DNA from: Patescibacteria group bacterium
Lineage (GTDB): Bacteria > Patescibacteriota > Microgenomatia > JAMCYU01
Length of the DNA stretch: 64,000 bases
Direction of reading: 5' to 3'
Assembly: GCA_023473585.1 (NCBI GenBank)
Contig: JAMCYU010000004.1
Coordinates: 133,748-197,747, forward strand
Shown here: in pieces, positions 1 through 64,000 of the stretch
Layout: each line of letters opens with the position of its first letter
How positions within the stretch are numbered: the first letter of the stretch is position 1
Made by a program: the position numbers and the translations under genes
The notes under the pieces: generated by a model
The model's input: the letters and a program-made list of their open reading frames with translations, nothing else
Database searches by the model: none
What the model was told of the DNA's origin: nothing

Positions 1-891
1 TAAGTAGGTAACCAAACCGGGTAATCTGGCGGTCCCGCCGCAAAGACTGATGACTTTAATCGGTTCTTCGGCATGTTTTCCCTGATCAAACAAAAGAGCT
101 CTTTTGATTTCCTCAACAACGGTATCAAAAATCGGCTTGATGGCTTGCAAAATTTTCCCCTCAAGCTTATCTTCTTCTAAACCGTAAGTTCTTTTGTATT
201 CTTCGGCCTGGGAAAGTTCAAAGCCCATTTCCCGAGCCACGGCTCTAGCCAAAGCTTCGCCGCCGGTCCCGATTGAACGGGTAAAACCTAAGAAGCCGTT
301 TCTCACAATCGAGAGATCGGTCGTCGCGGCGCCGAAATTAATAAGAAGGGTCGGGGTAGGGGATTTGCCCACTAAAGATCTTGAGACAGCGATAATCTCC
401 GGTTCCAAAGAAACTAAATCCAAACCGGCCGCCTCGGTGACACTCCGGTATTTTTGGATTAAACCTATGGGGGCGGCAACCAAAAGAACCTCAATTTTAT
501 CCTTACCGATTTTTTCTTCCGGGGTTAAAATGGCAAAATCAATTTTAACCTCCGAAAGAGGCATGGGAATATACTGTTCTCCTTCCCACTTGATCGCGCT
601 GGCCATCTCCTCTTCGTTTAAAGGCGGCATTTCGATGACGCGGCTAAAAATCTGCGATTCCGGCAGAGAAAGATTAACCCGACGGTTATTGACTTTAATA
701 TCAGTCCAGAGTTTTTTAATGGCAATACCGACCGTTTCAAGGTCGATTTTCGCTTCGGAAACCAAACCTTTTGGCGGGGTGGGAACAAGACCTGAAGCTT
801 TTAAGATAAAACCCCTGTCTTTTTTTTCCAGTTGGACAATTTTGATCGTGTGGGAACCAATATCTAAACCAAGGGGCAGGTTTGTCGCCAT
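1..891 (-). CDS. pilM: Type IV pilus assembly ATPase-like protein PilM (partial, C-terminus runs off the left edge)
   Basis: Reverse-strand translation from ATG at 889-891 reads MATNLPLGLDIGSHTIKIVQLEKK...SLCGGTARLPGLVTYL, an actin-like PilM/FtsA fold signature (GLDIGS, GGGTA). The open frame continues to position 1 with no stop. The listed plus-strand ORF 194-916 is its shadow. Confidence 0.8.
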   Translation of the reverse strand, partial: MATNLPLGLDIGSHTIKIVQLEKKDRGFILKASGLVPTPPKGLVSEAKIDLETVGIAIKKLWTDIKVNNRRVNLSLPESQIFSRVIEMPPLNEEEMASAIKWEGEQYIPMPLSEVKIDFAILTPEEKIGKDKIEVLLVAAPIGLIQKYRSVTEAAGLDLVSLEPEIIAVSRSLVGKSPTPTLLINFGAATTDLSIVRNGFLGFTRSIGTGGEALARAVAREMGFELSQAEEYKRTYGLEEDKLEGKILQAIKPIFDTVVEEIKRALLFDQGKHAEEPIKVISLCGGTARLPGLVTYL

Positions 892-892
892 A

Positions 893-1780
893 TTATTTCG
901 TCAAGGACCCTCCTGAAAAGAGAATATAATCAAAAATAGCCGGTAAAACCGGATAAGTACGGGTCACCTTGACTTTGCGGGTTGACTCGCCCGAAGTTCC
1001 GGTTGAAGTAATTTCGATTCCTTGTTGGGGGAAAGCGGCTTCGGATCCCACGGCTTGAACACCGATATTGGCAGAACCGTAGAACGGCCGCAAACGTAAA
1101 GCAAAAGCTTTATAAAATAAAGGTGCGGTTGAATAGTTGAATTCCACACCGTAATTAAAACCTAATTCACAATTATATGATCCGCTGGCAGCAAAATTAT
1201 TAGAATGAAGGTCAGAAGGTGCTTTATAGGCACCTCTGAAAATCTGGTAGGGACCGTTACTGCCTGTTTGTTGATAAACTAAGGTTATCTCCATGGAGGG
1301 GTCAACACTTTCAGCTTTTTCCCAACAGATATTAATCTTTTTAGCGGTAGAATTATAAAAACCCGTGCTTGGATCAAGGGTTCCGTCTGTATCATTGTGT
1401 TTAACTAACCAAACCGTGTAAGTATCACCGACACCGACGTTATTAACCCTGAATTGCCTGCTGTTACCAGCGGCAGCAGAGGTAAAAGTATACGTAGCTT
1501 TATTATCGCTAAAGGTCCCATTACCGGAAGTTTCTCCTTTTAAAGCGGCTTCGATACCGGCCTCGGCGGCGGCAAAAGCGCGTGCCGAGTCTTCCATTTG
1601 GGTTGAAATCTTAATGTCGGTTGAAGAACGGCCAATGGATGACAAACCGACGGTTAAGCCGACGGTCATCACCAAAAGAATGATTAAAAGAGCCTGACCA
1701 GACTCATAAAGACGATTTTTTTCCACCATAGGAAGATTTCTCCTTAAGTTTATTTTAGAGACTGCCAACTTTCCTGTCAA
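893..1780 (-). CDS. PilX-N-like minor pilin / pilus-associated protein
   Basis: The N-terminal hydrophobic segment ESGQALLIILLVMTVGLTVGL resembles the PilX_N domain. The remainder is Thr/Ser/Gly/Asn-rich. The TAA stop at 893-895 lies 1 nt from the pilM start. The start could instead be the internal Met at 1729. Confidence 0.5.
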   Translation of the reverse strand: MTGKLAVSKINLRRNLPMVEKNRLYESGQALLIILLVMTVGLTVGLSSIGRSSTDIKISTQMEDSARAFAAAEAGIEAALKGETSGNGTFSDNKATYTFTSAAAGNSRQFRVNNVGVGDTYTVWLVKHNDTDGTLDPSTGFYNSTAKKINICWEKAESVDPSMEITLVYQQTGSNGPYQIFRGAYKAPSDLHSNNFAASGSYNCELGFNYGVEFNYSTAPLFYKAFALRLRPFYGSANIGVQAVGSEAAFPQQGIEITSTGTSGESTRKVKVTRTYPVLPAIFDYILFSGGSLTK

Positions 1781-1785
1781 GCTTC

Positions 1786-2304
1786 TTAGTAATTTCTTAG
1801 AGAAACTGTCGTCTGGAAATTTATTGAGGCTTTTTCTTCGGGACGCGTGGCTGAAACATTGGCTTGAGTTAAAGCAAAACTGATCATGATAAGATCGGGC
1901 TTACCCGAAGTTCTCGTACAGGTAAAAAATAAATTATTGGCTCTAACTTTAGTATTCGTCAACATGCCGCCAGTTGAGGCGATCTGGTTACCCGAAAGCG
2001 AAAAGGTTGTTGTTGTCGAGGGATTTCCGGGGTTGGTTATTTGCAAAGAATTACGATTGGTAAAAGGACAAGGATTAACCACGTTATCTAAACCAATGGC
2101 GTTTCTAACCATCTTTTCCATCACCGAAAGCGCGTAATCACCGTTTTGCTTAACCTCCCTGGTTAGGTCGGTTTTAGCCGTGCTTTGTAAAACCGTAAAG
2201 AAAATTTGCGTCACGATAAAGCCGACCGTGCCTAAAATTGCCACCACGACTAAAAGCTCAATTAGGGTATAACCGTTAATTCTTTTTCTCATTTGGTCAC
2301 CCAA
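1786..2304 (-). CDS. Prepilin-type N-terminal cleavage/methylation domain protein (minor pilin)
   Basis: N-terminus MRKRINGYTLIELLVVVAILG is the class III signal peptide motif G|YTLIE. Confidence 0.7.
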   Translation of the reverse strand: MGDQMRKRINGYTLIELLVVVAILGTVGFIVTQIFFTVLQSTAKTDLTREVKQNGDYALSVMEKMVRNAIGLDNVVNPCPFTNRNSLQITNPGNPSTTTTFSLSGNQIASTGGMLTNTKVRANNLFFTCTRTSGKPDLIMISFALTQANVSATRPEEKASINFQTTVSLRNY

Positions 2305-2696
2305 TTTGAAAGAAATGATGTTAATTGAGATTGATGTGAGCCCGAACTGTCAAGCCAGGAAACGGTTATGGTTATTTTCCGTTTTTCCGCATCGCCTTCG
2401 TCCAGACAATTTATGGTTCTGGTAAAGGGAACAGGAACAGCACCTGGATTATAAGTCGGACAACTCGTCTTAAAATTGCTCCAAGTATTTTGGTCACGAA
2501 AGGCCCTGGTTTTTTCCATGCCTTCTTCGGCATATTTCGTTGCCAAAGCTTGATTCTTTGAAAATTGGACGTTTTTGATCGCTTCTCCGACCGTAAAAAC
2601 CAGGCCGGTGATAATCAAAACCGCAATCGCCATGGTGGCGACAACCTCAATTAATGATTGACCGTTTTTATGAGCAAGAGGTGACAAAACCGCCAT
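2289..2696 (-). CDS. PilV-like minor pilin (prepilin N-terminal domain)
   Basis: The internal start MAVLSPLAHKNGQSLIEVVATMAIAVLII (ATG rc at 2694-2696) gives a G|QSLIEV prepilin motif. The upstream part of the listed ORF is probably not translated. Confidence 0.6.
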   Translation of the reverse strand: MAVLSPLAHKNGQSLIEVVATMAIAVLIITGLVFTVGEAIKNVQFSKNQALATKYAEEGMEKTRAFRDQNTWSNFKTSCPTYNPGAVPVPFTRTINCLDEGDAEKRKITITVSWLDSSGSHQSQLTSFLSNWVTK

Positions 2697-3144
2697 CCTG
2701 AATTTCTCCTGTCGTGGTAACGATGATTTTATAGTATAAATTAAAACCAAAAAGACAAATCGTCCGTTGAGTTTCAACGCCCTGTCCTAATATCTTAAAT
2801 TCAATGGGTTGGGGTGAATTGGAAATATTTACGCCAGCAGGTAAGGGAAAAGTTGTTGTCGTCCCAGAACCTGCAGGCGAAACGCAAACAGCGTTAGTTT
2901 GATAATTATTAGCCGTAAAACTTACCCGGTAACGATCAAGAGTCGCGCAGGAACTTTTATTGCCGGTAAAGGCTTTCGTCTTGGCCGATTGTAAGTCATT
3001 TCTTAAGTCAAAGGCGGCCTGTTTTACGGTCTGGCGTTTATTAAAATCATTGTATCTGGCCAAACCGACGGTAAAAAGAATCGCGCCCACGGCGATCACC
3101 AAAAGCAGCTCGATTAAGGTAAAACCACGGTTTTTGGCTAACAT
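2668..3144 (-). CDS. Type IV pilin-like protein (prepilin N-terminal domain)
   Basis: Start MLAKNRGFTLIELLLVIAVGAILF (ATG rc 3142-3144), directly after the stop of the upstream pilin at 3146. Confidence 0.65.
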   Translation of the reverse strand: MLAKNRGFTLIELLLVIAVGAILFTVGLARYNDFNKRQTVKQAAFDLRNDLQSAKTKAFTGNKSSCATLDRYRVSFTANNYQTNAVCVSPAGSGTTTTFPLPAGVNISNSPQPIEFKILGQGVETQRTICLFGFNLYYKIIVTTTGEIQDGGFVTSCS

Positions 3145-3145
3145 T

Positions 3146-3835
3146 TTAAAAACCACCATCGCTACCCGCAACGCAACAACAGGGTTTACTAGAAACACAA
3201 GAGTTAGGATACGAGTATGTACCGCTACATATTTTCCCAAGCCCGGTACAACCAGATGTCGTGTTACATGTCCCTCCGCCATAAACACTACAAGAGTACT
3301 GGCAAGTTCTAGTCCCGGGAGAACACGCTAGTCCGGCACAACAATCACCATCATAGGTGCAACTCACATTTATTGTTTTGCACTGTTGCGGCGTTGGTAT
3401 TGGCGTTGGTATTGGTGTCGGCGTGGGTGTAACAATAATGACATTCGAACCTTCGGTCGTCACCTGATAGACCCCGCCGGTTTCCAAACTGGCGTTTAAA
3501 AGAAAACCATTTCTGCAAAGAACAGGCCCGGAAGAAGTATAACTATAGCGAGTTGCATCACCGGGGATAGGGTCCAAATACGTACGCCCGCTGTACGTTA
3601 AGGCTGTTGTTCCGTTAAAATTAAGAGCTTCCGGATAGCAATTGCTGTCGGCCCGGTACATTTCCAAAGCGCTTCTCACTTTTTCCATATCCGCTTTTCT
3701 TTTGGAATCGCGGGTTTTTTTCATTTGCTGGGGGTAATTAGTCAAAATTCCAATACTCGCCAAAATGCCGATTAAAACAAGAACCACCAAAAGCTCAATG
3801 AGGGTAAAACCGGCAATTTTTTTAAGTTTTAACAT
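3146..3835 (-). CDS. Type IV pilin (GspG/PilA-like) with Thr-Pro linker and Cys-rich C-terminal module
   Basis: MLKLKKIAGFTLIELLVVLVLIGILASIG plus KKTRDSKRKADMEKVRSALEMY is the T2SS-G/pilin signature. A TPTPTPIPTPIPTP linker is followed by about 80 aa containing 16 Cys. Confidence 0.7.
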   Translation of the reverse strand: MLKLKKIAGFTLIELLVVLVLIGILASIGILTNYPQQMKKTRDSKRKADMEKVRSALEMYRADSNCYPEALNFNGTTALTYSGRTYLDPIPGDATRYSYTSSGPVLCRNGFLLNASLETGGVYQVTTEGSNVIIVTPTPTPIPTPIPTPQQCKTINVSCTYDGDCCAGLACSPGTRTCQYSCSVYGGGTCNTTSGCTGLGKICSGTYSYPNSCVSSKPCCCVAGSDGGF

Positions 3836-3884
3836 CTCTTTTTATTATATTATAATCTACTTTAAATTCAATCTTTATAACTAC

Positions 3885-4427
3885 TTAATTTGATCTCAAA
3901 AACGAACCCGTGCTAATTTGCCAAGCATGTTGTGGTCTAACGGGATCATAAAAAAGGTCGTTTGGATTATTAAGAGCACCAGGAGCTTCCGGAGAACAAT
4001 GGGCTAAGAGTTTATAATTTTGCCCGTTAGAAAGATAAAGATAACAACTTTTCCAGGAAGTCCCGCAAATTGAGACAGTAAGGGGGTTAGTCTGTCCACT
4101 CCGGGGATCTTTTGGTAGTTCTTCAATGTATTGAGGAGAAAGATTAGGAATGTATCCATTTGGGCCACTGAGATCATAAGATCCTCCGTTATCGCCGCAG
4201 GCCCCCCGCCACGATCCCGCAACGGGATAAGTATTGTTATCTGTCTTATACATTTCCAAGGCCGTTTTTATTTTCGTTAAGTCTGCTTTTCTTTGCAGGT
4301 CGCGGGATTTTTGCATTTGCGTCTGGATATTCGTTATCACCAAAATCCCGATGGTGATGGAAATAATCACCAAAACAATTAAAAGTTCAATTAAGGTAAA
4401 ACCTCTGTTTTTTTTAAGTTTTAGCAT
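3885..4427 (-). CDS. Type IV pilin (GspG-like), paralog 1 of a tandem pair
   Basis: True start MLKLKKNRGFTLIELLIVLVII (ATG rc 4425-4427), then QKSRDLQRKADLTKIKTALEMY. The C-terminus NYKLLAHCSPEAPGA...NDLFYD..RP is shared with the next gene. Confidence 0.7.
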   Translation of the reverse strand: MLKLKKNRGFTLIELLIVLVIISITIGILVITNIQTQMQKSRDLQRKADLTKIKTALEMYKTDNNTYPVAGSWRGACGDNGGSYDLSGPNGYIPNLSPQYIEELPKDPRSGQTNPLTVSICGTSWKSCYLYLSNGQNYKLLAHCSPEAPGALNNPNDLFYDPVRPQHAWQISTGSFLRSN

Positions 4428-4443
4428 TTCTTTATTATAAAGA

Positions 4444-4968
4444 CTACCAACCTGCAGAACCCGGGCCAGAGTGAACTTGCCAGGCCCATGTTGGTCTTGC
4501 CGAATCATAGAAAAGATCATTTGAACTATAAGCACCGGGCGCTTCCGGAGAACAATGGGCTAAGAGTTTATAATTTTGCCCATCATCAGAACGATAAAGA
4601 TAACAAGTCGAGGCGCTATCATTACAAGGCGGATAAGATTGCCCATTTCTGGGATCAAGCGGCAATTTCGCAATATAAGTCGGAGCCAAATTAGGAATAT
4701 AACCAGTTGCTCCACTGGTTGAATAATTTCCATATCCGCATCCTGATCCCTGCCAAGAACCTCCAGATGATGGATAGTTATTATTAATTTCCCGGTACAT
4801 CTCTAAGGCATTTTTTAATTGCGACAAATCATTTTTTCTCGTTGCGTCGCGGGTTTTTTTAAGAGAGGTCTGGACGTTTGTGTAAATGACGAAACTGCTC
4901 ACGATCCCAACCAGGACAAGAACGATTAGGAGTTCGATTAAAGTAAAGCCGCGATCAGTTTTTCCCAT
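4444..4968 (-). CDS. Type IV pilin (GspG-like), paralog 2 of a tandem pair
   Basis: MGKTDRGFTLIELLIVLVLVG; KKTRDATRKNDLSQLKNALEMY; C-terminus YKLLAHCSPEAPGAYSSNDLFYDSARP. Confidence 0.7.
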   Translation of the reverse strand: MGKTDRGFTLIELLIVLVLVGIVSSFVIYTNVQTSLKKTRDATRKNDLSQLKNALEMYREINNNYPSSGGSWQGSGCGYGNYSTSGATGYIPNLAPTYIAKLPLDPRNGQSYPPCNDSASTCYLYRSDDGQNYKLLAHCSPEAPGAYSSNDLFYDSARPTWAWQVHSGPGSAGW

Positions 4969-5744
4969 AAAAGGTGGCCGTAAAACAGGGCAAAAATCGT
5001 GCTTCCTGCCAAAAACGGTCCAAAAGGAATATGACTTTTTAACTTTTTTTTGCCTCTTAAAATCAGTATTACACCGATGGCGGCCCCTGTCAAGAAAGCC
5101 AGGTATAAAGCGACGATAATTTTCGGATAGCCCAAAAAAAGACCCATCAAAACGGCTAATTTGAAATCCCCAAAACCCATACCCCGGCCGGAAGTTAATA
5201 AAAATAAAATTAAAAAAAGGAGACCGGCCAAAAAGCCGGAGATGAGATTCGATATAAGGATATTGGGATATAAGGAGAAGATGAGAGTGATGATGATGGC
5301 CGGATAAACGATTTCGTCGGGAATTATTTCGTGGTAAAGATCAATAAAGAAAATGACAATTAAAGCGTAAATAAGTATTAAGTAGTAGGTAGTAAGTATT
5401 AAGTCTTGTCTGCTTAATACTAAATACTTAATACTTAATACTGTAAGTACTCCCGTCACTAATTCCACAAAAGGATATTGCCAACTGATAGGGAAGTGAC
5501 AATGCCGGCAACGACCGCCCAAAACAAGAAAAGAAAGAAGCGGAAGGTTATCATACCAGGAAATTTTCTTTTTGCATTTAGGACAAAAAGAGCGGCCGGT
5601 AAGGGGAAGGGAATTGGGTAAACGATAAATCAAAACATTCAAAAACGAACCGAATACCAAACCAAAACAAAAGAAAAAAAGTGGAAACAAAAAAATCATA
5701 AGAAAATTAACACCTTTACACTGAAAGAATTCAACCTTATACAA
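4938..5744 (-). CDS. pilD: Prepilin peptidase (A24 family) PilD
   Basis: GSFLNVLIYRLP, a tetracysteine CPKC...CRHC motif, catalytic FFIDLYHEIIPD and GMGFGDFKL. The start may be the internal Met (MIFLFPLFFF). Confidence 0.85.
   Translation of the reverse strand: MYKVEFFQCKGVNFLMIFLFPLFFFCFGLVFGSFLNVLIYRLPNSLPLTGRSFCPKCKKKISWYDNLPLLSFLVLGGRCRHCHFPISWQYPFVELVTGVLTVLSIKYLVLSRQDLILTTYYLILIYALIVIFFIDLYHEIIPDEIVYPAIIITLIFSLYPNILISNLISGFLAGLLFLILFLLTSGRGMGFGDFKLAVLMGLFLGYPKIIVALYLAFLTGAAIGVILILRGKKKLKSHIPFGPFLAGSTIFALFYGHLLWEKLIAALL
5372..5457. repeat. AGTAT/ATACT-type AT-rich simple-repeat block inside pilD
   Basis: TAAGTATTAAGTAGTAGGTAGTAAGTATTAAGTCTTGTCTGCTTAATACTAAATACTTAATACTTAATACTGTAAGTACT. 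It shares 16-19-mers with the blocks at 8981-9017 and 28466-28497 and encodes SIKYLVLSRQDLILTTYYLILIY. Confidence 0.7.
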
Positions 5745-5757
5745 GGCTGAATTCTTT
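5724..5757 (-). terminator. Hairpin immediately downstream of the major pilin gene (possible partial terminator or attenuator before pilD)
   Basis: Inverted repeat GAAAGAATTCA...TGAATTCTTT(G) with a 10/11-bp stem, located between the pilA stop (5783) and the pilD start. Confidence 0.3.
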
Positions 5758-5782
5758 GTGGATTTATTTCTCTTTACCTAAA

Positions 5783-6202
5783 TTATGGCGGACAGACACC
5801 AACTCCCGTACTTGTTCCAATCTTCCCGTTTGACGCACACCAAACAAAAGCAGGCGTCGGCGACGTTCCACCCGTATATTTTTTAGACAGCAAGTTTGTG
5901 GAAACAATCGGCGCGCTAGTCGTTCCCCCAATCGTATACGTATATCCTGTTGGTGGAGTAGGCGCAGTTTTTAACTCTCCAAATGTGACCAAATCGGCTG
6001 TTGTCAAAACGTAAACCGAACTGTGAGCTGTGGCATACGCCTCCATAGCGGTAGCAATCTGCCCGATATCGTTCATCGCTTTAGCGTCGTTGGCCGAGCG
6101 TATCTTATCTAAAGGATCAATAACCATAAACAACCCGGCTGAAAGAACGGCTAAAATAGCGATCACAACCAAAAGCTCAATTAAAGTAAAACCTCTTTTC
6201 AT
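5783..6202 (-). CDS. pilA: Type IV major pilin candidate (139 aa)
   Basis: MKRGFTLIELLVVIAILAVLSAGLF is a classic prepilin leader plus N-methyl-Phe helix. It is short and has a strong SD (AGGGGGTG) upstream. Confidence 0.75.
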   Translation of the reverse strand: MKRGFTLIELLVVIAILAVLSAGLFMVIDPLDKIRSANDAKAMNDIGQIATAMEAYATAHSSVYVLTTADLVTFGELKTAPTPPTGYTYTIGGTTSAPIVSTNLLSKKYTGGTSPTPAFVWCASNGKIGTSTGVGVCPP

Positions 6203-6255
6203 TATTCACCCCCTTTCTTTCTAACTCACGGATAATTAAGGAAAATTATGGATAA

Positions 6256-6660
6256 TCAGGGATTATCACGAAAAGTTCGCCACGTTCCTTCTCTTTGCAT
6301 TTTCAAGATTGCCTGTATCTGACGAGTTAATAAATAATCTGTCTTGCCACATAATTCGTCTAATTTTTTATATTCATCTTCTGTTATTAATCTGTCTTCT
6401 CGACAATCTTCTATGTCTCCTAATAATTCTCCTAAAGATCCTCGACTGATATTAAGAAATTGTATATATTCTCCTGCTGTTCCTCGTTTATATCCTTCTT
6501 GTATATTTTGTTTTGCGCTTCGTGCTGCATCTCTCATTTGGCTTACTCTTCTAAATTCAATTTTAGGAAATCTTTTAGTAATTTGATAAATTAAACTTCT
6601 TAAAGAATAACTATTTCGCCAAACGATTAATTTTCTAAATCCTCCTTGATATTCCGTCAT
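6256..6660 (-). CDS. Four-helix-bundle protein (23S rRNA intervening-sequence protein / TIGR02436 family, Avd-like fold)
   Basis: Motifs KLIVWRNSYSL...ITKRFPKIEF...QMRDAARSAKQNIQEGYKR...EYIQFLNISRGSLGEL match the family. The gene is visibly AT-rich (about 30% GC) compared with the flanking pil genes (about 43-45%). Confidence 0.6.
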   Translation of the reverse strand: MTEYQGGFRKLIVWRNSYSLRSLIYQITKRFPKIEFRRVSQMRDAARSAKQNIQEGYKRGTAGEYIQFLNISRGSLGELLGDIEDCREDRLITEDEYKKLDELCGKTDYLLTRQIQAILKMQREGTWRTFRDNP

Positions 6661-6692
6661 TCTCCCTTATACTCCGCGTTTTCCCTTTCTTT

Positions 6693-7901
6693 TTAGAAAG
6701 CATTTGTTAACTGATAAATCGGCATGATGATCGAAAAGATCATGAAACCAACGCCGACGGCCAATACAACCATTATTATGGGTTCAATCGCGGTTGTCAA
6801 GCCTTTAACCATTTGTTCCGATTCGGTCTCAAAATAATGAGACAATTTAAGCAGCGAGTCGTCAAGTTTGCCGGTTTCTTCGCCGACTTTCGTCATTTGT
6901 CCCAAAATGGCCGGATAAAGAGGATTCTGGGCAAAAAGCACCCCCATAGGAAAACCTTTTTCCACTTTAAGGGCAACCTCTTTTAAGCCCTCCTGATAAA
7001 GGATACTTTCAATTGACCCAGAGACAATATTTAAAGCTTCAATAATGGGCAATCCCGCGCTCACCAAAAGACCTAAAGTCCGACAGAATTCGGTTAAAAT
7101 AATTTCCTGTCTTAATTTTCCCATTACCGGTAAACTGAAGAGAAATTTATCCAAAAGATGCGCGCCGATGGAAGTTTTTTTCCAAAGATTAAAAAGAAAA
7201 ATACTCAAAACTCCCAAAAGTAAAATAAGCCACCAAAAGGAAACCGAAAAATCCGAAATCGCTATCAAAATTCTCGTGGTTAATGGTAGGGCAACGTTAA
7301 AATCCTTATACATCACGGTCAGTCTTGGCACCACCAAAACCATCATCAAGAACATAACAATGACCATGCCGATTAAAATAATAACCGGATAAATCATCGC
7401 TCCTTTAACTTTTGATTGAAATTCTTTTTCTTTTTCCAAGTTATCGGCCAGTCTCGTCAAAACCTGATCAAGCATCCCGCCGGCTTCGCCGGCTCTGATT
7501 AAGGCAACATAGCTTCGGGAAAAATACCTGGGATATTTTTCCAAAGCATTGGCAAAATTATTGCCGGCCTCAACCTCATGCTGTACATCATCTAAAACCC
7601 TGGTAAAAGCCGGATTCATTTTTTGGCCACGCAGAATATTTAAAGCGTCGGTTAAGGTTAAACCGGCGACAAACATGGTCGCCAATTGTCGGGTAAAATT
7701 GACGATATCGTTAAAACCCACGCCTTTGAGGTTATTGGTTAAAGCGGAAAAAGAGAATTTGCCGGTCGCCGGGACGATATTGATGACCAAAAAACCCTGT
7801 TCTCTTAAAAGATTGGCCGCATCCCGATCGGTCCGCGCCTCAACCACGCCGGTGCCGCGCTTCCCGTATTGATCCCTAATTTTATAATTAAAAAGCGCCA
7901 T
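6693..7901 (-). CDS. pilC: Type IV pilus assembly platform protein PilC (GspF family)
   Basis: Two T2SS-F repeats and three TM segments; MALFNYKIRDQYGKRGTGVVEA is a typical PilC N-terminus. Confidence 0.9.
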   Translation of the reverse strand: MALFNYKIRDQYGKRGTGVVEARTDRDAANLLREQGFLVINIVPATGKFSFSALTNNLKGVGFNDIVNFTRQLATMFVAGLTLTDALNILRGQKMNPAFTRVLDDVQHEVEAGNNFANALEKYPRYFSRSYVALIRAGEAGGMLDQVLTRLADNLEKEKEFQSKVKGAMIYPVIILIGMVIVMFLMMVLVVPRLTVMYKDFNVALPLTTRILIAISDFSVSFWWLILLLGVLSIFLFNLWKKTSIGAHLLDKFLFSLPVMGKLRQEIILTEFCRTLGLLVSAGLPIIEALNIVSGSIESILYQEGLKEVALKVEKGFPMGVLFAQNPLYPAILGQMTKVGEETGKLDDSLLKLSHYFETESEQMVKGLTTAIEPIIMVVLAVGVGFMIFSIIMPIYQLTNAF

Positions 7902-7903
7902 AT

Positions 7904-8965
7904 TTAACTGCGTCTGCCCTTGGTTAAACGATCCAACTCTTCCGGTTTTAAAGCAAAGCTTTGGGCAACTTCCAGGGTAATTTTTCCGGCCTTAACTAAA
8001 CGGGCCAGGGTTCCTTCAAGCGAAATCATCCCCAGTTCCGCCGAAGTTTGGATAATATTATCAATCAAATGTGTTTTGCCTTCCCGGATCGTCGTTTTCA
8101 CGGCCGGGGTTGCCGTTAAAATCTCGCAGGCGGGAATGCGGCCGCCGCCGACCGCCGGCAATAATCTTTGTGATAAAATTCCTTCCAAAGTTGCTGATAA
8201 TTGCATTCTCACTTGCGCTTTCGTATGTTCGGGAAAAACATCAACAATACGGTCAACGGTTTGCGCGGCGGAGTTGGTATGCAAAGTCGCAAAAACCAAA
8301 TGACCGGTTTCGGCAATCGTTAGGGCCGCGGAAATCGTCTCATAATCGCGCATTTCGCCGATTAAAACAACATCAGGATCCTCACGCAAACACGAACGCA
8401 GAGAAACTTCCCAGGAATGACTGTCAAGATGCATTTCTCGCTGTGAAACCATGGACTTACCTTTAGGATAAACGTATTCAATCGGATCTTCAATCGTAAT
8501 AATATGCGTTGCCCGAGTCTGATTAATTTCGTCAATGATCGCCGCCAAGGTCGTTGATTTACCGTGGCCGGTCGGACCGGTCATGAGGATAAAACCTTGT
8601 CTTAGAGACGCAAAAGTATGACAAATCTGGGGCAAATTAAGCTCGTCAATTGACCTTATTTTAAAAGGAATTAATCTGAAAGCCGCCGCCATCGAACCTT
8701 TTTGAAAATAGACATTTACCCGAAACCTGGCCTGATCGGTTCCGTAACTAAAATCAAGCTCTTTATTAGCTAAAAAAAGTTCTTTTTGTTCCGGACTTAA
8801 AATCGCCAAAATCAACGACTCGGCTTCTTCGGCGGTTAGAAGTTCTTTGTCAGAAAGGGGAACAAGGAAACCGTCAATTCTTAGGGTCGGTTGCATCCCC
8901 ACCACCAGATGAAGGTCCGAGGCCCCTCGGCGGTTTGTTTCGTTTAATAATTCTTGAATATTCAC
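7904..8965 (-). CDS. pilT: Twitching-motility retraction ATPase PilT
   Basis: GTG start; ASDLHL, Walker A GPTGHGKSTT, Asp box and His box (GRIPACEIL). About 350 aa. Confidence 0.9.
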   Translation of the reverse strand: MNIQELLNETNRRGASDLHLVVGMQPTLRIDGFLVPLSDKELLTAEEAESLILAILSPEQKELFLANKELDFSYGTDQARFRVNVYFQKGSMAAAFRLIPFKIRSIDELNLPQICHTFASLRQGFILMTGPTGHGKSTTLAAIIDEINQTRATHIITIEDPIEYVYPKGKSMVSQREMHLDSHSWEVSLRSCLREDPDVVLIGEMRDYETISAALTIAETGHLVFATLHTNSAAQTVDRIVDVFPEHTKAQVRMQLSATLEGILSQRLLPAVGGGRIPACEILTATPAVKTTIREGKTHLIDNIIQTSAELGMISLEGTLARLVKAGKITLEVAQSFALKPEELDRLTKGRRS

Positions 8966-8980
8966 TTTCCCTCCTTATTT

Positions 8981-9017
8981 CATACTTAATACTTTATACT
9001 TAATACTAAATACTAAT
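8981..9017. repeat. ATACTTAATACT tandem repeat block in the pilB-pilT intergenic region / pilT 5-prime UTR
   Basis: CATACTTAATACTTTATACTTAATACTAAATACTAAT. Confidence 0.7.
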
Positions 9018-10719
9018 CTTGGGCGACTCTTAAAACTTCCTCTATTGTCGTTATCCCCTCAATAACTTTCAAGTAACCGTCTTGTTTCATCGTGATCATG
9101 CCTTCTTCAACCGCTTGTTTTTCCACTTGGTCCGCGGACGCTCTTTCCAAAACCATCCGACCGATTTTTTCCGAAATCGGTAAAACCTCAAAAACGCCCA
9201 CCCGGCCGAAATAACCGGTACCGTTACATTCCTGGCAACCCTTACCTTTGTAAAGTTTAACCGCCCCTTTAAGAGGCGGAAATAAATTACCCAAGACTTT
9301 TTTAATATCTTCAACGACTTCGGGTGCCGGTTCGTAAGATTCTTTGCACTCCGGACAAATTTTACGGCAAATCCGCTGGCCGACAATGGCGTTTAAAGAG
9401 GACGCCACCAAGAAAGGCTCCGCCCCCATATCCAAAAGCCGGGGCAGGGCTGTCGAGGCATTATTGGTGTGCAGGGTCGAAAAAACCAAATGACCGGTTA
9501 AGGCCGCCTGGATGGCCAGGCCGGTTGTTTCGCTATCCCGAATTTCTCCCACCAAAATAATATTCGGATCCTGACGCAAGAAAGCTTTTAGGCCGGTAGC
9601 AAAGGTTAAGCCGGCTTGAGGATTAACCTGCACCTGATTAACACCGGCAATTTGGTATTCAACGGGGTCTTCCAAAGTGACGATATTGACCCTGATGGTA
9701 TTTAATCTTGACAAAACCGCGTATAAAGTCGTGGTTTTCCCGGAACCGGTCGGTCCCGTGACTAAAATAATACCGTGCGGCCGCAAAATGGCAATTTCCA
9801 AATTTTTCAAAGCCGTACCGCGAAGACCTAGTTCCGGCAAAGAAGGAACGCCACCGCTTTTTTTCAAAAGTCGCATAACGACTTTTTCCCCGAAAGACGT
9901 CGGCAGGGTGGAAATACGCAAATCAACCTCTTCTTCACCCATTTTAAAATTGAAACGGCCGTCCTGGGGCACCCGGCGTTCGTCAATTTTCATATCCGAT
10001 AAAATTTTTATTCTGGAAACCACGGCCTCGTGAACTGATTTGGGCAGGGCGATTTTTTCGTGCAAAATACCGTCAATTCGATAACGAACCCTCGTTTTGT
10101 CTTCACCCGGTTCGATATGAATATCAGAGGCCCTTGACTTAATGGCAAATTCGAGAAGAGTCGAAACTATTTTGGCAATCGGCGCTTCTCTGATAACTTC
10201 ACCCAATTTACCCGCCTCAAAAGTCCTTACCGACGGCAGGGAAGTTTCTTTTAAGGCAGCCGTGACTTCAGTCGTTAAATTTTGAGAGTACTGCTGATCA
10301 ATGATTTCTTTAATTTCTTCGGGCAAAGCCAAAAAAGGCACAATTTTTTTACCGGATTTTCTTTCCACGAATTCAATCACCTGCAAATCTAAAGGGTCGG
10401 CCATGGCTACCGATAAAAGATTTTTTTTGTCGTCAAAATTAAAGGGGAAAAGATTATAGCGCCTGGCGACAGGCTCGGGAATATAAGTTAAAATCTCCGG
10501 CGAAACACCTTTACCGGTTAAGGTGACAAAAGGAACATTTAAAAGTTTTGCCTTCGCTTTGCCTATTTGTTCTGGGGTGGTCAGTTTTTTTCTGGTAACG
10601 ATCTCTTCAATCGAAATCCCGCTGTTTAAACTTTCAACCTTAACACTCGAGGCAATTTCCGGAGTAATAACTTTATCCGCAGCTAAAAGATCAACCAGTG
10701 TTTGGGCAGAATCAACCAT
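9013..10719 (-). CDS. pilB: Type IV pilus assembly ATPase PilB (GspE family)
   Basis: N-terminal T2SSE_N region, Walker A GPTGSGKTTT and tetracysteine motif CRKICPECK...CQECNGTG. Confidence 0.9.
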   Translation of the reverse strand: MVDSAQTLVDLLAADKVITPEIASSVKVESLNSGISIEEIVTRKKLTTPEQIGKAKAKLLNVPFVTLTGKGVSPEILTYIPEPVARRYNLFPFNFDDKKNLLSVAMADPLDLQVIEFVERKSGKKIVPFLALPEEIKEIIDQQYSQNLTTEVTAALKETSLPSVRTFEAGKLGEVIREAPIAKIVSTLLEFAIKSRASDIHIEPGEDKTRVRYRIDGILHEKIALPKSVHEAVVSRIKILSDMKIDERRVPQDGRFNFKMGEEEVDLRISTLPTSFGEKVVMRLLKKSGGVPSLPELGLRGTALKNLEIAILRPHGIILVTGPTGSGKTTTLYAVLSRLNTIRVNIVTLEDPVEYQIAGVNQVQVNPQAGLTFATGLKAFLRQDPNIILVGEIRDSETTGLAIQAALTGHLVFSTLHTNNASTALPRLLDMGAEPFLVASSLNAIVGQRICRKICPECKESYEPAPEVVEDIKKVLGNLFPPLKGAVKLYKGKGCQECNGTGYFGRVGVFEVLPISEKIGRMVLERASADQVEKQAVEEGMITMKQDGYLKVIEGITTIEEVLRVAQD

Positions 10720-10798
10720 AAATTTATTTCTAGGGTTATGACAAAGTAACTGGTCAATAAACCTAGCACTATACTTATTATTAGATCTTTCATGTATA

Positions 10799-11545
10799 AT
10801 GTCAATTATTAAAATGCAAAGTTTTATTCTTGTCGGCGGGTCAGAAGAAGAAAGACTAAAAAAAGCTCTGGACCTTAACGGTCAGGATTTAAAAATCTCC
10901 AAGTTTGATACTATTATTATTGGGGGTGAAACTTCAATCGGCATCGGCCAGATCCGTCAACTCTTTCATGAATTAAGTCTAAAACCTTATAATTCCAAAG
11001 CCAGGTCGGCGATTGTTCATCCCGGAGAACTCTTGACCGTCGAGGCCCAGAATGCCCTTTTAAAAATGCTGGAGGAGGCCAGAGAAACGGCCTTCATCAT
11101 TTTAACCACACCGCAAATTGACCTTTTGTTGTCCACTGTGACCTCCCGCTGCCAAATCATTAAATTAGCTCCCAAAACCGAAATTTCTTTAGAGGAAGAA
11201 GAATTTAAGAAAATGATTTTTGATCTATTATCTATTATCCAATCAGGAGTAGGGGAAAGGTTAAAATTTGCCGAAACTTTGGGAAAAGATCGGGAAGAAA
11301 TCAAACTTTGGCTTATTAAATTACTAACTGTCTGCCGGGAAATATTATTATTAAAAAGCGGCGCCAGGGTTGACCCGCAACGTGTTAACATGTTAACACA
11401 ATATGGAAAAACCCCAGCACTTTTAACAACGGCGGATTTACTGCAAACGATTAAGGAAATTAACCAAACAAAAACCATGCTTGAGCAAAATGTCAATCCC
11501 AGATTAGCTTTAGAAAATCTTCTGCTCGCTTTTCCTAAAACTTAA
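10799..11545 (+). CDS. holB: DNA polymerase III delta-prime subunit-like (HolB)
   Basis: AQNALLKMLEE and TVTSRCQ (SRC motif); no P-loop, as expected for delta-prime. Confidence 0.55.
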   Translation: MSIIKMQSFILVGGSEEERLKKALDLNGQDLKISKFDTIIIGGETSIGIGQIRQLFHELSLKPYNSKARSAIVHPGELLTVEAQNALLKMLEEARETAFIILTTPQIDLLLSTVTSRCQIIKLAPKTEISLEEEEFKKMIFDLLSIIQSGVGERLKFAETLGKDREEIKLWLIKLLTVCREILLLKSGARVDPQRVNMLTQYGKTPALLTTADLLQTIKEINQTKTMLEQNVNPRLALENLLLAFPKT

Positions 11546-11564
11546 AAAAAGTCCTTTTTCTCCT

Positions 11565-11592
11565 TGATTTACGCTAAAATTTTTGCTAAAAT
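11565..11592 (+). promoter_or_regulatory. Sigma70-like promoter upstream of gyrB
   Basis: TTGATT (11565-11570), 16-nt spacer, TAAAAT (11587-11592). Confidence 0.4.
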
Positions 11593-11623
11593 AGACCTAT
11601 CTAATCTTTAAAAATCAGTCTAA

Positions 11624-13612
<1,989 letters not shown>

Positions 13613-13640
13613 TATAATAACAATTGAAAGGAGATTATTT

Positions 13641-15668
13641 ATGGATATTCAAATTCTGGCCTTGACTTTGGCTCCCTTAACCGCCATTGTCGCCTTAGGT
13701 TACGGTGCTTTTTTGGTCAAAAGGGTGACTTCGGAAGAAGAAGGAACCCAAAAAATGCGGGAAATCGGTCAGGCGATTCGTGATGGTTCCATGGCCTATC
13801 TTTATCGCCAGTTTAGGGTCGTTAGCCTTTTTTTGGGCATTTTAGCTTTGATTTTGGGTTTAACTTTGGGCTGGGGCGTCGCCGGAACTTTTGTTTTGGG
13901 AGCGGTTTTTTCCGCCATTACCGGTTATGTGGCCATGTGGATTGCGGTTAAGGCCAACGTCAGAACGGCGCAAGCCGCAACTTTGGGTTTAAATCCGGCT
14001 TTAAAAATTGCTTTCGGCGCCGGTACGGTTAACGGGATGCTGATTGTCGGTTTAGGCCTTTTGGGCGTTTCGATTATTTATGTCGCGGCTTATTTTTTAA
14101 AGATCGCCCAAGGACCACAGGCGGTGGCTAAACTCGCCACTGATGTTTTAGTCGGTTACGGTTTTGGGGCCGCCCTTTTAGCGCTTTTTATGCGGGTTGG
14201 GGGAGGGATTTTTACCAAAGCCGCGGATGTGGGAGCGGATTTGGTCGGTAAAGTCGAAAAGGGCATCCCCGAAGATGATCCCAGAAATCCCGCGGTTATT
14301 GCTGACCAGGTTGGTGATAACGTCGGCGACTGCGCCGGCATGGGCGCGGATGTTTTTGAGTCATACGCCATCACCATCGTCGCCGCCATGATTTTAGGCG
14401 GCAGCATGTTCGGACTTCCGGGCGTGGTTTTTCCGCTTTTGGCCCGTTCCGGAGCTATTTGGACTTCCATTTTAGGCAGTTTCTTTGTGAAAGCGAAAAA
14501 CGATCAGGAAAATCCTTTAAATCCCTTAATGCGCGGTTTCATCTTGTCAGCCGTCGCCGCCATCGTCATTTTTATGGCTTTGGCGATTTTTCTTCTGGGT
14601 GAACCCAAAGCCGGCCTCGCCTCGGTCGCCGGTATCTTAGCCATGCTGGGTCTTCTCTATATTACCAAGTACTACACCGGTCCCGGCGAAAAACCGGTGG
14701 TCGAGATTGCTAACGCCTCAAGCACCGGCGCCGGCACGAATTTAATCGCCGGTTTGGCTTTGGGCATGCAATCAACGATTCCTTCAGTCTTGGTTGTGGT
14801 TTTTGCCATTCTGACCGGCTACACCCTGATGGGTTTTTACGGCATTGCCCTGGCCGGAATGGGAATGTTAGCGACCACCGGAATCATCATGTCTTTGGAT
14901 ACTTTTGGCCCCATTTCCGATAACGCCCAGGGAATTGCGGAAATGGCGGGTTTAACGACCGGCAAAGCCGCCAAAGTCACGAATGATTTGGATGCGGTCG
15001 GGAATACGACCAAAGCCCTAACCAAGGGTTTTGCCATCGGTTCGGCCGCGGTCGCGGCGGTTTCTCTTTACGCGACTTACTTTGAAATCACCGGCTTGTC
15101 AGCCATTAATATTGCCGATCCCAAAACCTTTGTGGGTTTGTTATTGGGAGCAGCGGTTCCTTTCCTTTTTAGCTCCAGACTTATCTCGGCTGTCGGCCGG
15201 GCGGCTTTCTTAATGGTTGAAGAAGTCAGACGCCAATGGAAAACTATCAAGGGGATTATGGAGGGAACGGCCAAACCCGATTATGCCAAGTGTGTGGAAA
15301 TCTCAACCGTTGCCGCCCAAAAAGAATTAGTGGTTCCTGCCATTTTAGTCATCGGTTCGCCCATCGCCATCAGTCTTTTAGGGGCTCAAGCCTTGGGAGG
15401 CTTTTTAAGCGGCACCATCGCTTCCGGGCTTTTGCTGGCTTTTTTCATGGCCAATACCGGCGGCGCCTGGGACAACGCTAAAAAATATATTGAAGACGGC
15501 CATTTGGGCGGTAAAGGCTCTGACGCTCATAAAGCGGCCGTGGTCGGGGATACGGTCGGGGATCCTTTAAAGGATACGGCCGGACCGGCGATTAACCCCA
15601 TGATTAAAATCATTAATATCGTGGCGTTATTAATCGCCCCCTTTGTCATGGCGATGATCGGTAAATAA
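13641..15668 (+). CDS. hppA: Membrane-bound H+/Na+-translocating pyrophosphatase
   Basis: GGGIFTKAADVGADLVGKVE, DNVGDCAGMGADVFESY, 15-16 TM helices; SD AAAGGAG upstream. Confidence 0.9.
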   Translation: MDIQILALTLAPLTAIVALGYGAFLVKRVTSEEEGTQKMREIGQAIRDGSMAYLYRQFRVVSLFLGILALILGLTLGWGVAGTFVLGAVFSAITGYVAMWIAVKANVRTAQAATLGLNPALKIAFGAGTVNGMLIVGLGLLGVSIIYVAAYFLKIAQGPQAVAKLATDVLVGYGFGAALLALFMRVGGGIFTKAADVGADLVGKVEKGIPEDDPRNPAVIADQVGDNVGDCAGMGADVFESYAITIVAAMILGGSMFGLPGVVFPLLARSGAIWTSILGSFFVKAKNDQENPLNPLMRGFILSAVAAIVIFMALAIFLLGEPKAGLASVAGILAMLGLLYITKYYTGPGEKPVVEIANASSTGAGTNLIAGLALGMQSTIPSVLVVVFAILTGYTLMGFYGIALAGMGMLATTGIIMSLDTFGPISDNAQGIAEMAGLTTGKAAKVTNDLDAVGNTTKALTKGFAIGSAAVAAVSLYATYFEITGLSAINIADPKTFVGLLLGAAVPFLFSSRLISAVGRAAFLMVEEVRRQWKTIKGIMEGTAKPDYAKCVEISTVAAQKELVVPAILVIGSPIAISLLGAQALGGFLSGTIASGLLLAFFMANTGGAWDNAKKYIEDGHLGGKGSDAHKAAVVGDTVGDPLKDTAGPAINPMIKIINIVALLIAPFVMAMIGK

Positions 15669-15703
15669 AATCGCCTGCCCAAAAGTGAAAGAGAGGTGAA
15701 ATT

Positions 15704-15856
15704 ATGAAGGAAGCAGAATACGAAGCAGCGATGGATCAAATTAGAAGGCCGGAGATGACTCCGGAGGAGGTAGCCGAAACCATCAGAAGGGGAATTTTTG
15801 AACCTAAAGATTTTACATCGGCGCAATTAAAACCGCCCGTTCCTGAAAAAGAATAA
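15704..15856 (+). CDS. Small hypothetical protein (50 aa) between hppA and gyrA
   Basis: ATG preceded by SD AGAGGTG. Translates [50 protein letters not shown]. Not in the ORF track because it is under 60 aa. Confidence 0.3.
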
Positions 15857-15861
15857 GATTT

Positions 15862-18345
15862 ATGAATATCGGTAAAGTACAAGCAACGGACATAACTACG
15901 GAAATGCAAAAGTCCTATTTGGACTATGCCATGTCGGTTATCGTGGCCCGGGCTTTGCCTGATGTCCGCGACGGTTTAAAGCCGGTGCATCGCCGCATTC
16001 TTTACGCCATGCACCAGATGAATTTAACCCACAGCGCTCATTTTGCCAAAAGCGCCAAGATTGTCGGAGAAGTCTTGGGCAAATATCATCCTCATGGGGA
16101 TATGGCGGTTTATGACGCCATGGTCAGATTAGCCCAAAATTTTTCCATGCGTTATCCGCTCGTTGAAGGACAGGGTAATTTCGGCTCGATTGACGGCGAT
16201 CCGGCGGCCGCCATGAGGTACACGGAAACCAGACTGGCCCAAATCAGCCAGGAAATGCTTGCCGATTTGGAAAAAGAAACCTGTGATTTCTTGCCCAATT
16301 TTGACGCGACCCTTAAAGAACCGGTTTTTTTACCGGCTAAACTCCCAAACCTGCTTTTAATGGGTTCCGAAGGGATTGCCGTCGGCATGGCCACGAAGAT
16401 CCCGCCTCATAATTTAACTGATGTCCTAGACGCCGTCAATTTTATGATTGAAAAAGGCCGGGTTGATAAAGACGATCATTTTGTTTCCGAAGCCACGGTC
16501 GAGGATTTGGTCGAAATTATTAAAGGCCCGGATTTTCCGACCGGCGGCACCATTTATGATATCAACGAAATTATCGGAAGCTACGCGACCGGACGGGGCA
16601 AAATCTTAATCCGCGGCAAAGCGGAAATTGAAGATATCGGTCAGGGCAAGGCCGCGATCATCGTTTCCGAACTGCCTTATCAGGTTAATAAATCCATGTT
16701 TGTTGCCAAAATTGCCGAGCTGGTCAAAGAGAAAAAATTGGAGGGAATTTCCGATTTGCGCGACGAATCCGACCGGCGCGGCATCAGGGTTTACATTGAA
16801 TTGAAACGCGACGCCAGACCCCAGCAGGTTTTAAATAATTTATATAAACACACCGAACTGCAAACCGTTTTTCCGGTCAATGTCGTCGCTTTGGTCGATG
16901 GCACCCCTCAAACCCTAACACTGAAAATGATTTTGGAAGCCTATCTTGAACACCGCCGTGAAGTCGTCCGTAAAAGATCGGAATTTGAATTGAGGGAGGC
17001 CCGGGCCAGGGCTCATATTTTGGAAGGCTTAAAAATTGCCGTCGAGAATATTGACGCGGTGATTGAAACCATCAAAAAAGCCAAAGACGCGGAAGCGGCC
17101 AAATCGGCTTTGATGACAAAGTTTAAATTAACCGAAATTCAGGCCACGGCGATTTTAGACATGCAGCTTCGACGTTTAGCGGCTTTGGAACGCCAAAAAA
17201 TTGAAGACGAATATCAGATGATTAAGGAAACCATCGCTTACCTTGAAGATTTGCTTACTCATCCGGAAAAGATCTTAAAAATCATCAAAAATGAATTAAC
17301 CTATCTTAAGGAAAAATACGGCGACGAAAGAAAAACCCGCGTGGTTAAAAGCAAGGTTGGGGAATTTTCCGACGAACAATTAATTCAAAAAGAAACGACC
17401 ATTGTCACCATTACCCGCGGCGGTTATGTCAAAAGATTATCCCCTCTCTCTTTTAAGACGCAGGGGCGAGGAGGTAAGGGAGTTATAGGCATGGTAACAA
17501 AGGAAGAAGACGAAATTGAACACTTAATTTTCTCAAATACCCACGAAAATATCCTTTTCTTTACGAATAAAGGCAAAGTTTATCAACTTAAAGTCTGGGA
17601 TCTGCCCGAAGGAACAAGGATCAGTAAGGGTCAGGCGATTGTCAATTTGATCAATACCGAACAGGGAGAATTGGTTTCCTCGGTCTTAACCTACAGCGAA
17701 AACGCCAAAGAAAAGAAGCAGAGCTTTTCTCCGAAGAAATTTATTTTCTTAACCACCAAGGGCGGCACGGTTAAAAAAACGGCCATCTCCGAATTTACCA
17801 ATATCCGCAGAAACGGCCTAACCGCCATCAAGCTTTCTCCGGGCGATACTCTTTCCTGGGCGAAATTAACCGACGGGGCTTCAGAAGTGATTTTAATTAC
17901 CAGCAAAGGAAAAGCGATTAGATTTAACGAAAAACAGGTCAGACCCATGGGCCGAGACACCATGGGCGTTCGGGGCATTGCCGTTTCTGGAGGAGATTTT
18001 GTCATTGGTATGGATGTCATTGACGATCCTAAAGCTAACCTTCTAGTCGTCATGGAAAAAGGCATCGGCAAACGCAGTCCCTTGTCTGATTTCCCCAAAC
18101 AAGGTCGTGGCGGTATGGGTGTTAAAGCCTCCGAAGTGACACCGCGAACCGGCAAAGTCGTTTTTGCCCAGATTATTCCGGAAAAAACCGAAACTCTCAT
18201 CTTAAATTCCAGTAAGGGCCAGGTTGTTAAGGTCTTAATTGATCAGGTCCCCAAACTTTCCCGCGCGACTCAAGGGGTCATTTTGATGAGGTTTGCCGAC
18301 AGCAAAGATTCTTTAGCCACAGCCACTTGTATGGCTAAAGACTAA
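15862..18345 (+). CDS. gyrA: DNA gyrase subunit A
   Basis: [17 protein letters not shown], active-site Tyr region and C-terminal beta-pinwheel repeats with the GyrA box (QGRGGKG). Confidence 0.95.
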
Positions 18346-18519
18346 GAAAAGATTAAAGACAATCTAAAAGATCCTCATCTAGAAACAAAGTGGGTAGGTT
18401 ATCAATAAGCGATTACAAAAATCAAAAAACAGAAAGCCTTGGAAAAACTTAAAATCCTATCACTTAAATTTGCTAATTATGGTATTAAAGCCGCCGGCGG
18501 AAGAATCTAATCATTTTAT

Positions 18520-18539
18520 ATGATATATCGATATATCAT
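18520..18539. repeat. Perfect 20-bp palindrome ATGATATATCGATATATCAT between convergent genes
   Basis: Exactly self-complementary. It lies downstream of both gyrA (+) and the 84-aa minus-strand ORF. A 10-bp GC palindrome CCGCCGGCGG sits at 18491-18500. Confidence 0.8.
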
Positions 18540-18563
18540 TTATGAACAGGGATAAAAATGGTA

Positions 18564-18818
18564 TTACCTAGAAGTAAAGGTAACTTCTAAACTCTGTTCT
18601 TCTAAAACTTTTTGGTGATGCCCAGAAGAACAAACTGGACCAAACTCATCAGCCACTTCTTCTGGATGCAACCCTTCAAAACAAGAATCATGCAGAATAT
18701 GGGCAGCTAGATAGGCTGGAAAAGAGCTTTCATTAGTTTTATGTTCGGTACTTCCCAAACGACGTCTGACAATTTCGTTTCCGGATTCCCTAATATCTAA
18801 TTCAATATGTGGCGGCAT
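18564..18818 (-). CDS. Hypothetical small protein (84 aa)
   Basis: Isolated ORF in a 0.5-kb poorly coding region. It contains an R-x6-H motif (RRLGSTEH) that could be HEPN-like, but this is speculative. Confidence 0.25.
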   Translation of the reverse strand: MPPHIELDIRESGNEIVRRRLGSTEHKTNESSFPAYLAAHILHDSCFEGLHPEEVADEFGPVCSSGHHQKVLEEQSLEVTFTSR

Positions 18819-18870
18819 GATGGTTAAATTATAGGTTATAATTTTATTTTGTCAAGTGAAATGGCCTTTT

Positions 18871-19800
18871 TTATTTATTACCCCGATGAAAAGTTTCGTG
18901 AACGTCTTTTAAACGGCGGTTGGTCACATGAGTGTAGATCACGGTTGTGTTAATGCTCTCGTGGCCTAAAAGTTCCTGGACGCTTCTTAAATCCGCTCCG
19001 GCCATCAAAAGGTCGGTGGCAAAGGAATGACGCAAAGTATGCGGCGTCGCCAAAACCGGCAGCTTGGCTTTGGCGACGTACTTTTCGATTAAACGCTCGA
19101 CCGATCTTACCGTCAGACGTAAAGTTTCGCCGTCTTTACCCGGGTCAGCCTTCTTGCCGCCGTAACGAATAAATAAGGGTTTGTAGGCATCCTGGCGGGC
19201 TCCCAGGTATTTCCTCAACCATTCCGTGGCTCTTTTAGACAAGTAAACAACCCTGACTTTGCGGCCCTTTCCGACAACCCCAAATTCGCGGCGCTCCAGA
19301 TTAATTTGGTCCTTATTTAAAGAGACCAATTCGGAAACCCGAAGACCGGTCGAAAACAAAACCTCCATAATGGCTTTATCGCGGAAACCCTGGGGCTTGG
19401 AAAGATCCGGTTGACTTAAAAGTCTTTCGATTTGATCGGGGTCCAAAAACTTAATCATTCTTTCCTGGCTGCGTTTAGGCAATTCAATTCTTTTAGGCGC
19501 CAAACTTTTGATTTCCTGTCTTTCCAAATAACCCAAAAAGGCCCGTAAAATAATAATATGGTAAGTCTGCGTTAACTTTTTTAAGGGCAAATTACGCTCG
19601 GTTAATCTGGCCAAATAAACCCGGTATTTTTGCACCATCTCCAGGGTTAAATTTTCCGGCTTTGTACCGGGAAAATTAGCCTCAAGCCAGCCGTCAAATC
19701 TGTCCAGATAAAGTTTATAATTGCGCACCGTCAGGGGTGAACAGTCTTTTTCGATTTCCAAATATTCCAGGTACCTATTAATAGCCTCGGAAAAATTCAT
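18871..19800 (-). CDS. xerC: Tyrosine recombinase, XerC/XerD family
   Basis: R..GLRVSEL, GKGRKVRVV and HTLRHSFATDLLMAGADLRSVQELLGHESINTTVIYTHV (R-H-R-Y catalytic signature). Confidence 0.85.
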   Translation of the reverse strand: MNFSEAINRYLEYLEIEKDCSPLTVRNYKLYLDRFDGWLEANFPGTKPENLTLEMVQKYRVYLARLTERNLPLKKLTQTYHIIILRAFLGYLERQEIKSLAPKRIELPKRSQERMIKFLDPDQIERLLSQPDLSKPQGFRDKAIMEVLFSTGLRVSELVSLNKDQINLERREFGVVGKGRKVRVVYLSKRATEWLRKYLGARQDAYKPLFIRYGGKKADPGKDGETLRLTVRSVERLIEKYVAKAKLPVLATPHTLRHSFATDLLMAGADLRSVQELLGHESINTTVIYTHVTNRRLKDVHETFHRGNK

Positions 19801-19920
19801 AAATTATTTTTAACAAAGAAAGTTTTTATTTTTTTGGGTTTTAATAGGGGAGGGCTAAAAACGAGGCCAGGGGCCCTTTTTGGGAAAACAGGGTAATGGG
19901 GGTTAAAAAATGAAAACATA

Positions 19921-19977
19921 ATTCTATTTTAATTTTTTTTCTTAAATTTTTCTATCTTTTAATTTTTTCTTTTTTTG
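19921..19977. other. Extremely AT-rich tract (about 90% A+T), DNA-unwinding-element-like
   Basis: ATTCTATTTTAATTTTTTTTCTTAAATTTTTCTATCTTTTAATTTTTTCTTTTTTTG. Confidence 0.5.
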
Positions 19978-20260
19978 ACCACTTCTCCGGATCTGTGCCT
20001 GGTTAACGTCGTAAAAGTGTAGTTATACGACATATTAGATTATTTCCTCCCCGTTGTCAAGTCCCTCTTTTTTATAAGAACCGGGGTTAGCCGGATCTTT
20101 AATCTGGTTAACTCTTGGAGGAGAAAAGAAGGACTTCTCCGAAAGTCTTTGAAGATTGAAAAAGATGATAAGATTTTAGAAAGAGATCATTGAATCAAAG
20201 GACCAAGGAAGTCTTCGGTCAAAAGAAGAGCCCTCTTTATCCCTTACAGTGACACGCAAG

Positions 20261-20663
20261 TTTAGCAGATTATAACGCGCTAAACTGTTTATTTTAAGGC
20301 TACGTCTCTGTCTCGGCTCTTTCGGCTTTTTTTCGGTCGTCCGTATTTTAACGATATTTAGCGCATATTAACGCCCTAAACTTGTAATTTTGAGGCTGTT
20401 ATTCTCATGAGTCTTCTTAAGGATAAAGACGATTTAGGCGATCATAAAGCTCTAAACTCTTATTTTTAAAGCTCATAATTCTTCCCAGTCCCCAGCACCC
20501 AAGAGAAGCAATTGCTGATCTAACCGGATCAATCATGTACGTAACTAGTTTAGCCCATTGTAACGGTCTAAATCATTAATTTTAAGGCTAAGTTTTGAAA
20601 GAATTTTGATCATCATTTAGTTTTAGAGCATAATAACGCGCTAAAGTCAATTTTAATGCGTAA
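20261..20663 (+). repeat. Array of five degenerate ~44-bp direct repeats, each with an internal hairpin
   Basis: Copies at 20261, 20357, 20433, 20549 and 20621, with consensus TTTAGCnnAT(T)ATAACGCGCTAAAcTGTtTATTTTAAGGCT. Each has an inverted repeat TTTAGCGC/GCGCTAAA. Spacing is irregular (72-116 bp). Confidence 0.7.
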
Positions 20664-20765
20664 ATTAAGTGTTCAGCTTTGGAGAAGAAGAGTTTGCGGC
20701 AACGAGCGAGTCGGGGCGTGAAAAGAATACCCGAATTTCGTGAAATAAAGTTTAATCATGAGAAG

Positions 20766-20774
20766 TTATCCACA
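20766..20774 (+). promoter_or_regulatory. Perfect consensus DnaA box TTATCCACA
   Basis: Exact match within the ORF-free region; only one perfect copy was found. Confidence 0.4.
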
Positions 20775-20896
20775 ACAAGAAATCAGTTTTTAGTTATTTT
20801 ACTATAGGCTTATTAAAAGACCTAAATATATCAAACTATATCAGGAGCTTCACGCCCTTAAACCTCCCCCACTCCCCAACCAAACTCTTTAATTTT

Positions 20897-21715
20897 TTAA
20901 CCCCAGCTTGTCGTTATCAAAACTAAAACAAAAACGACGCCGGCGACGGAAACAAATTCCGTAATGGTTTGGCGAAATAATCTTTCAACCAGGTTCTGTT
21001 GGATAAGACCAACAATGGTATAGTAAATCGTGGTCAGAAATAAAGCTTCGATCACGCCCTGTATTGGCCAAAAAGAAAAAACAAAAGCGAATTCGGCAAA
21101 AGATAAGGAAGTAAGAAAAGTAAAAATAAGAATTTCCCCGTCAATTCGGGGATCAAGTCTCATGGACCAAAGAGATTGCAAACTTAAAGGCAGCGAAATT
21201 AAAAAAACCAAAAGGACATTCCAATAAGCCGGTAAGTGTAAAGAAAAAACAACGCTAAAAAACAAAAAGAGAGTAAAAAGAGTGATTAAAAGTCCAACCG
21301 AATGAGCGGCTCTTAAAAGCTGAATGGTCCGTTCCGCCGCGACATTATAGATATTCTCAACGAGTAAAATGGCGTACATCCCGACGGCAAAAAGAAAAGC
21401 CGTCGGCAGTCTCGTCAGCCAACGCACCGGCAGTAAAAAATAAAAAAGATTAATCGCCGCGGTATACATCGCCGGCAAGATAAACAACGTTAACCACTCT
21501 ACCCCGGCTAAATCCTCGCGCAAACTCCAGGCCGACAGAAGATAGGTTAAAACAACCAAAACGATAATCAGTTGGTAGCGAAAACTGGATGCAGCTAACT
21601 GAACCGCCAAAAGACCCAGCGTCAAAAGACCAACCACCACCCCAAACTTCTCTCTTTTCGTGAAGCTTAACCTTTTCCGAAAAAATCTCAAGATTTTTTT
21701 AAACCTTTTTTTCAT
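20897..21715 (-). CDS. Hypothetical polytopic membrane protein
   Basis: Basic N-terminus followed by about 8 hydrophobic helices; no recognisable motif. Confidence 0.5.
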   Translation of the reverse strand: MKKRFKKILRFFRKRLSFTKREKFGVVVGLLTLGLLAVQLAASSFRYQLIIVLVVLTYLLSAWSLREDLAGVEWLTLFILPAMYTAAINLFYFLLPVRWLTRLPTAFLFAVGMYAILLVENIYNVAAERTIQLLRAAHSVGLLITLFTLFLFFSVVFSLHLPAYWNVLLVFLISLPLSLQSLWSMRLDPRIDGEILIFTFLTSLSFAEFAFVFSFWPIQGVIEALFLTTIYYTIVGLIQQNLVERLFRQTITEFVSVAGVVFVLVLITTSWG

Positions 21716-22172
21716 GGATTAAATAACAAATCGCCAAAGCCAAAGCGTCAGCGGCATCGTCAGGTTTTGGCAAACGGTATAACCCCAAGGTCTTTCTCAC
21801 CACTTGCTGAATCATTTTTTTGGAAGCATGACCGTCTCCCGAAAGTTTTCTTTTAACCCAAAGACCCTGATATTCAAAAATGGGCAGCTTGGCTTCGGAA
21901 GCCGTCATTAAGATGACTCCCCTCGCCTGACCCACCATCATGGCGGTTTTCGCGTTTCTGCCAAAAAACAATTGTTCAATGACGACCGTCATCGGCTTAT
22001 AGGTCACAATAACTTTTTTTAATTGTTGGCGTATGAGAAGGAGTCTCTCCCCCATAGGCATGCCTACCGGCGTTTTGATGACGCCGTGAGCCAGATATTC
22101 TATTTTTTTTTGGCCTTTAATCAAACCATAACCCGTCGTCGCGGTGCCCGGGTCAATGCCTAAAATAATCAT
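21699..22172 (-). CDS. ruvC: Holliday junction resolvase RuvC
   Basis: MIILGIDPGTATTGYGLI and the RNase H-like fold residues. Confidence 0.85.
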   Translation of the reverse strand: MIILGIDPGTATTGYGLIKGQKKIEYLAHGVIKTPVGMPMGERLLLIRQQLKKVIVTYKPMTVVIEQLFFGRNAKTAMMVGQARGVILMTASEAKLPIFEYQGLWVKRKLSGDGHASKKMIQQVVRKTLGLYRLPKPDDAADALALAICYLIHEKKV

Positions 22173-22924
22173 GAAGACAAACCTTTCAGAATCGCGTCGG
22201 GAATATCGAAGTTGGCAAAGACTTTTTGCACGCTTTCGTTTTCTTCTAATTTCTCCATCAGGGAAAGGATTTTCGCGGCTTCTTGAGGGGAATTAATAAG
22301 GACGGTGGAAAGCGGCTTAAAATTTAATTCTGCCTCTTCGACTTTAATTTGCGCGGTCAGGAGTTTTTCCATAACCCGATGAAGTTCTTCGGGCTTCGTG
22401 TAAACAAGGATTTCCCCCCCTGCCTCCTCTAAATCTTGAGCCCCGGCCTCAACGACCAAATCCATAATTTCGTCCGTTGTTTTGCCGTTTTTAAGAACGG
22501 AAATCAGACCCACGCTTTGAAAAAGATAAGCCGTGGCTCCGGGACCGGCTAAATCCCCTCCGGCAGTCTCAAAAATACTTTTAATCTCCTGGGCGGTTCT
22601 TTGGCGGTTATCGGTCGCGGCCTCAACCAAGATCGCCACTCCTCCCGGACCAAAGCCTTCATAATTAATCTCTTCAATTTTTCCCGCTTCTAAACCCTTA
22701 GCCCTTTCGATGGCCCTTTGAATATTTTCCTTGGGCATATTGGCTTGGCGGGCTTTTTCAATGGCCAACCGGAGTTTGAAATTGGCGGCCGGATCAGCAA
22801 TCCCTCCGCCGGCCTTAACGGCAATCGTGATCGCGTTGCCCATCTTGGTAAAAGCCTGACCGCGTCTTTGATCAGCCACGCCTTTTTGTCTTTTAATCTG
22901 GCTCCATTTGGAATGTCCTGACAT
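22169..22924 (-). CDS. yebC: YebC/PmpR family DNA-binding regulator
   Basis: MSGHSKWSQIKRQKGVADQRRGQAFTKM at the start (Met at 22924). Confidence 0.85.
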   Translation of the reverse strand: MSGHSKWSQIKRQKGVADQRRGQAFTKMGNAITIAVKAGGGIADPAANFKLRLAIEKARQANMPKENIQRAIERAKGLEAGKIEEINYEGFGPGGVAILVEAATDNRQRTAQEIKSIFETAGGDLAGPGATAYLFQSVGLISVLKNGKTTDEIMDLVVEAGAQDLEEAGGEILVYTKPEELHRVMEKLLTAQIKVEEAELNFKPLSTVLINSPQEAAKILSLMEKLEENESVQKVFANFDIPDAILKGLSS

Positions 22925-23000
22925 AAAGCTTATTATACCATATAAATTTTCCCCCTTGACAATCTTTTCCAAACTTTATATTCTTAGGCACTAGTTTTCT

Positions 23001-23765
23001 ATGCCTTCTAATTTAATTACTCAAGCCATTAATGCTGCCCTAAATTATGATTGGCATGAAGCTATCAAAATTAACCTGGCCATCCTCGATGAGAACGAAG
23101 AAAGCATCGAAGCTTTAAATCGCCTCGCCCACGCTTACAAAGAATCAGGCAATATTAAGTTGGCGCAAAAAATTTACCGCCGGGTTTTGAGTCTTGACCG
23201 TTTTAATCCTATTGCCAATAAAAACCTGAAGCTTTTGGAATCACTGCCCAAATCTTTTAAGAAGGAAAAAGAAAATAATCACGGTTTACCCTGTCAGGCG
23301 CAATTTTTGGAGGAATCCGGCAAAACCAAGATTGTCAGCTTGGTTAATTTAGCGCCATGCTCCGTTATTTTGGGTATTTCCTGCGGCATGCCGGTCGGAC
23401 TGGAAATTAAAAGAAGATCGGTTGTCATCACGAGCGGAAACGGGACTTATTTAGCCGCTTTGCCCGATGATCTTTCCGCCAAATTAATCAAATTTCTTAA
23501 GGCCGGCAATAAATACGAAGCCTTTGTCAAAACCGTCGGCAAAAATAATTTATCAATTTTTATCAGAGAAATTTGCCGGGGTCAGCGTTTTAAAAATCAA
23601 CCGACCTTTTCGCTGGCATTAGGAAAAACAACTTTATCAAAAAGAACAGAAGATGAATTGGGAACCGAAGAAGAGACGGAAAACGAAACCGAGACCGAAT
23701 CAGAAATTGTCCCCAAGACGACGCGGCTGGCAGAACCTGTTAATGAAGAAGAGGCTCTTTACTAG
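23001..23765 (+). CDS. Hypothetical protein with TPR-like N-terminus and acidic C-terminal tail
   Basis: The helical-repeat segment (AHAYKESGNIKLAQKIYRRVLSLD) and the tail EEETENETETESE are the only recognisable features. Confidence 0.4.
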   Translation: MPSNLITQAINAALNYDWHEAIKINLAILDENEESIEALNRLAHAYKESGNIKLAQKIYRRVLSLDRFNPIANKNLKLLESLPKSFKKEKENNHGLPCQAQFLEESGKTKIVSLVNLAPCSVILGISCGMPVGLEIKRRSVVITSGNGTYLAALPDDLSAKLIKFLKAGNKYEAFVKTVGKNNLSIFIREICRGQRFKNQPTFSLALGKTTLSKRTEDELGTEEETENETETESEIVPKTTRLAEPVNEEEALY

Positions 23766-24781
23766 TCGCGTTCAAAAAGTTTTTGCCAATAATCCTGGCC
23801 AATTGCTACCTGCAAATCAGCTCGAGCTTCATTCTGATCGGCAATTTTGACACAATTATAAATTTTAAAAAGAAGTTGCCCCGTATAACTTTCCAGAGCC
23901 TGGCTTTTTCCTTTAATTTGACAACGGCTAATTTTTTCCTGACTGTTGGTCACGCTGACGACGTCGCCGCCAAGATTCGTGATTAGTCTGGCCAAACGAT
24001 TGGCCAAGCCTGCTTTTTCCGTACCGTTTAAAATTTCCACGGTTAAATGCTCCTGAACGATTTTCTGCTCCTTAAATAAACCTACTAAAAGACTATCAAC
24101 CAATTTTTGGTCAGCAGTAAGAACTTTCGTCCCGTCAGCCAGGGTTAGGGTGTTTAAGGCCGGACCGTTTTCCAGATCAACAAATTTAACCTTGTCAAAA
24201 CGGGTAAATTTCGCGGAAAACCAAAGTCTCGTCAGATCGACAAAATTAAGATTAGTTTCCAAATTTTGGAAAGAAAGGATGAGTTCTTGGGGTTTAAGCA
24301 AGTATCGCAGGGAAATCAGCTCATTTTTTTGCTGAAGAAAGTTTTCCCGGTTGAAGGAAACCGACCATGAGCCATTTTTGGGTCCTACCCAGCCATCAAC
24401 AGGAACCCCTAAAAACTCCCCAACGGTTTCCGCCAAAAGTTTGCCCCTTAATCCTTCCATCGCTCCCAATTCCCAAACCGCCCCTAAACGGTACGAACCA
24501 AAACCGCGGTTGACCTCAAGATAAGTTTTTTCCGGTATTGAGATAACGGTCAGATCAGAACCCGGTTCAAAAGAAAGGAGAAGAAGCGGTTTGGTCGCCA
24601 GAATAATGGTTGACCGCGAATCTTTGTTAAAAGGACTCTCTTTCGTTAACTTTAAAAACGAAAAAGCCAAAAAAAGGATAAAGCCCAAAAGAATAAGGCA
24701 GAAGACTAATTTTATCAAAACAGAAACTTTACGGCGACGTTTATTTCTTTGTTCCTGCCGCCATCGGGGCAGACGCTTCAT
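23762..24781 (-). CDS. LytR-CpsA-Psr (LCP) family cell-envelope phosphotransferase
   Basis: N-terminal TM segment, LCP core (SIPEKTYLEVNRGFG...GVPVDGWV) and a LytR_C-like C-terminal domain. Confidence 0.7.
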   Translation of the reverse strand: MKRLPRWRQEQRNKRRRKVSVLIKLVFCLILLGFILFLAFSFLKLTKESPFNKDSRSTIILATKPLLLLSFEPGSDLTVISIPEKTYLEVNRGFGSYRLGAVWELGAMEGLRGKLLAETVGEFLGVPVDGWVGPKNGSWSVSFNRENFLQQKNELISLRYLLKPQELILSFQNLETNLNFVDLTRLWFSAKFTRFDKVKFVDLENGPALNTLTLADGTKVLTADQKLVDSLLVGLFKEQKIVQEHLTVEILNGTEKAGLANRLARLITNLGGDVVSVTNSQEKISRCQIKGKSQALESYTGQLLFKIYNCVKIADQNEARADLQVAIGQDYWQKLFERD

Positions 24782-24784
24782 CTT

Positions 24785-24930
24785 TATTCTTCTCTCTTTT
24801 TTTTGCTGATAATCTCAACCTTGGGCAAGACAAAAGGTTTTTGATAAGAAAGTTGCTGGGCTTTTTTCTCCAGCTTGTCTTTTTTGGGCTTTTTTTTATC
24901 GCCCGTGTAAAATCCGCCAAAGTTACCCAT
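24785..24930 (-). CDS. Small Lys-rich hypothetical protein (47 aa)
   Basis: ATG (rc 24928-24930) preceded by a strong SD GGAGGTG. Translates MGNFGGFYTGDKKKPKKDKLEKKAQQLSYQKPFVLPKVEIISKKKREE. Its TAA stop is 3 nt before the LCP start. Not in the ORF track. Confidence 0.4.
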
Positions 24931-24953
24931 TTTTCACCTCCGTCTTATCTTTA

Positions 24954-26120
24954 TTATATCAACCACTTCTTTCTTAATTCAAGCAGTTGGTTTTGTTCAA
25001 TGGCTTCTCTGATTTCCTCGACTAAGTGATTAAGAAAATAAAGATTATGAATGGTCAAAAGACGATAGCCCAAAAGTTCGCGAACCCGAAACAAATGATT
25101 GAGGTAAGCTCGTGAGAAGTTTTGGCAAGTAAAACAACCGCAATCTTTTTCAAGCGGATTTACGTCGTTGGCATATCTCGCTTTGGTGATATCAATTTTA
25201 AATTTTGCCTTTTTAATTTTCATGAGGGCCTGCCCCATTCGCCCCAATCTGGTCGGCATGACACAGTCAAAAGTATCAATCCCCCGCTCGCAAATCGCAA
25301 AAATATCATCAACCTCGCCTACTCCCAAAAGATGACGAGGTTTTTCTTCCGGAAAATAAGGCATTATCCAGTCAAGAGCTTTTTGCATTTCCTTTTTTGT
25401 TTCGCCTACCGCCATCCCGCCGACCGCGATCCCCCAAAAAGGCAAAGAACCGATATCTTTTGCGGACTCAATCCGTAAATCCTGATAAACCGATCCCTGG
25501 ACAATCCCGTAAAGAGCTTGCTGACTCCCCCTAGTTTGCTTTTGAGCCTCTAAACAACGCCTGGCCCAACGGTGAGTTTTGGACATGGCCAGATGGGCTT
25601 TTTCATAAGTGATGGGGTAAGGCGCGCATTGATCAAAGGCCAAGATGAGATCTGCCCCTAACTGTTGTTGGATTTTAATGGATTTCTCCGGAGTAAAACG
25701 ATGGATTGTCCCATCCCAATGCGATTTGAAAGTCACACCTTCGTTGTCGATTTTAACTACAGTAGGAGTGGCGACGGAAAAATTCGTTGCCGCCGACCAA
25801 TTACTACGCGCCAAAGAAAAAACCTGAAAACCGCCGCTATCCGTCATTAAGGGCCCATTCCAATTCATAAACTGATGCAAACCGCCCATTTTTTGGATAA
25901 CTTCAGCTCCCGGCCGAAGATAGGTATGATAGGTATTCACGAAAAAAACCTGAGTCCCGATCTTTTCAAGTTCCGGCGGGGTTAAACTTTTAACGGTCGC
26001 CTGGGTTCCCACGGCCACAAAAGCGGGGGTTTTAATTTTTCCATGAGGCGTGGTGATTTCACCTGTTCTGGCTTGCGTTTTATGATCTTTTTTTAAAACT
26101 TTAAAAGAAAAATTTTCCAT
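24954..26120 (-). CDS. tgt: Queuine tRNA-ribosyltransferase (tRNA-guanine transglycosylase)
   Basis: Catalytic Asp region, LGVGEVDDIF, and zinc site CGCFTCQNFSRAYLNHL. Confidence 0.9.
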   Translation of the reverse strand: MENFSFKVLKKDHKTQARTGEITTPHGKIKTPAFVAVGTQATVKSLTPPELEKIGTQVFFVNTYHTYLRPGAEVIQKMGGLHQFMNWNGPLMTDSGGFQVFSLARSNWSAATNFSVATPTVVKIDNEGVTFKSHWDGTIHRFTPEKSIKIQQQLGADLILAFDQCAPYPITYEKAHLAMSKTHRWARRCLEAQKQTRGSQQALYGIVQGSVYQDLRIESAKDIGSLPFWGIAVGGMAVGETKKEMQKALDWIMPYFPEEKPRHLLGVGEVDDIFAICERGIDTFDCVMPTRLGRMGQALMKIKKAKFKIDITKARYANDVNPLEKDCGCFTCQNFSRAYLNHLFRVRELLGYRLLTIHNLYFLNHLVEEIREAIEQNQLLELRKKWLI

Positions 26121-26129
26121 GATGGAGTT

Positions 26130-26444
26130 TTATTTTCTCACCGGAACCGTGGATAATTTTGTCACCAGGGCGAAGTCATCATCGCCGGCAATACGGTTGT
26201 AGCGCTCAAATCCACACTTCGTGCAACGGTGGACCAAGACGTACTCTCCTGTTCTTCTGGTAAAGACACCGGTGGGCTCCATTAATCCCTGACAATCTGA
26301 TTTTCGGTCCCCCGGCTCATCTTCATCAACGTGCTTGCTCCAAAGACAATAAGGGCAATGATTTCGGGAAGAACCGCCGTATTGAAGAGGCTTAACTTTT
26401 TTTTGGCAGTTCTCACAAATAAAAGGATCATTACGAGCGATCAT
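26130..26444 (-). CDS. RNHCP-domain zinc-ribbon protein
   Basis: CENC...RNHCPYCLWSKH...CTKC is the RNHCP-domain signature. Confidence 0.55.
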   Translation of the reverse strand: MIARNDPFICENCQKKVKPLQYGGSSRNHCPYCLWSKHVDEDEPGDRKSDCQGLMEPTGVFTRRTGEYVLVHRCTKCGFERYNRIAGDDDFALVTKLSTVPVRK

Positions 26445-26446
26445 AA

Positions 26447-28174
26447 TTACCCCATCCCGTGTTCAATTTTTAAGCGTTTAATTTTGCCATCAATGTCATT
26501 TCCGGCCACGCCGAAGTCACTCAAAAGTTTGGTCACAATTGACAAAGCGGCTTCAAATTCGGGCTGAATAATGGTTTCAACTTTCAAAGCTCTAAGCTTC
26601 GGCTGGTCCTCTTCATGATGAGTCCTGCAGATAATTTTGATCCCCGGCCGCAACGTTTGGGCGTTGGCAATAATCATTTCCTGGCTCTGCCGATCAGGAA
26701 TGGCGATAATGACGGTTTTAGCCTTATCAACTTGGGCGTAATCCAAAACATCGATTTCCGCCGGATCACCATAAATGATCTTTAAGCCCTTATCTCTAAG
26801 CTCTTTGACCACCTGATAATTATAGTCAACGACGACAAAGGGAATTTTTTCCATCTCCAGAGCCCGACCGATATATCTGCCGACACGGCCATAACCGCAG
26901 ATAACGACATGGTCGGCAAAAGGCAATTCCTCCTTAAGCGGTTTTTTGTCGTAAGTATTAAAAAACGAGGCCAAAGCCGGGAAGCGGGAACTTTGATTTT
27001 TAATTTTTTTGTAAAAAGAAGGGGCAAGATTAAAAATCCAGGGAGTAAGAATAATCGTCAGAAGCGTTACGGAAATAATTAAAAAATTAAGTTCTTGAGA
27101 AATAATCTGGGTCGCCAACCCCATCTGCGCCAAAACCGCGGCAAACTCCCCTACCTGGGTCAGAGCGATACCGGTCATAAAGGCGGTTTTTGTGTGGTAG
27201 CCTAAATACAAAACAATAGCCGAAACCAGAAGAAATTTAAAAGCGATAACCAGTAAACTAATTGTTAAAATCATCACCCAGTTTTCTAATAAAAATTGCG
27301 GGTAAACCAAAAAACCCAAAGTTACAAAGAAAATCACGGCAAAAATATCCCGTAAGGGTCTGATTTCGCCAAAGATAGAAGCGGAAATCCCCATGTCAGA
27401 AACCAAAAATCCGGCCAAAAAAGCGCCCAAAGCAAAGGACAAACCCAAACTGGCCGTACCAAAAGCCAAAATCAGGCAGAGAGCCACAACCGACAACAAA
27501 AGAAGTTCTCTGGATTGGGTTTTCAGGATTTTTTCCGTGATCAGGGGAACCAATTTTTTGCCGATAAGAACCACGAAAAAAAGAAGGATTGTGGCCCTTA
27601 AAAGGGCTTGGCCGAAAATCAGCAAGGAAACCATCAGGCTTTCCCCGTTTTTTAAATTGTTGGCCAAGGCCGGTAGGATAATCACCATGGGCAAAACGGC
27701 TAAATCCTGAATTAAAAGCCAGCCGACGGTTAATTCCGATGACAATTTATCAATTTCGCCCCGATCCGACAAAATCTTAACCACAACCGCCGTTGAAGAC
27801 AAAGAAAAACAGCAGGCTAAGAAAAATGAGGCATAAAAATCAAAGCCAAACCGGGGAAAAAGGAAAAGACCAAAAAGAATGGTGCCTAAGATTTGCGAAA
27901 TCGCGGCAAAAAGAAGTTCCTTGCCGATTCTTTTAAACTTATTCCACGAAAACTCCAAACCCAAGGTAAACATTAAAAAAGCCACCCCTATTTGAGAAAA
28001 ACTGGCTAAATTACGATCGGGAGCGATAAATTGTGAAGAAAGACCCCCGATAATCAAACCGCCCAAAATATAACCGGTTAAAAGCGGCTGGCGCAACTTT
28101 TTTGCTAAAAAGCCACCCAAAAAAGCCGTGCCCAAAACCAAAATTAAATCACGCGTAAAAGAAAAATTTTCCAT
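26447..28174 (-). CDS. Monovalent cation:proton antiporter (CPA2, Kef-type) with TrkA-N/TrkA-C domains
   Basis: About 13 TM helices, then Rossmann GYGRVGRYIG (TrkA-N) and a C-terminal TrkA-C domain. Confidence 0.8.
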   Translation of the reverse strand: MENFSFTRDLILVLGTAFLGGFLAKKLRQPLLTGYILGGLIIGGLSSQFIAPDRNLASFSQIGVAFLMFTLGLEFSWNKFKRIGKELLFAAISQILGTILFGLFLFPRFGFDFYASFFLACCFSLSSTAVVVKILSDRGEIDKLSSELTVGWLLIQDLAVLPMVIILPALANNLKNGESLMVSLLIFGQALLRATILLFFVVLIGKKLVPLITEKILKTQSRELLLLSVVALCLILAFGTASLGLSFALGAFLAGFLVSDMGISASIFGEIRPLRDIFAVIFFVTLGFLVYPQFLLENWVMILTISLLVIAFKFLLVSAIVLYLGYHTKTAFMTGIALTQVGEFAAVLAQMGLATQIISQELNFLIISVTLLTIILTPWIFNLAPSFYKKIKNQSSRFPALASFFNTYDKKPLKEELPFADHVVICGYGRVGRYIGRALEMEKIPFVVVDYNYQVVKELRDKGLKIIYGDPAEIDVLDYAQVDKAKTVIIAIPDRQSQEMIIANAQTLRPGIKIICRTHHEEDQPKLRALKVETIIQPEFEAALSIVTKLLSDFGVAGNDIDGKIKRLKIEHGMG

Positions 28175-28175
28175 G

Positions 28176-28195
28176 CTCTAAATTGATTATATCAA
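28176..28195 (-). promoter_or_regulatory. Promoter-like motif TTTGATATAATCAA upstream of the antiporter gene
   Basis: The reverse strand reads TTTGATATAATCAAT, an extended -10. The same 17-mer is found upstream of the MFS gene at 31434-31452. Confidence 0.4.
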
Positions 28196-28945
28196 AGATG
28201 AAAGAATTTGCTGCAAATCTTCCGGTAATTTTGCTTCCATTTTGCATAATTTTCCGGTTGCCGGATGAAGAAATTCAATCGAAGCGGCGTGTAAAAAAAC
28301 TCTGGGACAAAATTTCCGGTCGTCTCTTCCTCTTTTTCGGCCCGCGTAAAACTCGTCACCGACAATGGGAAAACCGAGATATTTTAAATGAACCCGAATT
28401 TGATGCGTCCGCCCAGTCAAAGGCCAAACTTCAAGAAACGTTAAAGGCTCCCTGTCTCCGTTTGTAACTTTATACTTTATACTTAATACTTTATACCTGG
28501 TTTCCGCTTCCCTGCCGCCGGGAAAAACACCGAAACGTTCTCTCTGCCAAGGAAGCCGACCGATAGGCGCCTTGATTTCACCTTCCTCGGGCGCAACTTG
28601 GCCGTGAACCAACGTAAGATAGGTCTTTTTAACTTTTCTTTCCTTAAATTGCGCTTGGAGGTTTAAAAAAGCTTCTTCGGTTTTGGCAATCAAAAGTAGG
28701 CCGCTTGTCTCTTTATCAGTTCGATGAACAATTCCCGCTCTTTTAACAAAGTCACTGTCCCCGATTGTAGATTTTAAATTGTGAATTTTAAATTTTTTCT
28801 CAACCCAATCCTGCACTGTTTCCAGATCTTTTGTCGTGTCGGCCTTATTAACGATCATACCGGAGGGTTTATCTATTACTAGAATTTCTTCGTCTTCGTA
28901 AAGAATTTTCGGGGAAAGGTTCACTTTTGTTTCTTTTTTTCGCAC
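28187..28945 (-). CDS. RluA-family pseudouridine synthase
   Basis: HRTDKETSGLLLIAKT carries the catalytic Asp motif. Confidence 0.8.
   Translation of the reverse strand: MRKKETKVNLSPKILYEDEEILVIDKPSGMIVNKADTTKDLETVQDWVEKKFKIHNLKSTIGDSDFVKRAGIVHRTDKETSGLLLIAKTEEAFLNLQAQFKERKVKKTYLTLVHGQVAPEEGEIKAPIGRLPWQRERFGVFPGGREAETRYKVLSIKYKVTNGDREPLTFLEVWPLTGRTHQIRVHLKYLGFPIVGDEFYAGRKRGRDDRKFCPRVFLHAASIEFLHPATGKLCKMEAKLPEDLQQILSSLI
28466..28497. repeat. ACTTTATACTTAATACT repeat block in frame inside the RluA-family gene
   Basis: AACTTTATACTTTATACTTAATACTTTATACC encodes YKVLSIKYKV. It shares the peptide LSIKY and a 19-mer with the other blocks. Confidence 0.7.
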
Positions 28946-29283
28946 TCAAGGCAAAGTTCCGCCGTGGGCATAACCGCCAATCTATCTGTGTCAATCATTT
29001 TCCCGCATTTTTCGCAAATGCCGTATTTACCGATTTTAATTTTCGTTAGGGCTTTTCTGATCCTGACCAAGTTTCGGGAAAGTTCGAATTTAATCGCCTC
29101 AATCCGCTGATGACCGATCTGTTCCTTAACCTCGGTATCAATAGAGGCATTATCAATTAAGCGGTCGGTATCCGAAAACGGATCTTCTTTTGCCAAATTC
29201 GCCATTTTCTTTTCCGTATCTTCTTTTTGTCTTTTAAGATGTTCCTCAATCGGTTTTAAGATGTTAATCGGAAATTTAAACAT
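28921..29283 (-). CDS. DksA/TraR-family C4 zinc-finger protein
   Basis: C-terminal CEKCGKMIDTDRLAVMPTAELCLEC preceded by a coiled-coil. Confidence 0.6.
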   Translation of the reverse strand: MFKFPINILKPIEEHLKRQKEDTEKKMANLAKEDPFSDTDRLIDNASIDTEVKEQIGHQRIEAIKFELSRNLVRIRKALTKIKIGKYGICEKCGKMIDTDRLAVMPTAELCLECEKKKQK

Positions 29284-30091
29284 AATTGCCTTTCTTAAAT
29301 TTTAGATTTTTAATTTTTGTTAAAACGACCAAGAAATCCGTTTTGAGATTTCTGCCTAAACGGCGAAACAAAAAAACAGTTGCGCTTAAAATAAAAAAGA
29401 GGCAAACTATTTGTGTTGTTCGCCAACCCAAGAAGTATACACTATCACCCCTGAGGATTTCAAGAAAAAATCTGGTGATTCCAAAAATAAGAAAATAGAA
29501 AAGAAAATTAAGACCCGTCGGCAACTGTCTCTCTCGCCATTTTTTTTCTAATTTTACTAACAAAACAAAAGTAAGGATGGCCGCGATTAGCTCGTAAATT
29601 TGCGTCGGATGGCGTTTACCGAGAAGTCCGATCATGGGAACACCCAAAGGCAGATTAGTTATTTCTCCATAAGCCGATCCTCCCAAGAAAGCACCAATTC
29701 TCCCAATGGCCTCGCCCAAACTTAAGCCCAAGACTAAAAAATCGCCCAGTTGCCAAAAAGACCAATTCTGACGCCTGGCAAAAATTAAAGCCCCGATTAA
29801 ACCGCCGAAAATGGCACCGATAAAGGAAAGCCCCGGAAAATGAAAAAACAAAAACCATTTAAAGGGGGCTAAACCGAAATCAGAAAAATGAAGAATCAAA
29901 TAATAAATTCTGGCACCCATAAGACCAAAGAAAAGCTCGGCCAAAAGAAAATCAACTATTCTTTGCTCGTCTAGCTTGGCCTTTCTGCCTTCACGCCAAA
30001 CCACAAAACTCCCCATGATGATTCCCAAGGCCAGAAAAAGTCCGAAAGAATAAATTCTGACTGGACCGATCGTTAAAAGAATCGGGTACAT
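29276..30091 (-). CDS. lgt: Prolipoprotein diacylglyceryl transferase
   Basis: MYPILLTIGPVRIYSFGLFLALGIIMG and a conserved Lgt membrane topology. Confidence 0.8.
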   Translation of the reverse strand: MYPILLTIGPVRIYSFGLFLALGIIMGSFVVWREGRKAKLDEQRIVDFLLAELFFGLMGARIYYLILHFSDFGLAPFKWFLFFHFPGLSFIGAIFGGLIGALIFARRQNWSFWQLGDFLVLGLSLGEAIGRIGAFLGGSAYGEITNLPLGVPMIGLLGKRHPTQIYELIAAILTFVLLVKLEKKWRERQLPTGLNFLFYFLIFGITRFFLEILRGDSVYFLGWRTTQIVCLFFILSATVFLFRRLGRNLKTDFLVVLTKIKNLKFKKGNYV

Positions 30092-30150
30092 AATTATTTA
30101 TTATAGCAAAGATAAGACAAGCTTTTACTTTGTAAAAAATGAGTGAAATT

Positions 30151-30189
30151 ATTGATATTTCTTTGATTAATTCGTTTCACTCATTATAT
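30151..30189 (-). promoter_or_regulatory. Shared promoter/operator motif upstream of lgt (copy 1)
   Basis: The reverse strand reads ATATAATGAGTGAAACGAATTAATCAAAGAAAT, with a TATAAT -10 box followed by an 8-bp palindrome GATTAATC. It is 28/30 identical to the copy at 31451-31480. Confidence 0.45.
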
Positions 30190-31400
30190 CTTGCTTTATC
30201 CAATCTGTAAATTGCAAAAGCTAAAACTAAAAGAGCCAGAAAAAGGATAACGACCCTGATGCCGAAAAGATCAGCGGCTAAACCGGTGAAAATGGCGGGT
30301 AAAATGGCCGCGCCGCCGACAAAAGCGGTCACAAAACCATAAACCCGACCCTGAAGGGCCGAAGGTGTATATTCCTGCAGCATCGTGCTGGAGGGAACCG
30401 TCACGAAAGCCGTGAAAACGCCTAAAAGACCTAAGAGAAAAAGAACCACCACTAAACCGCCCAAACCCGCTAAAATGGCTAAAAGGAAAAGTAAAACGCC
30501 AGCGCAGACAATCCCGATATTAACTAATCTTTCTTTGGGAAATCTTTGGCCGAATTGCCCAACCAGCAAAGCGCCCAAAATGAGCCCTGTTCCGGCGGGC
30601 CCTAAAATGATATACGAAGCGTCGCTGACCTCAATTTTTAAAACGGTATCGGCAAAGCCGGGCGCTAAAGTCGCCAGACAAACGAATAAAGCCTGCGCCA
30701 CGGTTTGCAAAAAGATCGCCAATCCGACTTTTTTGTCTTCTTTAATAAATTTTAGGCCGCTTAAAAAATCCCGGTAAATCTTTACGGCCTCGTCTTTGTC
30801 AAATTTCATTTTGGCCTGGGCTTTTTTAACCTCACCGGGAATTTGCGAAACAAAAAAGGCCGCCAGGGCTAAAAGGGCTGACAAAAATAAAAAGACATTG
30901 TGATTGCCGAAAAACCGCAGGGCCGGCCCGGAAAAAATATAACCAATAACCATCGAGGTATAAAAAGTAAAAGTAAAAAGCGAATTGGCTGGCAATAAGA
31001 GTTCTTTAGAAATAAGCCTGGGAATGGTCGGCGCTTCCGCCGGCACGAAAAATTGGGTGGTTATGGAAATTGCCAAAATCAAAAGATAAACCCAAAGAAG
31101 CGTTTCCGAAGAAAAGAAAAAACCCAAAATAAGAATCGTCCGCAATAAGTTGGTGACAATTAAAACGTTCCTTTTGTCCCAGGAATCAACCAAGGTTCCG
31201 GCCAAAATACCGACGACAACCGCCGGTAAACCCAGCGTTAAAATCAAAAGGGAAACCGCGGTATTGGAAACGGTGGTTTGATAAATTCGTAAAACCAAAA
31301 CAAAAGTTAACATGTTTGTCGCCACTTGAGAAGTTATCTGACCCAGCCAAAGATTACGGAAGTGTTTATTGTTGATAACGCTTAAAATTGGTGAATTCAT
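30177..31400 (-). CDS. MFS transporter
   Basis: Twelve TM helices; N-terminus NKHFRNLWLGQITSQVATNMLTFVL is typical of MFS. Confidence 0.8.
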   Translation of the reverse strand: MNSPILSVINNKHFRNLWLGQITSQVATNMLTFVLVLRIYQTTVSNTAVSLLILTLGLPAVVVGILAGTLVDSWDKRNVLIVTNLLRTILILGFFFSSETLLWVYLLILAISITTQFFVPAEAPTIPRLISKELLLPANSLFTFTFYTSMVIGYIFSGPALRFFGNHNVFLFLSALLALAAFFVSQIPGEVKKAQAKMKFDKDEAVKIYRDFLSGLKFIKEDKKVGLAIFLQTVAQALFVCLATLAPGFADTVLKIEVSDASYIILGPAGTGLILGALLVGQFGQRFPKERLVNIGIVCAGVLLFLLAILAGLGGLVVVLFLLGLLGVFTAFVTVPSSTMLQEYTPSALQGRVYGFVTAFVGGAAILPAIFTGLAADLFGIRVVILFLALLVLAFAIYRLDKARYNE

Positions 31401-31434
31401 ATGGGGTTGACAACCTATGGTAAACTTCCTGTAT

Positions 31435-31482
31435 ATTGATTATATCAAAGATTTCTTTGATTAATTCGTTCGCTCATTATAT
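31435..31482 (-). promoter_or_regulatory. Shared promoter/operator motif upstream of the MFS gene (copy 2)
   Basis: The reverse strand reads CATATAATGAGCGAACGAATTAATCAAAGAAATCTTTGATATAATCAAT, with -10 TATAAT, the GATTAATC palindrome and a second TGATATAAT. Confidence 0.45.
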
Positions 31483-31494
31483 GATAGATCTTAT

Positions 31495-31935
31495 ATGACA
31501 GCAACCAGTCATTCATTAGCGGGCGCTTCCCTGGCTAAATTAATCCCTAATCCTTATCTGGCGATACCGCTGGCCTTATTTTCTAATTTTGCCCTGGATT
31601 TTATCCCTCATTGGGATACGGGAACGGGCTGGCACCACCGGCCGAAAATCATCACTTTTCTGATAACCGGCCTTGATGTCTTTGTGGGACTTGTTTTAAG
31701 CTGGTGGCTTTTTTCCTCAACCGTCAATCCCCTTTATCTTTTAATCGTTATTTTTGCCGCAACTTTACCTGACTGGATTGAGGCGCCTTATATTTTCTTA
31801 AACTGGGATTTTCCGCCCTTTAACTGGCTTTATCGAGTTCAATCAAGGTTTCACGGCCGGGATGGAACAATTCGGGGCGTCGTAACGCAGGTCGTCGTGA
31901 TTTTACCTCTCGTCTGGCTCGCTTTGTCAAGATAA
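31495..31935 (+). CDS. Hypothetical membrane protein
   Basis: Three to four hydrophobic helices; no recognisable motif. Confidence 0.4.
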   Translation: MTATSHSLAGASLAKLIPNPYLAIPLALFSNFALDFIPHWDTGTGWHHRPKIITFLITGLDVFVGLVLSWWLFSSTVNPLYLLIVIFAATLPDWIEAPYIFLNWDFPPFNWLYRVQSRFHGRDGTIRGVVTQVVVILPLVWLALSR

Positions 31936-31960
31936 ACAAGGCTTTTACTTCGTAAAAGAA

Positions 31961-32524
31961 CTATTTCATTACTCTTTCTTCGTATTCTCCCGTTCTCGTA
32001 TCTACTAAAATCCGATCACCTAACTTGACAAAAAGAGGGACTTTAATTTTTAACCCATTAGAAAGGACGGCGTCTTTAAAAATGTTCGTCGCCGAATTGC
32101 CCCTGATCCCCGGTTCGGTTTCGGCAACGGTAAACTCCATTTTAATCGGTAATTCTAAGGTTAAAGGCTCCTCCTGATGAAAAAGAATTTTGACGGTCAT
32201 GCCTTCCTGAAGATAAGGGGCGCTGTCTGCAATTTTTTCGGCCGAAAGCTCAATCTGTTCAAACGTTTGCGGATCCATAAAAACGAAATTGGTCGCTTTG
32301 TAAAGATATTGCATTTCTTTTTTGGCAAGCGACGCTTCTTCAACTTTAGCCCCGGAAATAAAGGATTTCTCCGTGGTTGCCCCCGACTTTAAGTTTTTGA
32401 CTTTAACCCGAATTGTCGCTGTGCCACGACCCATTTTGACATGTTCATAGGTCAAGACCAAAAAAAGATCTTTACCGTCAGTAAAACAAGCACCGGTGCG
32501 TAAATTAGTAACCGGAATCATCAT
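31961..32524 (-). CDS. efp: Elongation factor P
   Basis: KMGRGTATIRVKVKNLKSGATTEKSF matches the EF-P KOW/OB domains. The stop codon is TAG. Confidence 0.9.
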   Translation of the reverse strand: MMIPVTNLRTGACFTDGKDLFLVLTYEHVKMGRGTATIRVKVKNLKSGATTEKSFISGAKVEEASLAKKEMQYLYKATNFVFMDPQTFEQIELSAEKIADSAPYLQEGMTVKILFHQEEPLTLELPIKMEFTVAETEPGIRGNSATNIFKDAVLSNGLKIKVPLFVKLGDRILVDTRTGEYEERVMK

Positions 32525-34002
32525 GCCTCCAAAAAATTTAAAATCGTGCGAACGGCAAAGCCCGTTCCGCCCCGAGGCAAAAGATCAGTCCCTTTCTCCT
32601 GCCAGGCCGGACCGGCGATGTCTAAATGGGCCCATGGCGTTTTGGAAATAAATTCCTGTAAAAAAAGCGCGGCCGTGATGGCGCCGCCAACGTGTCTGCC
32701 GGTGACATTTTTTAAATCGGCGGTTTCCGATTTTAAAAGCTCCCGATAGGTTTTTTCAAGCGGCATCGGCCAGAATTTTTCGCCGACCGCCTCGCCCGCT
32801 TGGCTTATTTCTTTGACTAATTTTTGCTCGTCGGAAAAGATGCCGGCAATGTCCTCGCCCAAAGCGACCAGACAAGCTCCGGTCAGGGTGGCGATGTCCA
32901 AAATAAGGTCGGGTTTTAAGGTTTCACCAAAAGCCAGGGCGTCGGCCAAAATCAGCCGGCCCTCGGCATCGGTATTGACAACCTCGATGGTTTTGCCGTT
33001 ATAGGCTTTAACAATATCACCGGGCTTAATCGCTTTGCCGGAGGGCATATTTTCGGTCACGGGCATTAAACCGATAATATGAACTCGGGGTTTAATTTTT
33101 TCCAAAACCGAAAAAACGGCCAAAATCGCGGCCGCTCCGGCCATGTCCATTTTCATCGTTTCCATCTCGTTTTGTTTTTTCAAGGACAAACCGCCGGTGT
33201 CAAAAGTGATGCCCTTGCCGACCAAAACGATTTTCCTCGCCCGCCGAAGCCTTGGCGAAGGCGGGTTGTATTCCAGTCTAATTAATTTAGGAGGCTCATC
33301 AGAGCCTTGGGCCACGCCCAAAAGGGCTCCCATGCCTAATTTCTTTAAATCCTCCTTTTCGTAAATTTTGCAAAGAAATTTGCTGTTTTTGCCGATTTTT
33401 TCCGCTAAAGAAGCCAAATAGGTCGGCGTCGTCACCGAGGAAGGTTCGTTAACCAAGTCTCGGGCGAAAATTGTCGCCTGACTCAAAATTTCGCCCCTGG
33501 TTAACTTCTCTCTTAAAGACACCAATTCCCGGGCGTCTTTGACCAAAATAACGATTTCTTTTTCCGTTTCTTTTTCTTTTGAAGGCCCAACCGACTTGTA
33601 TTTCCCAAACTGGTAACTTCCCAACGTTATTCCTTCAACTAAGGCCTGTACAAATTCAAAATCAGCCTGATTAGCGAAACCCAGACTCTCGATCCCCTCT
33701 TCCTTAAGTTTCTTGGCTAAGGCGGCAAACACCTGACGGGCTTTTAAGGCATTAAAATCGGCTTTTTTACCTAAACCGAGAAGAATGACTTTTTCGGCGA
33801 AAAGTTTTTTGTATGAAGGAACAATAAGAAATTTGCCCGTTTCGGCCTTAAACTGACGGCGAAGAGTTTCTTTTTTTAAAAAACCTCCCAAAACCCGGTC
33901 GATTTGGTCGGCATAAGGAGTAAAACCTTCTTCCCAAACAAAAAGAGCGATCGCTTCGGTTTGGGCTTGCTCAAGACTCCCGATCTTAAGAGTAAATTTC
34001 AT
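32521..34002 (-). CDS. pepA: Leucyl aminopeptidase (M17)
   Basis: NTDAEGRLILADAL and the catalytic Lys/Arg region. The gene ends with TGA, showing that TGA is a stop codon here. Confidence 0.9.
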   Translation of the reverse strand: MKFTLKIGSLEQAQTEAIALFVWEEGFTPYADQIDRVLGGFLKKETLRRQFKAETGKFLIVPSYKKLFAEKVILLGLGKKADFNALKARQVFAALAKKLKEEGIESLGFANQADFEFVQALVEGITLGSYQFGKYKSVGPSKEKETEKEIVILVKDARELVSLREKLTRGEILSQATIFARDLVNEPSSVTTPTYLASLAEKIGKNSKFLCKIYEKEDLKKLGMGALLGVAQGSDEPPKLIRLEYNPPSPRLRRARKIVLVGKGITFDTGGLSLKKQNEMETMKMDMAGAAAILAVFSVLEKIKPRVHIIGLMPVTENMPSGKAIKPGDIVKAYNGKTIEVVNTDAEGRLILADALAFGETLKPDLILDIATLTGACLVALGEDIAGIFSDEQKLVKEISQAGEAVGEKFWPMPLEKTYRELLKSETADLKNVTGRHVGGAITAALFLQEFISKTPWAHLDIAGPAWQEKGTDLLPRGGTGFAVRTILNFLEA

Positions 34003-34068
34003 AAGAGGCTTAATTCTAACAAAAAAAGGTAGACTTTACAAGCCGGGCTATGCTAAAATAACGCTTAA

Positions 34069-34155
34069 GCCAAGGTGGTGAAACGGTAAACACGCAGGTC
34101 TCAAAAACCTGTGCCCGCTTAAACGGGCTTGGGGGTTCGACTCCCCCTCTTGGCA
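34069..34155 (+). tRNA. tRNA-Leu (anticodon CAA), type II with long variable arm
   Basis: Acceptor stem GCCAAGG/TCTTGGC (7 bp, one G-U). Anticodon stem CAGGT/ACCTG with loop CTCAAAA (anticodon CAA). Variable-arm hairpin GCCCGCTTAAACGGGC. T-arm GGGGGTTCGACTCCCCC. Discriminator A, then CC. Confidence 0.85.
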
Positions 34156-34191
34156 CCGATGCCCATTCGTAGACTTTCGGCCAAAAACTTT

Positions 34192-35133
34192 ATGAAAATG
34201 CAGATTATTCCCTATATGGGAAATTGTGCCTATTGCTATGCCAATTCCGTCTCAATGTTGTTAGCTTCTATCGGTGAGCAAATTCCTCCATCCACTATTG
34301 AAGTTCTCTCCGGTGTTGGATTAGGCGCTTGTCTTTTAAAAGGTACTAATCTTTTATTCTTTGGTTGGGAGATACCGGATAATGGAATCGATAACGCCTT
34401 AAAGCTATTAGGATTTAGTTGTAAGGCAGAAAAGATTCCAAAGACAGAACCTGCTCCTTTGGAAACACTAAGAAAAGATTTACAGAAAAGTCCTGTCGTT
34501 CTTGGCCCTCTTGATATGGGCTATCTTGTTTACAATCCGCTTCACCGGTCGCTGGGTGGCGCTGACCACTTTATTGTCTCTTACTCTATGGACAATAACG
34601 AAATCAGAATCCATGACCCAGCAGGATTCCCGTGCGTATCGCTATCTCTAGATAAGTTAAAAGTTGCTTGGAAAGCAGAAAGAGTCGATTATAGTAAACA
34701 GTATTATCGATATTGGACAGCTCCTAAACGCATTGATAATCCGACAGAAGAAGATATTTACAAATCGGCCGTTAAAATGTTTCAATTTCTCTATAATCAC
34801 AGCCAACAAAAATCTGAAAAGGAAGGTTGGATAATCAGTAAAGAAGCGATTATTTCCTTCGCTAATCGACTGAAAGATAGAAAAGCTACCAAAGACGAGA
34901 TAGAACAGCTTACATGCTTTGTTCTTGCCCTAGGGGCCAAAAGAGCACTTGACTACGCTAATTTCTTTGATTCTTATGACGTTGAATTAGCAAATCTGAA
35001 AATAAAACAGGCAGATTTATTTGGCAAAGCCCATTCTTTAGCTGTTAGAAAAGATTGGAATGCGACCGTTGATACCCTACAACAACTAGCAGAAATTGAA
35101 GAAAACTTTCGTCTTACACTTCTGAAGAAATAA
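34192..35133 (+). CDS. Hypothetical protein, possibly papain-like (BtrH-N/DUF4872-like) fold
   Basis: Start MKMQIIPYMGNCAYCYANSVSM with a candidate Cys nucleophile, and later His/Asp (GGADHFIVSY). About 38% GC, lower than its surroundings. The listed ORF start 34129 overlaps the tRNA and is unlikely. Confidence 0.35.
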   Translation: MKMQIIPYMGNCAYCYANSVSMLLASIGEQIPPSTIEVLSGVGLGACLLKGTNLLFFGWEIPDNGIDNALKLLGFSCKAEKIPKTEPAPLETLRKDLQKSPVVLGPLDMGYLVYNPLHRSLGGADHFIVSYSMDNNEIRIHDPAGFPCVSLSLDKLKVAWKAERVDYSKQYYRYWTAPKRIDNPTEEDIYKSAVKMFQFLYNHSQQKSEKEGWIISKEAIISFANRLKDRKATKDEIEQLTCFVLALGAKRALDYANFFDSYDVELANLKIKQADLFGKAHSLAVRKDWNATVDTLQQLAEIEENFRLTLLKK

Positions 35134-35491
35134 ACTAGGCTGGATTGGCAACCCCGCGCAGGATAAAACTATTGTTGAGAACTTGATGCTTCGACTCTGC
35201 CCAGCATCATCTTGAGTAAGATCGAAGGATGACTGGGTAAATTACCTTGAATACCCGGAGCTTACTACTAAAGAAATAAACAAGTTTTTACAACTTGGTG
35301 TCTAACTACCAACTGATGGGTTTAGTAGAACAGGTGTTTTAAAAAGCAAATGTAAAATCAATAAAAACAACGAAAAGATGAGGCTAATCACAAAGATATT
35401 TTCTATCCTATCTGCATTAAGTCTAAGGAGTTTTAGAACTTTATGTTCAAGTTTCTTTTTATACGCATCCTCTTGTTTCTCTAAATTGGGC

Positions 35492-35911
35492 TCAATGACC
35501 TCTCTCTGTTTTCACTGTTTCATCTTCCCAAAGTTCCCTCGTCCACCAATGATTTTTTAACTCTTGATAGTAATTCCATTCGTGAGACTGATAATTAGCT
35601 TGAATCGAGATGTTTTGTCTCCAGACTCCAAAAATCAAACTTACGAGAATTAAACAAACAGCTGATATAAGCCAAATAGTAATCTGTTGAGAATTTGTAA
35701 AGATAATAACTGCACCAAAAATAACTCCTTCAAGGGTAATAAGCTGTGATATGTAGGAATTGTGCATCTCTGCAAGAAGGTCGTATTTCTCAAAATGTCG
35801 CTCCATGAATTGTTTATGCCTAACCATCTCCTGTTCAACCATTGTCTTATTAATCGGATCAAGACGCTCCTTCAAGAACTTGTCCAAATCGACCTTTAGA
35901 TTAGTGTCCAT
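35492..35911 (-). CDS. Hypothetical small membrane protein
   Basis: Two TM helices (GVIFGAVIIF, IWLISAVCLILVSLIFGVW); low GC. Confidence 0.4.
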   Translation of the reverse strand: MDTNLKVDLDKFLKERLDPINKTMVEQEMVRHKQFMERHFEKYDLLAEMHNSYISQLITLEGVIFGAVIIFTNSQQITIWLISAVCLILVSLIFGVWRQNISIQANYQSHEWNYYQELKNHWWTRELWEDETVKTERGH

Positions 35912-36368
35912 CTTTCTGCTCCCAACTTTTAATCAACTCAAGCATTTCTTGTTCAAAATCGGGTAAGTATTCAATTTCAACCTGTCGATTGTTTTCTTTG
36001 TTTACTTTATAAATATCTGTCATACCTTCATAATATCCTTTTTTAGCCATCTCTTCGGTCTTTTTACAACCAAACACTATTCTTGTAATTCCAGCCCAAT
36101 TCGCAACACTAAAACACATTAAACATGGTTGTAGAGAAGCATAAAGAGTAGCGCTTGTTAAATCTGTTGTTTGTAATTTTCTACACGCTTCCCTGATGGA
36201 AGAAGTTTCCGCATGGCTGGTAGGATCATTCAGTTTAAACCCTAAACTAACACCTTCGGCAATAATTTCGTTATTTTTAACAATTATCGCACCGGCGGGA
36301 AACCCACTTTCTTCAACTGATTTCTTAGCTTGTTCTACGGCTAGTTTCAAATATTCTTTATCATCCAT
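35901..36368 (-). CDS. CMP/dCMP-type zinc deaminase, TadA-like
   Basis: HAETSSIREA...PCLMCFSVANWAGITRIVFG is the H(A)E...PCxxC zinc-binding signature. The start is MDDKEYLKLAVEQAKKS at 36368, directly after the dnaB stop. Confidence 0.75.
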   Translation of the reverse strand: MDDKEYLKLAVEQAKKSVEESGFPAGAIIVKNNEIIAEGVSLGFKLNDPTSHAETSSIREACRKLQTTDLTSATLYASLQPCLMCFSVANWAGITRIVFGCKKTEEMAKKGYYEGMTDIYKVNKENNRQVEIEYLPDFEQEMLELIKSWEQKDGH

Positions 36369-36375
36369 AATTTTC

Positions 36376-37722
36376 TTAGCTTTCTTTTTCTCTCTTCTTC
36401 TCAACTCCGTAGAATCTAATGCGGTCGCCGCGGAACAGAAGATCAATTTCCGCCAAGGGCCCGTTTCGGTGTTTGGCAATTAAAAGTTTGGTTAAAATCT
36501 GCTCGCCCCACTTTTCCGGTTCTTCTTCCCGATATAAAAACATGACGACGTCGGCATCCTGTTCAATCGCCCCCGACTCCCGAAGATCGGCCAACTGCGG
36601 CACCCTGGTTCCCCGTGATTCAACCGCCCGGGAAAGCTGGGAAACGGCCAGAACCGGCACTTTAAGTTCACGGGCTAAGTTTTTTAAAGCCGCCGAGATT
36701 AAGGAAACCTCCTGCACCCGGTTATCAAACCTTCTCCCTGAATCAATAAGCTGCAGATAATCAACAACCAGAAGCTGAACATTTTGTTGAACCTGGAGTC
36801 TTCTGGCTTTGGTTCTGATCTCCAAAATATTGGCGCCCGGCGTATCGTCAATGTACAAAGGCGCTTCCGCCAATTGTCCCATGGCTTCTGACAATTTGCC
36901 AAAATCCTCATCCGTCAATTTTCCGGTTTTAAGCTTCCAGGCATCAACGTCAGCCTGAGCGACCAGTAAACGATCAACCAACTCTTCCTTGCTCATTTCC
37001 AGCGAAAAAATACCGATGGGAATTTTTAAATCAACGGTTATGTGCTGGGCAATATTTAAAACGAAAGCCGTTTTTCCCTGACCGGGACGGGCGGCCAAAA
37101 TCAAAAGATTAGAAGGCTGCATGCCGGCCAAGCGGTTATCCAGATCGTTAAAACCCGTCGGCACGCCCCGCATCCCTCCGGCTTTTTTATGAAGTTCATC
37201 CAGCCGATCAAAAGATTCGGCCAAGGCGTCTTTAACCGGCATAAAATCTCTCTTGGCGTGAAACTGGGCAATGGAAAAAATTCCGGCTTCGGCCTGATCC
37301 AGAATTTTCCTGACTTCCCCTTCCTGGTTAAAAGCTTCTTGGGTAATTTGCGCGGCGGTTGAGATTAAACTTCTTCGCGTGTAATGATCCTGAACAATCC
37401 GTCCGTAATTTTCCGCGTGCGCCGAAGTCGGCACCACGTTTAAAAGTTCGGTTAAGTAAGAAGTGCCGCCGATTTTCTCAAAATGACCGTGTTTTTTAAG
37501 CTCCGCCGTCACGGTCACAATGTCAATCGGTTCGTGGGTCTCAAAAAGAGACAAAATGGCCGTATAAATGAGACTGTTGGCGTCTTTATAAAAATGCTCG
37601 GGCCGTAAGAATTCAACAACGTCAACCACCGCGTCTTTATCAATTAAAAGCGCGCCCAAAATTGACAGTTCGGCCTGTTCATCATGAGGTGGAACTTTGA
37701 TATCAGCCATATTTTTAGGCAA
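36376..37722 (-). CDS. dnaB: Replicative DNA helicase DnaB
   Basis: N-terminal ELSILGALLID, Walker A GARPGQGKTAF and RecA-like motifs. Confidence 0.95.
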   Translation of the reverse strand: MPKNMADIKVPPHDEQAELSILGALLIDKDAVVDVVEFLRPEHFYKDANSLIYTAILSLFETHEPIDIVTVTAELKKHGHFEKIGGTSYLTELLNVVPTSAHAENYGRIVQDHYTRRSLISTAAQITQEAFNQEGEVRKILDQAEAGIFSIAQFHAKRDFMPVKDALAESFDRLDELHKKAGGMRGVPTGFNDLDNRLAGMQPSNLLILAARPGQGKTAFVLNIAQHITVDLKIPIGIFSLEMSKEELVDRLLVAQADVDAWKLKTGKLTDEDFGKLSEAMGQLAEAPLYIDDTPGANILEIRTKARRLQVQQNVQLLVVDYLQLIDSGRRFDNRVQEVSLISAALKNLARELKVPVLAVSQLSRAVESRGTRVPQLADLRESGAIEQDADVVMFLYREEEPEKWGEQILTKLLIAKHRNGPLAEIDLLFRGDRIRFYGVEKKREKES

Positions 37723-38347
37723 GAACGACGACTTCCAGCTCGTCGGGTAATTTATCTTTGGTGACTATCAATTTGGGTTGAGGTTTGACTTCTTCTTTAC
37801 CCATCTCTTCTAAGAATTTGTCAACCGGCGAAAGGTCAATTTTTAAACCCGGAAGACCGTAGTGCATGGGGATAACAATTTTCGCTTCAAACTGAGCCAC
37901 AACCTCCGAAGCGTTATGAGCGTCTAAACTAAAGGTGCCGCCTACCGGCACAAAAATAATATCCACCCCGTTTAAAGTTTCGATTTGTTCGGTCGTTAAC
38001 TTTCCTCCCAAATCGCCTAAATGCGCCAGGATCAGTCCGTCCATTTGAATTTGATAAATCGTATTTTTACCAAATTTCGCCCCTTTTTCGTTGTCATGAT
38101 AAGTTTGGATCCCGACAATTTTGGTTCCCCCAACCTCGTATTCTCCGGCTCCGGAAAAAATCCGTGGCTGACCGCCGACTAAACGAGCCTGATTGTGATC
38201 CTCGTGATTATGAGAAATCGTGACGATATCGGCCTCGACTTTGGGGAATTTTAAACCTACCATCTCGGGCAAAAAAGGATCGGTCACTAAAGTCAGACTC
38301 TTGCCGCGAATTTTAAAGGAAGAATGACCAAGATGCGTTATTTCCAT
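37715..38347 (-). CDS. MBL-fold metal-dependent hydrolase (UPF0173-like)
   Basis: MEITHLGHSSFKI...HNHEDHNQ is the beta-lactamase-fold His motif. The probable start is the Met at 38347. Confidence 0.6.
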   Translation of the reverse strand: MEITHLGHSSFKIRGKSLTLVTDPFLPEMVGLKFPKVEADIVTISHNHEDHNQARLVGGQPRIFSGAGEYEVGGTKIVGIQTYHDNEKGAKFGKNTIYQIQMDGLILAHLGDLGGKLTTEQIETLNGVDIIFVPVGGTFSLDAHNASEVVAQFEAKIVIPMHYGLPGLKIDLSPVDKFLEEMGKEEVKPQPKLIVTKDKLPDELEVVVLA

Positions 38348-38380
38348 ATGTCCATACATAAATATCATAAAATCCCCTGC

Positions 38381-38410
38381 TTGACAAGAGGAAAAAGATT
38401 GAGTTAAAAT
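38381..38410 (+). promoter_or_regulatory. Sigma70-like promoter for the 38417 gene (leaderless or very short leader)
   Basis: TTGACA (38381-38386), 18-nt spacer, TAAAAT (38405-38410), then ATG at 38417. Confidence 0.45.
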
Positions 38411-38416
38411 GACGCC

Positions 38417-38848
38417 ATGAATCTTGGTCGAGAGACAATTTTAGCTGCCGTTGCCGGCTTAGGCGTTGGTCTTTTGGCTGCCTGGGCTGTTTGGAGCCTC
38501 CCCAATGTCCTTCCCCAAAAAAAAGCGCCAACCGAAATTACGGAAAAAGAGATTCCGGCTTCAGAAACCGCTGTTGAAGCTTTCAACTTAACCTTAAGTC
38601 AACCGGAAAACGATGCTCTCGTGGAAACAAATCAAGTTACCGTCACCGGAAAAACCTCTCAAGGAACAACCGTTGTTGTTAATGGTCCGCTTAAAGACGA
38701 AATCGTGACGGCCGGAAACGATGGTTCCTTCTCCGCCACCATGACTTTAGAAGAAGGTGCCAATGAAATTATTGTCACCGCTTACGATAAAACCGGTACG
38801 GAAAAATCAGAAACCAGAACGGTTAATTATACCAAGGAACAATTTTAA
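38417..38848 (+). CDS. Hypothetical membrane-anchored or secreted protein
   Basis: N-terminal TM segment (ILAAVAGLGVGLLAAWAVW), then a beta-rich domain. Confidence 0.4.
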   Translation: MNLGRETILAAVAGLGVGLLAAWAVWSLPNVLPQKKAPTEITEKEIPASETAVEAFNLTLSQPENDALVETNQVTVTGKTSQGTTVVVNGPLKDEIVTAGNDGSFSATMTLEEGANEIIVTAYDKTGTEKSETRTVNYTKEQF

Positions 38849-38851
38849 AAA

Positions 38852-39658
38852 ATGAAAAAAATACTCGCTTTCAGTTTGGGATTATTGGCGATTTTGGCAA
38901 TACCTGGGAAAACTTTGGCGGTCGTTTCTACCTCTTCAAGCGAGGCCAGCAAATCAAGAATTCTTCGCAATGAGCAAAAAGAACAGGTCAAGGATTTGCG
39001 AGAACGCGTCGCGACGAAAGTGGCCGAACTTAAGGAAAAAATGCGCCGGGCGTGGTCTGGCGACGTCAAATTGATTTCCGGAAAAACGATCACTTTAACG
39101 GTCAAAAACAGCGATAAAACCGTTGTGACCGATGAAAACACTTTGTTTTTTCGAATCGGCACCGGTGCCAAAAAGATAATTACTCTTGATGATTTGGATA
39201 CCGGAGAAAAAATCGTGGCTTTCGGCCAGGCAAACGAAGAAACCAGCCAAATGACCGCTAAGATAATTATCGCCAAGGTCTTGCCTTTTAATCTTAACGG
39301 TAAAGTTACCGCCGTTGACGCGAAAACGAAAACTCTGACAGTTTCTGCAAAGAAAGGTAATTTTACGGTCATGATTGATACCAACACCAAGATTCTCCTT
39401 TGGGAAAAAGGTCAGGGATTAAACAGCGCGGAGCTTAGCCAAATTAAAATCGGTGACCGGGTTCATGTCAACGGCTTAACTCCGGTCAAGTCCAACACAC
39501 AAATCACCGCCAAAAGGATTTTGGTTTTGCCGGGTAAAGCCCTGGGCATTACCGGCGAAAATACGCCCGTACCCACGGCTAGCCCAAGTAGCACCCCCAA
39601 AGCCTCGCCGACGCCAAAACCCAAGACTTCCCCGACGCCTACCCCGACAGCACAATAA
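38852..39658 (+). CDS. Hypothetical secreted protein, DUF5666-like repeats, Pro/Thr-rich C-terminus
   Basis: Signal peptide MKKILAFSLGLLAILAIPGKTLA; repeated GK.T.TV beta modules; tail TPVPTASPSSTPKASPTPKPKTSPTPTPTAQ. Confidence 0.4.
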   Translation: MKKILAFSLGLLAILAIPGKTLAVVSTSSSEASKSRILRNEQKEQVKDLRERVATKVAELKEKMRRAWSGDVKLISGKTITLTVKNSDKTVVTDENTLFFRIGTGAKKIITLDDLDTGEKIVAFGQANEETSQMTAKIIIAKVLPFNLNGKVTAVDAKTKTLTVSAKKGNFTVMIDTNTKILLWEKGQGLNSAELSQIKIGDRVHVNGLTPVKSNTQITAKRILVLPGKALGITGENTPVPTASPSSTPKASPTPKPKTSPTPTPTAQ

Positions 39659-39740
39659 GTTTATTCTCTCTTAATAAACCGTACCTCAACGAATTCCAAA
39701 AACTTTATGGTATACTTAAAGGTAGATAGGGACAAATCTT

Positions 39741-40655
39741 ATGCAAAAAGGACCGACAACACCTAAAGGTTTCCGCGATATTGAGCCGAATTTAGCCAAA
39801 AAAAGACGCGAGGTTATGAATAAAATCGTCTCGGTTTTGGAAAATTACGGCTTTGTTCCCGTGGAAACACCGACTCTGGAATTTGCCGAAACTCTTTTGG
39901 GCAAATACGGCGAGGAGGAAAAATTAATTTATCAATTTACCGACCGCGGCAACCGGAAATTGGCCCTGCGCTATGATTTAACCGTCCCTTTGGCCAGGTT
40001 TGTGGCCAATAACCTGGGGCTTCTTAGTCCCTCTTTTTCCCGCTATCAGATCGGCCAGGTTTTTCGCGGCGAAAATCCGCAAAAAGGCCGTTTCCGCGAA
40101 TTCACCCAGTTTGATTTTGATACCGTCGGCAGCAATGATTTAACGGAAGATGCCAAAATCATCGCCGCCGCCATTGAAATCTCCCGAAAATTAGGTCTTC
40201 CCAAAGCGATTATGGCCGTAAACGACAGAAAGTTCTTCCAAGACGTTCCCGTTGAAGTTATCAGGGCCTGGGATAAATATTATAAAATCGGCCTTGATGG
40301 CGTTAAGGAAGAACTCAAAAGAAATGGATTAACGAATGAAGAAATCGAAAAAAATATTAATCTTCTTGATAAATCTGAAACTTCGGATTTTACCAACGTT
40401 TCGCAAATTCTTAAAACAGCGTGGAATCTTAAAGAAGGTCAGGACTTCTTTTTTGACAAATATTTAGCCAGAGGTTTGGATTATTATACCGGTTTGATTT
40501 TTGAACTTAAACCCAAAGATTTGCCCCAAGATTTATCCATCGGCGGCGGCGGCAGATATGATAACTTAATCGGGATGTTTGCCCAACGTCAGATTCCGGC
40601 CGTCGGTTTTTCTTTTGGTCTTGATCGCTTATTGGAAATATTATCTGCCTCATGA
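39741..40655 (+). CDS. hisS: Histidyl-tRNA synthetase-like class II catalytic core (no anticodon-binding domain)
   Basis: Motif 1 region, FRYQIGQVFRGENPQKGRFREFTQFDFD (motif 2 and His-binding), GGGGRYDNL and GFSFGLDRL (motif 3). The protein stops at 304 aa, right after motif 3. Confidence 0.7.
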   Translation: MQKGPTTPKGFRDIEPNLAKKRREVMNKIVSVLENYGFVPVETPTLEFAETLLGKYGEEEKLIYQFTDRGNRKLALRYDLTVPLARFVANNLGLLSPSFSRYQIGQVFRGENPQKGRFREFTQFDFDTVGSNDLTEDAKIIAAAIEISRKLGLPKAIMAVNDRKFFQDVPVEVIRAWDKYYKIGLDGVKEELKRNGLTNEEIEKNINLLDKSETSDFTNVSQILKTAWNLKEGQDFFFDKYLARGLDYYTGLIFELKPKDLPQDLSIGGGGRYDNLIGMFAQRQIPAVGFSFGLDRLLEILSAS

Positions 40656-41545
40656 GACTCAAAGCAACTTTAGCTTTAATTCTTGCCAACGTGATTTGGG
40701 GCGCGGCTTCTCCGATTTTTAAATGGAGTTTGGAAAATATTCCTCCCTTTACCCTGGCTTTCCTGCGCTTTAGCTTGGCCTCCTTTTTCCTTTTGCCTTT
40801 TATAGGCAAGGATCTTTTTCGTCTCAAACGCACGGACATGCCGCAAATTATTCTTTTTGCCCTCTCTGGTATCACCATTAATATCACCTTTTTCTTTTGG
40901 GGTTTGAAACTGGCGCCTTCTGTCAATGCCGCCTTTATCAGTACGACTCAACCTTTAATTCTTTTGCTCCTGGGAGCTTTTCTTTTGCAAGAGAAAGTCG
41001 AACCGCATGAGGTTTTCGGCACGATTGTTTCTCTAACCGGCGTCCTTTTAATCATTCTTATTCCCCTGATGACTTCCGGCCTTCAGGGCGAAACCGTTGT
41101 TTTGGGCAATCTGTTTTTTGTCCTGGCCACTCTTGGGGCTGTCGGCCAAGCCTATTTCGGTAAAAAACTTCTCGCCATCAACAAATCTTTACCAATCACT
41201 TTTTGGTCTTTTACCATCGGGGCCTTAACTTTTTTGCCTTTTTTCCTCTGGGAACAAACGACTAATCCCTCCTGGGTCATGGAATTAGGAACGCCGGGGA
41301 TCGTCGGTATTTTCTACGGCGCCATACTCTCCTCGGCTTTGGCCTATTCTTTTTATGATTGGGGGCTTTCCAAGATTGAGGCTTCAGAAACCGGCATTTT
41401 TTCTTATCTGATGCCGATTACCTCGGTTTTGGTGGCCATCCTCTTTTTTGGGGAAAAATTAAGTCGGCAATTTGGAATCGCCGCTTTTTTAATCATTTTG
41501 GGGATTACGGTTGCCCAAATCCGTCTTCACAAAAAGATAAATTAA
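40652..41545 (+). CDS. EamA/DMT-family transporter
   Basis: Ten TM helices in two EamA repeats. Confidence 0.75.
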   Translation: MRLKATLALILANVIWGAASPIFKWSLENIPPFTLAFLRFSLASFFLLPFIGKDLFRLKRTDMPQIILFALSGITINITFFFWGLKLAPSVNAAFISTTQPLILLLLGAFLLQEKVEPHEVFGTIVSLTGVLLIILIPLMTSGLQGETVVLGNLFFVLATLGAVGQAYFGKKLLAINKSLPITFWSFTIGALTFLPFFLWEQTTNPSWVMELGTPGIVGIFYGAILSSALAYSFYDWGLSKIEASETGIFSYLMPITSVLVAILFFGEKLSRQFGIAAFLIILGITVAQIRLHKKIN

Positions 41546-41563
41546 TGGTATAATAAGCGTCTT

Positions 41564-41869
41564 ATGAAAACGAATATTCATCCGCAATGGTACACGGAAG
41601 CCAAGGTCACTTGTGCCTGCGGCCATAGTTTTACCGTCGGCTCGACCAAGCCGGAAATCAGAGTCGAGATTTGTCATAAATGCCATCCGTTTTTTACCGG
41701 ACAATTAAAATACGTTGATACGGCCGGTCAGGTTGAAAAATTTCAAAAAAAGCAGGCGATCGGTTTGGCCAAGGCTCCTGATTTAGCTAAACTTAAAGCG
41801 AAGAAAAAAGGCATTGTTGAAGAAAAAGAGGCACCAAAAAGCCTCAGAGAAATGCTAATGGGAGAATAA
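41564..41869 (+). CDS. rpmE: 50S ribosomal protein L31 with C-terminal extension
   Basis: [28 protein letters not shown]...[10 protein letters not shown]. Confidence 0.85.
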
Positions 41870-41877
41870 ACTTCGTT

Positions 41878-41972
41878 AATTAACCTAATTGACCTAATTA
41901 ACCTAATTTCTAAAAAATAACCCATTTAATAATTTTTTTAGGTCAATTAGAAATTAGAGCAATTAGAAATTT
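41878..41972. repeat. CTAATT-rich palindromic intergenic element, copy R1
   Basis: Tandem CCTAATTRA units with inverted repeat CTAATTGACCTAA...TTAGGTCAATTAG and AATTTCTAA/TTAGAAATT. Core TTGACCTAATTTCTAAA is shared with the copies at 58119 and 58993. Confidence 0.7.
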
Positions 41973-41974
41973 GT

Positions 41975-42652
41975 ATGTTGAATCCCAACACGGTTATTCT
42001 CGAAATTCGCGGCGCGGCCGGAGGCGATGAGGCCAAAATTTGGGCTGAAGATCTTTTACGCATGTATGGCCGCTTCGCCGTTAGCCAGGGCTGGAAAATT
42101 GAACCTTTAGGCGAAGGTACGGTGAAGATTGCTGGTGCTGGCGCTTTTGAAAAATTAAAAAACGAGGCCGGCGTGCACCGGGTCCAAAGAATTCCTCAAA
42201 CCGAACGCCGGGGCCGAATTCATACTTCGACCGCGACAGTCGCTGTTTTGCCAGAAATTCCCGAAACCCAGGTTTATATTAATCCCGCTGATTTGGAAAT
42301 GCAGGTTTATAGAAGCTCCTCACACGGGGGCCAAAACGTTCAAAAAGTTTCCTCCGCCGTCAGATTAATTCATAGGCCGACCGGTTTAGTCGTCTCCTGT
42401 CAAACCGAAAGAGACCAATGGCAAAACCGGCAAACGGCTCTTGGTATGCTTCGGGCTAAGCTCTGGGATTTGGAAGAAGAAAGAAAAAGACTACAATTGG
42501 CAGATTTGCGTCAGGTTATCGGCCGCGGCATGAGAGCGGAAAAAATTAAAACTTATAATTTTCCGCAGGATCGGTTAACCGATCATCGGCTTAATAAATC
42601 CTGGCGCCATTTAGAAAAAATCCTCGCCGGAGACCTTAACCAGGTTATTTAA
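41975..42652 (+). CDS. Class I peptide chain release factor, RF1-like, lacking N-terminal domain 1
   Basis: VILEIRGAAGGDEA, codon-recognition loop RVQRIPQTERRGRIHTS (PQT where canonical RF1 has PAT) and SSHGGQNVQKVSSAVRLIH (GGQ). Only 225 aa; domain 1 is absent. Confidence 0.75.
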   Translation: MLNPNTVILEIRGAAGGDEAKIWAEDLLRMYGRFAVSQGWKIEPLGEGTVKIAGAGAFEKLKNEAGVHRVQRIPQTERRGRIHTSTATVAVLPEIPETQVYINPADLEMQVYRSSSHGGQNVQKVSSAVRLIHRPTGLVVSCQTERDQWQNRQTALGMLRAKLWDLEEERKRLQLADLRQVIGRGMRAEKIKTYNFPQDRLTDHRLNKSWRHLEKILAGDLNQVI

Positions 42653-42686
42653 AATTGGTTATAACCACATTGTCTTGACTTTAATT

Positions 42687-43199
42687 TCATCTCCTTAAAG
42701 CTTCTATTAATTCGGCTTTTCTCTCATCAATCATCTTCCCGCCGGCTAAAAGAACAAAAGTTCTCAACCAGTTTAATTCAAAATCATCAAGCTTTTCGGC
42801 CATTCTTTGCGTACTGTGTCCCAACATGTGCGGCAAAGCCTTAAAACAGTCTTGCAGCTTATAACTTTCGCTCTCGACCCTGCGACCCGGAAGCGTTAAG
42901 CTCTTCCTCCTTAACTCGAGGCCGCTTTTAGCCAAGGCAACGAGTTTTTTTAAGGCTTCTTTATCTTTGTCGTCAAGAGGCTTAACTAAACAGCTAATTT
43001 CATGAACTAGCCCTGACGCGGTAAAGTCCCCGTAGTGTTTAGTTTCCTCCCTGTCCCATACGCTCCCTGTCTGCGGCAGTCCGTCCGGAGACTGCAAAAG
43101 GTCGGCCAGGATCAAAACCATTTTTTCAATTCTCAAAACTCCATAGAGATAATTTACTTCCCCGCTTCTGAAAAAACCGGTTTCAGGTTTTGACCCCAT
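42687..43199 (-). CDS. Hypothetical protein
   Basis: No confident motif; possibly a hydrolase-like helical protein. Confidence 0.35.
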   Translation of the reverse strand: MGSKPETGFFRSGEVNYLYGVLRIEKMVLILADLLQSPDGLPQTGSVWDREETKHYGDFTASGLVHEISCLVKPLDDKDKEALKKLVALAKSGLELRRKSLTLPGRRVESESYKLQDCFKALPHMLGHSTQRMAEKLDDFELNWLRTFVLLAGGKMIDERKAELIEALRR

Positions 43200-43212
43200 G
43201 TTAGTTTTTTCT

Positions 43213-43545
43213 TTATTGTCGGCTTTCCCAATAAAGACAAATCTTTTCTCCTTGAGGAGGAATGATGGTTATATTAACGCCAGCTTCTGGTTGAAGACAA
43301 AAAGGGGAATTGATTTTGCTGTTTTCCACCGAACCGTCTGATTTCCTTTTCTCTAAAGTAACCTCGCCAGGAAAACGAACCTGAAGGGTTCCGTTTTTTT
43401 GCGGAACAAACATTACCTCTGATTCTCGATAGGCAACAACGTCAGTAATTTCTTCTCTCAACGGCCTGCCCGAGGGATCACGGGTTGTTTCAATCCACGG
43501 CGGCATAAAACTTTCCTTTCTTTTTGGCAAAAAATAGCTGCCCAA
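43213..43545 (-). CDS. Hypothetical protein
   Basis: No recognisable motif; the start may be the internal Met (MPPWIETT). Confidence 0.3.
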   Translation of the reverse strand: MGSYFLPKRKESFMPPWIETTRDPSGRPLREEITDVVAYRESEVMFVPQKNGTLQVRFPGEVTLEKRKSDGSVENSKINSPFCLQPEAGVNITIIPPQGEKICLYWESRQ

Positions 43546-43596
43546 AAAGGCAGCTAGGCTTACAAAATAACACTAATAACTTAAAAAGTCAATTAA

Positions 43597-44784
43597 TTAC
43601 TGGCTGAACTCCTGCAGGGTCGTTTTTATTTTTATTTCCTTGCCGCCACGCCAGATCGTCAGTTCAATCGTTTCCCCGACTTTTTTAGAGGAGATAATTT
43701 TTGCCAAATCCTGATCCTCTTGGGCGACTTTTTGGCCGTCAATTTTGGTAATAATGTCCCCGGCTAAAACCTTGGCTTTTTCGGCCGGAGATAAGTTAAC
43801 GACTTCCTGAACATACGCTCCCTCGGGCACTTCGTTTAAAATGGCCAGGTCTTTGCCGATCATTTTATAGCGGATTCCCAAATAAGGCCTAGAAAATTTG
43901 CCGGTTTTATTAAAATTATCATAAGATTCTTTGATCAGGTTTATCGGAATGGCAAAACCGATATTTTGGCTTCCTTGCGCCACCGCGACATTAACGCCGA
44001 TGACCTGGCCGGCGGAATTTAAAAGCGGTCCCCCGGAATTACCAGGATTGATCGCGGCGTCGGTTTGAATCACGTTGTCCAAGCGTTCGACGTAGCCTTC
44101 AAACGGTGAACCGGCGGTAATCCCTCGGCCTAGTCCGGAAATGACACCGGTCGTAACCGTATTGCGAAATTCGCCTAAAGCCGTACCAATGGCGATGACG
44201 AACTGACCGACTTTAAGTTTTGAAGAATCACCAAACTCAACGGGTTTAAAAACTTGCCCCGATCCGCCAGCCGGCAAAGAAGAATCAATTTTTAAAATGG
44301 CCAAATCATTGACCGGATCACGATAAATCTGCTTAATTTCATAGGTTTTATCGTCTTTGGTAATCACTTTATATTTCGCTTCGGTATCAGAAACGACGTG
44401 TTTATTGGTCACAATCATCCCGTCCTTGGAAATAATAAAGCCGGTACCGATATCCTGCTCGATTTTTTTCTGTTGCGTTTGTGGCTGACTGAAAAAGGAA
44501 AAGGGGTCAAAAGGATCAATTTGTAAAGATTGACCCAGTCCTTTGGTTTTACTGATGACCACGGTGACCACCGACGGGGAAACTTTATCAACCACATCAA
44601 TAACGACCGACTCTTCTTTAACGACTTTGATGGTCTCTTCTTTGGGAAGTTCTGATTTAAACTTGCCTAAAAAATTGAAGCGGTTCCAGTTTAAACCCAA
44701 AAGTCCCGAAGAAATCCCCACGCCTAAAAGAACAATCAGAACAGCCAAAAGAGTTGTCGGTTTAAAACCTTTGAAAAGTTTCAT
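43597..44784 (-). CDS. HtrA/DegP-family serine protease with PDZ domain
   Basis: Catalytic His/Asp/Ser (GNSGGPLLN) with a PDZ domain and an N-terminal TM anchor. Confidence 0.9.
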   Translation of the reverse strand: MKLFKGFKPTTLLAVLIVLLGVGISSGLLGLNWNRFNFLGKFKSELPKEETIKVVKEESVVIDVVDKVSPSVVTVVISKTKGLGQSLQIDPFDPFSFFSQPQTQQKKIEQDIGTGFIISKDGMIVTNKHVVSDTEAKYKVITKDDKTYEIKQIYRDPVNDLAILKIDSSLPAGGSGQVFKPVEFGDSSKLKVGQFVIAIGTALGEFRNTVTTGVISGLGRGITAGSPFEGYVERLDNVIQTDAAINPGNSGGPLLNSAGQVIGVNVAVAQGSQNIGFAIPINLIKESYDNFNKTGKFSRPYLGIRYKMIGKDLAILNEVPEGAYVQEVVNLSPAEKAKVLAGDIITKIDGQKVAQEDQDLAKIISSKKVGETIELTIWRGGKEIKIKTTLQEFSQ

Positions 44785-46019
44785 TTTAATAAAAGTTCAA
44801 TGGCTTTCTTAAGTTGCGCGTCCTGATCGGGATTTTTTTCGTCCATGGCCACTTCAATATCGGGTTTGATACCGGAACCGTTTAGCCAACCGCCTTTGGG
44901 CAAAAGCCATTTGCCGGTCGTAATGTGCAAACCCGCTCCGGTTTCCAGATCCTGGGCTTCCTGAACCGTCCCTTTACCGAAAGAGGTTTCACCGACAATC
45001 TTCGCCCGATTATAGTCCTGCAGGGCTCCGGCGACAATTTCCGAGGCTGAAGCCGACCCTTTATTAATAAGAACAACCATGGGAATATTTAAAAGTTTGC
45101 CCGTTCTTTCCACTTGATAATTTTGTTTTGCTCCGCCGGCTTCTTCCTGTTGCACCACTAAGGAACCAACGGGCAAAAATTCGCTGGAGACAAAAACCGC
45201 CCCGGTTAAATAACCACCCGGGTTATTACGTAAATCTAAAACAAGACCCTTAATTTCTTTTTTTTCGTAAGAAGCTAAAATTTCGTTGATCATTTTAGCC
45301 CATTCCGCGTTCGTCTGGTCGCCGAATCTTGATAATTTAAGATGGGCGATTTGCCCGCCTTGACCGGCTTTTTTCTCCCATTCCACCGATTTCACCAAAA
45401 TCGTTTCCCGGGTAATCGCCAGATCTTGCGGTTTTTCCTCTCCTTCATGAACAATGGCTAAGGTGACTTTTGTGCCTTTTGGCCCTCTGATTTTAGAAAC
45501 CGCCTCGGGCAAAGTCCAGCCGGCCGTCTCCTGGCCTTCTATTTTAAAAATCCAATCTCCGGCTTTAATCCCGGCTTTTTCCGCCGGTGTTTCTTTTAAA
45601 GGAGCAATCACCACAATTTTTTTATCCTTAATCCCCAACTGGGCCCCAATGCCGTCAAATTGACCGCCTAAGTCCTCCTGGCTTTCTTTTTGCTGCTGGG
45701 GACTTAAGAAAACAGTGTAGGGATCACCTAAAGAAGCCACCATGCCAGAGATCGCTCCCCAGACCATTTTTTGCGGATTCAAAGCTTTTTTGTCGATATA
45801 TTTTTTTTCTAAACGCTGCCAAACATCCCAGAATAAGGAAAAATCAACGGAACTGGCGGCCGGCGGATTAAGGTTAGTCACGGAAACAGCGGGGCGAAAA
45901 TTGTTCCAGGTAAAGTTAACCTCGTTTTTCCCCAGATTATAACCAATGCCGCCGGAAATGAGGCAGAAACTTAAAATAAAAATAAAATTACGTATTTTGG
46001 TGAGTGGCATGATGACCAT
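44781..46019 (-). CDS. ctpA: Carboxyl-terminal processing protease (S41)
   Basis: PDZ domain plus GSASASEIVAGALQD around the catalytic Ser/Lys. Confidence 0.85.
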   Translation of the reverse strand: MVIMPLTKIRNFIFILSFCLISGGIGYNLGKNEVNFTWNNFRPAVSVTNLNPPAASSVDFSLFWDVWQRLEKKYIDKKALNPQKMVWGAISGMVASLGDPYTVFLSPQQQKESQEDLGGQFDGIGAQLGIKDKKIVVIAPLKETPAEKAGIKAGDWIFKIEGQETAGWTLPEAVSKIRGPKGTKVTLAIVHEGEEKPQDLAITRETILVKSVEWEKKAGQGGQIAHLKLSRFGDQTNAEWAKMINEILASYEKKEIKGLVLDLRNNPGGYLTGAVFVSSEFLPVGSLVVQQEEAGGAKQNYQVERTGKLLNIPMVVLINKGSASASEIVAGALQDYNRAKIVGETSFGKGTVQEAQDLETGAGLHITTGKWLLPKGGWLNGSGIKPDIEVAMDEKNPDQDAQLKKAIELLLK

Positions 46020-46029
46020 TGATAAGATT

Positions 46030-46419
46030 TTAATCGGGCGTTTGTTCTGCCAAAATAAGCTTTTTCTCTGCCGGATCTAAAACGGCTTTCTTCCCATCGA
46101 AGTCTTTTACTTCCGCAAGGGAAGATTCTTCGATAACCAAGAGAGGCAACTTAAAACAACATTCGTTGCCGATTTCCCAGGTTTTACCGTGTTCAATTTC
46201 CTCAAAAAGCTCTTCGGAAATATCGGCCGTAACGATACCGGCAACTTCCAAAGCGATGGCTTTGGCAAGAGCCGTTTTCCCGAATTTGCCACCGGCGATA
46301 ATTTTTCCATCAATTTTTCTCTCCAAATCCAAAAGATTTATTTCGCCATCGCCCAAAAAAACTAACTCCGCCGTAACCTTTTCGCCGGTAGCCTGAAGGC
46401 CCCCAATTGCATCTTTCAT
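46030..46419 (-). CDS. Hypothetical protein translationally coupled to rpsR
   Basis: Overlaps the rpsR stop by 4 nt; no confident family assignment. Confidence 0.35.
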
Positions 46420-46670
46420 CTAACTTTAATCACAAAAGGCAACAAAGCTAAAGCTCTGGCTCTTTTGATGGCCAAACTTAATTTTCTTTGGTGATTGCGG
46501 CAAATACCTGTTCTCCCCCGACTGACAATTTTTCCCCTCTCACTTAAGTAACGGGATAAGAGTTCAATGTCTTTATAATCCGGTTCTCTTTTGTCAGTAC
46601 AGAAAAAACACGGCTTTAGTCTAAAGCTTTGGGGACGACGAGAACTGGTTCCTGTTCGTTTTTTAAACAT
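46416..46670 (-). CDS. rpsR: 30S ribosomal protein S18
   Basis: CFFCTDK...[18 protein letters not shown]...[17 protein letters not shown]. Confidence 0.9.
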
Positions 46671-46673
46671 AAA

Positions 46674-47213
46674 TTAAAAAGGAATATCGTCAGGATTGAT
46701 TTCCTGATTCTCCTGGCTTTCCTCCGTCACTTCCGTTGCCGGTGCTTCTTCTTTCTTTTTCTTTTTTTTGTCCGATTCCTCCGCTTCCGCAGTCGCTGGT
46801 TGAGCGGTCTCAATAACCGGTTCTTTTGTATTTACCGGGACTGCGGTGGTTCCGGCCGGGACTTCTTCTCCCAAGCGACGGCTATCCAAAATAATCATAT
46901 CGTCAATGACAATTTCGGTAGCGGTTTTCTGTTGCCCATCGGGAGCCTGCCAGCTTCGTGTTTGCAGTCTTCCTTCAACAAAAACTTTTCGGCCTTTGGT
47001 CAAAAGTTGGCTGCAGAGTTCCGCCAGTTTATTCCAGGCGACAATGCGATGGAATTCGGCTTCCTCACGTTTCTCGCCGCTTTCCGTTGTCCATTGGCGA
47101 TTCGTAGCCAAACCGAAAGAGCAGACAGCTGTTCCCTGAGGCGTATAACGGAGTTCCGGATCCCTGGTTAAATTACCGATAAGTAAAACCTTGTTTAAAG
47201 ATCGCGCTGACAT
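46674..47213 (-). CDS. ssb: Single-stranded DNA-binding protein
   Basis: OB fold LNKVLLIGNLTRDPELRYT, an acidic tail and terminal DDIPF. Confidence 0.9.
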   Translation of the reverse strand: MSARSLNKVLLIGNLTRDPELRYTPQGTAVCSFGLATNRQWTTESGEKREEAEFHRIVAWNKLAELCSQLLTKGRKVFVEGRLQTRSWQAPDGQQKTATEIVIDDMIILDSRRLGEEVPAGTTAVPVNTKEPVIETAQPATAEAEESDKKKKKKEEAPATEVTEESQENQEINPDDIPF

Positions 47214-47219
47214 AAATTT

Positions 47220-47525
47220 TTACTCCTTTCTGACCAAAAGATGGCGTAAAACGTCTTCTTCGACTTTGATTTTATTTTCTAATAATTTCGCTTCGTTACC
47301 TTCTAGTTCCAAAAAAAGGGTGAAGAAAAAACCTTCTTTTTCTCTCTGGCCGTGACGAGCGGCAGGTAAAACCGGATAGGCTAACTCACGCTTCCCCCAC
47401 TCTTTGATTTCCCCGATTTTACCATTGGCATCCGTGACCAGTTTTTTGACTTTCGCCAGAATTTTATCCTGATCCTCTTTAGGTAAATTGGCGCTTAAAA
47501 CAAAAGTTAATTCGTAATTACGCAT
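47220..47525 (-). CDS. rpsF: 30S ribosomal protein S6
   Basis: MRNYELTFVLSANL...KEWGKRELAYPV; start at the Met at 47525. Confidence 0.85.
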   Translation of the reverse strand: MRNYELTFVLSANLPKEDQDKILAKVKKLVTDANGKIGEIKEWGKRELAYPVLPAARHGQREKEGFFFTLFLELEGNEAKLLENKIKVEEDVLRHLLVRKE

Positions 47526-47583
47526 GGAGCTAATAATATCAAAATAAGGGTGACTTGGCAAGAGGAAAGTTTAACTCCCGACT

Positions 47584-48687
47584 TTAAACCCCCACCCTAA
47601 ACTCTACTACCTCACCATCTTTAATAAGATAATCTTTCCCTTCACTTCTCACTTTTCCCTGCGTCCGACAGTTAGCCCAGCCGTTATATTGCACAAAATC
47701 TTCGAAAGAACAAATATCGGCCTTAATAAAAGCTTTTTCAAAGTCCGTGTGGATAACACCGGCGGCTTGCCTGGCCGTCATGCCTTTTTCAATCGTCCAA
47801 GCCCGAACTTCCCCATGTTCTTCCGAAGCTTTAGCGGAGGAGGATTTTTCTCCGGCGGTTAAAAAAGAAATCAAACCCAAAGTATCATAAGCGAGTTTAA
47901 TTAAACGATCTAATCCAGCTTCCGTTAAATTATATTGGCTCAAATATTCTTTTTGTTCTTCAGGATTTAAAGAAACCAAATCCGCTTCCATTTTCGCCGA
48001 TAAAGGGATAATGGGCTTATGGGGAAAACCAGTCAATAAGTCTTGATTGTCAATTTGATCTTCGGCGACATTGGCCACATAAATCATGGGTTTGCCGGTC
48101 AAAAGACATAATTTCTTAATCATTTCTCTTTGTTTATCATCCAAATTCACCTCGCGCGCCAGTTTACCCATATTCATTTCCGCTTTTAATTTTTGGATAG
48201 CTTCCCAAAAAGCCGTCGTTTCTTTATTAATTTCCATACCTTTGGGTTCTTTCTGTTTTTCAAAAGTTTGTAAATCAGCTAAAATCAATTCGCTGTTCAC
48301 CACCTCGGCATCCGAGGCTGGATCAACCTTGTTTCCAACGCGAATCACGTTCGGATCGCTAAAAAAACGGACAACATGGCAAATGACCGAAACTTCCCGG
48401 ATATTAGCTAAGAACTGATTACCCAAGCCTTCACCTTTTGATGCACCCTTAACCAAACCGGCAATATCATAAAATTCGACAATCGCCGGAATAATTTGTT
48501 GAGTATTCAAGATTTTGGCCAGTACTGGCAAACGGCCATCCGGCACTTCAACCACGCCCTTATTGGGCTCAATCGTGCAAAAAGGATAATTGGCGACATT
48601 CGCCACCTGCTTTTTCAAAAGCGCGTTAAAAAGCGTGGATTTACCCACATTAGGTAACCCAACAATCCCGACAGAAAGAGATGACAT
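47584..48687 (-). CDS. ychF: Ribosome-binding ATPase YchF
   Basis: GIVGLPNVGKSTLFNAL, the G4 motif and a C-terminal TGS domain. Confidence 0.9.
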   Translation of the reverse strand: MSSLSVGIVGLPNVGKSTLFNALLKKQVANVANYPFCTIEPNKGVVEVPDGRLPVLAKILNTQQIIPAIVEFYDIAGLVKGASKGEGLGNQFLANIREVSVICHVVRFFSDPNVIRVGNKVDPASDAEVVNSELILADLQTFEKQKEPKGMEINKETTAFWEAIQKLKAEMNMGKLAREVNLDDKQREMIKKLCLLTGKPMIYVANVAEDQIDNQDLLTGFPHKPIIPLSAKMEADLVSLNPEEQKEYLSQYNLTEAGLDRLIKLAYDTLGLISFLTAGEKSSSAKASEEHGEVRAWTIEKGMTARQAAGVIHTDFEKAFIKADICSFEDFVQYNGWANCRTQGKVRSEGKDYLIKDGEVVEFRVGV

Positions 48688-49256
48688 ATGGAGATAATTT
48701 TACCACAAATGAGAATTGATATAGTCTGACATATTGATTCCCGGAATCGGAGACTACATTTTTTCCATTTTCCCAAATGAATTCTTTTAGAGTCAAAGTC
48801 GTTAATATTGTGCGGTTCTTTTTTGGTTTTGGCAAAACCAACGGGAATCAAGTTAATGGCTAAAAAATTTTCCGGCATGCCCAGTATTTTTTTCACCTGG
48901 TCTCTTTTATCTTCAGGGATATTTTTCCAAACCGAACCCAAACCTAAGGCTTCGGCTTGAAGAAAAATATTTTCGGAGGCGACAGAAAGATCCTGCACCG
49001 GACAAATGGTCTTCTGGATATCAATAACCGGTATAATTAGAAGCGGCGCCTTGTCAATAAATCCCTTGCCAATTGAAGAATAAAGTTGTTCTTTAATTTT
49101 TTGATCTTTAATGACGATAAACTCTATAGACTTATTATTTAAAGCCGAGGGCGCAAAATAAGCCGCCCGAAGAAGATCGAGAATATCTTCTTCGGGAACC
49201 GGTTTAACTTTATAGTCTCTGATTGATCGTCTTTTTAAAATTTGTTTAAGAATCAT
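48615..49256 (-). CDS. Nitroreductase-family protein
   Basis: RRSIRDY... is the FMN-binding nitroreductase fold. The last ~24 codons overlap the ychF start by 72 nt, so the extension may be read-through. Confidence 0.7.
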   Translation of the reverse strand: MILKQILKRRSIRDYKVKPVPEEDILDLLRAAYFAPSALNNKSIEFIVIKDQKIKEQLYSSIGKGFIDKAPLLIIPVIDIQKTICPVQDLSVASENIFLQAEALGLGSVWKNIPEDKRDQVKKILGMPENFLAINLIPVGFAKTKKEPHNINDFDSKRIHLGKWKKCSLRFRESICQTISILICGKIISICHLFLSGLLGYLMWVNPRFLTRF

Positions 49257-49264
49257 ATGTGTCT

Positions 49265-49924
49265 TCAGATTAAAATTTTTGCCTTCGTAACGCTGGGTTT
49301 TAGTTGATGAATGGTTTCAGCAACGACTTTTAAAACTTCATCTTGCGAAATCCCCAATTGACTGGCCACCCATAAATCTAAAGTAAATTTCCTGCCATTA
49401 ATTGTTGGCGTCTCGCCGGTCCTTAAATTAACCACCAGTTCCTCTTCTTCATGTTCGCCTTCAAGAACCCGGTATTCGCCACCGGCGGCTTTAACGGCCC
49501 CGACGGCTTCCTCGGCTGAAAGTTCTTGCCAGGGCAACCAGTTCGCAATGATCGTCGGAAAACCGGCTTTTTTCACCAAACCGAAAAAACCGCAACCGGA
49601 TTCATGATGATGTTCGTCTCCGTGAATCGTTGCCTTTAAATTTAAAGTTTTGATATCCGCAACCGCTTTTTTCAGGGCCTCTTGGGGCGCAAGATGTCCG
49701 TATTTCATGACCGCGACCCCGATGACTCCGCCCGGCCAGGCCACCCCGGCTTTGAATTTATCGTTGCCAACGGCTAATCTGCCATCAATGCAACGGAAAT
49801 CCCCGTCTTTTTCCGCTTTTTGGGTTTCCCCTTTTGACCCATCAATCTCTACCTGCCAACCCGAACTTTGTAAAAGAATAACATACCACTCTGCTGATAA
49901 TCTTTTTTGATTTTTTTCTGGCAT
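49265..49924 (-). CDS. Hypothetical protein
   Basis: Contains CIDGR and HGDEHHHESGCG, which may be metal-binding motifs; family unclear. Confidence 0.35.
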   Translation of the reverse strand: MPEKNQKRLSAEWYVILLQSSGWQVEIDGSKGETQKAEKDGDFRCIDGRLAVGNDKFKAGVAWPGGVIGVAVMKYGHLAPQEALKKAVADIKTLNLKATIHGDEHHHESGCGFFGLVKKAGFPTIIANWLPWQELSAEEAVGAVKAAGGEYRVLEGEHEEEELVVNLRTGETPTINGRKFTLDLWVASQLGISQDEVLKVVAETIHQLKPSVTKAKILI

Positions 49925-49926
49925 CT

Positions 49927-51327
49927 TTAACGGACCTTTCTCGCCCAAACTCCCTTGAGAGTGTCTTTAATCATAAAGCCTAAACCAAGAATTTTTTTTC
50001 TTATCAAGTCGGCCTCCTGCCACTTGCCTTCTTTTCTTAATTTGTCTCTCTCCTCTAATAATTTTTTTATTTCTTCAGGAATTGACAAATTGGTAAGGGA
50101 AGCCTTTTCTAGATTTAGTCCTAACACCTGGTCAAAAGCTAAAAGCAGATCTAGCTTATCGGGTGCCGGAATGTTGGATTTAACCAATTCCCAAACAACG
50201 GCTAAAGCCTGCGGAAGAGCCAGGTCATTATTCAGCGCCTCGTCAAATTGTTGACGGTAACGATCAATTTTGTCCATTTTTTCAAAGGAGACGCTGCTTT
50301 CGGTCTGACCCACTTGCCGAAGATCGGCAACGATCTGCCGCAGATTTTTCAAAGCCGTCTGGGCTCCTTCAAGTGCTTCCCAGGAAAATTTAAGACCCGA
50401 ACGATAATGAGAAGTCAAAATTAAATAACGTAAAGATAATGGCTCAAAACCTTTGTTCTGCAAATCCGAAACCGTGATAAAATTACCCAGGCTTTTGCTC
50501 ATTTTCCCGCCCCCTGCTTCCAACCAGCCGTTATGCAACCAATAATTGGCCGTCTGGCGACCGAAAGCCCCATATGCTTGAGCGATTTCGTTGGTATGAT
50601 GAACCGGGATGTGCTCCTTGCCGCCGGTATGAATATCGAAAGCTTCCCCTAAATACTTCGTGGACATCGCCGTACACTCGATATGCCAGCCGGGAAAACC
50701 TTTACCCCAGGGACTCTCCCATTGCATCGTGTGTTGGGGTTGATTGGTAATCCATAAAAGAAAATCCCAGGGCTTTTTCTTTTCCTTATCAACCTCGACT
50801 CTTGAACCGGCTTCCTGTTTATCTAAATCAAGCCTGGCAAAATCGGCATAGTGCGAAAATTTCGAGGTCTCAAAAACCAAACCCGTTTTGGTTTTGTAAG
50901 TGAAACCACGGGCTTCAATCTTTTTGATCAAATCTATCTGCTCCTGAATATGAGCGGTGGCCCGGCATAAAATATCTGGTCTTTGAATATTAAGAAGGTC
51001 AACACTTTCTAAAAATTGAGCTAAATATTTATCGGCGATTTCCCAAACCGTTAAGCCTTCTCTTTTTGCGCCTTTTTCCATTTTGTCCTCGCCCGCATCT
51101 TCGTCAGAAGTTAAATGCCCGACATCGGTAATATTCATGACCCATTTAACTTTAAAACCAAGATATCTTAAACTCCTAACCAAAACGTCCCAATGAACAT
51201 AGGCATACATATGCCCGATGTGTTGGTTCCAGTAAACGGTCGGCCCGCAGGAATAAATCCCGACAACGCCGTCTTTTATCGGTTTAAATTCTTCAATTTG
51301 ACGAGATAAGGTATTGTAAAAACGCAT
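49927..51327 (-). CDS. cysS: Cysteinyl-tRNA synthetase
   Basis: HIGH-type motif ([12 protein letters not shown]) and KMSKSLGN. Confidence 0.95.
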
Positions 51328-51330
51328 AAT

Positions 51331-52065
51331 TCAATCAAAAGCGGCCTGATTAAAAATCGGCCAGATAACTCCTAAATCTTTGGCTTGACGTTGTTCTCGT
51401 ATCTCCCGTTGTTTCTGTATTATTAAACACTGTAGTCGATGGTATATTTCTCTAGTTGGTCCTTTTTCTCCGGCATATTTTTCTGCCAGTCGTTGTGCCA
51501 AAAATAATTCTAAATGGGCCAGATTCCCAGAGTTATCAACTGCCCTTAATGCTTCAATATAAGTATCTTTTTCATGTGGCCAGACAATAATCGGTCTCAG
51601 ATGGAATTTCCTGTTAATCATATCACATAACAATCTCACCGTTCGGCCATTACCGTCTTCAAAAGGATGAATTCTCACAAAGGCATAATGGGCAAAAGCA
51701 CTGGTTTCATTCATCGCCGGTAAGCAATCCAATCCCCGACTACATCCGGTTACTCTCAGATTTAAACTTTGGCTGAATTCTGCCATTAAAGAAGAAACAT
51801 TAACCCAGTCAGGTGGCACAAAACTGGCCCTATTAATACCAACGTTTAGTGTCCGATAATGACCTGCTGCTGCTTCAGGTAAAAGATTGGTCATCACTAT
51901 GCGATGAATTCCTTTAATGGTGTCTTCGGTAATCGGACCCTTGTTTCCTGCCTGACGATCAGCATACTGCAGGGCTCGATGGGTGTTTTCGTAAGCGAGA
52001 ACGTCTCCATTAATTGGAACTCTTTCCGGCGCCATTCCCACTAAAGACTCTTTTTTCTCATTCAT
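51331..52065 (-). CDS. Fic-family protein (AMPylator-type)
   Basis: Canonical Fic motif HPFEDGNGRTVRLL. Confidence 0.85.
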   Translation of the reverse strand: MNEKKESLVGMAPERVPINGDVLAYENTHRALQYADRQAGNKGPITEDTIKGIHRIVMTNLLPEAAAGHYRTLNVGINRASFVPPDWVNVSSLMAEFSQSLNLRVTGCSRGLDCLPAMNETSAFAHYAFVRIHPFEDGNGRTVRLLCDMINRKFHLRPIIVWPHEKDTYIEALRAVDNSGNLAHLELFLAQRLAEKYAGEKGPTREIYHRLQCLIIQKQREIREQRQAKDLGVIWPIFNQAAFD

Positions 52066-52292
52066 TATTCTTTCTCCCCTCTAGTCTTTCGTCTTGCAAA
52101 AAGCTTAACTAGTTCTTCTATTTCTTGAGGGTTTAATTTGAAATCAGCCCGAAGTTTTCTTCTAAGAGTCCATGGTCGGAGATTAATATTCTCAATATCC
52201 AAATTAGATAAGGTCCTTGCTGCCGCTTCAAAGTCAGTACTTGCTGGCTTTAAAGAATCATCAGGTCCGGTATTTCCGGCTTCTTTATCCAC
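52065..52292 (-). CDS. Small hypothetical protein overlapping the Fic start (possible antitoxin/regulator)
   Basis: 75-aa ORF whose stop shares 1 nt with the Fic ATG. It lacks a strict S/TxxxE(G/N) inhibitory motif. Confidence 0.3.
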   Translation of the reverse strand: MDKEAGNTGPDDSLKPASTDFEAAARTLSNLDIENINLRPWTLRRKLRADFKLNPQEIEELVKLFARRKTRGEKE

Positions 52293-52677
52293 TGATGCCT
52301 CCTTTTCTCTCGCCGGTCCCCCATTTTGGTTTGGAAGCAGAAACCGGCGGCGGGAGCTTGGGCGCCTTTCGGGTAAGAGAGTTTGAGAGTTCCCCAGCTG
52401 GTTCTTTGGGCGGCTTGTAAGAAGAGTGAATAATCTGCTGGACGTAAGGTAAAGCGGCGGCTTTCTGTTTTTTTTCCTGTTTTCGCAACTTTTGTATTTT
52501 TCCTCTTTGGGGAATTTCGATCCCGGTTAAAGGATCGGTCTTTATCTTTCCTCCCGTGACTTGAGCCATCGCCCTCGAAGCCAAATCAGCCGGCAATTTT
52601 ACCATCTGACTCGCGGCTTGTTTGCGGATTTGCTCTAATTGCTCAAGGGTCTCACTCAAGATGACGGGTTTATCCAT
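52285..52677 (-). CDS. Hypothetical Lys/Pro-rich protein
   Basis: No recognisable motif. Confidence 0.35.
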   Translation of the reverse strand: MDKPVILSETLEQLEQIRKQAASQMVKLPADLASRAMAQVTGGKIKTDPLTGIEIPQRGKIQKLRKQEKKQKAAALPYVQQIIHSSYKPPKEPAGELSNSLTRKAPKLPPPVSASKPKWGTGERKGGISG

Positions 52678-52678
52678 A

Positions 52679-52981
52679 TTAGGGCATTTTTAATTTCTCT
52701 TTGGCTTCTTTAGTCATTTTTTCCGGCGTCCAGGGAGGATCAAAAGTTATTTCCACTTTAACTTTTTTGACATTTTTAATTTCTTTGACTTTTCTTATAA
52801 CTTCCTGATCAAACATCGCGGCCATCGGACAACCCGGGGTCGTTAGGGTCATTAAAACCGAAACATCGTCACCGTCAATCTTAATTTCGTAAACCAAACC
52901 TAAATCCAAAATGGAGATGCCGATTTCCGGATCAAGAACTTCTTTTAATTTTTCCTCAACTTGTTTTTGCGTTACTCCCAT
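52679..52981 (-). CDS. DUF59 / MIP18-family Fe-S cluster assembly protein (SufT-like)
   Basis: LTTPGCPMAAM is the characteristic DUF59 motif. Confidence 0.65.
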   Translation of the reverse strand: MGVTQKQVEEKLKEVLDPEIGISILDLGLVYEIKIDGDDVSVLMTLTTPGCPMAAMFDQEVIRKVKEIKNVKKVKVEITFDPPWTPEKMTKEAKEKLKMP

Positions 52982-53590
52982 TTAAAAATCCTTTCTGCCT
53001 TCAAGCGCCCGAGACAAAGTTACTTCATCAGCATACTCTAAATCCCCGCCGGTTGGCAAACCCTGACCTAATCTCGTAATTTTAAATTTTAAATTTGAAA
53101 TTTTAAATTGATTTTTGATGTACATGGCCGTCGCTTCTCCTTCCATATTGGGATTGGTTGCCAAAATAATTTCCGAAACCGGGTAGGCAAAGGATTTAGT
53201 CCTTTCTAAAAGTTTCTCAATATAAAGCTCATCCGGACCGATATTATTTAAGGGAGAAATCGCTCCGTGAAGAACATGATAAACACCCTGATATTTGCCA
53301 GTTTTTTCCAAAGCCAAAACATCCAAAGCTTGTTCCACGACACAGATTATTTTTTTGTCACGTTTGGGATCCGAACAAGTCGGGCAGGGATCGCTTTCGG
53401 TCACGTTAAAACAAACGGAGCAAAGAACCGTTTTTTGTTTTAAACTCTTTAGGGCCTCGCTAAAATCCTCCAGTTGCTCCTGCGGGACATGAAGAAGATA
53501 AAAAGTTAATCTTTGGGCGCTTTTTGGCCCGATACCCGGCAGTCTTTCAAAAGATTCAATTAATTTTTGCAAGGATTTAGGAAGCTGCAT
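52982..53590 (-). CDS. recR: Recombination protein RecR
   Basis: Start MQLPKSLQKLIESFERLPGIGPKSAQRL (HhH), C4 zinc finger CSVCFNVTESDPCPTC, Toprim, and C-terminal GEATAMYI...GGDLEY. Confidence 0.9.
   Translation of the reverse strand: MQLPKSLQKLIESFERLPGIGPKSAQRLTFYLLHVPQEQLEDFSEALKSLKQKTVLCSVCFNVTESDPCPTCSDPKRDKKIICVVEQALDVLALEKTGKYQGVYHVLHGAISPLNNIGPDELYIEKLLERTKSFAYPVSEIILATNPNMEGEATAMYIKNQFKISNLKFKITRLGQGLPTGGDLEYADEVTLSRALEGRKDF
53068..53103. repeat. AT-rich octamer tandem repeat (AATTTKAA)x4 in frame inside recR
   Basis: TAATTTTAAATTTTAAATTTGAAATTTTAAATTGATT encodes KNQFKISNLKFKI. It is 33/36 identical to the repeat inside the kinase gene at 57178-57215. Confidence 0.8.
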
Positions 53591-53597
53591 AGAGAAA

Positions 53598-54506
53598 TTA
53601 TAGCACTTTTTTGATAGCTTCGACCAGAAGCTGATCGACAGAAACGATTTTAAGTTTGGAAAAAAGTTGGGCTGAGGGAACAAGAATCGTATCGGAAACA
53701 AAAATTTTCTCAAGAGAAGAATTAGCTAGTTTTTCTTTGGCACCGTCAATAAAATTAGCGTGCGTGGCGCAAACGAAAACTTTTTTAGCGCCGAATTTTT
53801 TTAAAATTTCGGCGGCACCGACAACCGTTCCTCCTCCGGCAATGATGTCGTCAACAATGACACAAGTTTTCTTTTTTACCTGCCCGATAACATTTAGAGT
53901 TTCAAGCTCGTGAATTTTGTCTAGGTTTCTTTTTTTTTCAACCATCGCCAAAGGAGCATTGACTTTTTCCGCAAATGATTGAGCTCTTTTCGCCCCGCCG
54001 GCATCGGGAGCCACGATAATAAGATCATCTTTAAGTTTTTCTATTTCCGACTGAAAAATGGAAAGACCGAAAAGTTGAGAAACCGGGATATCAAAAAATG
54101 AAGCCACGGAATCACTGTGTAAATCAATCGTCACGATTCTCTCAATGCTCATGGTTTCGATAAGCTTTGTCACGACGCGAGCCGAAATACTCTCGCCTGG
54201 CCGATAAGCTTTATCCTGCCTTCCATAACCGAAATAAGGAATAACGGCAATAATTTTTTCGGCTTCACTTTGTTTTAGAGCATCGCAGATTAAGAAAAAT
54301 TCCATTAAATGATTATCAACCGGATTGGAAAATGAAGTAATGACGAAACAAATCTTACCCCGAACGTCTTCTTCAATTCTGACTCTACCTTCAGAATCGG
54401 CAAAACGCACAATCTCTATTTTTGCCAAAGGCATTCCCAGTTTGGCGGCGATTTTACCCGCCAGAGGTAAATTGGAACTCCCAGCAAAAATTTTAAAATC
54501 TTTCAT
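53598..54506 (-). CDS. prs: Ribose-phosphate pyrophosphokinase
   Basis: PRPP-binding motif VIVDDIIAGGGT and the N-terminal Prs domain. Confidence 0.9.
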   Translation of the reverse strand: MKDFKIFAGSSNLPLAGKIAAKLGMPLAKIEIVRFADSEGRVRIEEDVRGKICFVITSFSNPVDNHLMEFFLICDALKQSEAEKIIAVIPYFGYGRQDKAYRPGESISARVVTKLIETMSIERIVTIDLHSDSVASFFDIPVSQLFGLSIFQSEIEKLKDDLIIVAPDAGGAKRAQSFAEKVNAPLAMVEKKRNLDKIHELETLNVIGQVKKKTCVIVDDIIAGGGTVVGAAEILKKFGAKKVFVCATHANFIDGAKEKLANSSLEKIFVSDTILVPSAQLFSKLKIVSVDQLLVEAIKKVL

Positions 54507-55345
54507 TTGTTTCTTGCCCCTCGGGAAAAATCATGAAAAAGCTCCATTATCCTTTTGGTGTTTTCTCCCACTCTGCCGTTTCCCACCGTGAGATTATCAA
54601 TCTGGACAACGGGCATAACTTCTTTATTGCTGGCCGTAATGAAAGCCTCATCGATTTCCTCAAGCTCTTGATATTTAATCGGCCTAAAAACCGTTTTGAA
54701 TTCTTTTTTGGCAAGGTCAATAACAACCTGGCGCGTTATTCCCTTTAAGATTTCATCTTGGGGCGTAATCAAATTCCCGTTCTTGAAGATAAAAAAACTG
54801 CTTGTTGTTCCTTCCAGGACTTCTCCCCTTTTGTTGGTGTAAAGCGCCTCGATGGCTTTTTTCTTTTTGGCAATTTTTAAAGCTAAAATCGCCGGAATAT
54901 AATTTATTGTTTTCGCCAAATGGTAAGATCTGCCGAAAGGAACCGTGACAACTTTAATGCCCTTTTCATAATAAGCGACGGGGAAACTAATCGCCGGAGT
55001 TATAATCACGGCCAAGGTTGGTTTATCGGCCGGTGTGATTTGGTCTAAACTTACGCCGCCGGTTAATAGAATTTTGATATTGGCTTCAGGCAGGTTGTTT
55101 TTAGCTAAAGTTTTAATGGTCATTTGTTTGATTTGACTAATGGGTGGACATTCAAGACCAATTTGTTTGGCAGAATTTTGCAGGCGTTTCAAGTGCTCGT
55201 CAAGTTTAAAGGGCTTACCATTGTAGGTTCTTAAAAAATCAAAAACCCCGTAGCCACGGATAAGGCCAAGGTCAAGAATGGAAACCCTGGCTTTGTCTTT
55301 AGAAACAAATTTTCCATTAACGTAAAAAATAAGGTTTTTAGACAT
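54503..55345 (-). CDS. Class IV PLP aminotransferase (branched-chain or D-amino-acid aminotransferase)
   Basis: Aminotransferase class IV fold (E..G.SSF); about 280 aa. Confidence 0.8.
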   Translation of the reverse strand: MSKNLIFYVNGKFVSKDKARVSILDLGLIRGYGVFDFLRTYNGKPFKLDEHLKRLQNSAKQIGLECPPISQIKQMTIKTLAKNNLPEANIKILLTGGVSLDQITPADKPTLAVIITPAISFPVAYYEKGIKVVTVPFGRSYHLAKTINYIPAILALKIAKKKKAIEALYTNKRGEVLEGTTSSFFIFKNGNLITPQDEILKGITRQVVIDLAKKEFKTVFRPIKYQELEEIDEAFITASNKEVMPVVQIDNLTVGNGRVGENTKRIMELFHDFSRGARNK

Positions 55346-55348
55346 TTC

Positions 55349-56620
55349 TTACGTGCCTTCTTGCCAAGAAGTTAAGTATCTTTTTTGTTCAGGCGTCAAT
55401 TTGTCAATTTCGACATTCATGCTTTTAAGTTTTAAACTGGCGATTTGCCGATCTAATTCTTCCGGTAAAGTATAAACAATCGGTTTTAAGTCTTTTCTCT
55501 TTTGTAATATCCATTCGGCCGCCAAAGCTTGATTCGCAAACGACATGTCCATAACTTCCGGCGGATGACCTTCGGCAGCGACAAGATTGATTAAACGGCC
55601 CTCACCTAAAACATAAATAGTTCGGGGTTCTAAGTTATGAGTTCGGAGTTTGTATTCAGTTACGTATTCCCGAACCTGCCGTTTTGAAACGGCTTTCTTT
55701 TCCAACTCCTCAACCGCGACCTCAACATTAAAATGACCGCTATTGGCCAAAATCGCTTTGTCTTTCATTTTTTCGATATTTTTAAAAGAGATGACTTCTT
55801 TGTCGCCGGTGGCGGTGACAAAAATATCGCCGATTTTGGCAGCTTGACTAATCGTCATGACTTCAAAGCCGTCCATAACCGCCTCCAATGCCTTGATAGG
55901 ATCAACTTCGGTAATAACAACTTTAGCTCCCATGCCTCTCGCCCGAGAGGCAATCCCCCGACCACACCAACCATAACCACAAACAACAAAGTTCTTTCCG
56001 GCTAAGAGAAGATTGGTGGCTCGTAAGATACCGTCAATCGTTGATTGACCGGTTCCGTAGCGATTATCAAAAAAATGTTTTGTCTGACTGTCATTAACGG
56101 CAATGACCGGAATTTTTAAGGCGTCGTCCTGTTCCATGGCCTTAAGCCTAATAACTCCGGTGGTTGTTTCCTCGCTGGAACCGTAAATTTCTGAAATTTG
56201 TTTTTTTCTGTTTTTATGAATTTCAGAAACTAAATCGGCTCCGTCATCCATCGTAATCTGCGGATGGGTCTCTAAAACCGCTTTCAAATGTTGGTAATAA
56301 GTTTTATTATCCTCGCCTTTTTTGGCAAAAACAGGAATCCCAAAATCGGTCGCTAAAGAAGCGGCGACATCATCTTGAGTCGAGAGCGGATTTGAAGCAC
56401 AAAGAGCAACACTGGCTCCTCCGGCTTTTAAAGTTAAAACTAAGTTTGCCGTTTCGGCCGTAACGTGTAAACAAGCACCGATTTTAATATTTTTAAGTGG
56501 TTTTTCCTTAGAAAAACGTTCCTTAATAAGATTTAAAACCGGCATGTGACTCCCCGTCCATTCAATTCTCAATTTTCCCAAAACGGAGAAAGACGGGTCT
56601 TTAATGTCAAAATTCGCCAT
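55349..56620 (-). CDS. ahcY: Adenosylhomocysteinase
   Basis: NAD-binding GYGWCGRG and AhcY core motifs. Confidence 0.9.
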
Positions 56621-57588
56621 TTTAAATCCTCTCTAAAATTTTCTTGATAACGATTTTTAAATTCTTCCACGGTAAATTTATGAGTTGTTGTTCCGTATTT
56701 TTCGACAGTGTAAACTGCCGCGATGCTCCCCATTTTACCACAAGTCTTTAAAGGTAGTCCACGAAGAAAACCGGCCAGAAATCCTGCCCGATAAGCATCA
56801 CCGGCCCCGGTTGGATCAAGAACTTCGCGCGGTTTGGCTGGTGGTATTTTGTACGTTTTTCCGTCAGCTTCGACGATCGATCCCTTGTCTCCTAATGTTG
56901 TTATCCAGACTTGAGATATAGTTTGACCTATTGATTCCCCGCCTGCGCCGAGGCTTCGGCGGGCAGGCCGGAATCGGTTGCGAATTAAGGCTATTTCATA
57001 ATCATTTCCAGTGACAATTTTCGCTCCCTCAATTCCTAATTTTAAATCTTTGTCTGATAATCTCGGTAACTGCATCCCCGGGTCAAACATATATGGCAGA
57101 TTCAATTTAAGACAATTGTTAACATGGTTATTCATGGCTTTTGGTTCATTCGGAGATATGACAACAAAAGGAGTTTGTCCAATTTGAAATTTGAAATTTG
57201 AAATTTGAAATTGTGCGCTTGCACGCATGGCTCCCGGGTAAAAACCGGTAATTTGGTTATCAACCATGTCCGTAAAAATAAAAGCCGAGGCAGTTGGTTC
57301 TGCTTCAATGATTGATATCATTGAAGTGTCAACACCAACTTTTTCTAGTTCACTTTTATATTCAGCAAAATCATAACCGGCCGTGGCTAAAACGGTAGGT
57401 CTTAAACCGAGTAGTGCTAAATTATAAGCAATATTGCCGGCGGTCCCGCCGTACTGTTTTTGCAATTTCTCGACTAAAAAAGAGAGGTTAATCTCATGAA
57501 TTTTTTCAGGTAAAATATGGTCGCCAAATTTACCCGGAAAATTCATAATTAAATCAAAGGCTAAAGAACCGGTAATAATTACTTTCAT
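56569..57588 (-). CDS. PfkB-family carbohydrate/nucleoside kinase
   Basis: N-terminal GG motif ([15 protein letters not shown]) and C-terminal [13 protein letters not shown]. Overlaps the ahcY start by 52 nt. Confidence 0.75.
57178..57215. repeat. Perfect (AATTTGAA)x4 tandem repeat in frame inside the kinase gene
   Basis: Encodes [11 protein letters not shown]. Near-identical to the recR copy. Confidence 0.85.
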
Positions 57589-58109
57589 AATTTTATCAGG
57601 GAGATGATTTTATAATCTTTTAGTCTTTTTCGGGGATGAAGATAAGTTAATTCATTAAGAAAAAGAAAAGCGGTCACTTTCCCACCGGCTTTCTCCACCA
57701 GTTTGGCTGCGGCCAAAGCTGTCCCGCCGGTAGCTACCAGGTCATCAACGATTAAGACTTTTTCTCCTTTTTTGAGAGCGTCAGCGTGAATTTTAACGCC
57801 GTCGATTCCGTATTCTAACTGATATTTTTCGCTAATAACTTTTCTCGGCAGAAGTTTATTTAGTTTACGCACCGGCACAAAACCGACTTTTCTTTTTTGA
57901 GCGATTAAAGAACCGAAAATATACCCGCGGGACTCAATGGCCAAAACTTTAGTAAATTTGGTTTTAGAGATTTTACCAAGCATTTGTTTTAAAGCTTCGT
58001 CGAAATAGACAGGATCTAAAAGCAAGGGGGTCAGGTCACGAAAAACGATTCCCTTTTGGGGAAAATCAGGAATATCCATGATTTTAGAACGAAGATTGAG
58101 TTTAGACAT
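57585..58109 (-). CDS. apt: Adenine phosphoribosyltransferase
   Basis: [16 protein letters not shown] and PRPP motif [13 protein letters not shown]. The ATG at 58107-58109 is the likely start; the track uses an upstream TTG. Confidence 0.85.
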
Positions 58110-58118
58110 AAATAACAA

Positions 58119-58194
58119 AATTTCTAATTATTCTAATTTCTAATTAACCTAAAAAAATCCTAACTTGGAAAATTCATTTAGAAATTAGGTCAAT
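58119..58194. repeat. CTAATT-rich palindromic intergenic element, copy R2
   Basis: AAATTTCTAATTATTCTAATTTCTAATTAACCTAA...TTTAGAAATTAGGTCAATTT, with terminal inverted repeats AATTTCTAA/TTAGAAATT and core TTGACCTAATTTCTAAAT on the reverse strand. Confidence 0.7.
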
Positions 58195-58992
58195 TTAAAT
58201 CCTAGCTTCTTTAAGGGCATCTCCACACTCACACGTACGACTTTTGGGTATTTTTTTGATCATCTCTCTGACTAATTTTTTTGCTTCAGCAATATTTTCT
58301 CCAAAAACTTGCATAATCTCATCAGTGGAGACCGGTGGTAATTTTTCCCAAGCAACTATGCCAACATCATAATCGGTCACGATGGCAATCGAACTATAAC
58401 ATATTTCCAGTTCTTTAGCCAAAGCAACTTCTGGATAGCCGGTCATATTAATAATATCCCAGCCCATTTTGGTGAACCATTCGCTTTCGGCTTTGGTGGA
58501 AAACCGAGGGCCTTCAACAATTACCAGGGTTCCCTTCCGATGAACCCGTAATCCTTGTTTTAAACTAATCTCGTAGGCTATTTTGTTGATTTCCGGACAG
58601 TAAGGATAAGCAGTAGAAATATGAACCGTTTTTGGCCCATCAAAGAAAGTTGCTTGCCGGCCGGAGGTTCTATCAACAAACTGATCAATGACAACAAAAT
58701 CCCCTCTTTTAATTTGTTTTTGAAGAGAACCACAGGCGGTCAGGGAAATAATTCTTTGCACGCCGAGTTTTTTTAAAGCCCAAAGATTGGCCTTATAGGG
58801 GATTTTGTGAGGAGGAAACTGGTGATGCTTACCATGACGCGGTAAAAAAATGACTTGCCGCCCGGTCATTTCACCCACGGCGATTTTGTCCGAAGGAAAG
58901 CCGTAAGGTGTTTCAATTTTTATTTCCTTAGCTTTATCCAACAGTTGATAAAATCCCGAACCGCCGATGATCGCAATGTCCACATTCGTCAT
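58195..58992 (-). CDS. mtnP: S-methyl-5-thioadenosine phosphorylase / purine nucleoside phosphorylase (PNP-UDP family)
   Basis: MTNVDIAIIGGSGFY, phosphate-binding and purine-binding motifs, and a C-terminal Cys cluster typical of MTAP. Confidence 0.8.
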   Translation of the reverse strand: MTNVDIAIIGGSGFYQLLDKAKEIKIETPYGFPSDKIAVGEMTGRQVIFLPRHGKHHQFPPHKIPYKANLWALKKLGVQRIISLTACGSLQKQIKRGDFVVIDQFVDRTSGRQATFFDGPKTVHISTAYPYCPEINKIAYEISLKQGLRVHRKGTLVIVEGPRFSTKAESEWFTKMGWDIINMTGYPEVALAKELEICYSSIAIVTDYDVGIVAWEKLPPVSTDEIMQVFGENIAEAKKLVREMIKKIPKSRTCECGDALKEARI

Positions 58993-59077
58993 AATTTCTA
59001 ATTCCTAATTATTCTAATTAACTTAAATAAGTCTCAATTTAGAAATTAGGTCAACTAGATTAATTTCTAGCTACTCA
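58993..59077. repeat. CTAATT-rich palindromic intergenic element, copy R3
   Basis: ATAATTTCTAATTCCTAATTATTCTAATTAAC...CAATTTAGAAATTAGGTCAACTAG; same family as R1 and R2. Confidence 0.7.
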
Positions 59078-59353
59078 TCATCCCAAAAGTCCTCCCAAAC
59101 CGCCACTCATTTCCTGAAGTTTTTTGGCGGCCAATTCCTGGGATTTTTTAATGGCTTCATTTAGGGCTTCTAAAAGCCTTCTATCCTGGGCGCCGTCAAC
59201 CATCACCGATTGAATTTTCTGATCACCGGTAATTTCGATTTTGACCCCGTCTCTTTCAATCGTTATGACTTCCTGCGCCAGACTTTGCTGAATCTGCATC
59301 GCTTGATCTCGCATGGCTTTTAAATCACCCAAACCTTTTAAAGGATTAATCAT
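59078..59353 (-). CDS. ybaB: Nucleoid-associated protein YbaB/EbfC
   Basis: MINPLKGLGDLKAMRDQAMQIQQSL; about 90 aa; follows dnaX, which is the conserved synteny. Confidence 0.8.
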   Translation of the reverse strand: MINPLKGLGDLKAMRDQAMQIQQSLAQEVITIERDGVKIEITGDQKIQSVMVDGAQDRRLLEALNEAIKKSQELAAKKLQEMSGGLGGLLG

Positions 59354-59354
59354 T

Positions 59355-60767
59355 TTACAACACCTCCTTTTCTTTTAATTTAGGAAAAACTTTTATTTTC
59401 TTCCCGAATAATTCCTCAATGACTTTCTCTAAAAGCTCTCTGATTTTTGTTTCCGATAAGCGCTCGTAGTGAAATTTATAAAACACATTAAGGACTAAAG
59501 TTTCGCCGTCATAAGCCCCGGGCTGGCAGGAACGCAGAAGGCCGGCCACCGAATGATTATACGGCTTAACGGCGGTTAAAATCTCCTCCCAACGGGTTTC
59601 TATCTCGGAAATCTGCTGATTGTCCCCAGAGACCTTTATTTGCGGGCTAGGTTTCGGCTCTGGGGATGACATTTCAACGATTGGTTGGGGAAATTCCGCT
59701 TTGGCCGGTCCAGCTTTTTCTTGACCGCCACACCATTCAACGACAGCCATCTCCAAAGGAAGCTCGGGAATTGAAGTATTTTTAAGTTCCTGACCGGCTT
59801 TTGAAAAAAGATTAATTAGGATTTTAAGGTCGCTAATTTCTAAATTTTCCAGCGGTTCCTGATAAGGGAAATTTTCTTGGGTTAAGCCGTATTTTTTTAA
59901 AAGATGAGCGTGTAATGTCTCTAAAATTGTTTGATTTAAAAATTTAAAATCCACTCCTTTTTCCGCCATTAAACCAATCATCTCTAGGCCCTGTTTCGCG
60001 TCATGGGTCGGTATCCAACCAAAAAGATTGCCGCCAATCTTCTTCTCTCCTAACACTTTTTGCACCATTTCGTCAGTAATCTTGGCTCTGGGATAAGCGG
60101 TCAAAACCTCCTCCAAAAGCTTATGGGCGTCGCGATAACTGCCATCGGCTAATTGCGCAATTTGTTCTAGGGCCTTCTCGTCAATCTCTCTTTCCTCTCC
60201 CCTTTTGGCCCTTTTGAGCGACTGGAGAAGATCCGAAATTCCGGCTTTTTTAAAATCAATTTGCCGGCAACGCGAGACGATGGTTTCGGGCAGTTTTTCC
60301 GCGTTAGTCGTGCAAAGAACAAAAAGAGCGTGTTCCGGCGGCTCTTCGAGGGTTTTTAAAAGAGCGTTAAAGGCTTCTGTTGTCAGCATGTGGACCTCGT
60401 CAATAATGTAAATTTTTTTCCTGGCTCCGGCAGGCGCCAACCTAATCTTGTCGCGCAAATCTCTGATTTCATCAATGCCGCGATTTGAGGCGGCATCAAT
60501 TTCTAAAATATCCAAATTCGTGCCGTTGGTGATGGAAAGACAGGTGGAGCAACGATTGCAAGGTTCGCCTTTACCATTATTTTTCTCGCAATTAAGACTT
60601 TTAGCGATAATTCTGGCGGATGAGGTTTTCCCGGTTCCTTTAGGTCCGGAAAATAAAAAAGCGTGGGGGGGCCTACCTGAAGATAAAATCTTTTCTAATT
60701 TCTCCCGAACTTCGGGGTTATCAATTTCGGCAATTTTTTGCGGTCGGTATTTTCGGTAAAGAACCAT
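59355..60767 (-). CDS. dnaX: DNA polymerase III gamma/tau subunit
   Basis: Walker A GPKGTGKTS, zinc module CNRCSTC and SRC-like TIVSRCRQ. Confidence 0.9.
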   Translation of the reverse strand: MVLYRKYRPQKIAEIDNPEVREKLEKILSSGRPPHAFLFSGPKGTGKTSSARIIAKSLNCEKNNGKGEPCNRCSTCLSITNGTNLDILEIDAASNRGIDEIRDLRDKIRLAPAGARKKIYIIDEVHMLTTEAFNALLKTLEEPPEHALFVLCTTNAEKLPETIVSRCRQIDFKKAGISDLLQSLKRAKRGEEREIDEKALEQIAQLADGSYRDAHKLLEEVLTAYPRAKITDEMVQKVLGEKKIGGNLFGWIPTHDAKQGLEMIGLMAEKGVDFKFLNQTILETLHAHLLKKYGLTQENFPYQEPLENLEISDLKILINLFSKAGQELKNTSIPELPLEMAVVEWCGGQEKAGPAKAEFPQPIVEMSSPEPKPSPQIKVSGDNQQISEIETRWEEILTAVKPYNHSVAGLLRSCQPGAYDGETLVLNVFYKFHYERLSETKIRELLEKVIEELFGKKIKVFPKLKEKEVL

Positions 60768-60841
60768 AATCTAATAAACAAATAAACTAATAATCTAATG
60801 ACCAATGACTAATCACTAATTCCTAATATCTATATCTAATT
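60768..60841. repeat. CTAAT-rich intergenic element, diverged copy R4
   Basis: AATCTAATAAACAAATAAACTAATAATCTAATGACCAATGACTAATCACTAATTCCTAATATC. It has tandem CTAAT units but lacks the TTAGAAATT arm. Confidence 0.45.
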
Positions 60842-61264
60842 TTATTGTTCCAGGCCGAATAAATTGGACAGGCCATGACAAACTAACTCGCCGATTTTTT
60901 GATCTACCAGTTTATTTTCGGCGCCGGCTAGTAACACTGCCTGCGGATAAGAAATGACGATGTCGCCGATACGTAAAACCCTGTCCGGCGGTGTCACAAA
61001 AGGCTTCCCTTCCTCAAGGGAAAAGGTCAAAACCGGAGTGGTATAGTCGTGCTGACGATATTTTTTATTCAAGGCTCGCATCTTACGGTCGCCGACAATA
61101 CTAAGACTCACTTCGATCTCGTTTTTGATTTTTCTCTCCACTAAGAATTTTTCGACCTCTTCCCTTAAAGACGCACGATTGATTAAAAATCTTGATTCGC
61201 TCTGAATAAGAACGTTAGCCACCGAGAACCTCCTTGACGATTTTGCTAACGATGCTTCCGTCAC
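60842..61264 (-). CDS. ybeY: YbeY-like endoribonuclease homologue with degenerate metal-binding motif
   Basis: RALNKKYRQHDYTTPVLTF matches the YbeY core. The C-terminal HGLSNLFGLEQ stands where the canonical motif is HGxLHLxGYDH, so two His and the Asp are substituted, and the protein ends immediately after. Confidence 0.55.
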   Translation of the reverse strand: MTEASLAKSSRRFSVANVLIQSESRFLINRASLREEVEKFLVERKIKNEIEVSLSIVGDRKMRALNKKYRQHDYTTPVLTFSLEEGKPFVTPPDRVLRIGDIVISYPQAVLLAGAENKLVDQKIGELVCHGLSNLFGLEQ

Positions 61265-61682
61265 TCTTACCCTTAACTTTAGCCATCACGTCTTTCATAA
61301 TTTGTCCAAAATCGTTTAACCCGCGTTCTTTGGCTTCGATCACTAATTTTTTAATCGCTTCTTCGGAAAGTGCTTCCGGCAAATATTTTTGTAAAAGACT
61401 TAATTCTTCTTCTTCCTTCTTAACTAGGTCGGCTCTTTGGCCAGTTTTAAAAGCCTCGATCGATTCTCGATGGGTTTTGGCCATTTTGGCAATAACCGCC
61501 GTGACGTCCTCATCCGGTAAACCACTGGAAGGAACGCCACCTTTTTCCGGTGGGTATTTTTCGATTTCAAGATTATGAATGGCGGAAAGCAAGAAACGCA
61601 GGGTTCTCACGATTTCTAGGTTTCTTTCTTTCAGCGCCCTCTCAAGATCTTGCTGAATTTTATCGAGAAGACCATTGTCCAT
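61215..61682 (-). CDS. GatB/YqeY-domain protein
   Basis: About 150 aa, helical; the ...IVSKIVKEVLGG C-terminus is typical. Confidence 0.7.
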   Translation of the reverse strand: MDNGLLDKIQQDLERALKERNLEIVRTLRFLLSAIHNLEIEKYPPEKGGVPSSGLPDEDVTAVIAKMAKTHRESIEAFKTGQRADLVKKEEEELSLLQKYLPEALSEEAIKKLVIEAKERGLNDFGQIMKDVMAKVKGKSDGSIVSKIVKEVLGG

Positions 61683-61866
61683 AAGTTTTATGACTGTACT
61701 TTCTCCTCTCCCGTTCTTTTTTTTCTTCTTTTCTGACCTCTGACGGCTTTTGATAAAATTCTCTTTTTTTTAGATCTTGCAGGATTCCTTCGGCGGCGAC
61801 TTTTTTACTGAATTTTCTGATCAGCGAGTCCGCCGTATCTCCCGGTTGAGCCTTAACCACGGCCAT
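61660..61866 (-). CDS. rpsU: 30S ribosomal protein S21
   Basis: MAVVKAQPGDTADSLIRKFSKKVAAEGILQDLKKREFYQKPSEVRK. Confidence 0.8.
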   Translation of the reverse strand: MAVVKAQPGDTADSLIRKFSKKVAAEGILQDLKKREFYQKPSEVRKEEKKERERRKYSHKTYGQWSSR

Positions 61867-61884
61867 TTGTTAATCCACCTCCTC

Positions 61885-62220
61885 CTAAAGTTTCTTTTCG
61901 GCTGTAATTTCGCCCATTAAATGAATATGAAAATGATCAACAAGTTGCGCTCCGCCGCCGTTACAAACAATTCTGTAACCACGACTTTCTAATTGATATT
62001 TTTTAATCATTTTTTTAACCATGTTAATTAATTCTTCCCAAATTATTTTATCTTGTTCGTCAAGTTTAATAAATTCCGTGATGTGTTTTTTCGGGACGAT
62101 TAACAGGTGAATTGGCGCCACGGGATGGATATCGGCAAAAACCATCACCAGGTTATTTTCGTCAACGAATTCCTTAGGTTTTTCTTTTCTGGCAAACTGA
62201 CAAAAAAGGCAATCAGACAT
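61885..62220 (-). CDS. HIT-family (histidine triad) protein
   Basis: C-terminal HFHIHLMG (HxHxHxx). Confidence 0.8.
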   Translation of the reverse strand: MSDCLFCQFARKEKPKEFVDENNLVMVFADIHPVAPIHLLIVPKKHITEFIKLDEQDKIIWEELINMVKKMIKKYQLESRGYRIVCNGGGAQLVDHFHIHLMGEITAEKKL

Positions 62221-63055
62221 TTTTGATGATTTCGATAATTTGTTTTAAGGTTAAACTCGTCGGTCTCATTTTCGGATTTTTGGTTGAACCGTTTAAAAGC
62301 TGGTGCTTGTCAATATGCAAAAACCAGGAAGCTTCCGGATCCGCCTCCTGCAATTTTTCGGCCAGGCGGCTTAAATCAATTTTAGGATCAGGCAGGGTTT
62401 TAATCCTCAAATAACCCTTTTTAGGATCTTTCCTCACGACCAAAATATAACCTTGTTTTTGACCGGTATGGACAACTTCATCATTCCCGGTTTTCAAACC
62501 CACCGCCCTTCCCCATCTTGTTTCGAACTCAAACGCTTCTTCTTTTAAGATTTTTTCCGCCCAAACCTTGTTTTGTAACTGTTTATAAATGCCGTCAAGC
62601 GCCACCATTCCTAAGTCAACCAGCTTTTGATGATCGTCAGGAGACAAAAGTTTCCAACCATCAAGTTGAGCCACCAGTCCCAAATTGTAAAAATCCGCCG
62701 TCGGATTCGGATAATAGACTTCCTGAAAATGGTCAATCTCGTTAACCACTTCAACCAATCTTTCCAAAGCTTCGTCAATTTTAACGCTTTTACCCTCGGG
62801 CAAATTCTTCATTCCTTCCAGAACTTTTTTGCTGGCGCTGGTTTTATCCAAGTTTTGATGATGATCGAATTTACCAAAACCCGTGTCAATGTGCAAAATT
62901 TCCTTGTTGGTGTCAACCGGCTGATTTTCAAAAGTTTCTCCGGCGGGCACAAATTCGACTTTTGCTTGCCCCCACCCGGGTAAGAGTTTTTTGATAAGCC
63001 AAAGACCGCAAATAGCGTCCAAATCCGGACTAAAATGGGTAACGAGAATTTTCAT
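62213..63055 (-). CDS. DHH-family phosphoesterase (NrnA-like)
   Basis: Motif I HFSPDLDAICG and motif III GKFDHHQ. Confidence 0.6.
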   Translation of the reverse strand: MKILVTHFSPDLDAICGLWLIKKLLPGWGQAKVEFVPAGETFENQPVDTNKEILHIDTGFGKFDHHQNLDKTSASKKVLEGMKNLPEGKSVKIDEALERLVEVVNEIDHFQEVYYPNPTADFYNLGLVAQLDGWKLLSPDDHQKLVDLGMVALDGIYKQLQNKVWAEKILKEEAFEFETRWGRAVGLKTGNDEVVHTGQKQGYILVVRKDPKKGYLRIKTLPDPKIDLSRLAEKLQEADPEASWFLHIDKHQLLNGSTKNPKMRPTSLTLKQIIEIIKNV

Positions 63056-63180
63056 AAAATAAACGCTTTGGCCTGACGTTAGGTTTTTATTTTATAACTT
63101 TCTGGGTTGCTTGACAAGAAGGAGGAGCGATTATGAAGTTTGACGATTATAAATACACCTTTAGGCTAATTTTGACTAAC

Positions 63181-64000
63181 TTAAGGCTTATATGATTTTA
63201 AGCGAGAGATAAGTTCAGAGAACGAGAGAAGTTCGGTTTTATCCTGACTTCTTACCTTCCATTCTATTTGCCCTTTGGTTTTGGGTGAAATGATTAATCT
63301 TACCGGCAAACCGATTAAATCAGCGTCGGCAAATTTTGAACCGGCGGAGGTCTCTTCCCGATCATCATAGAGAACCTCTATTCCCTCACCCTGCAATTTT
63401 TCGTAAATTTCCAAACCGTTTTCTTCTAGAGAAATTAGATGAGCCGAAAACGGAGCCACTTCTTCTGGCCAAATGATCCCTCTCTCATCATGGCTTGATT
63501 CCACGATCGTCGCCATTAATCTGCCTATCCCTATTCCGTAACAGCCCATTAAAATAGGTTTCTTTTCTCCTTTTTCATCGGCAAAGTAAGCCCCCAGCTT
63601 TTCCGAATAGCGCGTTCCTAATTTAAAAACATGACCATTTTCAATGGCGTTATTTTCCTCTAATTCTCCTCCGCATTTGGGACATTTTTCCTCTTTGCCT
63701 TTTTCTTCGTTTTCCGCCCAATCGCATTTCGTACAACACAAAACTTTGTCTTCACCTGTTTCACAAAGCATCATGAATTCGTGGGAAAAATTACCGCCGA
63801 TACACCCCGACTGCGCCTCAACAATTTTCGTCACCAAGCCGCACCGCGTAAAGATTTTTTTATAAGCTTTTATAACTTTAAAATAAAAATCATCCAGATC
63901 TTTATCGCTCGTATTAAAAGAATAAAGATCTTTCATTAGAAATTCCCTGACCCTTAAAAGTCCGCCGGTTGAGCGCATTTCGTTTCGAAATTTATTCTGA
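63181..64000 (-). CDS. proS: Prolyl-tRNA synthetase (partial; N-terminal part lies beyond the right edge)
   Basis: Class II motif REFLMKDLYSF, a Cys-rich insertion (CTKCDW...CPKCGG) and a C-terminal anticodon-binding domain. The frame is open to position 64000. Confidence 0.85.
   Translation of the reverse strand, partial: QNKFRNEMRSTGGLLRVREFLMKDLYSFNTSDKDLDDFYFKVIKAYKKIFTRCGLVTKIVEAQSGCIGGNFSHEFMMLCETGEDKVLCCTKCDWAENEEKGKEEKCPKCGGELEENNAIENGHVFKLGTRYSEKLGAYFADEKGEKKPILMGCYGIGIGRLMATIVESSHDERGIIWPEEVAPFSAHLISLEENGLEIYEKLQGEGIEVLYDDREETSAGSKFADADLIGLPVRLIISPKTKGQIEWKVRSQDKTELLSFSELISRLKSYKP

Follow-up and report, generated by a model that had tools for sequence, protein, structure and literature searches.

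The repeats in recR and in a gene for a PfkB-family kinase are genuine and far above chance. They probably arose independently and belong to a class of heptanucleotide simple sequence repeats (SSRs) found throughout the lineage of Microgenomates-type Patescibacteria. We consider it likely that they are slipped-strand heptamer microsatellites for which AT-rich K-F-K-I codons acted as the seed and the reading frame as a filter.

The window analyzed here is a DNA stretch of 64,000 nucleotides. The ORF list places recR on its minus strand (52982–53590), encoding a 202-amino acid protein (starting MQLPKS) with the Pfam domains RecR_HhH, RecR_ZnF, Toprim, and RecR_C; this RecR is identical to protein P0001. 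The second host gene, also from the ORF list (56569–57588, minus strand), encodes a 339-amino acid PfkB-family carbohydrate/nucleoside kinase (PF00294, E = 7e-47), and the exact protein is present in GCA_023380895.1. TRF identified a recR array at 53078–53109 (minus strand, period 7, 4.6 copies, 92% matches) and a perfect array in the kinase gene at 57181–57212 (minus strand, period 7, 4.6 copies, 100% matches). On the coding strand, the recR array consists of the units AATTTAA, AATTTCA, AATTTAA, and AATTTAA followed by AATT, and its peptide is QFKISNLKFKI (RecR residues 161–171); the PfkB array is (AATTTCA) × 4.6 and covers PfkB residues 126–136. Both arrays are 32 nt long and have the same register and orientation.

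The original prediction, an in-frame repeat within two unrelated genes, with like orientation and the peptide QF(K/Q)ISN(L/F)KF(K/Q)I in both, agrees with these translations on the minus strand. Its unit, the octamer AATTTKAA, is instead the heptamer AATTTKA, the additional A already belonging to the unit that follows, as its first base. Its recR coordinates need an upward shift of ∼10 nt (the 34-mers quoted lie at 53077–53110 and 57180–57213), and the identity between the two arrays, given as 33/36, was 30/34 when recomputed.

When the window was searched for AATTTKA × 3 with up to 3 mismatches, 14 overlapping matches were found, compared with 0.5 expected from shuffles, and no comparable arrays were present in shuffled sequence. 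The recR and PfkB sites each contain a head-to-tail tandem array of a unit within the 1–11-nt range of SSRs, longer than expected by chance. At least 7 period-7 arrays are present in the window. Each of the other periods between 4 and 12 gave 0–1, and shuffled sequence gave none. The 64 kb contains at least 6 unit families, with AAGTATT-type units in four places.

Several of these arrays are within genes. The prepilin peptidase (PilD) gene contains a TAAGTAT-type array (plus-strand unit; 5372–5404, feature on the minus strand) that is inverted relative to a second one (5416–5442, minus strand, coding AGTATTA × 3.9, encoding TVLSIKYLVL); the two pair as a hairpin (DNA fold z = −4.3), and PilD relatives have other heptamer-derived peptides in the corresponding loop. 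An RluA-type pseudouridine synthase gene contains a coding GTATAAA/GTATTAA array (28467–28496, minus strand) that encodes RYKVLSIKYKV, with one variant unit that avoids an in-frame TAA, and also a weaker AAATTTN-type array (28771–28796, minus strand; peptide KFKIHNLKS). Another weaker array, of AAATTWA type (29295–29318, minus strand; peptide KIKNLKFKK), lies at the C terminus of a 271-amino acid membrane-protein ORF (29276–30091), which we take to be lgt.

The remaining arrays are intergenic or in 5′ leaders. ATACTTA × 5 (8982–9016) follows the stop codon of pilB and precedes the start codon of pilT. The leader of dnaX (60797–60827, minus strand) reads ATTAGGA, ATTAGTG, ATTAGTC, ATTGGTC, and ATT on the gene strand. 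Leader arrays are also found directly upstream of an adenine phosphoribosyltransferase-like gene (58119–58145, minus strand, AGAAATT-type on the gene strand), abutting the start codon of a PNP/MTAP-family gene (58992–59010, minus strand, GGAATTA-type on the gene strand), and directly upstream of an ATG at 41975/41976 (41945–41971, plus strand, AATTAGA × 3.6).

The excess of period 7 extends to related genomes. Microgenomates-type loci (∼295 kb) contained 28 period-7 arrays and no more than 5 of any other period, whereas mostly non-CPR loci (∼1.5 Mb) contained 14, with comparable numbers for periods 6, 9, and 12 (7, 11, and 14, respectively). Long ORFs contained 23 of 36 arrays, each without an in-frame stop. 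The original prediction named a repeat common in random frames as an outcome that would count against it; heptamer arrays are generally common, but the AATTTKA unit is not common in random frames.

The recR linker shows how this periodicity behaves at one site. Perfect DNA arrays in this linker were AGTTCAA × 4.6 (locus L163), CAAATTT × 5.4 (L165), and AAATTCA × 4.7 (L166), so that the units by lineage are, in cyclic form, AAATTTC, AAAGTTC, and AAAATTC. The L169 linker has a 14-nt higher-order version of the array, the linkers of L162 and L167 have no array, and in L165 and L006 the array extends into TRL and takes in its conserved T (ATT TCA AGA). The peptides vary by lineage (QFKVQSSKFKV, KFKIQNSKFKI, IPNNQLLI, and NKQLTTNNKL), and the DNA periodicity is kept in each. 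Relatives therefore retain repetitiveness and not the peptide, the opposite of the conserved, non-repetitive peptide that was named as counterevidence. Concerted change of units within arrays, as expected of SSRs, is seen in the differing perfect units at this one site and in substitutions in the PfkB array of L168 (see below).

These observations bear on the possibility that the object of selection is protein or RNA, with selection for an amphipathic φ-K-φ-x-N-x-K-φ-K-φ peptide or for an mRNA or DNA binding site and the periodicity as a by-product. Such selection could account for the similar φ-K-I-x-N-x-K-φ-K-I peptides in RecR and PfkB across lineages and for the leader arrays directly upstream of start codons in both the window and a phage-like contig, a placement that fits the translational-regulation proposal for TAACTGA repeats (PMC4679880). 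The recR array also has a weak sigma-70-like match, but the PfkB array has no promoter-like match, and a gathering scan of the window with Rfam returned one tRNA only and no match to the arrays. Because the peptide differs by lineage while the DNA periodicity persists, the middle residues are exact frame-shifted readings of the unit, and one patch base is enough for units containing a stop codon to be tolerated, we regard this explanation as very unlikely.

Stop codons limit which units can occupy a gene. When one base is added to A3T3, C is the only one for which all seven cyclic codons are stop-free. Among cyclic classes of units with six A/T bases, only 42 of 128 are stop-free, including AAATTTC and AAAATTC. 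The recR array is mostly AAATTTA and depends on its single C unit, which reads ATT TCA; without the C, the reading would be ATT TAA, a stop. Convergence thus explains in part why the recR and PfkB arrays are so nearly identical, as only C leaves A3T3N stop-free. A match in unit alone would have a chance of ∼1 in 42; the agreement of the two arrays in unit, register, and length exceeds the coincidence predicted by the stop-codon filter alone.

This agreement is one reason to consider a repeat that is mobile or dispersed, or that was copied from one locus to another (ectopic gene conversion, or an RPE- or MITE-like element), in which case the recR and PfkB arrays would have a shared origin. Identical units also reappear in related genomes, within genes that are unrelated to each other (AAGTTCA in recR of L163 and in a 1111-amino acid ORF of L165, and the AAGTATT-type units), an array patch in recR has been exchanged between near-identical strains, and exact (AAATTTC)n arrays occur in 19 viral contigs. 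AT-rich arrays with the identical unit are carried by GC-rich viral contigs, which argues against base composition as the sole determinant of the unit. On the other hand, the recR and PfkB arrays have no common flanks, terminal inverted repeats, or target-site duplication; the unit changes by lineage at one site and, in RecR, fits the local K-φ-K-φ seed codons beside TR; unit choice is narrowed by stop-codon avoidance; and the exchanged recR patch lies within an ordinary homologous-recombination tract of ∼390 bp. Gene length is likewise not raised compared with array-free orthologs. The RecR array fills the linker ahead of TRLGQGLPTGG, which is 13 amino acids long in the window and has a median of 13 amino acids in array-like and array-free relatives alike (outside the clade it is fixed at 11 amino acids, the length in most other phyla), and the PfkB linker (∼19 amino acids) is similar to that of the nearest array-free relatives. 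We therefore consider a mobile or copied origin unlikely, and the earlier suggestion that the array overwrites rather than lengthens the RecR linker, without gross length change, is upheld.

Rickettsia palindromic elements (RPEs), the comparison drawn in the original prediction, are mobile and palindromic, measure roughly 100–150 bp, and add residues to their host proteins. They resemble the present arrays in being repeated DNA tolerated in frame within conserved proteins; however, the arrays described here are direct tandem arrays of 27–35 nt that add no length and contain no palindrome except for the PilD array pair. RPE- or MITE-like insertion is not supported: a consensus with defined termini or flanks is absent, flanks are unrelated, units differ among arrays, and the lengths of the host genes are unaffected. 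The same observations, together with units that differ by lineage at one site, speak against the proposal of an RPE-like dispersed repeat family.

Closely related strains provided a further view of array change. The recR difference between the window and L001 is a recombined patch and not a slippage product: the two are otherwise 99.9% identical, 30 of 79 columns differ in the array patch at 53060–53132, and 11 more SNPs at 53159–53448 complete a recombination tract at 53060–53448. Outside the patch, the ∼11 kb compared contains 12 differences, 11 of them inside the tract. Between identical flanks, the PfkB array of L168 departs from that of the window by two A-to-C changes with a spacing of exactly 7 nt, a single case for which our rough estimate of chance occurrence is ∼0.04. 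The dnaX leader array of L168 has one extra 7-nt unit, ATTAGTA, showing that whole-unit copy-number polymorphism occurs at this intergenic array.

This polymorphism, and the fact that 7 mod 3 = 1 such that one unit alters the reading frame, raise the possibility of contingency loci, in which gain or loss of one unit would switch recR, the PfkB gene, and other genes on or off by frameshift. Phase-variable heptanucleotide repeats are known from the hmw promoters of Haemophilus and from neuO of E. coli K1. SSR contingency loci such as Haemophilus hmw share with the present arrays a unit length not divisible by three, by which a one-unit change in a gene shifts the frame; they differ in having many more copies and documented copy-number switching, whereas the coding arrays here have only 4–5 copies and a constant length in all comparisons. 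The PfkB array length is the same in the window, L001, L168, and P0122, and the recR array is either identical (RecR P0002) or swapped as a whole patch, with no copy-number change at either coding array in the strains and relatives compared. No out-of-frame copy-number variants were found among the window, L001, L168, P0122 (PfkB), or the RecR homologs, and the 120 RecR homologs listed are 193–301 amino acids long, nearly all with the full RecR Pfam domain set. The genes concerned (recR, the kinase, rluA-type, and pilD) are housekeeping genes with no obvious gain from switching. Based on these results, contingency switching appears most improbable, and comparison of the coding arrays across four strains and relatives gives no support to the phase or length variation first proposed.

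The alternative offered in the original prediction, recurrent slippage-generated SSRs, is the one that these results favor: there are many differing units, both coding and intergenic, a one-unit strain difference, and in-register substitutions. The mechanism itself, slipped-strand or templated conversion, and the cause of the 7-nt preference are what we infer from these patterns. The process could begin at an AT-rich seed with 7-nt self-similarity, as K-F-K/Q-I codons, AAA TTY MAA ATT, equal AAATTYM AAATT. Such a seed would favor out-of-register pairing between the template and the nascent strand when DNA is replicated or repaired, and repeated misalignment would copy the unit onto its neighbors by in-register conversion or unit gain and loss, so that 7-nt periodicity would spread into adjacent, freely varying sequence. 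The outcome in intergenic DNA would be visible as whole-unit copy-number change. Within genes, selection would retain only versions that keep the frame, the linker length, and freedom from stops, so arrays would fill tolerant surface linkers of ∼11 amino acids without lengthening them. The position of the array-coded residues fits this view: they fall at a helix end, loop, and strand start in RecR and in a loop in PfkB. A single-unit slip in a gene is a frameshift, and homogenization there would thus have to use conversion, 21-nt steps, or transient null alleles.

More tentatively, Microgenomates-type Patescibacteria might have a strong lineage-specific mutational drive in 7-nt steps (out-of-register templated conversion) that continually overwrites tolerant loops and 5′ leaders without length change, with the unit set by local seed codons and stop avoidance. 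The targets of this possible drive would include RecR, the PfkB kinase, PilD, RluA, and DnaX. If so, a DNA-level process would shape the proteome at fixed sites and housekeeping genes would be left with persistent tracts prone to frameshift. A stronger and more speculative form of this idea posits a dedicated factor that writes or binds AATT-cored heptamer arrays, which would also account for the AT-rich arrays in GC-rich phage-like contigs.

Heptanucleotide SSRs are an already known kind of repeat. According to summaries of the survey of Mrazek, Guo and Shah (2007) in PMC4679880 and PMC4692102, heptanucleotides are the most abundant class of long SSRs in many bacterial genomes, polymerase slippage was proposed, units that are a multiple of three are likeliest within genes, and Patescibacteria lay outside the coverage. 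As summarized, those long SSRs resemble the present arrays in being low-copy tandem 7-nt units, over-represented compared with other unit lengths, and of proposed slippage origin; they differ in that 23 of 36 arrays here are within genes, in frame, at conserved linkers of housekeeping proteins.

Cyanobacterial STRR and the GGGGA(T/C)T and GGGAATC repeats of Nostoc and Xanthomonas (PMC4692102) are also heptamer tandem arrays whose length and sequence vary among close relatives at conserved positions, and some form inverted pairs, as the PilD arrays do here. However, they are G-rich and essentially intergenic, with one dominant unit per genome, whereas the units here are rich in A and T and of many kinds, with many of the arrays in coding sequence. 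The TAACTGA repeats described from marine Beggiatoaceae, Cyanobacteria, and Bacteroidetes (MacGregor 2015, PMC4679880) are heptamer arrays of 2–6 copies, mostly a few nt upstream of start codons, with a smaller share at tolerant sites within ORFs. They have a single unit with stops in three frames in the forward orientation, whereas many units are found here, with coding copies in conserved enzymes. Membership in STRR- or TAACTGA-type repeats was rejected, as the present arrays lack a dominant, mainly intergenic unit. The AATTAGR leader arrays resemble the TAACTGA repeats in also preceding start codons.

Tandem Repeats Finder placed a heptamer array in recR at 53078–53109 (unit AATTTTA on the plus strand, 4.6 copies, 92% matches) and a perfect one in a PfkB-family kinase gene at 57181–57212 (unit AATTTGA, 4.6 copies). 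The original prediction had described an octamer, but the self-similarity of both repeats is maximal at 7 nt, and the misreading arose because the initial A of the following unit had been counted twice. Its recR coordinates were ∼10 nt too low, the strings it had compared being the 34-mers at 53077–53110 and 57180–57213, and these are identical at 30 of 34 positions rather than at the claimed 33 of 36. The in-frame look-alike repeats reported for the two genes are therefore real, although their period, recR position, and identity had been mis-measured. The ORF list and domain assignments confirm that both repeats lie in minus-strand genes, one encoding a 202-aa RecR with HhH, Zn-finger, Toprim, and RecR_C domains and the other a 339-aa PfkB-family kinase that is identical to a protein in the Patescibacteria MAG GCA_023380895.1. 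The common reading register that had been claimed for the two arrays also held, as the recR array is translated as QFKISNLKFKI and the PfkB array as a similar 11-residue peptide. Three copies of AATTTKA, with up to three mismatches, gave 14 overlapping matches in the window compared with 0.5 expected; a chance origin of these arrays is excluded.

When the window was scanned for tandem self-similarity at periods 4–12, period 7 yielded 7 arrays and every other period 0 or 1, and the same scan of shuffled window sequence yielded none. Besides the arrays in recR and the PfkB gene, those of period 7 are located at 5372–5404 and 5416–5442 (both in the prepilin peptidase gene), 8982–9016 (between pilB and pilT), 28467–28496 (in the gene for an RluA-type pseudouridine synthase), and 60797–60827 (the dnaX leader). 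Weaker period-7 arrays were detected by Tandem Repeats Finder at 28771–28796, 29295–29318, 41945–41971, 58119–58145, and 58992–59010. The arrays of the window have their period and size (27–35 nt) in common, and their units vary among AAGTATT, AAATTTN, and ATTAGNN types. The two arrays in the prepilin peptidase (PilD) gene (5372–5442) belong to one unit family and are inverted with respect to each other, forming a hairpin (DNA fold of −12.7 kcal/mol, z = −4.3). Two relatives, P0241 and P0243, have a non-inverted sequence, 6 aa longer, in place of the second array; this suggests that the inverted copy is recent and may have used the first as its template. A perfect 21-nt tandem repeat (TTATTCCCAGAAAAGCTCTGC, 2.2 copies) is present at 11671–11716, where the conserved portion of the gyrB ORF starts or just before it, and would be translated, if at all, as SQKSSAY twice.

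The most likely reading of the repeats in recR and the PfkB gene is that they are the part first noticed of a heptanucleotide microsatellite phenomenon spanning the lineage. Loci around RecR homologs were sampled from relatives of the window and from more distant organisms. Those of close relatives came from contigs encoding RecR homologs. The matches listed for a generic RecR pattern in genome and metagenome contig collections, which are mostly distant and outside the Candidate Phyla Radiation (CPR), were used to gauge the background density of period-7 arrays, as a negative control. Microgenomates-type loci contained 28 period-7 arrays in ∼295 kb, with any other period represented by 5 or fewer. 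The mostly non-CPR loci among the matches listed (∼1.5 Mb) contained 14 period-7 arrays, at least 8 of them from CPR members, and the in-frame periods 6, 9, and 12 were comparable (7, 11, and 14 arrays, respectively). Among 36 arrays from CPR loci, 23 fall within long ORFs that have no in-frame stop and 13 are intergenic. Based on these counts, the heptamer excess characterizes the lineage and reaches into genes.

Six IMG/VR contigs found by exact match to (AAATTTC)n (L170, L171, L175, L176, L178, and L183) are exceptionally dense in heptamer arrays, with up to 8 in 6.5 kb, including composite arrays of 70–99 nt with units that drift along the array, and in L175 each phage structural gene is directly preceded by an array. 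Because several of these contigs are GC-rich (0.56–0.67), the AT-rich arrays are compositional outliers there, and their presence in such phage-like contigs raises the question of something beyond passive slippage.

Firmicutes, Chloroflexi, Actinobacteria, and some CPR have a RecR linker of constant length (11 aa, SRLLKPxGIKV type) between EGEATAMYI and TR(I/L). RecR homologs of the window protein carry the labels Patescibacteria, Gottesmanbacteria, or Microgenomates, and in a Gottesmanbacteria-like clade the same linker is 12–23 aa long and often resembles a translated heptamer array. At the DNA level, the recR linkers of related loci contain perfect arrays of AGTTCAA (L163, 4.6 copies, QFKVQSSKFKV), CAAATTT (L165, 5.4 copies, the unit of the window's PfkB array), or AAATTCA (L166, 4.7 copies, KFKIQNSKFKI), or a perfect 14-nt higher-order version (L169); the array is absent from L162, whose RecR is 88% identical, and from L167. 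The middle residues of these linkers (ISN, QSS, and QNS) are exact frame-shifted readings of each unit, so the DNA periodicity is primary and the peptide secondary. The recR arrays all stop at the K-φ-K-φ codons adjoining the conserved TR, and in L165 and in a further related locus, L006, the array extends by one codon, converting T to S (ATT TCA AGA). A function of the arrays at the protein or RNA level is quite improbable, as the peptides vary while the DNA periodicity is constant and the promoter-like match is inconsistent: the recR array matches the consensus at only 9 of 12 positions and the PfkB array has no match, which led us to reject a promoter role, and zero Rfam hits for the arrays led us to reject a structured-RNA role.

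The median length of the RecR linker is 13 aa both with and without an array-like peptide. Array-like linkers are no longer than others. The motif overwrites native sequence and does not insert into it, as had been proposed. In the AlphaFold model of RecR, the last Toprim helix ends in array-coded residues, which continue through the next loop into the first residues of a strand; in that of the PfkB kinase, they lie in a loop that connects a helix to the FVVI strand. Both array sites are tolerant linkers. Duplication of 21 nt spanning the KFKITRL codons was weighed as a possible origin and set aside: its halves match at 16 of 21 positions, mostly owing to the 7-nt periodicity, from which the duplication is inseparable. 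Simple in-frame expansion by three units (+21 nt) as the source of the recurrent 32–33-nt length is contradicted by the unchanged linker length, and expansion with a compensating deletion is kept only as a sub-variant for that length.

The PfkB segment after FYPGAM is variable in length and sequence, and several lineages have heptamer-type peptides there (e.g. LKIKNEKLKI and LKIENCKLK). The TM1–TM2 loop of PilD behaves likewise (IKYQVLSIKY, IKYQILNIKY, IRDMRYEIRF, and SKFQIPNSNY). The PfkB linker site tolerates very different fillers. In the 88%-related genome, positions 6317–6439 of L162 hold a GC-rich filler, SALSSGAALACGAESTPFRSSLGGTPPRAP, that is ∼20 aa longer than the window's linker and has no heptamer array. 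A second cluster of differences between the PfkB genes of the window and the related locus L168 is found at 56810–56990 (gene positions ∼597–777), in a low-confidence loop of the model (pLDDT <50 at residues 209–219). L168 (9710–10001, compared with 57585–58992 of the window) is also without two purine-salvage genes, for a PNP/MTAP-family protein and a phosphoribosyltransferase, which the window, L001, L162, and L163 carry between ybaB and the gene for the PfkB kinase.

A heptamer present in three or more copies passes through all three reading frames, and the unit of a coding array must therefore be free of stops at all seven of its cyclic triplets. When one base is added to A3T3, the unit acquires TAA if that base is A or T and TGA if it is G, and only C leaves a stop-free unit (CAAATTT); across cyclic unit classes with six A/T bases, 42 of 128 are stop-free. 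The PfkB array is a perfect stop-free version, and the recR array is mostly AAATTTA with a single C unit exactly where an in-frame TAA would fall (ATT TCA). TAA also occurs in the units of the RluA and PilD arrays, which have one variant base at the in-frame position. The recR and PfkB arrays may both have grown from a K/Q-F-K/Q-I seed (AAA TTY MAA ATT, or AAATTYM AAATT), which would give them a shared register, and their common 32-nt size would fit a tolerant stretch of ∼11 aa. The stop filter and the seed account for much, if not rigorously all, of the resemblance between the two arrays. A special dispersed element common to both genes, one of two readings originally offered, was not borne out: the recR and PfkB copies have no shared flanks or termini, there is no length gain, and the unit follows the local seed. 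A mobile or dispersed element is unlikely on these grounds, and copying between the arrays, likewise improbable, may account for part of their resemblance.

Outside the recR tract, the window and the L001 strain are 99.9% identical over the ∼10.5–11 kb compared. The only divergent patch consists of the recR array and ∼10 nt on each side, where 30 of 79 columns differ with a net change of +6 nt and L001 holds an AATTMCT-type array. There are 11 more SNPs within the adjoining 290 bp, and a tract of ∼390 bp (53060–53448; L001 14150–14535) covers all but one of the differences between the two strains. The T-R-L codons beside the array are fully and synonymously recoded (ACG AGA TTA in the window versus ACT CGT CTT in L001). 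This difference is a homologous-recombination tract carrying a different array allele, not a slippage event.

The PfkB genes of the window and L168 are 95% identical. Two A-to-C changes, spaced by exactly 7 nt, distinguish the two arrays. CAATTTC makes up the first three units of the L168 array and only the first in the window, with identical flanks and unchanged length; a rough calculation gives a chance of ∼4% that two random substitutions fall in register and are of one type. The dnaX leader array has one more 7-nt unit in L168 than in the window. Together, these close-strain comparisons bear the classical signs of slipped-strand processes: the whole-unit change lies outside any reading frame, and the apparent in-register homogenisation lies within one. 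Phase variation by gain or loss of units in coding arrays would have little chance of being correct, because no length variants of coding arrays were seen in any strain or relative comparison made and the RecR homologs are full length.

The arrays described here belong to the known heptanucleotide kind of long SSR. According to Mrazek et al. (2007), as summarised in PMC4679880 and PMC4692102, the long SSRs of many bacterial genomes are most often heptanucleotides; the polymerase footprint was proposed as the cause, and unit lengths in multiples of three were reported as likeliest within genes. Specific heptamer families are known from Cyanobacteria (STRR), Xanthomonas (GGGAATC), and Beggiatoaceae (TAACTGA), and they occur chiefly between genes, in many cases immediately before a start codon (PMC4692102, PMC4679880). 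In contrast, the arrays studied here occur in a different phylum, have diverse and AT-rich units, are mostly in frame at fixed linker sites of conserved housekeeping genes, and take over these sites in a length-neutral manner. No paper on heptamer arrays among SSRs of CPR/Patescibacteria was found in the literature searched, an absence that is weak evidence.

If genome-wide, these arrays would illustrate clearly, in natural genomes, how mutational bias can write protein sequence, and, because a loop of RecR, PfkB, and PilD is filled by different heptamer-derived peptides in each lineage, the corresponding alignment columns would reflect DNA slippage and not protein function. Homology searches, alignments, phylogenies, and selection tests that use CPR proteins can go astray at array segments, which also mark frameshift-prone sites that could yield pseudogenes or assembly or gene-calling errors in MAGs. 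With many orthologous sites, many units, and both coding and leader contexts, the arrays lend themselves to comparative work on the long-standing question of what makes 7-nt units predominate among the long SSRs of bacteria.

A heptamer-like AATTAGR leader abuts four start codons (58119–58152, 58993–59025, 41940–41975, and 60797–60860) and reads approximately TTTTTTTAGGTYAATTAGAAATTAGARYAATTAGAAATT..ATG on the gene strand. These leaders resemble the TAACTGA repeats of Beggiatoaceae, which also sit near start codons, and by analogy they might affect translation initiation. The 17-mer TTGACCTAATTTCTAAA, on the minus strand as are the genes, occurs at 58180–58196 and 59040–59056, ∼60–80 nt upstream of two neighbouring genes; its first six bases, TTGACC, resemble a −35 box, and it is a candidate promoter element. 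A 9-nt tandem repeat, TAATTAACC (3.6 copies), lies at 41877–41908 in an intergenic region that also holds an AATTAGA leader array, and the array end at 58140–58149 has this same sequence.
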